Shown here: positions 1 through 64,000 of the stretch, piece by piece | Position numbering within the stretch: the stretch's first letter is position 1 | Layout: each line of letters starts with the position of its first letter | NCBI RefSeq assembly: GCF_009914755.1 | Contig: NC_060927.1 | Origin: the human T2T-CHM13v2.0 reference genome, Homo sapiens | Length of the DNA: 64,000 nt | Direction: 5' to 3' (one strand) | Translations under genes and position numbers: made by a program | Notes under the pieces: model-generated | Databases searched by the model: none | Seen by the model: only the letters and a program-made list of their open reading frames with translations | What the model was told of the DNA's origin: nothing

Positions 1-740
1 TGACATAGAGAGGTAGGAGCAGACCCTTAGCAGATAGATATGTCCTGTCCCTTAGGGAAACATCTAAGTGCCCTGGAGACAAATGTGACAAGAATAAAGA
101 TGCCTCAAGTAGAGGCTCATCAAGAGCCTCAAGAACAACACTGGGACTGTTATAAGTATGGGGGGGGGGCAGGGTACTAAATGTGTTGCTGTGTGTAGGA
201 TGGTCCCATTCAAGGAAGTCTATTCTTGCCCCCAAATTTCAGTTACCTTTCTTCTAGTATTGTATCCCAAATTCAAGTAAAACATTCCTGTCTACCCCAC
301 TAATTTAACATCTACACCATTTTGTATTGTTACTCATCTCACCAAAGCTCCTTGATACTTAGAAACTGGCTTTTTAATCTTTGCATTGCTACTTCTTAAA
401 AATTTATCCTTAATTTTACTCATTGGATGATGAAAAACAGGTCTTTAAAGGGGGAGGGTTAACAGGTAATGGATAGAATTTAAAAGTATAGTCAGTTTCA
501 ATAGATAACAGAGTTTAGATAAAAGCTATATTAGACGAGCCAATCTTCCCGGGGCCCTAATTTTCTCACAAGTAAAATGGAACCAACAACTACCCTATTT
601 TAAAGAAAGTTGTAAACTGTAAAGTGCAGTATAAGATCGTTTACAAAGAATGTCTAGGACCAGATTTGCTCCCAATTATTATTTCTGGAATTTAGATATC
701 TGAAACTCCAAAAGAGTGTAATATAATGAAGATACATTAA

Positions 741-1212
<472 letters not shown>

Positions 1213-1869
1213 CAAAGAGAACTCAGAATTGACTTTAAAATGAAGGTCAGAAAAAGGATAGGTCACAGGAAAAATACACTTTTATAACCTTTGAATAGAG
1301 AGAAATAGAAAAAAAAATTAAGAGATTCAAAGTTATAATCTGTCAACCACAGAATAAGAATAACCTAAGAGAAAATGCATGAAATTCAGAAATATAAAAT
1401 ATGTTTAGTTATAGTTTTGATTATGAGGTTATTGAGTAACATAACTAACATTGTTTACCATGCTGAGGTGCTGTGCTATACCTGTAATTACTTCCATTTT
1501 ACAGTGAGTCATTTAAGTGAACATTTAAGTAACCTTGCCCAGGGCTTCAGAATTAATGTATCTTAAAGCCTGGATGAATTGAGATAAACGGTAAAAAGAT
1601 TTCTGTGAAGGTCACTGACTTCAAAATATCAAAGATACAGCTTGCTATTGAGAGGAAATACTGGGTCTTTAAAATGTCGAACTTTTGATGGTGACAAAGA
1701 TAATAATAATAAAGTGTAAACACCATGTGAGAGTTAGAAGACAGAATTTGAAAGTTAGTCTACCAATATATTGAAATTATTAATGTCAGAAAAGGAATTC
1801 TATAGTACAGGGAATCTGATTTTAATTTGGTTTTCTTGAATAGGATGAAAGAGAATCAATTAATGACAT

Positions 1870-2516
1870 TGTGTTAATAAGTACTCTTTTGGCTGCAAGT
1901 GACAGAAACCTTTATCAAACTTGTTTGTTTGTGTGTTTTTTAAAGGGAGTAAGGAGGGAGGGATTGATTGGCTTATGTAATTGGGAGGTCCAGCAGAGTA
2001 ACTGGCTTCAGACAAGACTGAAGTTAGATGTCCAGTGGCCTTTTTCAGGAATCTGTCTTCTTTCCTTTATCTCTGGTCTGCTTTCCTCTGCCCGATATAT
2101 GGATGGAGACGACAGCCCTCTGCCTACTTGTCCTTACAGCTAGTATCCTGATGAAACAAATGTTCAGCCCCCACCCAGCCAATAGTTGTCAAACATCCTG
2201 GGGATGACTCAGATTATGCTTATTGGCTGGCTTGGAGGATGTGTCTATCCTTTCACTAATTATTACGACCAGGGAGTTGAGTTGGCCATCCTTGTGCCAC
2301 GTGCTCACTCTTGGAGCACTCGCTTCAGATGGGGTCATCCCTATCTGAACCATATGGACTAAAAGTGGGGGAGAGATATTTCCTTCAAATGGGGATGATA
2401 CAGAGGCAGACTTCATGTATGTATGTATGTATGTATGTATGTATGTATGTATGTATTTATGTATTGAGACGGAGTCTCGCTCTGCCGCCCGACTTTAAAA
2501 GGCAGATATCCACTAC
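1870..2516 (-). mobile_element. Old MaLR (MLT1-type) LTR remnant interrupted by a tiny Alu fragment
   Basis: TTGGCTGCAAGTGACAGAAAC start motif typical of reverse MLT1 LTRs; heavily diverged. Confidence 0.45.
2416..2490 (-). repeat. (TATG)n microsatellite derived from the tail of a ~27-bp 5'-truncated Alu
   Basis: About 11 TATG units directly followed by TTGAGACGGAGTCTCGCTCTGCCGCCC. Confidence 0.8.
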
Positions 2517-2678
2517 TCTGATGTTTTGGTCTTTAATTATATTGCATGCAATGTGTGGCTACAGTGGAAATGCCAACTTGTGTCTAGCTAAAGAAGGGGA
2601 GAAATTAAAACAGAATCAAAGAATAGAAGTTAGAGAGTTAAGAAGTTTTTTTTTTTTCTCTCTCTCTCTCTCTTTTTA

Positions 2679-3074
<396 letters not shown>

Positions 3075-3599
3075 CTATAAAGTCTTCTTTTGCTCTTTCA
3101 GTGTATAAAGTACCTTTGCAAACTCAGTATATTATTTTTAATCCTGCAAAGGTTTGGTTTATGGTATTTTGCCAGAATTTGTATGTTATGGAATGGTGTA
3201 TTTTGGGGATGGTAAATATTTTATTAATTGAGAAATCCATCTGCTTTTGATTTGCTTCAGTACATTTGTGTTATCAGTCAGAGAAGAATCTTATATCCCT
3301 CATTGGTAATCATCCTTTTGACAGGAATAACACATTAAAGCTTCATTAAGCTGTTAAGACTTATTCTGAATAGCACATAAAATCTCAAGCAATTGCTTTT
3401 CTCCAGCTGGCTAGATATTTTATTATCCTTTAATTAAAAATATTGAATAGTTAAGTCTAATTAACTCACAATATTCTTTAAAGTTTGCCATAATGTGTAC
3501 CTTTAATATAAAGATGACTGTAGAATTTAACATGAGGCTTTAATCTTCTTAAAAGTTTACAGATATGTATTTAGTGCAAATTTTTATTTATAGCATACC

Positions 3600-4200
3600 T
3601 TTTCAAAAAGTGTTTGAAGTGCTTATCATAAAAAAGAATGTATATAATAAGGTTAACCATAGAGTAATCCAACCCAAAACAAGGAAGAGAAAGCAAGTAT
3701 GCATGTAAATATATACTTTTGTGCTTAGCTTATTTTAAAGCATATGAATTTTAAAGTTGGCTCTGAGCTTCCCAGCAGCAGGGTCGAAAAAATGAAAATT
3801 CAGTGGATTACACTGTTATCATCTAAAAGGTAGACAGACACCTAATAATTCTTCAAGAACAGAAAATTTTTCCTTCATATTAAGTTGTAAAACAAATTCT
3901 CCATGTGAATTCCTTACATGGGAGATATCATTCAAGATAATGGACAACACAGAAGCAATATGAATCTTCCTTATAATAATTTTTAATAAAAGCAAGACCA
4001 CAACACTCAATGATAGTTATTCTTCTAAGGGGTATTAGGCTAATGATATTTAGATAGCATGTAGCTTTCTGATGATCTCCCTTGACACAAGGATAGATTT
4101 GAGTGAACTTATAAGAATGTTTTTCCTTAGATGTTTCTTAAAAATCACTTTCTCAGATAGGCATTTAATGGGAGCTGGACAGAGAAAAATGGCAGTATTA
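3600..4200. mobile_element. Possible ancient L4/RTE-type LINE remnant
   Basis: Motif GCTCTGAGCTTCCCAGCAGC recalled from L4; very diverged. Confidence 0.3.
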
Positions 4201-4581
4201 ATAATAATCTGCTGAGGTCTTTGAATATTGAAATTCAGTTATTGACCAAGGCTCCATATACTTTGGAGTGGAAATAGGGTTAACATTCTGATATGAAAGT
4301 GGAGAATTCTGACCAGTATTCCCAACTAGGAGACAGATTGTTTTCCAGATTAATTCACATCATTTTATACAAACTACATCTTTATGTAGAAAAATGTAGC
4401 TGCTTTTTAAAAACAATGAATAGAGCTCTTGATCAGCTAGCATAACTACCTGAAGGTTCCCCTGATCTGTTTCAGAACCCCAAAGATATTCCCCAACCAC
4501 CTGAAGGAAAATGACTTGGATGAACTTCCCTTTGGAAGTTGGGTCACTAATAGATATTTTTAGAATTTCCTGAAAAGATTT

Positions 4582-4956
4582 TGTATTAGTCTGTTTTCAC
4601 GCTGATGATAAAAACGTACCTGAGACTGGGCAATTTACAAAAGAAAGAGGTTTAATTGGACTTACAGTTCCACATGGCTGGGGAAACCTCGCAATTATGG
4701 TGGAAGGCAAGGAAGAGCAAGTTATATCTTACACGGACGGCAGCAGGCAAAGAGAGAGTGAGGAAGATGCAAAAGTGGAAACCCCTGATAAAACCATCAG
4801 ATCTTGTGAGACCTATTCACTACCATGAGAACAGTATGGAGGAACTGCCCCCATGATTCAATTACCCCCCACCAGATCCCTCCCACAACACATGGGGATT
4901 ATGGGATTACAATTCAAGATGAGATTTGGGTGGGGACACAGAGCCAAACCATATCA
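4582..4956 (-). mobile_element. THE1 (MaLR) solo LTR
   Basis: TGTATTAGTCTGTTTTCACGCTG...GGGGACACAGAGCCAAACCATATCA; 5-bp TSD GATTT/GATCT. Confidence 0.9.
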
Positions 4957-5099
4957 GATCTGTTCAAGATTTATTATAAGCAAAATAAAGATGTTGTATT
5001 AGTTCCTGTGGTTCTGATTCCTGGATCTGCACAGTTGTTGAAATTTCCCTTGTTGAGAGAGTAGCAGGGTCTCAATAACAAAATAAAACCAGCTACCAG

Positions 5100-5320
5100 T
5101 ATCATTTACTGAGTAACTTCTGTATGTAGGTACTGTGTGCAAATCTTTACATGTGTTATAATATTACTTTAACCTTCACACAATAATATAGGCTATTATA
5201 ATCCCCATTCTAATAATGAGAAAACTGAAACTCAGGTTTACCTGAATATTCATAACTAATAAGTGGCAGAAATAGGATTTGAGCCCAGATCTCTTTACCA
5301 GCTTTTAACCACTACACACT
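5100..5320 (-). mobile_element. MIR remnant
   Basis: CCCCATTCTAATAATGAGAAAACTGAAACTCAG core and GGATTTGAGCCCAG. Confidence 0.6.
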
Positions 5321-6364
5321 TATCTGTGAAGGAAATTTGAGTCTCCACGTATTAGCATTTGAGATCACTAAACTCTTTCTTTTTCCTGGTATTTCTGACA
5401 AAAATTGCCCATGGGTCATGATACTTTGGACTTCGATTCTGGCTTAAATGAGTTGTTTTCCTTTTTTAAAAACACATTTTTTTCCTCAAAAAAAAAAAAC
5501 TCCAAAACAAGAATAGCTTATATTTTATAGCAGAATTATTGTACCTTAATTTCTATATATAGATTTTTATCTAATAATGAGTTTTAAATATCTTCTTGCA
5601 TAATGAGACTAGAGTCATTTTCCAGTTATTACTGAAGTTTGAGGAGATTCATTTGGTTCTTAAAAGAGCTTACTCACCTTGATAATGGCTTTGCAGTCCT
5701 CCACACTTAGTATGCCCATGTGCTGCAATTAAAAATTACTTATAATGATGGGACTTGGCTTGATATCTCTAGAGTTGCATTGTTGCATACCATAGCCACC
5801 AGCTAAATGTGACTATTTTGGAGTTAAATAAATTTAAATCACTTTACATTAAAAATTCACTTCCTCAAGAACACTAGCCATCTTTCAAATCTATGGAATG
5901 CTCCATAATCACAGCAAGTTCTCTTGGGCTGTACTTCTCTAGAGTGTACATTTTTCATGCCTCTATATCCCTTCCTACCTTCTGCTTCTAAAATGATAAT
6001 GACTTCCTCCAAGACTGACTTCTATATCTTCCATAATTTGGTGAGACAGCTTATCTTTCCAATGATTTCCCATGATAGTTGACATGGAGGAGTCTTTGTT
6101 GGCCTAGCTGATGTTCCTGTGGTACAGGAAGCATGCTAACTGAGGCCAAGTTTATCATCTTACTGAAGTGGCAAGTCCATAAAGCCCCCAAGTTTTTATT
6201 TTCCAGGTTATATATTGAGCCAAGAATCTTAGGTGACTGTTATTAGAAGCATTTATAGACCCTGTTTTGTTGAATTGCTTCAGAGACTACTCCCATCCAT
6301 AGTGGACTTATTAGTAATTTTGTTGCTGTCAAAACTTACAGAAAAACTTCTACAACAGCTTTAG

Positions 6365-6776
<412 letters not shown>

Positions 6777-6899
6777 TGACATAGTCCACAAAAAGTTTGC
6801 CTCTTTCCATTAGTTAGTCTGTATTGTTTTGGAAGAAAAAAATGTTTTCCATAAATCTGATTCTTTTAATGTATCCTGATTGGCTTTGGTTGTTGTTAA

Positions 6900-7246
<347 letters not shown>

Positions 7247-8178
7247 GCATGTTCGTTCTTAAATAATGTGGTACACTGAGGCCTACTGGGCGTGTACCAA
7301 TGCCGTATTTGCCTTGAGCACTCCCATGTTACATGTGTAAACTTCTTTGGTCTATCTTTTTTGTAGTGATATTCCACAATAAGCTCCTTTAGAGAAGTTT
7401 GTTAACTATGTTGTTTGCCAACGATATTCTATTGCTTCAATATAGACAGTACACTGAATATCTTTGCTGTGTGTAAAATTATCCTGAAAAGTTTTCCTTT
7501 TCCAAATGAGCTAAGAAGTGTGCAATACTTACTAGTGGTCAGGTTTAGACCCTCCAGAACCACTTAGAAACAGGCCACCACTTTCCTTCTCTCACAGTTG
7601 TATAAATAATCTGATTGAGAAATAGAGCAGATCTCTGTTCAGAATGTTCTTGGTCACTGGACACCTCATAACTGAGGCTTTATATTAACCACGATCGTTC
7701 TAGTTTCAAGGATTGAGGCCATTTCCCAAGTTCAGAAAAATCATGATCAGTATTTGTCAAGTATTAGTCATTGTGAAGTGTAGTGATGGGGAGTAGGGAC
7801 AATAAATATATTCATCTCCAATTTTGTATAACTGAAAAGTGTAAAAATAAAGAAGAAAGAGATGCCTCTTGAGTGAATTTAATACAGCTGTTTTTGCTGT
7901 TAATAATAAAACATCTTACTGAAACCAAAATTTGTTCAAAGTTTCATTAAGTGCCCTTTTGGAGCTGTGTCTTAATCGACTGCCAGAAGTTGAATAAACC
8001 AATGAGGAAACACTGTACCCTACTTAAAAGTAGCAGTAAATTTTTCTTCCATATCCACTTTTGATACATCATGAAGGTCAGCAAGATGTTACTGCTGTGC
8101 AAAACAGCTACATTCGTGTAATATTATTTTCCATATGTCTGTTTTCTTAGTTACTAGATTATTGTTCCCATGCGTTCT

Positions 8179-8228
8179 TCCCGACAATTTTGCTTTTACA
8201 AGTCCCGACAATTTTGCTTTTACAAGTC
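8179..8228. repeat. Perfect 24-bp tandem duplication (TCCCGACAATTTTGCTTTTACAAG x2)
   Basis: Copies at 8179-8202 and 8203-8226. Confidence 0.95.
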
Positions 8229-8476
8229 GTGGTGAGCAGGGCATACATGTCCACTAGTCTGCTAGTTTTAGAAATGGTTTTCCTGACTTTGATTTGTTTT
8301 GATCGCATCAGGCATATTGCTGAACAGTAAGAAAAGGGTTGAAGAAAAGAGTTCTAATGAATAAAAGATGGGATTTCTTCTATATGCATTTTTGTTATCC
8401 TTGATTCCACAGAAATTCTATTTTGATTCCTTCATTCAATAACAATAATAATGTTTTTATGACTATCACAGCTTGA

Positions 8477-8477
8477 A

Positions 8478-8510
<33 letters not shown>

Positions 8511-8529
8511 CACACACACACACACACAC
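8477..8529. repeat. (CA)n microsatellite, ~26 units with one CG interruption
   Basis: Seen directly. Confidence 0.97.
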
Positions 8530-8539
8530 TCAAGCTGCC

Positions 8540-8770
8540 AGTCTGTCTTAAGGCAGTGGCAGATGCCTGATTGGCGGGCTCTGTTTATTCTGTGACCAGA
8601 TTCCTTCTAAAAGAAGGAAGGCCATGTCTGCCTGAAGCCTATTGGCTGGGCCTACTCTGGACCCGCCCCTCTTTTTTTTTTCATGACACACACCACAGCG
8701 AAGTCTGTGCGGAATCCTAAACCAGCCCAATTTACATCCATTCATGAATCTGTGACGTCAGCAAGCCTTT
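8540..8770 (+). promoter_or_regulatory. MAP3K13: TATA-less proximal promoter: inverted CCAAT boxes (8570-8574, 8641-8645), GC box (8662-8669), CCAAT (~8726), CRE TGACGTCA (8753-8760)
   Basis: Motif cluster in repeat-free DNA just upstream of a consensus splice donor; gene assignment from recall. Confidence 0.7.
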
Positions 8771-8915
8771 GGGCTCCTTTGCGGTGGGCTGGAGGATTGT
8801 GTGGGTGGAATCCCCCTCCCCTTTATTTTTCCAATTCTGCAAGGCTTTTAAAATTCACCTTACATCTTTTCAAAGCAAGAAAATGGAACAGCATGTGTAG
8901 GAATTCTTCGTTGTT
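8683..8915 (+). other. MAP3K13: Probable non-coding first exon (5' UTR) of MAP3K13/LZK; start approximate, donor GTT|GTGAGT at 8915/8916
   Basis: Promoter motifs plus strong GTGAGT donor; sequence and ~54 kb distance to the RPL4 pseudogene match my recollection of 3q27 (not verified by search). Confidence 0.65.
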
Positions 8916-11370
8916 GTGAGTATTGCACTCTGTTTTTCCTGTTTCTTCAGTATTTATTTCACAAGGACAGACAGAGAATGTGTGATTTGAGGTGATTAGA
9001 AAGCTGATATTATTGAGGGCGACACCGTGAGAGAGACAGAGAGACAGAGGCGGAGAGAAACCCGAAACCCCGTTACAGCTAGGAGCCTCTGAAACTGACA
9101 GCTGGTTTTCCTTTGCTTGTCTGCCTGCTAGACGTGGACATTTTTCATTTACGGTTCTGCACGTTACCTCGGATGCCTGCTTGGCTTTCCTTAAAGGGAG
9201 ATTCATTTCTCTGAGAGATGATGTGGATGGTATTAGCAGAAAAGCCCAGAACACCAGAAAGGTGCTGAGAAAAGCGGGGCCCGCAAGACAGAGCAGGTTC
9301 TATCCTGTGGGGCACTTGTCTTCCTTGCGACCGTCCTTTCTGCCGTTCCTCACCCTTCACCTTGCCTTTGTTTCATATTGTGTAACAGTCAGTATCTTGC
9401 GATTGCAATTTGGTGAAGATGAATACTTGTTCAACCATTTTTCAAAAGCTCTTATGACGGGAGCCATAGTGGTGTATTTATATATATTCATAGCTCTTCT
9501 TTATGTCACTCTCTACACTTTATAGTGTCAAAAACTTAAAAAGCTGCATTCGAGGGAAAGGGGGAATTATCCTTAAACTTGGGTTTTTCAATATCCTCTA
9601 ATGAAAACTAAGAAGTGGTTACAATGTTCCACAATTATATTGCATAGAAATGCACATGAGTGTTTTCCTAAGATGAACTTATTAGCTGAAAATAGTTTAT
9701 TCCACTGTGTTGGGGAAACATGGAAAAGTTCTGATATGTTCCATGTATAAAGTTGGTTTGGTAGTTTGCTACTGTAGTTTTAACAAAAAGTTACTATTTG
9801 TGATTGAATTTGTTTTCCAAGGGTCTGTTTATTCTGGTGAAAGTTGTGAGAGTAAAGAAGAGGGATGTGACATTGTGACATGTTCTGCCCCTGGGGCAGC
9901 TCCTCAACCCGAATAATCTGACAGCATTTCCCAACTGCTTCACTTTGAGCGATTTATATGCCAGTCTGCAGCATGTACCCAGTTGTTCTTTCTCCTGAGA
10001 AAGCAAAATGCCTGATATTTCTTATAATCCAGGCTGCCATGTTTACCTTGTAAAATCAATACTTAATTTTTAGATTTTTATATTATCTTTTCTCGTGAAG
10101 CAAGACTTCTAAATTATGGCTATAATATCTTTTGAATTGTTGTTCTTAATGAATCTTCCAACTGTAAACTCATCTAATTTCAAACTTATCATACCTGAGG
10201 ATGTAACATTGTCTTTTGTTTCTCATCTTGATATTACCGTCAATCATTTTGTATTTCTGAGTACATTTGAACTTGCTGGAGTAATAGAGGGAAAACCTCT
10301 GCCTGATTCTAAATCAGATCTTTGTCCTATACTCGGACAATTATGGTTTCATATTTTATTATTTTTTATTTTCTGGGTTTAACAAATGAGATAACATTTT
10401 AGACATAATATTTGTAAACATCTTGACTTATTTCAGCATTTTCCTTTTTTGTATATCTTCAGAGAGTTTGTTGAAAGTAGCAATTTCCAAGTAATTTTAA
10501 ATTATTGAAGTCTACTAGCACGAAAGGTCAAATTCTTAGGATATTTAAAAAATGTTGTTTAATAATCAAACTCATCTTAAAAAATGTTCATCAGACTCTG
10601 TCTTTGATGCACATTTTGCCAAAAGAGAGCCTTATTTCTGTGAAAGAAATACAGTATGTACTTTGGATTTACTAAAGTAAAACTGTTACTTTAAGGCACA
10701 GAGCAGATATAGAATCCCCCTCTCTCCCCACTCCTAGTGACTGTATTCTACATTATATTTATCTTCATGTATAGTGTACTTGTAGGGAAAAAAACAATAA
10801 CTCTTAATTGTTTAATATCAAACAATAAAATCCTGTGTATCAGTGACTGTCAATAGATGGCTTTCTGTTTAAAAACTGAAGCTACTCCAGAAGTAGGAAT
10901 TAATTTATTTAGTAAACAAAGTCAGTCAAACCAGAGCCATGTCCTGGGGAACTGTCAAAAGAATGGTTCCTAAGGGCCAGAGGCCACATCCACTGGTAGA
11001 TGACAGAACAACCATACTTCAGATGGCAAAACCGGTCAGTTTGGTTTGCGTTGTGTGCCTATCCTCTTTCTGTGTGCTTCAGCTGAATTAAGTGCTTGGA
11101 GAGCTCAAATAGTTCAAGATAGCCAAGATGACCAATTCTGCCAGGTGGCAGCCTGATCTTGCAATTTTGATTAAAATAAAGAACATTCCCCAAGAACAGT
11201 TTGTTGCAAAAAAATAAAAATAAAAAAATCACACCCTTGCTCTGTGTTACTATTCTGTAAGAATATGGGGGAGAAAAAAATTTAGAAAATGCAGTCTTTA
11301 CTCTGAAGGAATCTAGAAAGGAAAATGCCGGAAATAAACTTCAGTATTAGAATTACCTGTGGAACCTTTT

Positions 11371-11531
11371 TCCCTTCCCTCCCTACCTCTTTCTCCCCAT
11401 CCCCTCCCCTCCCCTCCCCTCCCCTCCCCTCCCCTCCCCTCCCCTCCCCTCTCTTCCCCTCCCCTTTCCCTTCCCTCCCTCCCTCCCTCCCTCCCTTCCT
11501 TCCTTCCTTTCTTTTCTCTTTTCTTTTTTCC
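11371..11531. repeat. Polypyrimidine (CCCCT)n/(CCCT)n/(CCTT)n low-complexity tract
   Basis: Seen directly; sits at the 3' end of the adjacent reverse L1. Confidence 0.95.
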
Positions 11532-11534
11532 TAT

Positions 11535-12760
11535 TTAATGGTTTTTAGTATGTTCACAGAGTTGTACAATCATCACAATCCATTTTAGAACATTTTCATC
11601 ATCACAAAAAGAAACCACATACCCATTAGCAGTCACTCCTCATTTCTCTTCACCCCCCAGCCCTAGACAACCGCCAGTCTGCTTTCTCTATATATAGATT
11701 TGCTCAGTCTGGATATTTCATGTAAATGAAATCATACAGTACATGCTCTTTTGTAACTAGCTTATTTCACTTAGCATAATGTTTTCAAAGTTTGTCCATG
11801 TTGTAGCCTATATCAGTACTTCTTATCTTTTTATTCCCAAGAAATATTCCAGTGCACCATATTTTACTTATCCATTCATCAGTTGATAGATATTTGGGCT
11901 TCCGCTTTTTGACTATTAGGAATAATGCTTCTATGAACATTTGTGTACACATTTTTGTGTGAATTTGTTTTAATTTCTCTTGGGTATATACCTGGGACTT
12001 GAATTGCTGGGTCATTATGATTACTATATGTTTAACATTTTCAGGAGATGCCAAATTGTTTTCCAAAGTGGTTGCACCATTTTACATTCCCATCAGCAAT
12101 GTATGAGGGTCCAGTTTCAGCACATCCTCTTCAACACTTGTTATTATCTATCTTTTCTATTAGAACCATCTTAACAAGTTTGAAATGGAATCTCATTGTG
12201 GTTTTGGTTTATATTTCCCTAAAAGTGAATGATGTCAAGGATCTTTTTATGTGCTTATTGGCCATCTGTATATCTTCTTTGGAAAAATATCTATTTAGAC
12301 ACATTGTCCACATTAAAAATTAAATTATCTTTTAATCCTGACTTGCAAGTGTCCTTTATATATTCTGGACACAAGCTCTTTATCAGATGTATACTTTGCA
12401 AATATTTTCTCTCATTCCATAGGTTGCCTCCACTTTCTTGATAATATTGTTTATGGTATAAAAATTTTTAATTTTGATGAAGTTCAGTTTTATTTTCTTT
12501 TGTTGCCTATGCTTTTGGTGTCATATCTAAGTTGGCTTTGCCTGACTCAAGGTCATAAAGATTTACTTCTATGTTTTCTTCTAAGAGTTTTATAGTTTTA
12601 GCTCCACATTTAGATCTGTGACTCATTTTGAGTTATTTTTTGTGTGTGCTATAAAGACAGGGTTCAACTTTATTCTTTTGAATCTGGATATTCAGTTGTT
12701 TGAGTAATATTTGTTTAAAAGACTATTCTTTCCCCCATTAAATTGTCTTGGCACCCTACC
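11535..12760 (-). mobile_element. L1MB-type 3' fragment (ORF2 end plus 3' UTR)
   Basis: Degenerate ORF2 C-terminus (CTQMFIEALF...STDEWISKIW) and CTTATTTCACTTAGCATAATG motif. Confidence 0.85.
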
Positions 12761-12905
12761 AGGGAACTTAAAAAAAATACTGATGCCATGCTTCCACCTC
12801 CAGAGATTTATATTTAATTGGTTTGTGATGGGACCCAGTGATGATGTATTTTTAAAAAGCTTCCCAGCTGAGTCTAATGTGCAGCCGGGCTTGAAAACTA
12901 TTGAC
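12760..12905. mobile_element. MER5A-type hAT DNA transposon remnant
   Basis: TTTTAAAAAGCTTCCCAGCTGAGTCTAATGTGCAGCCGGGCTTGAAAAC motif. Confidence 0.6.
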
Positions 12906-13143
12906 ATGCAGGGTCTTAGAACAGAAGAGAGAGAGAGACTTTCAGAATCAGGAAAGAAAATGAGCGAAAACATAGCATTCTGATATGAAAAGGAGGGAAG
13001 AAAGGAAAATTAAGAAGATTCATACCAGAAAGCTTGAGTTTTCTTGTTATTCACTCAAAGAGTGAGGGTATCATTGGAAGTTAATGAAATATGTTAAAGA
13101 GGAGGAGCTAACATTTATTAAGCACTTTCTACGTGTCTGTAAA

Positions 13144-13437
13144 TTTTTTTTTTTTTTAAACAAGGTCTCCCTCTGTTACCCAGACTGGAATATGGTGGCT
13201 TGATCACAGCTCCCTGCAGCCTCAGCCTCCTGGGCTCAAGCCATCTTCCCACCTCAGGCTCCGAATACCTGGGCCCACAGACACATGCCACTATAGCTGG
13301 CTATTTCTTAAATTTTTTATAGAGATGAGGTCTCCCTATGTCACCCAGGCTGGTCTCAAACTCCTGTGCTCAAGTGATCCTCCTGCCTTGGCCTTCCACA
13401 ATGTTGTAATTACAGACGTGAGCCACTGTGCCCAGCC
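13144..13437 (-). mobile_element. AluJ within a MIR
   Basis: CTCCTGGGCTCAAG AluJ-type motifs. Confidence 0.85.
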
Positions 13438-13499
13438 TACATGGCTATAAACCTGTTGGGAGCTTTTATATACATTATTTTATTAAAATATAATCTTCA

Positions 13500-13710
<211 letters not shown>

Positions 13711-14219
13711 ATTAATTAAATGTAATCTTTGTGATATGAAGTAGGTAGTAGTATTCCCACTGTACAGATGAGGAAAAAAAGGCTCAGATAGGTCACTGAC
13801 TTAACCAAAGACACCAGGTAGTATATGTTATATCTAATTTTCAAACCCAGCTTTAATTCCTAGTTCTGTTCTCTTTCTTCTGTTTACTATGGATTGTGAA
13901 CATTAAGTATTGCCATGAATTGCTCTCGGTCCAGTCCAGCATGAATTTAAAATCTTCTGTAGCACTGCTCTGGAATGGGCAAAGAAAGAGTAAGGTAAGT
14001 TAGATGTTGGGGGTTATATAGGGTTAAGTGTTGGCACAGCAGGTGCAGTGGAAGGTAAGAAGTTGGAGGTAAATGAGGATTATCACATAATAACCATGGA
14101 GCCTAGACAGGCTATACTCTCCCTAGACGTAGCTAGCAGAAAAAGCCCTAAGAGGGTGGAGGGCCCATGTACCGGGCATGAGAGAATGATTGAAGGGAAT
14201 GATAGAAAAGATGAACTTT

Positions 14220-14525
<306 letters not shown>

Positions 14526-14544
14526 TTAGCAAGTATAAAGGTGT

Positions 14545-14790
14545 TGTCATCATTTTTCTATTCATTTAATCAACAATATTGATTGAGCATTTACTATGAG
14601 TTCTAAGTATTAGGTACGCAGCAGTGAATAAAACAGACAAAAATTGTTGCCCTCTTGGAACTTAGTTTAATCTAATGAAAGGAGATGAACAGTAAGTAAG
14701 TAAATTATGTTTAGACAGTGATAAATGTTAAGGAGAAAAATAAAGATGGGAGGGGAATAGAGCGTGCTGGGAGTGGGGTAAATTTAAAAT
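14545..14790 (-). mobile_element. L2 3' end
   Basis: TTCATTTAATCAACAATATTGATTGAGCATTTACTATG is a reverse L2 tail. Confidence 0.65.
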
Positions 14791-15701
14791 GGGACTTTTG
14801 CATTGTATTGTTTATGTGCGGATATTGATTCCTCAAAGAGATGGTGAACCATCAAACAAAGGGGTCAGTGGTTGACCTAGTCAGGCACCCTGAGATGTAA
14901 AGAGAGTTTCTTCTAAGTCCTAAAAGTCAAAGTGAATATTCAGTATTAACTTTATTGTATAAGTGCCATTTTGGGGAGATTAGTGATGTTTCTGTTGGGT
15001 GAAGAACAGGGCAAGGGTGGTGCTTGGAGAGCTCTTTTAAACTCGCATGCTTCTCTATTAGAATAGATCCTCCTACATAAGTGTGTGGATGCAGATGTGT
15101 GCCCTCCCATAGTATCACCACTGAGAATCACTGCATAGTAAGGCATAGTTAATGGGTGGGATGTGTTCTGCTTCTCAGATGAATTGGGCAGAGAACCACT
15201 GATGTAGGCAATATTGAAAACACTTAAATTTCTTTTGCTTTTAAAAACACTTTAGCAGGAGTTTCACACTCACCACCTTGAACAGAGGTTGAATTGAACC
15301 CTTGGTGTATAGTAAAGTTTTTAATAAAGAGGTTCTATCATTCATCCATTTACCTGCCTTCTTTATCTAGAAGATTCTTACACTAAAATGGATAAAATCA
15401 ACATGTTTTCTCTTTACCTACTGCAAGGCATGAGGATGCAATGGAAAAAGAATTGGACTAAGACTGTAGGAGTCTATGTAGCAATCAGGTCGTCCTTACC
15501 AGGTCATCCTTAGCAAGGCAGTTACCCACTTAGCTTTTTAAAAATTTTCCTAAGCTTTGGTTTTAACATGAGAGATGAAAAAATTGTTCTTAGTGATCTC
15601 AGATGTTCTTTTTAATGCTAACATTGTAAGATTCTTGGAACCTGGATGTTAATTAACAACATTAAATAAGCAAGGGACAATTTCTAAGGCAATCTGGCTA
15701 A

Positions 15702-16037
<336 letters not shown>

Positions 16038-18912
16038 CTTTCACAGTATTTTTATAGAAATTTAGCCTCCATGGCATGCTGCGACAGCTGGGGAGGAGGA
16101 GAAAGTGTCAGAATTGTTCAGATGGAGACATCTAGGTGATGGATTATAGGTTAAATCACCTTCAGATTTGCCCACGCACTTTCCTTATAAGCAGGAAATA
16201 GATTCCTGATCAGTTATGACTTCAACACCTTTAGGCATGCCCATTATAAATGTCAATTGTCTTGACCATTGTTCTCTGTAGTCAAAAAAAAAAAAAAAAA
16301 AAAAGCTTCCATTAGACTAGTGATTTGGTGATCTGGGCTAATAGGGGATGTGGCTACCGATAATCCAGTAGCCTCAGTTTGGTTGTACGTTGTAGCCTTT
16401 TCCTGAAATAACCTTTGTTAGTGCTCCTAACAAAATTCATCCTATTACCTCTTTCTGCCCATCTCTCACTACCTCCTTTTGTCTTCTAACTCGAGCTGAA
16501 GTTAGATGAAGGATGAAGACTATATTAAATTGAAAAAATGAAGACCCACTAAATTCATAAATATTATAACCAGCCTTTGTAAAAATAAGATATTATTCTG
16601 TATGATAATTGCTAGCTTTTGAAAATTGTTCTTTCATAATTTTCCCAATAACAAGTTGGTCGATAGATTGGTATTTTAAATTTGTAGATTTTGTCAAAAA
16701 AAAAAGATAAATTTTAAAATTACAAAACAAAAAACTCCCTTTTCATTTGTATGTTCATTTCATCAGTTTGGAATTTTTCTTACACCCTTCTTCATTTGTA
16801 TAATTGTCAAGCCAAGAGGGCTGATGTCTAGTCCTAACAGCTATAATAATTTTCATATAGCATTTTCATTTAGTAACAATACATATCTGTGTAGCAGTGT
16901 GGTAAAAACATCTTACAAAATGCAATCATGTGTTGCAGGGCAACCCTAAGAGAATGTGCAGTAACTGTACAATTTTAATTGTTTAAAAATTTTCAGGAAA
17001 AACAATGTAGAACATCCTGCTGACAGATGGTGATTGTCTTCAGTGTGCTAATTTGCATTGTGAATTCCTGGGCTGGGGTAATAGTAGAATTGAGCAATTC
17101 TGAGGACATTTTAGTGAAATTCTGGATTCACAAAAGGCCAGAGAAGTGAAAGAATGAATTGATTCAAGGTTAAGGTAGCCAAAGATGAAGGACTGGAGAA
17201 AGATGACAGAAAAAAAGGAGAGCAGAGCCCAGGGAGACGGTAGCTCAGCTGATGAGGCAGGTGGCAGCCAGGACAGCCGTTTCCACCTTAAACAGAAGGG
17301 AGTGGATCTGGGACTCAGACTGAAAAAGACTCTTTGGAGTCCTAAAGGGGGGCTGTCACAGTTGCCATTACTAAAGAGGGCTCAATTTGCAAAATAAGCC
17401 CACTAAGGCTCCTTATTACCCTGAGGCATTGTGCCTGCATTTTTAGTAGCTGGCCTGCCTGCCTTTAATGGGACACATTAGGCTATCTGCAGGCTTGGAT
17501 AACCATGGATAATTGAGACTAGTGAGATAAAGCTCACCAAAATGCAAAGCCATGATTGCTTTTTCCAGGGAAAATAATCTCTTGATTAAAGTTAGGTTAA
17601 GCATTTTACTAATTACTCACCAATTATTTCCTCTCCCATAACAAATTTAGATACTATGCACACTAAGAAGGAACAGATGCAACATACCTTTGGATATTTC
17701 CAGCCACTGCTTCCAGACCTAAATTACAGACCCACTTTCATTTTTGCTAAGCATAGAAACTGCTGGGAAATACTCACCTGATGTTACAGCCATTAGGGCT
17801 CAAGAGCCCATTTACAAAGACATTTTACGACTTTGCCAGGTTCTCCCTTCCCCTTCCTCCTCCTTTTTCTGGCCATTTTGGAGTAGGATTCCTTCCATCT
17901 GTTTGTCTAAGAAAAAATAATAGATCATTTGCTTGTGTTAATGATTGAAGCTATGCCCCAATCTAGTCTTTTAAGTATTCTCAAAGACCTAGAGACAGAC
18001 TAGACCAGGTTTCTTGGAGAAAGAAAAACAGTCACATAATCTTTTATATTTTCTGTAATAATTTCTTTTCTCCAATCAGGGCTTCCACCATAACACATTG
18101 AAAAGTACTCACTCATCATCTGCTCTCCTTTGATTAAAAGGTTATCTACATTGATGATAAGGATTTCTTTTAACTGAATCTTAGACCTTTGATACCAGAT
18201 TTTGTTAAAGCCAATCTGCTTTTGTCACAAATTTTCTTATAAACAGCCCTTATCTTTTTTCTGCTAACTATTTAATAGGCTATGGAATGGCTTTAAAAAC
18301 AAAGAAGAGCCAACCAGTTCTAATAGACTTTGACCATATCTGAAACGTAAAGAGAGATGATAAGATAACCTTATTATTAATGCAGAGCAAAGAGGACCCT
18401 AAGATAAGGTTCCTCTTTTTCCCCTGCCAGGAAAAGGAAGTCACTCCAAGGGAATACCTGTACCTGAGACTGTCCTGCTAAAGCTTCACCAAGCTCATGA
18501 GAAATATGAAATGATCATTTTGATCTACCTGAAATACATAGAACTTGTACCCAGAAATTCTTTACATTGACAAATAGTTATGGACTTGAATTGGCTGTGT
18601 GCTGGACTTGAAGTTTTGGGGTAAGGAAATGATAGTCTTGAGAGTTCCATGTTCTAAGAAATCACTTCTGGTTTATTCTTGGGTAGTGATAGCCAAGGAT
18701 TTGTCAGAGACTGGGAAGCTAAGCTTCTGGGCCTTGTTTTGGACCTGTGCTTTCATAGCTGTATATTATTTTTCATCACAGGAAACTGAAAAAGTAGAAA
18801 CAAACGAACAAAAATGTATCTTTGATACTTTTTCCAAATTCCTCAGATTCTCCTATTTTTGTATGTAATTCATAAAATATAGTTTATGAAAAACTACTCA
18901 ATGTTTTTCAGC

Positions 18913-19203
18913 TGGCTCACGCTTGTAATTCCAGCACTTCAGGAGGCTGAGGCGGGTGGTTCACTTGAAGTCAGGAGTTCGAGACTAGCCTGGCCAACAT
19001 GAGGAAACCCCGACTCTGCTAAAAATACAAAAATTAGCCAGGTGTGGTGGCATACGCCTGTAATCCCAGCTACTCAAGAGGCCGAGGCACTAGAATCACT
19101 TGAACCCAGGAGGCGGAGGTTGCAGTGAGCGGAGATCATGCCACTGCACTCCAGCCTGGGTGACAGAGAGAGCCTCCATTTCAAAAAACAAACAAACAAA
19201 AAG
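18913..19203 (+). mobile_element. AluS
   Basis: Full Alu with (CAAA)n tail. Confidence 0.9.
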
Positions 19204-19389
19204 AATATTTTTCTGATACTTTAATGATAGAGTGTGCCTAAATAACAAGAGAACAAAACTTTTTTTTCTATTTCTGTTTCTCAATTCCCATCCATATTGC
19301 CCTACCCCTGCCAACCATGACATGTTCTCAACCTGGTTAGCCTGGTCCTATACAGTGAAAAGGATTTTTTTTTTTTTTTTTTTTTTTTT

Positions 19390-19777
19390 GAGCAACAGCG
19401 GCTGTTTATTTCACCTGGGTGCAGGCGGGCTGAGTCCGCAAAAGGAGTCAGCAAAGGGTGGTGGGATTATCATTAGTTCTTATAGGTTTTGGGATGGGCG
19501 GTGGAGTTAAGAACAATGTTTTGGGGGCAGGGGGTGGATCTCACAAAGTACATTCTCAAAGGTGGGGAGATTACAAAGAACCTTCTTAAGGGTGGGGGAG
19601 ACTACAAAGTACATTGATCAGTTAGGCTGGGGCAGAAACAAATCACAATGGTGGAATGTCATCAGTTAAGGCTATTTTCACTCCTTTTTGTGGATCTTCA
19701 GTTACTTCAGGCCATCTAGATGTATACTGCAGGTCACTGGGGATATGATGGCTTGGCTTAGGCTCAGAGGCCTGACA
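19390..19777 (-). mobile_element. HERV-H 3' LTR, U3+R only (LTR7B/type II-like), U5 absent
   Basis: Starts TGTCAGGCCTCTGAGCC after PPT AAGAAGACAGGAA (19778-19790); type II repeats; TATAA ~19480; AATAAA 19405-19410. Confidence 0.9.
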
Positions 19778-20182
19778 TTCCTGTCTTCTTATATTAATAA
19801 GAAAAATAAAACAAAATAGTGGTAAAGTGTTGGGGTGGCGAAAATTTTTGGGGGTTGTATGGAGAGATAATGGGCGATGTTTCTCAGTGCTGCTTCGAGC
19901 GGGATTAGGGGCGGCGTGGGAACCTAGAGTGGGAGAGATTAAGCTGAAGGAAGATTTTGTGGTAAGGGGTGATATTGTGGGGTTGTTAGAAGAAACATTT
20001 GTCATATAGAATGATTGCTGATGGCCTGGATACAGTTTTGGATGAATTGAGAAACTAAACGGAAGATACGAGGTCCGAATAAGAGAAGGAGAAAAACAGG
20101 TATTAAAGGACTAAGAATCGGGAGGACCCAGGACATCCAATTAGAGTGTCCAAGGGGGTCCAAGCGGGGTTAGCGTAATTAC

Positions 20183-20503
20183 TTACTTGGTTGGCAAGCT
20201 TTTAGGCTCTATCTTTGAGTTTTTTTTAATGTCGTCATATACCAGGCCAGATTGATTTAGGTAAAAACAGCACTCTTCATTTAAAAACATAGAGTCCCCC
20301 TTTTTTTTTAGCAGTGAGTAAGTCAATACCTTGGTGATTTTGGAGGAAAGAGAAATACAAAGCCAGCAAAAAGGATTAGAAATGGCTAGGAGAGAGTGAC
20401 TGAGATTGATAGTGTGGTGGAGATAGCTGGAGAGAGGTAGAGGGTGGCATAAGAATGGGAATGAGAATAAGAGTAAGCATAAAAGTAAAGAACAGGACTT
20501 CAT
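20183..20503 (-). pseudogene. HERV-H env remnant: signal-peptide-like start fused by deletion to the TM region
   Basis: FLNEECCFYLNQSGLVYD motif following a frameshifted immunosuppressive-domain/CX6CC region. Confidence 0.8.
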
Positions 20504-20799
20504 CAGGGTGAAACTGTTGGAGGGTACTTTGTCACTGAAGATCTTCTATCCACTTAGAGACTTAAGGGTGGCAGTTTGAGGTAAAACCAGGCACCACTGA
20601 ATACCAAGAGCCTGAGAAACTGCTTGGGTGATTTGACTAGTAAAGGCTGGTCCATTATTGGACTGTATAAAGGTGGGAAGCCCAAACCGAGGAATTATGT
20701 CTGACAGAAGGGAAGAAATGACTGCAGTGGCTTCTTAGACCCTGTGGGAAAGGCCTCTACCCATCCAGTGAAAGTGTCTACCCAGGCCAAGAGTTATTT

Positions 20800-22898
20800 T
20801 AGTTTCCTGACACGAGGCATCTGAGTAAGGTCAATTTGCCAGTCCTGGGTGGGCAAATCCCCGAACTTGATGTGTAGGGAAGGGAGGGGGCCTGAGAAAT
20901 TCTTGAGGAGTAGTAGAATAGCAGATGGAACACTGAGAAGTGATTTCCTTGAGGATAGATTCCCACAATGAAAAGGAAATGAGAGGTTCTAAGAGGCAGG
21001 CTAGCGGCTTGTAACCTACATGGAAGAGGTTATGAAATGACAACAGAATAGAATGGGCCTGTGAGGTTGGAAGGAGATATTTTCTTTGGTCCAGGAACCA
21101 TTTGCCTTGTGCGGGAAGAGATAGGTGGAAGTTTCAGCGAGGGAGTAGGTGGGAGTGGCCCGATGAGAAGGAGAAAAACTGCCGTGAGGGATACAAGTTG
21201 GAACGCTAGCTGCTTTTTTAGCTATCTTATCAGCATAAGCATTGTCCTGAGCAATGGGATCTGATGCCTTTTGATGGCCTTTGCAGTGAATGACTCCATC
21301 TTTCTTTGGAAGTAAAGGGGCCTTGAGAAGAGTTTTTATTAAGGAGGCATTAATGATGGAGGACCCTTGCCTAGTGAGGAAATTTCTTTCTGCCCATATA
21401 ACAGCATGGTGGTGCAGGATGTGAAAGGCATATTTAGAGTCAGTATAAATATTGACGCATAGTCGCTTTGCAAGAGTGAGAGCTCAAGTTAAGGCAGTCA
21501 GTTTGGCTTGCTGAGAGGTAGTGGAGGGGGGCAGAGCGGTAGCCTGAATGATACTATAGCATAGCTTGCCTTTGCTGGTGAGTGGTGATTAGGCCTGGTA
21601 GAACTGCCATCAATAAACCAAGTGTGATCAGGGTGATAAACAGGAATGAAGGAAACATGGGGAAATGGAGTGGATGTCAGGTGGATCAGAGAGATACAGT
21701 CATGGGGGTCAGGTGTGGTATCCAGAATAATGTGTGAGGCTGGAATGAAGTCCGGGCCAGGAACGACGATAACTGTGGGAGACTCAACAAAGAGTGAGTA
21801 CAGCTGAAGAAGCCGGGGAGCAGAAAGTATATGTGTCAGGTGTGAGGAAGAAAATAGATTTTGGAAGTTATGAGAACTGTAGAGAGTGAGTTGAGCATAG
21901 TTTGTGATTTTGAGGGCCTCTAAAAGTATTAAGGCAGCGGCAGCCACTGCACGCAGACGTGAGGGCTAGGCTAAAACAGTAAGGTCAAGTTGTTTGGACA
22001 GAAAGGCTACAGGGCGCAGTCCCGGCTCTTGTGTGAGAACTCCGACCACACAGCCCTGCACTTCGGCTGTATGTAATGAAAAGGGAGTGATGAGTTAGGG
22101 AGAGCCAGTGTGGGAGCAGCTTTTAGGGCTGTTTTTTAAGGAATGGAAAGGGGAGTAGGGAAAGGATTTAGGATCTGTGGGGTCAACTAGGTTTGCTTTT
22201 GTGAGTTTATATAATGGTTTAGTCAGGATGGCAAAACTAGATATCCAAAGGCAGAAGTACCTAACCATGCCCAGGAAGGAAAGGAGTTGTTGTTTTGTAG
22301 AAGGGGTTGGGGTTTGGGAGATTAACCGGACGTGATCAGCAGGGAGAGCACGTGTGTTTTCATGCAGAATTATGTCGAGATAGGTAATGGATGATGAAGA
22401 AATTTGGGTTTGACTAAAGTAATGGGGGCTGTCTGTGAAGCCTTGTGGAGTACAGCCCAGGTAATTTGCTGAGCCTGATGGGTGTCAGGGTCAGTCCAAG
22501 TGAAAGCAAAGAGAGGCTGGGATGAAGGGTGCAAGGAATAGTAAAGAAGACATGTTTGAAATCCAGAATAGAATACTGGGTTGTGGAGAGGTTGTGGAGG
22601 GAGGTATTGAGGATAGGAGAGTATATGGCTTTGGCATCATGGGGTGCATAGGCAAGACAATTTGGTTGATAAGGCACAGATCCTGAACTAACCTGCAAGT
22701 CGTGTCCGGTTTTTGGACAGGTAAAATGGGGGAACTGTAAGAAGAGTTTATAGGCTTTAAAAGGCCATGCTGTAACAGGCGAGTGATAACAGGCTTTAAT
22801 CCTTTTAAAGCATGCTGTGGGATGGGATATTGGCATTGAGCAGGGTAAGGGTGATTAGGTTTTAATGGGATGGTAAGGGGTGCATGATCGGTCACCAA
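20800..22898 (-). pseudogene. HERV-H pol remnants (RT N-terminus, RNase H, integrase pieces), frameshifted and deleted
   Basis: QYPIP...SPILPVQKPD...RLVQDL (RT); TWFIDGSS (RNase H); CSICYSTTP (integrase zinc-binding region). Confidence 0.88.
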
Positions 22899-22916
22899 GG
22901 AGGGAGTAGAGGTGTC

Positions 22917-23276
22917 CTATACTTGTGGTTTAAGGTGGGGAGATACAAGGAGAGGATGTGAAGGAGGCTTTGAACTGGAGAAAAGGGCGGCAATGAGGTG
23001 TGGCTGTAGCCCAGGAATAGTCAGGGAAGCAGATAATTTAGTTAAAATGTCTTGACCTAATAAGGGAGCTGGGCAGGTGGGGATAACTAAAAAGGAGTGC
23101 ATAAAAGAATGTTGTCCAAGTTGGCACCAGAGTTGGGGAGTTTTAAGAGATTTAGAAGCCTGGCCGTCAATACCCACAACAGTTATGGAGGCAAGGGAAA
23201 CAGGCCCTTCAAAAGAAGGTAATGTGGAGTAGGTAGCCTCCGTATTGATTAAGAAGGGGATGGACTTACCCTCCAC
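22917..23276 (-). pseudogene. HERV-H protease, catalytically dead
   Basis: FLINTEATYS in place of FLIDTGA; LLGQDIL motif. Confidence 0.85.
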
Positions 23277-23424
23277 TGTAAGAATTACCTAAAGCATCTG
23301 TGATGGTCCAGGAGGCTTCCGAGGCGATCGGGCAGTGTCAGTCTTCAGCCGCTAAGCCGAGAAGATCTGGGAAGGGGCCTTGGGCCAGAGTTCCAGGGGC
23401 TCTGGGAGTGGCTGCCGGGCGAGT

Positions 23425-24570
23425 TGGACAGTCCGATTTCCAGTGGGGTCCCGCACAGATGGGACATGGCTTGGGAGGAATCCCGGGCTGCGGGCATTCC
23501 TTGGCCCAGTGGCCAGATTTCCGGCACTTGTAGCAAGCTCCTGGGGTGGGGGGAGGTTCTGGAGGAACCCCTGGCAGCTGCGGTTCAGGTGTTTGGAGTT
23601 CTTGTGTGCTGGAGATGTGGCTGGGGTTTGTCTCACAGTGGAGGCAAGGAATTACAACTTAGAAATACATTGCTACTTGGCTGCCTCTACTCTATTATTG
23701 TACACCTTGAAGGCGAGGTTAATTAAGTCCTGTTGTGGGGTTTCATAATTTTTGGAGCTTTATTTAATATCGGGAGCAGATTGGGTAATAAAATAAAATG
23801 CATATTGAGAATAAGACGGCCTTCTGACCTTACAGGGTCTAGGGCTATAAAGCATCTCAGGGTTGCTGCCAAACGGGCCATGAACTGGGCTGGGTTTTTA
23901 TATTTGATGAAAAAGAGCCTAAACGCTATCTGATTTGGGATAAAGAAAAAAGAGCACTAACCTTGACTATGCCTTTAGCTCCAGCCACCCTTTAAAGAGG
24001 AAATTGCTGGGCAGGTTGGGGAGGGCTAGTCACGGAATGAAACTGTAAGCCAGACCGGTGTGAGGAGGGGAGGTGATAGAAGGATTATAGGGTCGGGGAG
24101 CAGAGGCTGAGGAAGAATTGGGACCTGGCTTGGCCTGGCGAGGAGCAGCCTGGGGAGAAGGGGAGAGGTCACATGAGTCCATAGAAAAGAAGGATTCAAA
24201 GGACTCAGAGCTTGGGGTGGAGACTGAAGGAACAGACAGGAGAGAAAGAAGAAAGATTTGGGATGAGTCGCATTGGGAGCAGAGACTAGGGAGGGACCGA
24301 CGTGTAAAAGAATGCCTGGATGTCAGGCACCTCAGACCATTTGCCCATTTTTTGACAAAAATTATCTAGGTCTTGTAGGATGGAGAAATCAAAAGTGCCA
24401 TTTTCTGGCCATTTAGAACCATTGTCGTGTTTGTATTGGGGCCAAGCAGTGTTGCAGAAGAAAATAAGACGCTTAGATTTTAGGTCAGGCAAGAGTTGAA
24501 GAGGTTTTAAGTTCTTGAGAACATAGGCTAAGGGAAAAGGAGGAATGAAGGGTGGAAGGTTGCCCATGGT
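23425..24570 (-). pseudogene. HERV-H gag remnant (MA N-terminus, NC zinc knuckles)
   Basis: MGNLPP...FFCNTAWPQY...WPENGTFD; [14 protein letters not shown] and [13 protein letters not shown] at ~23425-23535. Confidence 0.88.
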
Positions 24571-25122
24571 GAAGGAGGCAAGTTTAAAGAGAAGGGTAGA
24601 GACACGGAGAAAGGGGGCGGGCAGCAGCCCCAGGCTGCAGCGTGGGTGAGCAGCCAAAGCAGGTGTCCCTGCAATTGACTTGCCACCAAGGGAATGTGGG
24701 TGAATGACCAAGGCAGGCGTCCCTGCGGAGATCAGACACCAATGGAACGTGGGCGAATAATCAGAGAGGCATCCCCGCAGTGATTAAACACCAAGGAAAG
24801 GCTGTCTTCCCGAGTCCGTGACAGACGCCGGAGTTTTGGGTCCACGGATAAAAGGTGTCTCCTTTGTCTCTACCAGAAAATGAAAGGAATTGAAATTAAG
24901 AGAAGGGAGAGATTGAAGGATGGCTCCAAGATTGAAAGGAGAAAGAGGTTGAGGGATAGTGAGAGAGGTTGGAGAAGAGAGTAAAAAGAGGCCACTTACC
25001 CAATTTAAAATCAGTGAGATGTTCCTTGGGCTGGTTGGTCTGAGGACCCGAGGTTGTAGGTGGATCTCTTCATGGAGTGAGGGTGAGGACAGGGGACTGG
25101 TCTCCCGAAGGAGTCCCACTGA

Positions 25123-25140
25123 CCCGGGTCTTTGGCACCA
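25123..25140 (-). other. HERV-H primer-binding site, aberrant and Phe-like
   Basis: TGGTGCCAAAGACCCGGG located 2 nt after the U5 end. Confidence 0.75.
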
Positions 25141-25142
25141 AG

Positions 25143-25248
25143 TGTCTCACGTGTCTGTGTGAAGAGACCACTAAACAGGCTTTGTGTGAGCCACAAGGCT
25201 GTTTATTTCACCTGGTGCAGGCGGGCTGAGTCTGAAAAAGGAGTCAGC
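25143..25248 (-). mobile_element. HERV-H 5' LTR, R+U5 only (no U3)
   Basis: GCTGACTCC...AATAAACAGCC...GGTCTCTTCACACAGACACGTGAGACA; homology to the 3' LTR stops exactly at GCTGAC. Confidence 0.9.
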
Positions 25249-25444
25249 CGGATTTCTTTTGATGAGTTATACATTCATTATTTTTTTCCCTCCATCTCAC
25301 CAAGAAAGATGAATTAGCAATTTAAAAACATCAACTCTGCAAGAGACCTACCCATGAACCAGCTAAGGCTGTGGTTCTCAAAGTGTGGTCCGGGGACCAG
25401 GACCATCACCATCACCTGGGAACTTGTTAGAAGTGCTCATTCTT

Positions 25445-25752
25445 GGCCGGGTGCAGTGGCTCACGCCTGTAATCCAAGCACTTTGGGGGGCCGAGGCGGG
25501 TGGATCACCTGAGGTCAGGTGTTCAATACCAGCCTGGCCAACATGGTGAAACCCCATCTCAACTAAAAATACAAAAATTAGCCGGGCATGATGGCAGGTG
25601 CCTTTAGTCCCAGCTACTCAAGAGGCTGAGGTGGGAGAATCACTTGAACCCAGGAGGCAGAGGTTGCAGTGAGCTGAGGTTGCGCCATTGCCCTACAGCC
25701 TAGGCGACAAAGTGAGGCTCCGTCTCAAAAAACAAAACAAAACAAAAAAACA
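25445..25752 (+). mobile_element. AluS
   Basis: Full Alu; TSD AAGTGCTCATTCT. Confidence 0.92.
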
Positions 25753-25771
25753 GAAGAAGTGCTCATTCTCA

Positions 25772-26074
<303 letters not shown>

Positions 26075-26482
26075 TCATTCTCAGGCCACTCCCCAGACAT
26101 TCGCAGTCAGAAATGTTGAGGGTGGGGCCCAGCCATCTGTGTTTAACAAGCTGGCTAGGTAATGCTGATGCGTGCTAAATTTCAGGAATCCTTGATTTAT
26201 AGCAGAGTTTCTCAGACTTTTAATGTGCCTAGAAATCACCTGCAGATTTTGCTAAAAAAACAAATTCTGATCGCTTGGCCTGGAATGATTTTTGTCAACA
26301 TTTCTAATTAGCTCCCAAGTGATGCTAACGCTGCTGGTCCTAGGACCACATTTTGTGAGTAGCAAGGATCTGAAGAACTGTCATAAGGCAGGCACTCCAA
26401 GAACTACTACGAGAAGCAGGCTGTATCAAAATTCTAAATTTCCCAGTAGCTCCTAGGAAATACTCCTAAAAGAGGAAGAAGG

Positions 26483-26803
<321 letters not shown>

Positions 26804-26893
26804 AAGAGGAAGAGTTTCATGCATAGAGTATTGATCATAGCATTTATTTTAATAGAAAATAAATAGCTTAACTGCTCAATAATAGGGAAATAT

Positions 26894-27526
26894 AGTTAGT
26901 TAATCCTCGTTATTCACAGATACTATATTTGCAAATTCACCTAGTGGCTAGAATCTATTTTTAACTCCCAAATCAATACTCCTGGTGCTTTTAAAGTCAT
27001 TTGCAGACATGCACACAACAGCAAAAAAACTGAGTCACCTGACATAACACACTCCCAGCTGGGGTCGAACAAGATGAGGCTCTGCCTTCTTGTTTTAGCT
27101 CTCCTATTGTAAACAACTGTCCTTCTTGAGGTCTACTTAGTGCCCTGTTTTTTGCATTTTTGTTGGTGATTTCACTGTTTAAAATGGTGCCAAAGCATAG
27201 TGTTGAAATGCTGTCTAGTGTTCCTGAGCCCAAGAAGGCTATGATGTGCCTTACAGAGAAGTTCCATTTAGGCATGAGTTATTGTGCAGTTGGCCATGAG
27301 TTTGATAATAATAAATCAACAATATAGATTATGCAAAGTGTCCTTAAACAGAAGCACACATAAAACAAGGTTATGTATTGATCAGTTGACAAGCATGTTG
27401 TGACCAGAGGCTTACAGAAACCTAACCCTATACTTCCCCTAGGAGCAATGGCTCAATATTCACTAGTTCAGTGCTCACTGAGGCTTTATAGAATGTAGCT
27501 ATTATGAATAACAAGACTTAACTGTA
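26894..27526. mobile_element. Tigger-family DNA transposon (MER82-like)
   Basis: Terminal inverted repeats AGTTAATCCTCGTTATTCA ... TGAATAACAAGACTTAACTG. Confidence 0.7.
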
Positions 27527-27594
27527 GTTAATAATCAATATGCTGCCATTTTAAAAGGATGATGATGAAGTCTATCCAATAATATAAAAAATGT

Positions 27595-27957
27595 ACACTA
27601 GTCCCCCCTTATCCATAGGGGATATGGTTCAAGACCTCCCAGTAGATACCTGAAACTGCAGATAGTATCGAACCCTATACATACCAGATATTTTTCCTAA
27701 ACATATATACCTATGATAAAGTTTAATTTATAAATTAGGAATAGTAAGAGATTAGCAACAATAACTAATAACATAGAAAAATTATAACAATAGACTAATA
27801 AAACTTTGTGAATGTGATCTCTTTCTCTCTCTCAAAATATGTTACTTATCCAATATCTTACTCATCAAAATATCTTACTCATCTATTTTCGGACCATGGT
27901 TGACCAAGGTAACTGAAACTGTGGAAAATGAAACTGCAAATAAGTTAAGACTACTGT
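27595..27957. mobile_element. MER44A (Tigger7 derivative)
   Basis: TAGTCCCCCCTTATCC start, ...GACTACTGTA end. Confidence 0.75.
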
Positions 27958-28264
27958 ATATGATGTAGTGATAAGAGACAAGAAACAGGAGAAAAATTGT
28001 CAAGTATATTACAATTAGAGTTACATTTAAAATTTTTTCAGGTAAGAAAATTGAAGGTAGTATAAAACTACAGATTGGATGTTTGCCCCTCCAAACCCAT
28101 CTTGAAATTTGGTCCCCAGTGTTGGAGGTGAGGCCTAGTGGGAGGTGTTTGGGTCATGGGGGCAGATCCCTCATGAAGAGCTTGGCACCATCCTCATGGG
28201 AATAAGTGGGTTTTCACTCTATTAGTTCCCACAAGAGCTGGTTGTTAAAAAAGAGCCTGGTACC

Positions 28265-29138
<874 letters not shown>

Positions 29139-29354
29139 TCACTCTTGCTTCCTTTCTTGCCATGTAATTTCTGCACATACTGGTACCCCTTCACCATCTG
29201 CCATAAGTGGAAGCAACCTGAGGCTTTCACCAGATGCCCAGCCTTCTAGCCAGCAGAATCATGAATCAAATAAACCTTTTTTCTTTATAAATTACCCAGT
29301 CTCAGGTATTCTTTTATGGCAACACAAAGAGACTAAGACATATACCAATAGTTT

Positions 29355-31012
<1,658 letters not shown>

Positions 31013-31171
31013 CTGAATTCTACCAATCTTATAAAGAAGAACTAACACGAATTCTTCTCAAACTATTCCAAAAAAAATGAAGAGGAGGGAATTCTTCCTA
31101 ATTCATTCTGTGAGGCCAGAATTACCCTGATATCAAAAACTAGGCAAGAACACAACAAAAAAAGAAAACTA

Positions 31172-31579
<408 letters not shown>

Positions 31580-31633
31580 TCAAGTGGAACTTATTAAGAT
31601 GGATCAGCATATGCAAATCAATAAATGTGATAC

Positions 31634-32633
31634 CAGCAAAAAAAACTGTCAACAGAATAAACAGACAATCTACGGAATGGGAGAAAATTTTTGCAATCTA
31701 TGCATCCAACAAAGGTCTAATATTCAGCATCTATAAGGAGCTTAAACAAATTTACAAGAAAAAAAACAAACATTCCCATTAAAAAGTGGGCAAAGGACAT
31801 GAACAGACACTTCTCAAAAGAAGACATACATGTGGCCAACAAACATATCAAAAAAATCTCAACATCACTGATCATTAGAGAAATGCAAATCAAAACCATG
31901 ATGAAATACCACCTCATACCAATCAGAATGGCTATTAAAAAGTCAAAAAACAACTGATGCTGGCAAGGTAGTGGAGAAAAGGGAATGCTCTGATACTGTT
32001 GGTGGGAGTGTAAACTAGTGGAAGATAATGTGGCTATTCCTAAAACACGTAGAGGTAAAAATACCATTTGACCCAGCAATCCTATTACTGGGTATATACC
32101 CAAAGGAATATAAATCACTCTACTCTAAAAACACATGCACGCGTATGTTCATTGCAGCACTATTCACAATAGCAAAGACAGGGAGTCAACCTAAATGCCC
32201 ATCAATGATAGATTGGATAAAGAAAATGTGGTACATATACACCGTGGAACACTATGCAGCCATAAAAAGGAATAAGATCATGTTCTTTGCAGAGACATGG
32301 ATGGAGCTGGAGGCCATTATCTTTAGCAAACTAATGCAGGAATAGAAAACCAAATACCACATGTTCTCACTTATAAGTGGGAACTAAATGATGAGAACAC
32401 ATGGACACATGGTGGGGAACAACACATACTGAATCCTGTCAGAGGGCAGGGGGTGGGAGAGGGAGGAGGATCAGGAAGAATAAGCTAGTGGATGCTGGGC
32501 TTAATGCCTGGGGAATGGGATGATGTGTGCAGCAAACTACCATGGCACACATTTACCTATGTAACAGACCTGCGCATCCTGCACATGTATCTCTGAACTT
32601 AAAATAAAAGTTGAAGAAAGAAAGGAAAAATAA
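31634..32633 (+). mobile_element. 5'-truncated older L1PA 3' end inserted in L1 ORF2
   Basis: ORF2 C-terminus ([16 protein letters not shown]...) plus 3' UTR; TSD ATAAATGTGATAC. Confidence 0.88.
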
Positions 32634-32678
32634 ATAAATGTGATACATCACATCAACATCAGCAGAATGAAGGACATA

Positions 32679-33110
32679 TGCCATAGTTTGGATATGGTTT
32701 ATTTGTTCCCACCAAATTTCATTTTGAAATTTGATTTTCAGTGTTGGAGGTGGGGCCTAATGGGAGATGTTTGGGTCATGGGGCAGATCCCTCATGAATA
32801 TACTAATGCTCTTCCTTTCGGATCAGTGAGTTCTCACTCTATTAGTGCCTGTGAGTGCTGCTTGTTAAAAAGAGCCTGGCACCTCCCCACCTCTCTGTTG
32901 CTTCCTCTCTCTCTATGTGATCTCTGCACAAGTTGGCTTCCCTTTGCTTTCCACCGTGAGTGGAAGCAGCCTAATGCCCTCACCAGATGAAGATGCCCAG
33001 TCTTGAACTTTTTGAGGCATCAGAATCAGGAGCCAGGGAAACCTTTTTTTAAAAAATAAATTACCCAGCCTCGGGTATTCCTTTTTAAGAACACAAAATG
33101 GACTAAGACA
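32679..33110 (+). mobile_element. MST (MaLR) solo LTR
   Basis: TGCCATAGTTTGGAT...GACTAAGACA; TSD ACATA/CCATA. Confidence 0.85.
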
Positions 33111-33761
33111 CCATATGATCACCTCAATAGATGCAGAAAAATTATTGATAAAATTCAACATCCCTTCATGATCAAAAACTTTCAACAAATTAGTCATAGA
33201 AGGATCATACCTCAACATAATAAAGACCACATGAGAGAAACTCACAGCTATCATCACACTGAATGGGGAAAGGTGAAAGCCTTTCCTCTAAGAACTAGAA
33301 CAATATGGTCACTTTCACCAGTCTCATTCAACATAGCATGGGAAGTCCTAGCCTGAGCAATCAAGCAAAAGAAGGAAATAAACAGCATCCAAATTGGAAA
33401 AGAGGAAGTCAGATTTTTCCTCTTTGCAGATAACATGCTCTTATATATAGAAAATCCTAAAGACTTCACTAAAAAACTCACAGAACTGATTAACAAATTC
33501 AGGGAAGTTGCAGGATACGAAAATCAACATACATGAGACAAGAACTTAGGTGGTTAAAAAAGTTTAAAAATCAGTGCACAAAAATCAGTAGTTTACACAA
33601 AATATATACCAACAACAAACTAGCTGAAAAATAATCAAGAAAACAATCCCATTTACAATTGCTACCAAAAAAAAAAAAATCCCAACTAGGAATAAATGTA
33701 ACCAAGGAGGTAAAAGACTTATACAAGAAAGCTACAAAACACTTATAAAAGAAATTAAAGA

Positions 33762-34048
<287 letters not shown>

Positions 34049-35207
34049 AAGAAAAAAGAAGAAGAAAATTGAAGAGAACACAAACAAATGGACAGCTATC
34101 ACATGCTCATGGATCGGAAGAATTAATATTGTTAAAAATGGCCATATTACCCAAAGCAATCTAGAGAGTCAATGCCATCCCTATCAAAATACCAATGATG
34201 TTCTTCACAGAAATAGACGAAGCAATCCTAAAATTCATACGGAACCACAAAAGACCCTGAATAGCCAAAGCAATACTGAACAAAAAGAACAAAGCTGGAG
34301 GCATCACAAAACCTGACTCCAAAATACACTACAAAGGCATAGTAACCAAAACAACATGGTATTGGTATAAAAACAGACACACAGACCAATGGATAGAATA
34401 GAACCAGAAATAAATTCATTTCTCAAATTTTCATAATATTGTTACATTGTTTTTTAAATGTTACACCTTAAAATTTGTGTCATATTCGTTCTTTCAGAGG
34501 TACCTCTTTTTTACTTCCCTGAGCAGCAGAGGCAGTACATTCTGGTTAGGGAGTTGACCTTCTTAGAAAAGACCTTTTAGACATCAGTGTATGAGAGTAT
34601 GTTCTCTGCGTTAAACAAAATAAAAGTTGCTCTAATTGACAATATGAACATCCAAGAGTCATTCAGAATTACAAACCTCTGGTAAAGGTAAACTAGGTAC
34701 TTAATAGATACTATGAGCACCATGCTTTGTAAATGATTTGTCTTGCCTAATCATAGCCTTCCAAATTTCTCTACACAATCCCATTCTTTCAAAGGGGTTA
34801 CAAGTTTGGCCTCTAAAGTGAGACAATGCTAGTTGAGTCTTAGTATTTCCATTTATTAGCTGTATGCCTTGGGTAAGTTATTTAAAGTCTCTAAGTTTCT
34901 CCTATGTATATAATAGGAATAATTACAGAACCTAACAGGGGTTAAATGAGATAAGGTACATAAAGTCTGAGCATAATGCATCACAAATACTAAGCCCTGA
35001 ACAAATGATAGTTGCTAATATATATTAGCTTCTTTCTTTTCATTTATTGTCTAACCATGTAAAAAAGACTGCCAGTTGATACCTGGGGGAAATTTTTTTT
35101 TAAAAAAAGATAGAAAAGAAAAAGAAAAAAAATACAATAGTATTCCTGTCCACAAGAATTCACAGTCTACTTGGAGAGATTGACACATACGCCGTATTTT
35201 AGTCGGG

Positions 35208-35720
35208 CAGCAATTCTCAAACTTTTTGGTTTCAGGACCGATAAAAAAAAAAAATGAGGACCCCAAACCAAAGGGCTTTTGTTTATGTGAGTTATATCGT
35301 CTATATTTACCATATTAGAAACTAAAACAAAAAATTTGTTAAGTATTTATTAATTTATTTTAAAAATAATAAACCTATCATACAGTAACATAAAGAACAT
35401 TTTCTTTCATGAAAAAAGAACTACAGTTTCCAAACCTTCACAATTTTTTGTGAGGAGAGTGGTATTGTGAAAAGAGGTCTTTGCAAATGTCTTTAATGTC
35501 CGACTTAATAGATGATAACTGGATTCTCATATCTGCTTCTGCTTTCAATCTGTTGTGATATCAAATGGTATATAGTGGCCACGGGGGATCTCCACTGTCT
35601 ACTTGTGAGAGAATGTGATAAACAGGAAAATAATATCTTATTATTATGTAAATAATTCACAGACCCCCTGAAAGATCTCAGAGGTCCCCAGGAGTTCCCA
35701 GAGCATACTATAAGCACCAT
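35208..35720. mobile_element. hAT-Charlie-type DNA transposon
   Basis: CAGCAATTCTCAAACTTTTTGGTTTCAGGACC start and GTCCCCAGGAGTTCCCAGAGCATACT end. Confidence 0.6.
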
Positions 35721-36016
35721 TGCGTAGGGTGTGAGTAATAGCTAATATCTCTATTGGATTTAGTGTGTGCCAGACACTGTTCACAGTGCTTTACATATTT
35801 AATTCTCACAGCAGCTCTGTGTGGTGGGTGCTATTGTTATTATCTCTAATTTCCAGTTGAAACCAAAGCACAAAGAGAGTAAATTCATCAAGGTGGAGTC
35901 AGCATTCAGTTTCAGACTGTCTGGCTTCAGGGTCCAAACTCTTTTCTGTGCCACTGCGCAGCCTCCCTCCTTGGCAAGTGAGCACAGTTTCATAGAGAAA
36001 ATAACATTTTTCTTAA

Positions 36017-36463
<447 letters not shown>

Positions 36464-36584
36464 GATATTTTCCTTTCTTATACCTGCATCAACAGCACCA
36501 TCCTACACATCCCGGTCTGTCCAAGGTTCATACCAATAGCTGCCAGTTACTGCAATTTCAATACTGAAGGCAGGATTTTGCCCT

Positions 36585-36975
36585 TTCTTTTTTTGTTATG
36601 ATAAAATACCCATAGCATAACATTTACAGTTTTAGCCATTTGAAGTGTCCAGTTCAACGGCATTAAGTACATTGATGTTGTTGTGCAACCATCACCACTG
36701 CCATCCATCCACAGAACTCTTTTCATTTTGTAAAACTGATACTCCGTACCCATTAACCAGTAACTCCCCATTCCCCCTCCCCACACACCCTGGCAACCAC
36801 CATCCTATTTTCTGTCTCTATGAATTTGAGTACTGTAAGTACCACATATAAATGAAATCATACAATATTTGTCTTTTTGCAACTGGCTTATTTCACTTAG
36901 CATAATGTCTTCAAGACTTATCCATATTGTAGCATGTGCTGTCACTTCATTTCTTTTTAAGGCTAAATAATACAT
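36585..36975 (-). mobile_element. L1MB 3' UTR fragment
   Basis: GGCATTAAGTACATT...TGTGCAACCATCACCAC; TTTCACTTAGCATAATG. Confidence 0.8.
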
Positions 36976-37769
36976 CTCAAGGATTTTGTCTGTTAAGGAT
37001 AAACCGTAAACACAGGACCTAAATAAATATCAGTTAATTTCAAAAACAAATATAAAATAGTATAAAGAAAGGAACACAGAAAGGACCTCTAATGTACTGT
37101 TTCTGTGCCTTATTACAAAGTTACTGTTTTCTACATTTATTCTAAAACTCATGATATTACTTGGTTGAACATAGGAAATCAACAGATTTTTTTTAATGGT
37201 TGAGCAACAGCTGGAATCCATCATATCTACTGTAGCCATTTCATGTAATTCTGACCTTCTTTTCCTTTTCTCCTGCTTTTTTCTGTTCCCAATCCCTTTT
37301 CCCTATCATAAAGTAAAACAAAACTCTGTTTCATCTCTCCTAGGATGGCCATTCTATGGAACTGTTCACAATTAAAAAGCAGATAGGTTAGATATCTGTA
37401 AAATAAAAACCTAAATAAACTGAAGTACATTCTATTTAAGTATAACCTGTGTTTTGGGGTGCGGGTGGGGGAGGTGAGCATGGGTAGGTGGGGTAGGTCA
37501 TAGTCCTTGAGAAGGATTTTTATAGTGAAGTTTCTATTATTATCCTGGGACCATATAGAGAATTCGACTTTCAGAATATGTTCTTGCATGACTTTTACAT
37601 GCTATGCTATGCCCTGGGGATGTAGTGGTAAACAATAGCAGGTTTGAACATGTTGGATATAAGATAAAATTTATGAAAGACATTATATATTGGATTATGG
37701 CCTAATGAGTTCAAGGATTTACCCCAGATTATACAGCTGCTTAAGTAAGGATTTCAGGATTCAAACCTG

Positions 37770-38300
37770 AACATGGCACCTGCCTGCACAGAGCTTAAAG
37801 ACTAGCAGAGGAGATCATTAAAGAGCAATTATAATACAGCGTGATATGTGCTATTAGGGGAGGAGGTAAAGGGCTGACGGAATACAGGCTCCACAGGAGG
37901 ACATAAGTGGAGCATCTAACCCAGACTAGAGAGAGGCTTGCTGAAGGAAGTGGTAACAGAGATGAGCCCTAAAGAACAGGCAAGAATTGAGAGAAGAGAG
38001 GCATGTGGAGTGTGTTGCATGCAAAGCAATTGCAAGTACTTTATTCTAGAGGTGACAGAGAAGGCAGTGAATTCAGAGAACTGAAATGAATCTGACTGAG
38101 AACTGCAGGTCAATGTCACACATGAGGCTGGAGAAGCAAAATCGGCCTAGAGGTCTGCACTTTGTTCTGGGAGCAGGAGATTTTATGAAGTTGAGTGGCA
38201 TGTTCAGAATTACATGCTGAAGAAATCACTCTGGTTATGGAGATCATGGAATAGGATAAAGAGACTACAGACAACGGTACAATTAGTGAGAATTAAAATA
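37770..38300 (-). mobile_element. L2 remnant
   Basis: Purine-rich reverse L2 motifs (AAATCACTCTGG, GAGGCTTGCTGAAGGAAGTGG). Confidence 0.5.
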
Positions 38301-38309
38301 ATCTAGGCT

Positions 38310-38650
<341 letters not shown>

Positions 38651-38867
38651 CTAGAAGGGGTTATTGGGGTGGGGAGAAGTATGCAAATGTAAGAGATATT
38701 CAGAATGTTAAAGGATGCTTTTTATAAGAGAAAAATAATAAGTCATACACACATAAAATGAGTCAAAGATTTTATTTAACTCATTAATTAATGAGGAAAC
38801 TAGTAAGATGTTATAAGAAAAATTCAAAGCATATACGCAATCAGGAATGCGGAAATGCTGCAATTAA

Positions 38868-39303
<436 letters not shown>

Positions 39304-40826
39304 GTAAATATCTTAAAAACAAGGAAAGGCTCACAAAAAACTGGGAGTCATGCCCTGGGCAAGAGTACTCAATCATCTTTTTTTAACCTATTTCCTTAGG
39401 CAGAATACCCAGTCATTTTTTCTGCCCATTTCAAAGTCTTTCAATCTTCCCTGACAAGAAGATATCAGCAAGATTTTGGTGATTAATTGGATGTGATGAC
39501 GGTTAGGAAGGAGGAATGAAAGAGAAAAGTCAAGTGTGGCCACTTATTCAAGGAGGTTGAGGGGGCATTTAGCCAAGATGTGGATGTTGGAACAGGAGGG
39601 TACAAGGGGAAAGTTTTGGAGGCAAGGGAGAATGAGAGGTGGGGTCAGGGAAGAGGATGCCTGAAGAAATATAGGGTTGAGACTAAAAACCAGAGGGACT
39701 TACATCTTTGGAAGTAACAAAGGAGAACAGGAATGTGATGCAAGGTGGGATTAGCTGGCTATAGGTTTGAAAAATTATTCCCAGTAGTCCTCTGATTCAC
39801 AGGTGTCAGTGACTTCTCATTTAGAATTTTTGTTTTATCCTGTGTCCCTCTGGGTACAAGTCCCTGAGTACCTGCTTGCTTGGAGTAGAAACGTAAAAGA
39901 ATGATGTTGATTAAGAAGGTAATTTTGACTTAACTAAGTCGATTTAATGAAAATAAACTCTAAGTATAGAGAAACATGTCTCAAGCATCTTTCTATGCCT
40001 GGGATGTTTAGCATAACATCCAGCAATTATATTTAGTACATATATAGAATGAAAGACGCATATGTTGGATTATGGCCTAAAGAGTTCAAGGGCTTACCCC
40101 AGATCATATAGCTACATAACTATTCCAGGGTATACTACGTAAGTATACCAGTTCTTATTACTCTAATGCTCAATCACTAGGATGGGGGAGTTAAATTCCA
40201 ACATCTCATGGAATTTTCAGCCTTCCATTTATTAGGAAAGGTTTTTAAAGTATTTCTTTATTTCTTAATTTATCATGTTTCCAGTAACTAAATATAACTG
40301 CAAAATTTGGATATATTTCCGCTCTAAGGAGAGGAAACTTTCTAGAAAGACCTAATTTGAAATCAGATGGACTGAACAAGCAATCTACTGACTGTGTAAC
40401 ATTAGAGAAGTTATTTAGCCTCTCTGTACCTCATTATCTCATCTATAAAATGATGATGATACTGACATAAAGACTAAATGAGATAAACTATAGAAAAATG
40501 TAAGCATAATAGATGACTTCATGGAAGTTGATATTTTTAATTCTAAGGTATAAAGTTTTTGCATGCCAACTTTATATCAAAATATGTCTTTTTTTGAACG
40601 TGGGATATATTTAGTACTGATCTCCTTTGCTTAATTCTTGATAAATCTAAATGTAGTTTTTTCAATATAATTTCTGCAGAAAGATTCTTGTTTCTTGATA
40701 TAGGTATCATGAGTTTCAAATACTTTGCTTTTCTCTCTTTCTTCCCAGTCTATTGACTTTTCTTTTTTCTTTCCACTATACCAAACTACCATTGCATGCT
40801 TCCAGAATGACATCGCTGTATTATAA

Positions 40827-41534
<708 letters not shown>

Positions 41535-41644
41535 CTAATTTAGCTTTTAAAAACACCATTACAATTTGAGATTATTACTGGTTTCCTTTTTTGGCCATTT
41601 TCTGAGTATATACAAATATACTGAAATCACAAATAGGTATATTC

Positions 41645-41950
41645 GGCCAGGTGCGGTGGCTCACGCCTGTAATCCCAGCACTTTGGGAGGCTGAGGCGGG
41701 TGGATCACTTGAGGTCAGAAGTTCAAGACCAGCTTGGCCAACATGGTGAAACCCCGTCTCCACTAAAAATACAAAAATTAGCCTGGCGTGGTGGTGCGCA
41801 TCTGTAGTCCCAGCTAGTCGGGAGGCTAAGCAGGAGAATTGCATGAACCCGGGAGGCGGGGGTTGCAGTGAGCCCAGATTGTGCCACTGCACTCTGGCCT
41901 GGGTGACAGAGGAAGACTGTGTCTCAAAAATAAATAAATAAATAATTAAA
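41645..41950 (+). mobile_element. AluS
   Basis: TSD AAATAGGTA(T/C)AT. Confidence 0.9.
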
Positions 41951-42639
41951 AATAGGTACATCCTTCCAGACCTCTTGGTGATAAAAGCATTTGAAGGAGT
42001 TGGAAGTGATAGAATAATGATTTGAGCTGTTTCCCATTGTTAAGGAAAGGGTAATACACCTCAATTTTCCTCAAAGAAAGATCAATTATACCTGCTCTGT
42101 CCACCCTACATGGCTATTATGAGGCTCAAATGAAATTAAAATGTATGAAATTACTTTGGAAATGCAACTCAATATACAAATGTAAGATAACAGTGATTAC
42201 TGTTATTTGCTGCTGTTTTGATACATTGTTCCTAAGGACATAGGCCGATGGAGCACACCTGCTGTAGGGAGCATCTAGTTGTCCCCAAACAAATGAGAGC
42301 TGACTGTGATCCTCTTCCCTCCTTCCCTTATTTTTTCTGACAGTCAGAAGGGTCGGTGTGGTGAAACCCTATGTGCTCAGTCTGGAGTGACTGAAGGCAT
42401 GCAGACCTTTTCATTGCTGGGTGTTGTGTTTGCAGTTATTTACACCACCCAGCAACCTAACCCAAGGTGAACAGTCCCTATTAGCAAAGCAGTGACTTGC
42501 TATACGTGTCATTGTTCTGTTAACATAACATCAAACATTTTCTATACCTAGAGGATGACATTTCATCCCCTGCTTTTCGTATTCATTCTTGTTTGTTTTT
42601 TTTTTCATGGTTTCCAGAACCAATTCATAAGATAAGAGA

Positions 42640-42970
42640 ATCTTACAATTGAAAGACATAGGAGAGGTCATTCGGTTCAATCCTCTTTCCCAAAGCAAAA
42701 ATCTTTTGTGCAATTTATCTGATAGATGTGCCCCACATTGAGCATTTCCAGTGATGGAGAGCTAATCAATTGTGAGATATCCTATTCCATTATTGGATTG
42801 TTCTAATTTCTTATATTCACAGAATGTTTTTTCTAATTGCTTATAGGACCTTAGAGATCATTCTAGTCCAATTCCTTCAGTTTGCAGATGAGGAAATTGA
42901 GGCCTGGAGAGGTTAAGTGACTTGCCCAAGGCCAAACAAATAATTTATGGCCCAGCTGGGACTCCTGGTT
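42640..42970 (-). mobile_element. MIR remnants
   Basis: GCAGATGAGGAAATTGAGGCCTGGAGAGGTTAAGTGACTTGCCCAAGG core. Confidence 0.75.
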
Positions 42971-44880
42971 CATGGTAACTTCTTTCAAAATCATTAAACT
43001 ACAAAATTGTTGAATTCATAAATATTGAGTAGCATTAAATGCTATTATGCAGTATATAAATGCTTTAGTATGTAGCATATTTTAGCATAGCAAATACTTA
43101 TGTTGCTCTATAGATAAACTTATTTCTATTTCGATGGAGAAAATGTGACTATTTTATTAATTGTGTACAAAGATCTCCTTAAAGCTGTCTGAGAAACTCC
43201 CTCCTTTAAATAGGACTGTTTTTTTCTTTCCTTTCCTTTTTACAGGGGGGAGAAAGAAGTAATCAGTCTGACCCTTATAATATATCTAGGATGTCTTATT
43301 GTTAGAAGAGACACAAAAACACATTTCTCTGCCTGCCATGAGGGTTGTGGGGTGGACCGGAGCCAGGGGCTTTTTTATATTCCTGTCAGGCGTTGGTTCC
43401 CGGCCTGTCAGTGGCCGTGTGGATGAGACTGGAGCGGAGCCTGCCCATATGCCAGTAAGACTTTGAAAGGTCGCCTGGTCTGCCCTGCCTCCTGGAAGGG
43501 CTGCACATAAAGGGAACTGGCAACCTTTCTGTCTTGTGAAATTACTTGCTGGAAGCTTTAGGGTCACCCCTGGCCCTGTGGAGTGGGGAGAGCTGGTGGC
43601 AAGAAGGGGACAGTACACTGATGGGCTATGATGAGAGAAGCCTACAGACTCTGGGAGGGTTTTGAGGTATTGGACAGACTTGTGGGGGTGAGGAGAGGAA
43701 CATTCGAAAGAGTGTGACCTGAAGAACTGACAAGCAATGCTGTCTGTTCTGAGAAATAACCGAGAGCCTAAGAAAGGGAACCTGATACTGTCTTTGCATC
43801 TGTGAGCCAGTAGCCCTAATGCCTTTTTAGTTATAGATGTGAAAATATTCATTTAGGGTTTATCAGATGCACCAGAAAGAAAGACAGTCCTCCACAAAAA
43901 AAAATTTCAAACTTTTGATCTCCTATCCTGTGAAGGCAGATGAGCAGCCTCTTATTCCCCAAAAGCAGAAAGAGTAATCTCTCTATTCCTATTGAATCTC
44001 ACTATACTTAGTGCCTCTATAGCACAGTCTCCCTTCATTAGAACTAATTGCGTTTGTGGCTATCTCCCCTACAAGATATTACCATATCCCCTACTAGGTT
44101 AGACTTGAGTTCTGAAGAGCAGGGACTATTTCTTTCTTTTTAAAAAATTATGAAGTATGTCAGGCATACCAAAAGATAAGGAAGATGTTATCTTTACACC
44201 ATTACAGCCCCATATGGCTTCTGAGAAACATGGTGCCTAGCATGTAGCAGGCACACAGGAAAGATTTGCTGAATTGTGGTACCTACTTCCTTCTTATACG
44301 TATGCACTCATTTCTTCTATTCCTTGCAGATTATGTTGAATCAGACTCATTTTCTCTAGATGCTAAGTGGTCAGAGTCAATACAAATATACTCTGATATC
44401 CATGGAAATAATAGCTGGTCTGAAATGCCTTTGGAACAGTGGTGCCCACGTTAGACAGTCCTGTTGATTGTCATTACAGCTAAGAGGTAGCCAAGTGTCC
44501 TATTCAGAAGACTTAAAGGTTAAAGAAAGCAGTGAAACAATAAAGCTATATGTAGCTAATGGGAATATGGATTTGGGCTTTGATGCTAGTAGTTTTTTTT
44601 ATGTTCACCATCGCATCCTTTAGCCATCAGTGATTTATTGAGCAAACCAAAGTGTGACTCTTGGAAGACAGAGGGTTTCGAAGAAAGGAACACTGTTGGG
44701 TTGAGGAAAGGATAGGAGGAGATTATTCATGTGTATATTAGTGTTAGTGAGGGGAGGAAAAAGAAACAAAGGAAAGTGACAAAATTACCCTTGAGAAAAA
44801 AATGCTGATCACCAAGCTGAGGATAAAATGGGTCCATAAAATTTGTAACTCTCCTGACCTGAATATAAAAATGATATGAT

Positions 44881-45277
<397 letters not shown>

Positions 45278-45479
45278 TCATCTCTCTAACAATATTTGTA
45301 GTTCTTTGCCCCAGTTACAGTTTAGCTAGTTCCTTATTTCCCTCCCTGCCTGATGGCGTATAGGAAAGAATAAACCCTGGCTCGTTACCTCCTCCCTGCA
45401 GCTCCTCCGCCCTGCACCCCCTCTGCTGGAGGTCCTGCCTCAATTAGTGGTAGCATCGAATCCTCCACACCAGAAAACC

Positions 45480-46090
45480 CTCTGTCACCATCACATCCAG
45501 CCAGTCACTCTATCCTGTTAATTCTGTCTCCAAAGTGTTGCTCAGATTCTTTCCATTCTCCCTAGAGCTCTTTCCACACCCCATTCGCCCTCCCTCCATT
45601 TTCTACCCTGAAACAGAATCATCTTTCAAATCGAATCATGTCACCTCCCTTCACCTCTCCATAGTTCTCTGTCCACAGGAGAAAAGAAAAAAATCCTCGA
45701 ATCCACCTTTCCAGCCCTATTTTCGACATCTCTCATCACCTCTCACCAGCCCTGCTGATGTTTGTGCGTCTCCCCAAACAACCACGTGATTTCCTTCCCG
45801 CCTCCCTGCGTCTGCGCACCCTGCCCCTCTGGATGATATTCTCCATACCCCTTCCCTGGTCATCCTGGATGGGGATTTTTCCCTTCTTTGTACTTCAATA
45901 ATTTGTACCCATCTCCCTTAGAAAGCTTCTCACATTACATGGTAACTATTTATTCATCCATTTTTCCTCTAATAGACTCCTCTAGAGCAGGGGTCCACTG
46001 TTTTGTTCATCTTCGCATCATCGTTATTGCTTAACACAGATGATTAACATAGATGATTAACATAGCATTTGTTGAGTCAGTGAGCAGAAT
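45480..46090 (+). mobile_element. L2 remnant
   Basis: Pyrimidine-rich L2 motifs ending ATTTGTTGAGTCAGTGAG. Confidence 0.55.
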
Positions 46091-49084
46091 AGCAAATATC
46101 TAAGTGACCACTTTCCTCACAGAAATGGGAGTTTTTAGGTGTAGCCTTGTGATTTCAGTAGCAAATCGGATGGGTGCTTTTCTCACAGGGCTGTGGTGAG
46201 AACTGATGTGAGGACGTCTATAAAAGTCCTTGAATATTTTCAAAGACACGAAAGATCTAAATTTTAAGTATTTAAGCAGCATGCAAGAAAAAAACAGTTG
46301 TTTTAGCACTTCTAATTATATTATCTTTCTAAGAATGATCTCAAGTGCTTATAAGGCTGCTAGGTGTTTTTTTTTTTTTGACTTGTAATTTTTGATTGTT
46401 TCAATAAACTTGATTTTCTGCACTGTTTCTCTTCTTATTAGGATAATTCTGGGTGTTTGTTTGTTTTTTTTTTTTTTTTTTGTCTTCTTTTGATCTGCTA
46501 ATACTGTCTTTAACATTGTTATATTTGGGAAATAATCCAAAGCAGCTAAGCTTACCTTGCTGCAAGAGGCAGAAGAGAATCATGGGCCACTAGGGCACCT
46601 TGTTTGGGGGCTCTGCAGGTTTATACAAGCTCATGCGTGCAGGTAGTGCTGCCTCTTGCCAGGTGAACACATCATCAGCAGTTTTCATTTGATGGTAAAT
46701 AATATCACCATTTTCTTTTCAAGTGATATTTGCAAGTTAACAAACTATGGATGAAGCAGCCCTAAGCCTATTACTTGTTTTCTCTCATTTGAGGACTTTA
46801 TTTGCCCAGGGCTCTTTGAATCCTAAATTACCCTCTAATTGCCAAAATGTAAAGGGGGAGCATTTTCCCTATAATTTCCTGAATTGATGAGTTCGTGTGG
46901 GAGCAGGTGAGTGAGAGTTGCTTTTGAAAATCTGACAGCACTGTATCCTGCTGCTGGGACAGGTCCCCTCCCTGTCTGGGCTCAGGGCTGCCCTTGTCTT
47001 CAGCCCCTTCTATGGATGGCTGCACTGATAGATGGAATCTCCTCGGGGAGCTTCATGGATCAGCCCTCTGTCCATTACCATGTAGCAGGATTATAATTTA
47101 TAGCCCCAGATGGTGACTCCCTACCCCACCACTCCCTATTTACTTCAGTAAAGCGGCAGAGGCATTAACTATTAAATTGCTTCCCTCTTTTTAAAATAAT
47201 TGATGTCATTTGCAAAGGGCTTTATATAAAAATACACGTACTTATTAAAACATTTTAGTAAGTAAAGTTTCATCAGTATATGAAGAACATTATGCATTGT
47301 AATAAAATATAAACAACCACATGGTCAGGCTTATTTTTCTTGGCATACTTCCATGTGGAAATGAGGTTTTGAGGCACGATTTCTGGTGAGATTCCTGGAT
47401 TTTCATAGGAGAGTGTCAGCTCTTTCTTTTTGGTAGATTATTAAAGCTTATGGAGCGACCTCTTACCTGGAAACCCGGATTATTTGCATCCCAGGGTCCT
47501 ACCAGAAAATATAACCTATAATTTTTAGTTACTCAATATTCTTGAAAGCTTGAGTGTGATAAATGATGCTCAAGGAAGAGTTCCCGAAGGAGATGCAATC
47601 CATCCCCTTCTGGATTAAATCAGATTTTCAAGAATTATTTACTTGGACTCTCCCTACTATAAGTGTTGCTTTTCTGGCATTTGGGGAATCTCACCTTGGG
47701 TGGACAGGTGCTCTTAAAAACGGTCCTAGGAAAGACGCCACTGTATTTGCTGGGAAGCTATTGTTGAGGCTACTTTATCCTCATTCTGGGTATATCAATG
47801 AAAGAAAAGCCTCTCGGGCCTTAGCACATACAAATTATTATTCATGGTAGTAGTATCACAATTTATTTATTTATTTATTGTCAGGGTTTTTTTTCTACAA
47901 ATTATTTTTATCTACTGGTTTTTGCTTTGGGTGGTTTTTTAAAACATTTTCTTTGTGTTGTTTCTTCACCTCTTTACCTATTACCATGTACATCTTTGTC
48001 TGGAGTCTGTGTCCTTTCTTCTAGTGTGTACTTTTAAAATTTAAGTCTGTTTAAGAAGTCAAGCTTATTATATCCAGTCTCATTATAAAATCATAATGTT
48101 CTCGCCTTTGAATTTTAGTATTTATTGTCTGTGCTGTTGAATTCTTAAGATCTCTAACATCTCCACGGTGTGAACCATGGACAGCATTTATTAGGACGTA
48201 GAGGCCAGATGATGCCTGGAAATCTTACTGTGTAATTTAATCCTGGGCGCTGTGTTGTTTGGCTTCATTGGACTCTGAGTGTGCATATATAATTATGTGC
48301 GCATGTGTAAAAAACCCAGCCCTGATAGGAAAGAGAGGGAGGAACATCATTAGCAGAGATTAGATTTGTCTCTCCAGCTGGGCAATGTGCCTCTGAATTC
48401 CAAGGGCTTTCCCCAGTGTAAATTATTAGACTGACTCAGCTGCTGTTCAATTCCCCCCTGGCTGAACTGCTTTTGCTAATACTGTTAAGCTGTGGCCCAG
48501 GAGACAAAACGTCCTGAGGTACTAGATATATCTGACGCATGCAAAAGGCAAAACCTCCCTATTTCTCATATTTAGAAGATACTGGTATATAGTCTTCCCA
48601 AATCAAAAAATAAAAGGCAAAATGGAGATAAGAAAAACCGTGCCAAACCTCAGCTATACATAGAGTGCTTTGGAAATTGTTAGTAGACTGAAATAATTTC
48701 TATCTAGCTAAAGTAGATAGGCGTAATCTAATCAAAAGAGTTTAATTCAGATCAGTTGAGAGTATCTGACTTTAGATCTGCTGCTGTTCGGAAATTGCTG
48801 AAGTCTAAACAAATTAACCCCACTCTGAACCAACATACATCTCCTTGATTGATTCAGGGCCACAGAGTGGTCTTTTCTGAATTTCTTCAGAGGTGATAAT
48901 ACACTAACATTTATGAAAACTTGAACTTTTTAAATATAGCATGAAGCATAAGGCACAACATAATGTACATACTTATTAATTGGTTGAATAGAATTTATGG
49001 CTATAGTAAATGCTCTGTTTTAGTTTTTTTCCATTCACAATTAGGACTATGTGTATGTTGTACTAATGTAATTCAAAAAGATAT

Positions 49085-49240
49085 GGTGAGGTGATGGATA
49101 TGCTAATTAACTTGATTGTGGTAATCATCACAATGTACATATATCTCAAAACATCACACTGTACAATTTTTGTCAATTTATTTTTTACTGTAAATATAAT
49201 TTTTATTTGTCAGTTATACCTCAGTAAAGCTGGAAAACAA
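49085..49240 (+). mobile_element. L1M 3' UTR fragment
   Basis: GAGGTGATGGATATGCTAATTAACTTGATTGTGG...TTATACCTCAGTAAAGCTGG. Confidence 0.8.
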
Positions 49241-50075
49241 AAACAAGAAGACATGATATCTTTCCTCTATGGTTTTATTACCGAAAATGGCCAACTTATA
49301 TATACAGATAAACCTAATGGCTGGTTTATCCATCACAGGTCAGGAGAATAAATGAAATGCATAGATAATATAGAAGCTGTAATCAGGTAATTATTTATAT
49401 CTTTCTTTAAAAAGTCACAGTTTTGTTATCAACTCTATTAACAAGTAGCAAAATTATCTGACCTAAGGTTTGCTTTTTTCCCCCTCCTTCCTTTCCTTTT
49501 ACTTTGGAGAAGGTGCTGAAGAATAGGACTAAAATATAAAGAACAAGGACATCAGATAACAATGGGATCATTTAATGATCAATTTTTAGGACTGTAAAAT
49601 GCCCAGCACAGTGCCTAGGCACTCAGCAAGTGATACCTGCCACTACCACTGCCATTAACATTATCTGCAGCAGTAGCAGCCATACTTACACTCTGCATAA
49701 ACAGTAGCCTGGATAGTGCGTGAGTGTAAGATTAAATACTGGAAATAGATAAGAACTTATTACCTTACCTGTGATTAGTGAAGACTTTATAAAGAGGGGA
49801 AATTTTAAACACAAAAGATCAAGGAAACAAAACCTGTTTTCAGTAAGCAGAAAATAGCATTGTAAGAACAGATGAAGGTGTCAGCATTTCTCTAAGAGGA
49901 ACTCTTTTGTGGTCCCCACTGCCAGTGAAGGCAGGGAGGAAAGCACAGTGATGGAGATGAGATCAATTCTGGGGGCAAATTGATGGCAAAGTTTACACTT
50001 GAGCGTGAGAGCTGGTTTACATACGTCAGGCTATGGAAACGGAATGGATTGTCCTTAAAAGTTGGGGTTGGCAAT

Positions 50076-50555
50076 CAGACCAGCTTCATGGGTATGTAAC
50101 CTATGCAGTTGCACAGGGACCCACGCTTGGTTTAATTTTTTAAAAATTTTTTCAAGATAGAATCTTGCTCTGTCACCTAGGCTGGAGTGTAGTAGCTTAA
50201 TATTGGCTCTCTGCAACCTCAGCCTTCTGGGTTCAAGTGATTCTCCTGCCTCAACCTCCCAAATAGGTGGGATTACAGGTGCCCGCCACCACGCCCGGCT
50301 AATTTTTGTATTTTTAGTACAGATGGGGTTTCACCATGTTGGCCAGGCTGGTCTCAAACTCCTGACCTCAGGTGATCCGCCCGCCTCGCCTCGGCCTCCC
50401 AAAGTGTTGGGATTACAGGCATGAGCCACCGCGCGCAGCCCTATGCTTGGTTTAATACTCTGTTATCTCCATCTTGAAATTCTTAATAATTCTTAAACAA
50501 GGGGTCTTTCATTTTTTAGTTTGTACTGGCCCTGCAAATTTTGTAGCCCATCCTA
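50076..50555. mobile_element. MER45A (hAT-Tip100) split by an AluS (50135-50440, - strand)
   Basis: CAGCTTCATGGG...GCACAGGG...GCTTGGTTTAAT; TSD (C/T)GCTTGGTTTAAT. Confidence 0.75.
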
Positions 50556-50899
50556 CTGGCAATGTATAAAATTGTAAGTTCTTAGTTGATGTTCTCACTA
50601 GCAATGCATTTCAGTACATTGAATATTTCTTGTGTCATGCCTTTTTTTGCTCTAAGGCCAGCATGCTTATTTCTACCTGACTACTGTTAGATTTCTAGAA
50701 GTGGTTCTGAAGAATGTGTCCCTGCCAATGAATGACTTAAGAGAAACTCAGCCTCAATTTTATGCCATCAAACAATGTTATTTTGCTATTAAGGTATATA
50801 TGCATTATTTAATGTAATCGCATAAATTCAGAAACTACACATTTGCACATTCCAATTACTGTGGTCTTGAACAAAAGCTTTCTGATCATTGCATAAGTA

Positions 50900-51478
50900 A
50901 TGAGTAATGTTTTCTATGAGGCCAAATTCTTTTGATCAAAGAAAAGAGACTCGTTAGCCCAGCATTCAAAACCTTTTATGATGTGGCACCACCCTATAGT
51001 TACAGCAGTGCTGATCACTGTTCTGTATGCACCTTATGTTCCAGCTCTTCCAGACTGTTTGCTATTCTTGGAAAATGCTATTTATTTTCTTGCCCTCCAT
51101 TCTTTTCTTTGCGCAGTTCTTTTGGCCAGAATATATGTCTTCTTCCAGACAGCAGCCTCATCTCTCTCCATCCTTCACTCGTTCTTCACTGGTGTAACTC
51201 TGATTCTTTCTTCAAGGCCTCACTTTCTTGCTCAAATGTCTCTTTTTCTGTGAAGTTTTCTCTGGTAACTCAATCATAGTTGCTGCTTCCCTTGCTGTGC
51301 TTATACTGTGCTTGAAGGCTAAAGTCTGCCTTACATTGTACTTGCTTACTTGCTTATCTGACACACTAGTTTGTATGCTCCTTGAGGGTAGGACTATCTG
51401 ACCGGGTCTATTCCATCATCCATGGCATCATAACGTGATGTCTGGCACATGCTCAATACATGTTTACTGAGTGAGGGA
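50900..51478 (+). mobile_element. L2 3' portion
   Basis: GCTCCTTGAGGGTAGGACT...TGGCACATGCTCAATACATGTTTACTGAGTGAG. Confidence 0.65.
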
Positions 51479-53428
51479 ACTGGAAAAGCACTGAGTGTTA
51501 ATTCTCTAAAGTGAAACAGCTAGTTGACGTCAGTTGATCTTGTTAGAAATAGTTTTGACTTTTAGAAGCATTTTTGTAAGAGAGAAATAATAAAAGCAGG
51601 GCTGTCAGTGGGAATGAGGCCCCCTAGAATTATACAATGTCACGACCCTGGGTGAAAGAGTAGTAAGAGTTCAATATCAGAAGAGTTTAAAAGGATTGGA
51701 AGGTCCCAGAGTAGCCAGGAAAAATTACCTAAAACAGTTTGAAGTCAGAAAAACAGGAAGCCCAGGGTGCCACTTGACTCTTAATTTAGCCCTTCCTAGC
51801 CGGCAATTTAGTTCCCAGCCATTCTTTTTGTAGCACCTTCCTTAATTAAATTGTACTGCCATGTCAAGAAAAGCCTTGAAATAAAGCCAGTAACATGGAA
51901 GGCATATTTAGAAGTATGCTAAGTGCATTTTTATGCTAACACTTTAACTCTCAAACTAAATTCTAGCTATTGTGCAATTTAAGTCTTCTCTCTTGATTCT
52001 TTTGTAAGAAAGAAAGAGGGAATAAATCAGAATCTGAATCTGAATCTACTGGGATTAAAAAATAATCAGACTATTCTCTGAGCTTGTCTGTAACCACAGC
52101 CAAGCATGCCTTCTAATTTTGTCAAATGGGATTAGACATATGTAGGCTAAGGGAAAAAGCCACTAATCCCAAAGCCTAGATGGTACAAAGTATTGTAGAT
52201 GGCTTAATTTCTAAGATTTTGGTACTATTCTAGCCCTATTGTCATTTCAGTTATTATGTGAAGAAGGTCATTTAACAGACTATATGTAAGGATTTTGTGA
52301 TTTTTCCCATAGGTATTTAATAATGACTTATTTTCATATTTTAAATTTTGGTGCTCAATTCATTTTCGTCTTCTGAGATTGAATGGATGCCCTATTGCAA
52401 TAACTATTCTCACTAATGAACCGGCTTGTTTTCATGCTAGGCAAGTAAAAAGGGGATCTGTGGAAAAAAGCCTTGAAATGAAAGCCAGAAATCATAGAGT
52501 GGGGCTGGATCATTCCAGAAGAGATGTGGGGTATATTCTCACAACATTTTTATCCAGTAAAATAAAGATTAAAATTTTATATTAAAAGCATGCCTAGAAA
52601 GAAAAGAAAATTACAAAAGAACAGTAGAAACTCTAAAGATTATATGGGAAGGACACTCTAAGTTGATTTGCCTCAGTAAATGACGGAAATTGTACATGAG
52701 CTGATTATCTATTTGTCTGTGAACCTTGGATATAAATAATGTTTCTTTTTTAAACCATTTTTTGCCACCACCAGACCCTAGATCTTGAGCCTTAACCCAC
52801 CTCCACTTTCTGGAGTGGGAATCTCTAAGGTTGGCTTTCAGATTCTAAAGATATGTAATCGTGACTGTGCTAAACTCTTACCTCATTTTGCTGTCTAGAC
52901 CTATGATTATTAATTTTCATTTGGAAACACTCAGGGGTACCTCTGTCTCAAATGGTGCTAAAGGATTCTAAATACAAAATTAACTCTATATACACAAAAT
53001 AGAACGTTATAACTATAAAGCAGAGTGACTGCATTTTAACAAAGTTTGCCACACCATGCGCAATTAAATGGATTTTGTCAAAGACTTCTTAAGTGTCTTT
53101 GACAAAGTATCAGGAAAAGTATCAGTGTCCAGCAGCTTGTTGATGCCTTCTGGTGATTCTACTATTGCTCAGGACAGCGTGGGGACTTTAGCTTCAGAGT
53201 GCGTTTTGCCAATTTCAGCGGTGGAATTAAGGGGGAAGAAAGCTCAAGTGTGTTCCCTCTTCCCCACACCTTGCCCCTATTAATCAGTTCCCACACCTGG
53301 CCCCTATTATTTGGTTTCTGTCCTTATAGTGTTGTCTTTTCTGTAAATGGATTTCATATAAATGGAATTATACAATATGTAGCCTTTTGTCTTTGCTCAT
53401 TTTAGATTTCCTTGTAGAATTTTGAGAA

Positions 53429-53590
53429 TTTTTTTTTTTTTTTTTTTTTTTTTGAGTGTGGGTCTTGCTTTGTCACCAAGGCTGGAGTGAGGGGGCATGG
53501 TCATAGCTCACTGTAGCCTTGAACTCCTGCGCTCAAGTGATCCTCCCACCTCGGCCTCCCAAAATACTGGGATTACAGGTGTGAGCCACT
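53429..53590 (-). mobile_element. Alu monomer (FLAM-like)
   Basis: Single arm with T-tract. Confidence 0.8.
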
Positions 53591-53840
53591 TTTTTTTTCT
53601 GCCTTACTTTTATCTTAGTAGCGTCTGGCATGGGCAGAGCAGAGATAAAATGTTTATGTTCAACCTATCACATTTAACTAGAAATCTTGTTTAATAGTTT
53701 TACAGGAAAAAAATCAGAAAGTGGGAGTATAGAGTGAAATCTTCCAATTTTGCAGTTGAAATCAAACTTATTTCATGAGAGAAACCATTTGAAGCTTTCA
53801 GGGTCTTATTTATGGTAAGCTCTCAATAAAATGCCAATTC

Positions 53841-54142
53841 GGCCAGGTGCGGTGGCTCACACCTGTAATCCCAGCCTGTAATCCCCTTGGGAGGCTGAGG
53901 CGGGTGGATCTCTTGAGGTCAGGAGTTTGAGACCAGCCTGGCCAACATGGTGAAATGCCATCTCCTCTAAAAGTACAAAAATTAGCCGGGCATGGTGGCG
54001 CATGCCTGTGATCCCAGCTACTCAGGAGGCTGAGGCAGAAGAATCACTTGAACTCTGATGGTATAGGTTGCAGTGAGCCGAAATCATGCCACTGCACTCC
54101 AGCCTGGAAAACAGAGTGAGACTCCATCTTAAAAAAAAAAAA
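53841..54142 (+). mobile_element. AluS with an internal CCTGTAATCCC duplication
   Basis: CCTGTAATCCCAGCCTGTAATCCCC. Confidence 0.9.
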
Positions 54143-54644
54143 GAAGCCGATTAGTTTGATTTGCATCTACAACAACCCCAAAAGGGAGGTTTAGTATATC
54201 CTGTATACAAGTGAGGCAACTAGAATTCAGAATATTTACATAACTGTCAAAGACTTCACAGCAGATAAGTGGCTAGGAATCAAACAAGGTATTTCTGATT
54301 TGAAAACCTGCACTCTTTGCAATTACAGCACATCATAAGCATTATGTAATAAACATGGGACAACAACTATTTATAATATACCAGGCTTCATTACGATCTG
54401 ATTTATTACAGTCCTAGGGCAACCTTGCACTAATGGGAGGTTAGTCATGAAATTTGCTCTGTGTGCTGTTTTTGGCCAACTCACTACCACATTGGGCATC
54501 ATCAGAAGGCGTCTACCAATGAAATGTATAAATAAATAAATATATATGTATATAAAAAGGTGGACTAGAGTTGGACATAGATCAAACAAGGGCAACTGAG
54601 ATGATTCAAGGAGCGTGTGTCCTGCCTTAGAATTGCAGACTGGA

Positions 54645-54940
54645 GGCCAGGCCTGGTGGCTCATGCCTGTCATCCCAGCACTTTGGGAGGCCAAAGCAGG
54701 CAGATCACTTGAGGTCAGGAGTTCAAGAGCAGCCTGGCCAATATGGTGAAACCCCGTCTCTACCAAAAATACAAAAATTAGCCAGGCGTGGTGGTGTGTG
54801 CCTGTAGTCCCAGCTACTTGGGAGTCTGAGGCAGAAGAATTGTTTGAACCCAGGAGGCGGAGGTCACAGTGAACTGAGGTCACACCACTGCACTCCAGCC
54901 TGGGCTACAGAGCGAGACCCTGTCTCTAATTAATTAATTT
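54645..54940 (+). mobile_element. AluS
   Basis: Full Alu. Confidence 0.9.
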
Positions 54941-54954
54941 AAAATAAGCTTAAT

Positions 54955-56508
<1,554 letters not shown>

Positions 56509-57323
56509 GGTTCAGCATATGAATAAGATTCTTTCATGGAATATTAAGAGAAGTAAGTGATGTTTATGTTATACCCATTCCTTTTGTAAACAGATGTCAC
56601 AAAAAACAATGACTCCCCCTTCAAAGCTATCATCGGAAGCAAAGTGTTAGGTAAAAGGGCCCTTGGTTTTTCCTGGCTTCTTCAAGTAGAGTTGTCTTTT
56701 CTTGTCCTTACTTTATGAGATGTCCTAACTGTAGATTATACCATGATTCAAGAACAGCTAGACATGCATACACATGAATTTGCAATCAGTTATTTAGAAC
56801 ACAGAAAAAAAAATCAGAAAATGAAGGGAAAAACATTTGCACATAGCCAGAATGTACGTCACAAAACCCATGTACAAAACCTCACAGTTTACTCATATGA
56901 AGAGTCATCAAGCCTTTGTACAAAATCTTATTACTGTTATTTTGCACACAGTTCTAACATGTTTGGGCACATGGTTTCCAAGCCCATGACAAATACTGAC
57001 TTCTCAGGTAGATTTGCTGGACATACCACCTACTCAGGGAAATTTATTGAGAGCTATGAAATTGACATTTAATTAAACAACTAATACCAGACATTGAAAC
57101 AACAGAAAATTCAAATTAAGCAAACAAGTACAATAATAAAACAATCATTAGCATTTCAGAAGGATTCTTCATTTTGCAAGTAGATTTATCAGTGATACTT
57201 CAAATAGTAATTTCTATTAGTGATTTTTAAATGTTATTTTAAAAATGTGATTTATATGCAACTTTTTAGGAGCACTTAATGAAACCATGTGCACTTGTAA
57301 TGAATTCAAATTATGATTCCTAA

Positions 57324-57642
<319 letters not shown>

Positions 57643-57680
57643 TAAATATGTCTTTAAATTCTACCTTTGTAATATTAACC

Positions 57681-57875
57681 TTTGTATTGAGGGACTACAT
57701 ATTGTTTTCTGTCACAAATAGTTTATTATTTTGCATTTATTTTTCTTTCCATTAGAACTGTCTTATATATTTATCATTTGTATTGAGAGACTACATATTG
57801 TTTTCTGTCACAAATAGTTTATTATTTTACATTTATTTTTCTTTCCATTAGAACTGTCTTATATATTTATCATTT
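57681..57875. repeat. 96-bp tandem duplication (2 mismatches)
   Basis: Copies at 57681-57776 and 57777-57872. Confidence 0.95.
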
Positions 57876-58867
57876 TTTAGCACTTAGAATCAATAATTAA
57901 TATTTATTGATGTTCTTCCTTGTCATCCTCATTTTGGACAGATGGGATTTATCTAGGATCCTTTAGCAGTCTGCAAATTTCAGCTATATATTGGGAGTAG
58001 AAATTGAAACTACCCTCAATGAATAATTAAACAATGGGTATGGATTACACTCTAGCACAGAGTCATTCCAAAACAGTGACATAAGACAAGTGAAAAATGG
58101 CCAATCTTTGACAATTTCAAATTTCTATTGTTGGTAAAGCTCAAAATGTTCTATCACACATTTTCTAGAGTATCATCTTGATTGAATCATTACTTTAAAA
58201 ATTAAAGCTCAGGACTACTTCTGTGAGCAAAAACAACAGTAAGTCACAAGAAATGTAAAAGTCTAAAACAATAGGATCTCTCACTAATTTGGCTTTAGTT
58301 ACTGCTCTATTAAAATTCGACATTGGATCCAGAGTCAGGAGTGCTTTGTTCATCCTGGAGCTTTTGTCCTGGTTATCTGTAATACAGTCTCCTCTGAGAA
58401 GTGACACATACTTCTGGTGATTTGGTAAAACTTCTGTTCCTATTCACCTTTTCCTCCATTAGCCCTCCCCTAGGTTTCTGCCTTTCACCTACACTAGTGC
58501 TATGATTAGGAGCTTCAAGGAATGATGGTAGCAGTAATCTAATTTCATTTTTTAGATTCTCCACAAATGAACCTACTTAGATATTGAAAATTATTCCTCT
58601 GGTTCCTTTTAGACACACAGCTATGATTCCTTGGACAGTCTTTTAAAAGATAAAATCCCCAATTCAGTTTGATCCTGATGAACCATCATTAGAATGAGCT
58701 ATACTTAAATCATTCACAAATATTACTAAAACATGGTTGCAAACCTGTCATATTAAAGAAGGTAGTGGAGTACTGTGCAGTTAGCAAATCCCCATGTACG
58801 AAGGGAGCCACAATGTTGGTTAATCCTTACAACAGACCAATCTATTAATATGAATAAAGCGCATAGA

Positions 58868-59466
<599 letters not shown>

Positions 59467-59604
59467 TTATCTTTAGTTATTGCTAAGAATTCATACCTTT
59501 CATCCAAGTTTGGAACCTAAGTTCAAGGTAAAATATGAGCCTATTCCATATTTTTCTGACCTAGACCTTTTTTAGTTAAACAGAAGCCCATTATAATATC
59601 GACA

Positions 59605-59840
59605 ATACAGTGTTGTGGTTAAGGGCTCAGGCTCTGGTGCTGGAGTGGAACTGGGTTCAATTCCTGTCTTCGCCACTTAGTAGCTGTGAGTCATTTAGCC
59701 TATCTGTGCCCCAATTTTTCACCAATTATTGTCAAGGGGTAATAATAATACCTTTCCCAAAGGGTTGATGTGAGGATTAGATAAGTTAATATGGGAAACG
59801 TGTTTAGAGCGGTTTCACATAATCTCAATAAATGTTGTTA
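59605..59840 (+). mobile_element. MIR
   Basis: GTGGTTAAGGGCTCAGGCTCTGG...CTGGGTTCAATTCC...GTGAGGATTAGATAAG. Confidence 0.75.
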
Positions 59841-60439
59841 ATACGTTATCACATTGCTATGTGTGAGTGTAAAGTCTTCTCATCCAAAAAAATTGAATTC
59901 CACCATATTATATCAGGTTCTGCACTAGGTGCTGAGGCTAGACGGTGGGAAAAGAAAAAGGACAAGGTACAGAGATAAACAATGTTTGATTCTACTCTTA
60001 CAAACTTATGAGACTTAGTTGTTTATCTTGAAAAATAGAAGGCATGGCCCAGTCACTGCTCCCTCCGAACTTGAACCATCTATGATTCTACCATTCTTAA
60101 GAAAGGCCTGAAAAAGCAACGCAAGGATAGCAGAAGGACTTTGGATGGCCTCTTGCCTACCAAGTATATCTAGGACTTGCCCAGGAACAGGGTGTAGAAT
60201 CTGCAGCTTTGTGAGAACTTTCATATATGTCATTGGAAGTCGAAGTCTGTTACTGATGCTCTTCAACAGCCCTAAATATTAAACTGGCAATGAATTATTT
60301 GATTTTAATGTATAGTATAAAATAAGTATAGAATGTATTATATATTAATATCTCTAGTTATATTTTACTGTCCAACTAAACAATCCAAATACTGACAATG
60401 AATTTAATGAGAAAAGAAAATTTCCATAATATAATTTCA

Positions 60440-60589
<150 letters not shown>

Positions 60590-60640
60590 TTAAAAGACTT
60601 TTCCTCCTTTCTCACTTGCTTAGAGTCATGAAGCTCCTGA

Positions 60641-61045
<405 letters not shown>

Positions 61046-61137
61046 TAAAGCATAAGCAATGTTTTCCTAGAGATATTTTCTTGAATCAATGAAATCATCT
61101 CCTAATTTAACATCACAGTATTAAAACCAGAAGGGTT

Positions 61138-61514
<377 letters not shown>

Positions 61515-62209
61515 TAGAACCTTCCTTTTTATGTGTGCAATTTAATTAAAACCTAGAATGTAAAAATAACTGCTGTAATTAAAGACAAAGGAAATGAAAT
61601 ATGAAAAAGAAGTTGCATACATTTGGGATTTTTGTCTCCTATTTTCCATCTTGCTTTCACCCTTTTGATCTGGTATCTCACTGTTTATTGATTCTTTGTG
61701 CTTTCATTTATAATACCAAATAAATGTTACAAGCTCAGCTTGCCTCAGTTTCTATATATATCAACCCGTTCCCCTCTTCTTAGCTCTCTTTTCTCATCTT
61801 ATCACTTTCCTAAGGAAAAGCTTACTTGTCTTTTCCTTGCCCTTCTTTTTATTCCCCTTGATTTCACATATATATTGAGCATATTGACATATATCTGTTT
61901 ATTCTAATTTTTCTAGTTAAAGATTTGCATAGCTAACAAATATTGAGGGTAAATGTGTTTTTTTATATATACTATCTCGTATAATCATCTACTCTATGAG
62001 GTGGATTCTGTTGTTACTACTAATTATAGATGACAAAATTGAGGCTTAGAGAGAGTTATGGCGAGGTTAGTGATTACAATTTGAATCCAGGTCTATCTTC
62101 CTCTAGTGCCTTCTCTCTTAAGCCCTTACAATATTGCTCTCAATATGATGAAGTACATCTGAATACAGACTGGACAAGAAATAACTTTAAAGTGTATATA
62201 ATAGCACTA

Positions 62210-62491
62210 TTTTTTTGAGACGGCCTTGCTATGTTGTTCAGACTGGAGTACAGTGGCGCAATCATGGCTCACTGCAGCTTAGACCCTCTGGGCTCAAGTG
62301 ATCCTCAGCCTAGTAAGTAGTTGGGCCTACAGGCACATGCCACCATGCCCAGCTATTTTTTTTTTTTTTTTTGTAGTAACAGGGTCTCACTGTGTTGCCC
62401 AGGCTGGTCTTGAACTCCTGGGCTCAAGCAATCCTCCCACCTCAGCCTCCCAAAGTGCTGGGAGTACAGGCATGAGCCACCTTGCCCAGCT
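62210..62491 (-). mobile_element. AluJ
   Basis: CTGGGCTCAAG motif in both arms. Confidence 0.85.
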
Positions 62492-62948
62492 ATAAACCAA
62501 ATTCTTTAAAAATAATTTTATTTTTATTTTTTCTTTTAAATTTTGGGTTTAATAATAATTTTTAAACCATTTCAATTCTTGTTCTCCTAAACTATGTATC
62601 TTAGGAGAGTCCTAGAGTTCCAAAAAAGAGAGGAAATGGTCACAAAATAAAAGGAAAAGAAAAGAAGGAAAGAGACTAGCATTTAATGAATGCTTACTGT
62701 ATACTTAGCATCTTGTCAGGGACCAACTTAAGTTCATAGTTCCACATATTCTGTAATCTTCCTTTTTAAAAAAATAGGGTATTTCTTTATCTTCTACTTT
62801 TCCATGAACAACTGTCTTGCTCATAGTTCCTGAAGATAATTATTTACCAAAGGTTGTTTTTGTAATCCTAAATGCAAGAGTTTTGATGCCTTCACATGTA
62901 ATTCATCTGGACCTTAGAACTTGGAAATAATCAAAACACTGATATATG

Positions 62949-64000
<1,052 letters not shown>

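What the first reader, a model, noticed from the sequence alone, without database searches (positions are those of the whole stretch)
19362..25262. Full-length HERV-H RNA retroposed by LINE-1 machinery rather than integrated as a provirus
Seen: the 5' end has only R-U5 (25143-25248) and the 3' end only U3-R (19390-19777), which is the layout of the viral transcript. AATAAA (19405-19410) is followed 15 nt later by A25. The flanks carry an ~11-bp duplication GGATTT(T/C)TTTT (19362.. and 25250-25260) ending in TTTT/GA, not a short integrase TSD outside complete TG...CA LTRs. Known: these are hallmarks of L1 target-primed reverse transcription; such retrocopies are common for HERV-W but, to my knowledge, rarely described for HERV-H. 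Inference: L1 ORF2p copied a ~5.9 kb unspliced HERV-H RNA end to end, so both elements were co-expressed in a germline or early embryonic cell, and automated annotation would probably mislabel this as an ordinary truncated provirus.
Basis: partly seen in the sequence, partly recalled or inferred. Interest (0 to 1): 0.85.

Follow-up and report, generated by a model that had tools for sequence, protein, structure and literature searches.

The report
HERV-H RNA copied in by LINE-1
This is a 5.9-kb DNA copy of a complete, unspliced HERV-H retroviral transcript that the LINE-1 machinery pasted into an intron of MAP3K13, one of several dozen such copies in the human genome, a route that reviews usually credit only to HERV-W.

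Summary
On the minus strand the element starts at the first base of R (25248), after one extra G (25249). It has no U3 at the 5' end. It ends in the 3' LTR 15 nt after AATAAA, in a run of 25 A (19389-19365), with no U5. An 11-bp duplication with one mismatch flanks it, and the target reads TTTT/GA.

Nine other LTR copies place both breakpoints at the transcription start and the poly(A) site. The interior is a collinear, stop-riddled gag-pro-pol-env. Its only named relative is a HERV-H Env.

LINE-1 retroposition is the best reading (0.93). The locus is not unique. The genome has 49 places where this R region runs into poly(A), against 0 for a reversed control pattern. Of 30 I inspected, 17 have 11-19-bp duplications and 13 run from R start to tail.

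Ten full-text searches found no description of this for HERV-H, but the primary 2002 paper was not readable. No primate genome was available for an empty-site test, and no close donor survives (best 89-90%). Verdict: a real new member of a known kind, of moderate interest.

The parts
25250..25260 (-). 5' copy of the target-site duplication (AAAAGAAATCC). It is preceded by TC, so the nicked strand reads TTTT/GA.
25249..25249 (-). Single G between the flank and R. It is absent from the 3' flank (T there) and from this element's own 3' LTR (T at that position). It is probably copied from the RNA cap.
   Evidence: the same extra G appears in 9 further R-start copies
25187..25248 (-). 5' R, 62 nt. 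Its first base aligns with the base 32 nt downstream of the TATA box in full LTRs. It contains AATAAA at 25207-25202.
25143..25186 (-). U5, 44 nt, ending GTGAGACA.
25134..25140 (-). Start of the primer-binding site (TGGTGCC), two bases after the LTR end. The tRNA type was not tested.
19778..25133 (-). Unspliced internal region, collinear gag-pro-pol-env broken by many stops. Pfam hits, with the curated bit-score cut-off in brackets where the hit falls below it: weak Gag_MA (24289-24783; 19.5 bits, cut-off 30); zinc knuckle (23341-23658); protease (22920-23288); RNase H (21019-21483); weak integrase core (20549-20734; 22.4 bits, cut-off 32.6); Env TM fragment (20186-20545). The leader splice donor used by spliced sister copies (about 25003-25000) is retained unspliced.
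   Evidence: only named hit: HERV-H_2q24.1 Env, E 1.8e-23; collinearity
19453..19777 (-). Complete U3, 325 nt, starting TGTCAGG, with TATAAGAAC at 19484-19476. It is preceded by a purine tract (about 19790-19778).
19389..19452 (-). 3' R, ending ...GTTGCTCA, with AATAAA at 19410-19405. Full LTRs continue into U5 at exactly this point.
19365..19389 (-). Uninterrupted run of 25 A. The first A may be the last templated base. This is the poly(A) tail.
19362..19372 (-). 3' copy of the duplication (AAAAAAAATCC). Its A-rich part overlaps the tail.

Best explanation
A capped, polyadenylated, unspliced full-length HERV-H RNA was reverse-transcribed by LINE-1 ORF2p directly at a nick in chromosomal DNA (target-primed reverse transcription). 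The RNA had been transcribed from the R start of a donor's 5' LTR and cleaved at the poly(A) site of its 3' LTR. The nick was at TTTT/GA in what is now an intron of MAP3K13, antisense to the gene. Copying ran to the very 5' end, probably including the cap (the extra G). Second-strand cleavage about 11 bp away produced the flanking duplication.

Shown here: the RNA-shaped ends, the tail, the duplication, the nick-site sequence, and a family of sister copies with the same ends.

Inferred: that the enzyme was LINE-1, that the event took place in the germ line or early embryo, and that it is old (tens of millions of years).

The product has no U3 promoter at its 5' end, so it should be transcriptionally inert unless read from outside.
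For: 1. Ends. The 5' copy starts at the same column as GCTGACTC, which in all 10 U3-bearing rows of the alignment follows ...CCCTTT. The 3' copy turns into A25 where 7 of 9 other copies continue into U5.

2. Signals. TATA lies 32 nt before the start, and AATAAA 15 nt before the tail.

3. Duplication. It is 11 bp with 1 mismatch, and the chance per position is about 3e-5. The nick motif is TTTT/GA.

4. No integrase signature. There is no TG...CA pair of LTR ends with a short duplication.

5. Class evidence.
- The R-plus-poly(A) pattern gives 99 matches, which I count as 49 places. The reversed control gives 0.
- All 30 of the 30 places I inspected have A-rich tails at the site.
- 17 of the 30 have 11-19-bp duplications that start A/G-rich.
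- 13 of the 30 start at R, 5 are clearly 5'-truncated with a duplication, and some are spliced.
- 10 of the 13 R-start copies carry a 5' G that is absent from the target.

6. These are the three criteria used for HERV-W processed pseudogenes (PMC5016936, passage).
Against: - The informative part of the duplication is short: TCC plus an A-rich flank with one G/A mismatch.
- The nick site is a variant (TTTT/GA), not the canonical TTTT/AA.
- No empty orthologous site could be examined.
- The first 155 nt or so of the 3' flank are unique, so no paralogue serves as a stand-in for the empty site.
- A pure A25 is surprisingly intact for an element whose nearest relatives are only 93% (LTR) and 89-90% (pol region) identical.
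- No donor can be named.
- The extra G could be templated if the donor carried the minority LTR variant that has G at that position. That variant, with U3 upstream, was seen in 18 of 30 loci sampled.
Confidence: 0.93

Rival explanations
1. An ordinary integrase-made provirus whose 5' U3 and 3' U5 were later deleted, next to a chance A-tract.
For: Truncated HERV-H proviruses are common. The duplication carries little information beyond TCC.
Against: - Two independent deletions would have to end exactly at the transcription start and at the poly(A) cleavage site.
- The A25 would have to sit exactly there by chance.
- 12 other loci show the same pair of ends with 11-16-bp duplications.
- The reversed pattern has 0 genome matches against 99 for the real one.
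Confidence: 0.02
2. The HERV-H RNA, or a cDNA of it, was captured without LINE-1 endonuclease. Examples are insertion at a double-strand break, or a cDNA made by another reverse transcriptase.
For: The enzyme is not identified by sequence. The nick motif is a variant, and one duplication base mismatches.
Against: - By my recollection, endonuclease-independent insertions usually lack duplications and often lack full tails. Here the tail, the duplication and a T-rich nick are all present.
- The sister copies' duplications all start with A/G-rich runs, usually after T.
- Retroviral reverse transcription does not copy the poly(A) tail. This is established knowledge and was not tested here.
Confidence: 0.04
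3. The retroposition happened elsewhere, and this locus is a later DNA-level duplicate of that copy.
For: Two of the sister loci (L020 and L021, same contig) are duplicates of each other, flanks included.
Against: No other place matches this element above 93% in the LTR or 90% in the pol region. The adjacent 3' flank has only its own match in the genome.
Confidence: 0.01

Closest known systems
HERV-W (LTR17/HERV17) processed pseudogenes made by LINE-1
   Same: The anatomy is the same: R-U5 at the 5' end, U3-R at the 3' end, a poly(A) tail, a T-rich insertion motif and a variable duplication of 5-15 bp (criteria quoted in PMC5016936, passage).
   Different: It is a different retroviral family. 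The share is also far lower. 135 of 213 HERV-W elements are pseudogenes (PMC5016936). Here 49 R-plus-poly(A) places stand against 1,938 matches of the normal R-U5 junction with the same R motif.
Ordinary HERV-H provirus (LTR-gag-pro-pol-env-LTR)
   Same: The internal sequence and LTR sequence match. The element is collinear with many genomic copies at 86-93% identity.
   Different: It lacks the 5' U3 and the 3' U5, carries a tail, and has an 11-bp rather than a short integrase duplication. It therefore has no promoter of its own.
Cellular processed pseudogenes (for example RPL4P4, listed by the hub at 62977-64412 of this window)
   Same: The presumed mechanism and hallmarks are the same: tail, duplication, start at the RNA's 5' end.
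   Different: The template is a 5.9-kb unspliced retroviral RNA, not a spliced mRNA. I did not examine RPL4P4.
Spliced HERV-H copies in genomic DNA (Goodchild, Freeman and Mager 1995; seen only as a reference-list entry, content recalled)
   Same: Both are HERV-H transcripts re-entering the genome. I also found spliced copies (L023, L031).
   Different: As I recall it, that work argued for retroviral-type retrotransposition. The copies found here carry tails and, in L023, a 15-bp duplication. I could not read the paper.

Membership tests
LINE-1-mediated processed pseudogene of a HERV transcript | The 5' end is R-U5 and starts at the transcription start, with no U3. | tested here: met
   Homology starts at 25248, the column after ...CCCTTT in 10 of 10 U3-bearing rows. 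This is 32 nt after the TATA box.
LINE-1-mediated processed pseudogene of a HERV transcript | The 3' end is U3-R and stops at the LTR's poly(A) site, with no U5. | tested here: met
   The copy ends at ...GTTGCTCA, 15 nt after AATAAA. At this point 7 of 9 comparison copies continue into U5.
LINE-1-mediated processed pseudogene of a HERV transcript | A poly(A) tail. | tested here: met
   25 uninterrupted A at 19389-19365.
LINE-1-mediated processed pseudogene of a HERV transcript | A variable-length target-site duplication (5-15 bp or more). | tested here: met
   11 bp with 1 mismatch, and about 3e-5 chance per position. The information content is modest because the 3' copy overlaps the tail.
LINE-1-mediated processed pseudogene of a HERV transcript | A TT/AAAA-type insertion motif. 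| tested here: met
   TC/AAAAG on the element strand, which is TTTT/GA on the nicked strand: one base off the consensus.
LINE-1-mediated processed pseudogene of a HERV transcript | An empty orthologous site with a single copy of the duplicated sequence. | not testable with these tools
   No primate genome is held. The flank is single-copy, so there is no paralogous proxy.
HERV-H | Sequence relationship to named HERV-H genes. | tested here: met
   The Env-fragment ORF (20186-20545) gave 16 hits. The only named one is HERV-H_2q24.1 provirus ancestral Env, with E 1.8e-23 and 47% identity over 88% of the query.
HERV-H | Gammaretrovirus-type gene order and a high-copy LTR family. | tested here: met
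   Gag_MA, zinc knuckle, protease, RNase H, integrase and Env TM hits lie in order (Gag_MA at 19.5 bits and integrase core at 22.4 bits fall below Pfam's curated cut-offs of 30 and 32.6 bits). The LTR query had 2,702 first-look candidates. The R-U5 junction has 1,938 matches.
   No Dfam/Repbase consensus is held. At least two U3 types occur among the retrocopies. Only TGGTGCC was read at the primer-binding site.

The most novel reading that the evidence does not exclude
HERV-H, not only HERV-W, has a LINE-1-dependent lineage.

- There are at least 49 tailed copies in T2T-CHM13, about 2.5% of the R regions carrying this motif.
- At least 13 run from the cap site to the tail.
- They comprise unspliced genomic RNAs (this locus and about nine others), spliced forms and a 65-nt R-only RNA.
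- 10 of the 13 bear an extra 5' G consistent with cap copying.

These copies would be a fossil record of the start site, cleavage sites and isoforms of HERV-H RNA in the ancestral germ line or early embryo. As a class they would be undescribed in print.
Probability: 0.35. Interest if true: 0.55.

Novelty: new member of a known kind. Interest (0 to 1): 0.42.

Why it matters
Reviews state that HERV-W is the sole HERV group mobilised by LINE-1, or the only one commonly copied by it (PMC5537654 abstract; PMC3758188 passage). A large HERV survey did not separate processed pseudogenes from proviruses (PMC4724089 passage).

This locus and its sisters show that HERV-H RNA also took this route. Three consequences follow:
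- Counts of HERV-H 'proviruses' include promoterless retrocopies. Dating them by LTR-LTR divergence is invalid, because the two R copies come from one RNA.
- The copies pin the transcription start and two poly(A) cleavage positions of the LTR at base resolution.
- They record that HERV-H RNA and LINE-1 proteins met in heritable cells. This fits, but does not prove, the early-embryonic expression known for HERV-H today.

None of this is surprising in principle, because LINE-1 can copy any polyadenylated RNA.

Tried and rejected
- **Donor search.** The LTR and a 1.8-kb pol segment find no copy closer than 93% and 90%. No donor can be named.
- **Empty-site proxy.** The adjacent 3' flank is single-copy, so no paralogue shows the pre-insertion state. 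Only window 19100-19207 is repetitive.
- **Bulk fetch.** I fetched smaller stretches instead. As a result 19 of the 49 places were seen only as matched strings. The 5' ends of L016, L017, L022 and L026 stay undetermined.
- **No duplication found.** None was found for L014, L019, L020, L021, L027, L029, L031, L032 and L040.
- **Literature.** None describes LINE-1 copies of HERV-H.
- **Papers not held.** Pavlicek 2002 and Jern 2005 are not held. Costas 2002, Belshaw 2005 and Goodchild 1995 were not seen. Any of these may already mention such copies.
- **Not possible here.** LTR7 subfamily naming and a check of repeat annotation could not be done.
Full report
**What is there**

Read on the minus strand (coordinates fixed), the order of features is:
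- flank, then AAAAGAAATCC (25260-25250) and a single G (25249);
- R (25248-25187, 62 nt, with AATAAA at 25207-25202) and U5 (25186-25143, ending GTGAGACA);
- two bases, then TGGTGCC (25140-25134);
- about 5.3 kb of internal sequence and a purine tract;
- U3 starting TGTCAGG (19777) with TATAAGAAC (19484-19476);
- R (19452-19389, with AATAAA at 19410-19405);
- a run of 25 A (19389-19365), then TCC (19364-19362) and flank.

**Are the breakpoints the RNA's ends?**

I searched the 3' LTR against the assembly the window lies in (2,702 first-look candidates, 40 scored, best non-self 93%). I then aligned both ends with nine of those copies.
- In all 10 rows that carry U3, GCTGACTC follows ...CCCTTT. 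The window's 5' copy begins at exactly that G, with unrelated sequence before it.
- At the other end, 7 of the 9 comparison copies continue past ...GTTGCTCA into U5. The window's copy continues into A25.
- Of the other two, L002 also runs into poly(A). L009 runs into a (CA) repeat and unrelated sequence.
- The start lies 32 nt after the TATA box and the tail 15 nt after AATAAA. These are the distances expected for an RNA polymerase II start and cleavage site (established knowledge).

The element is therefore shaped like the transcript, R-U5 ... U3-R-An, not like a provirus.

**Is it HERV-H, and is it unspliced?**

ORFs on the minus strand give Pfam hits in retroviral order:
- weak Gag_MA (19.5 bits, below the curated cut-off of 30);
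- zinc knuckle (E 8e-9);
- protease (6e-9);
- RNase H (6e-11);
- weak integrase core (22.4 bits, below the cut-off of 32.6);
- a short Env TM fragment (4e-6).

The frames are broken by many stops. The Env-fragment ORF gave 16 hits among longer proteins. The only named one is 'HERV-H_2q24.1 provirus ancestral Env polyprotein' (E 1.8e-23, 47% identity over 88% of the query).

The whole length is collinear with other genomic copies. It keeps the leader splice donor that spliced sister copies use (about window 25003-25000). It also contains two stretches that most sister retrocopies lack (about window 22261-22051 and 21552-21013) but that many proviruses have. I read it as a copy of a less-deleted genomic RNA.

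**The duplication and target**

The 5' flank's last 11 bases recur at the 3' end with one G/A mismatch, the A-rich part merging with the tail.
- The 11-mer with up to one mismatch occurs 5 times in the window, against 3.5 expected. The chance at one given position is therefore about 3e-5.
- Only TCC and the A-richness of the upstream flank are truly informative.
- TC precedes the duplication, so the nicked strand reads TTTT/GA, one base from the LINE-1 endonuclease consensus (consensus as quoted in PMC5016936).
- There is no TG...CA LTR pair with a short integrase duplication.

**The extra G**

The G at 25249 is not in the target, where the base after the 3' duplication is T. It is not in this element's own 3' LTR either, which has T before GCTGACTC.

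I recall that untemplated 5' G residues are a known mark of cap copying in LINE-1-mediated insertions. That literature was not checked here.

One caution applies. A minority of LTRs have G at that position natively. Of the first 30 of 77 genome matches to the G-plus-R-start motif:
- 18 have U3 upstream;
- 9 have non-LTR flank, this locus among them;
- 2 have an inverted R;
- 1 is unrelated.

A donor of that variant would make the G templated.

**A class, not a singleton**

A pattern for the R end followed by ten A (one mismatch allowed) has 99 matches in the genome and 0 for the reversed control. I count 49 distinct places. The same R motif followed by the normal U5 start has 1,938 matches, so about 2.5% of such R regions end in a tail.

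I inspected 30 of the 49: 24 as 3-kb loci and 6 as short fetched ends. All 30 have A-rich tails at the site, starting after ...CTCA or ...CTCAC.

Seventeen of the 30 have flanking duplications of 11-19 bp, all starting A/G-rich:
- this locus;
- L011, L012, L018, L023, L024 and L025;
- L028 and L030;
- L015 and L039;
- six more on contigs 5, 8 (two), 10, 16 and 22.

Thirteen of the 30 start at the first base of R. About ten are long (2.8-9.6 kb). One is spliced to about 0.8 kb (L023). One is R alone, about 65 nt (L025).

Of these 13:
- 10 have a 5' G absent from the target;
- 2 are ambiguous, because a G follows the duplication;
- 1 (L039) starts with T.

In the five for which I had the copy's own 3' LTR, the corresponding base is T or C, never G.

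Five others are clearly 5'-truncated with duplications, as LINE-1 products often are: L011 (at about window 21994), L012, L018 and L024, and probably L029.

For 13 of the 30, no duplication was found or the 5' end was not reached.

**Age and donor**

The nearest relatives are 93% identical in the LTR and 89-90% in pol. No donor is identifiable, and the insertion is probably tens of millions of years old. That age is an inference from divergence, and no rate was computed here.

The two R copies differ at 6 of 63 aligned columns. They derive from the donor's two LTRs through one RNA, so LTR-LTR dating does not apply. The intact A25 is unexpected for that age and remains unexplained.

**Mechanism and rivals**

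LINE-1 target-primed reverse transcription of a full-length capped HERV-H RNA explains every feature (0.93).
- Deletion of a provirus at both ends needs two exact coincidences plus a chance A25, and cannot explain 12 sister loci (0.02).
- Capture without the LINE-1 endonuclease is not excluded by sequence, but fits the duplication and T-rich nick poorly (0.04).
- A DNA-level duplicate of a copy made elsewhere is excluded by the single-copy flank and the lack of any close copy (0.01).

**Compared with what is known**

The anatomy meets the three criteria used for HERV-W processed pseudogenes (PMC5016936, passage). By that paper's count, 135 of 213 HERV-W elements are of this kind.

What the papers I could read say:
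[quoted passage not shown] - A study of HERV-H dimorphism excluded such copies for HERV-W only (PMC6298018, passage).

My 10 searches found no paper describing the route for HERV-H. The 2002 primary paper and the main HERV-H surveys were not held, so prior mention cannot be ruled out. I could not see their supplements either.

**Verdict**

The finding is real and correctly interpreted. It is a new member of a known kind and one of a modest family. It is worth recording but not startling, since LINE-1 copies any polyadenylated RNA. The class-level picture (isoforms, cap-site G, share of about 2.5%) is the more interesting part.

Noticed in passing
L014 (contig 5, about 29.03 Mb), L020 and L021 (contig 9), L040 (contig 3, about 75.44 Mb): These four tailed loci share one junction. 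A tandem array of 37-bp GC-rich units (6.2 copies in L014) is fused to the LTR from about 80 nt into U3, followed by R and poly(A). They look like a small family of composite LINE-1-borne elements, or retrocopies of one chimeric RNA. No duplication was found. One search found no paper naming such a composite.
   Followed up: partly
L025 (contig 14, about 33.49 Mb): A retrocopy of R alone: extra G, about 65 nt of R, tail, and a 13-bp duplication at a perfect TTTT/AA site. It implies a short RNA that started and was polyadenylated within a single LTR.
   Followed up: partly
L023 (contig 12, about 114.0 Mb) and L031 (contig 1, about 25.75 Mb): Spliced, tailed copies. Both leave the leader at the same donor (equivalent to window about 25003-25000) and rejoin just upstream of the 3' LTR through a short middle exon. 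L023 has an R start, an extra G and a 15-bp duplication.
   Followed up: partly
L051 (contig 1, about 53.32 Mb) and L065 (contig 3, about 90.15 Mb): The R start is preceded by an inverted copy of the R/U5 region, a head-to-head junction. The origin is unknown.
   Followed up: no
18 of the 30 loci L050-L079: A minority LTR variant carries G instead of T/C immediately before the R start, with U3 present. Several come as pairs about 5 kb apart, so they are whole proviruses. This matters for reading the extra 5' G of retrocopies.
   Followed up: partly
L052, L055, L066, L067, L072, L074: Six further loci begin with G plus the R start directly after non-LTR sequence, but have no nearby match to the tail pattern. 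They may be more retrocopies with degraded tails. Their 3' ends were not fetched.
   Followed up: no
L020 and L021 (contig 9, about 42.41 and 77.28 Mb): Two tailed loci with identical flanks. One retrocopy was later duplicated at the DNA level.
   Followed up: no
L009 (contig 5, about 169.11 Mb): An LTR copy stops near the same cleavage site but continues into a (CA) repeat and then unrelated sequence that I recall as Alu-like. It is possibly a retrocopy whose tail was replaced.
   Followed up: no
window 19100-19207: This is a high-copy repeat (about 90% identical to dozens of places), lying 155 nt beyond the element's 3' end. The intervening flank is single-copy.
   Followed up: no
window 62977-64000: The hub's table lists RPL4P4, a ribosomal-protein processed pseudogene. 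It is a second presumed LINE-1 product in the same window. I did not examine it.
   Followed up: no
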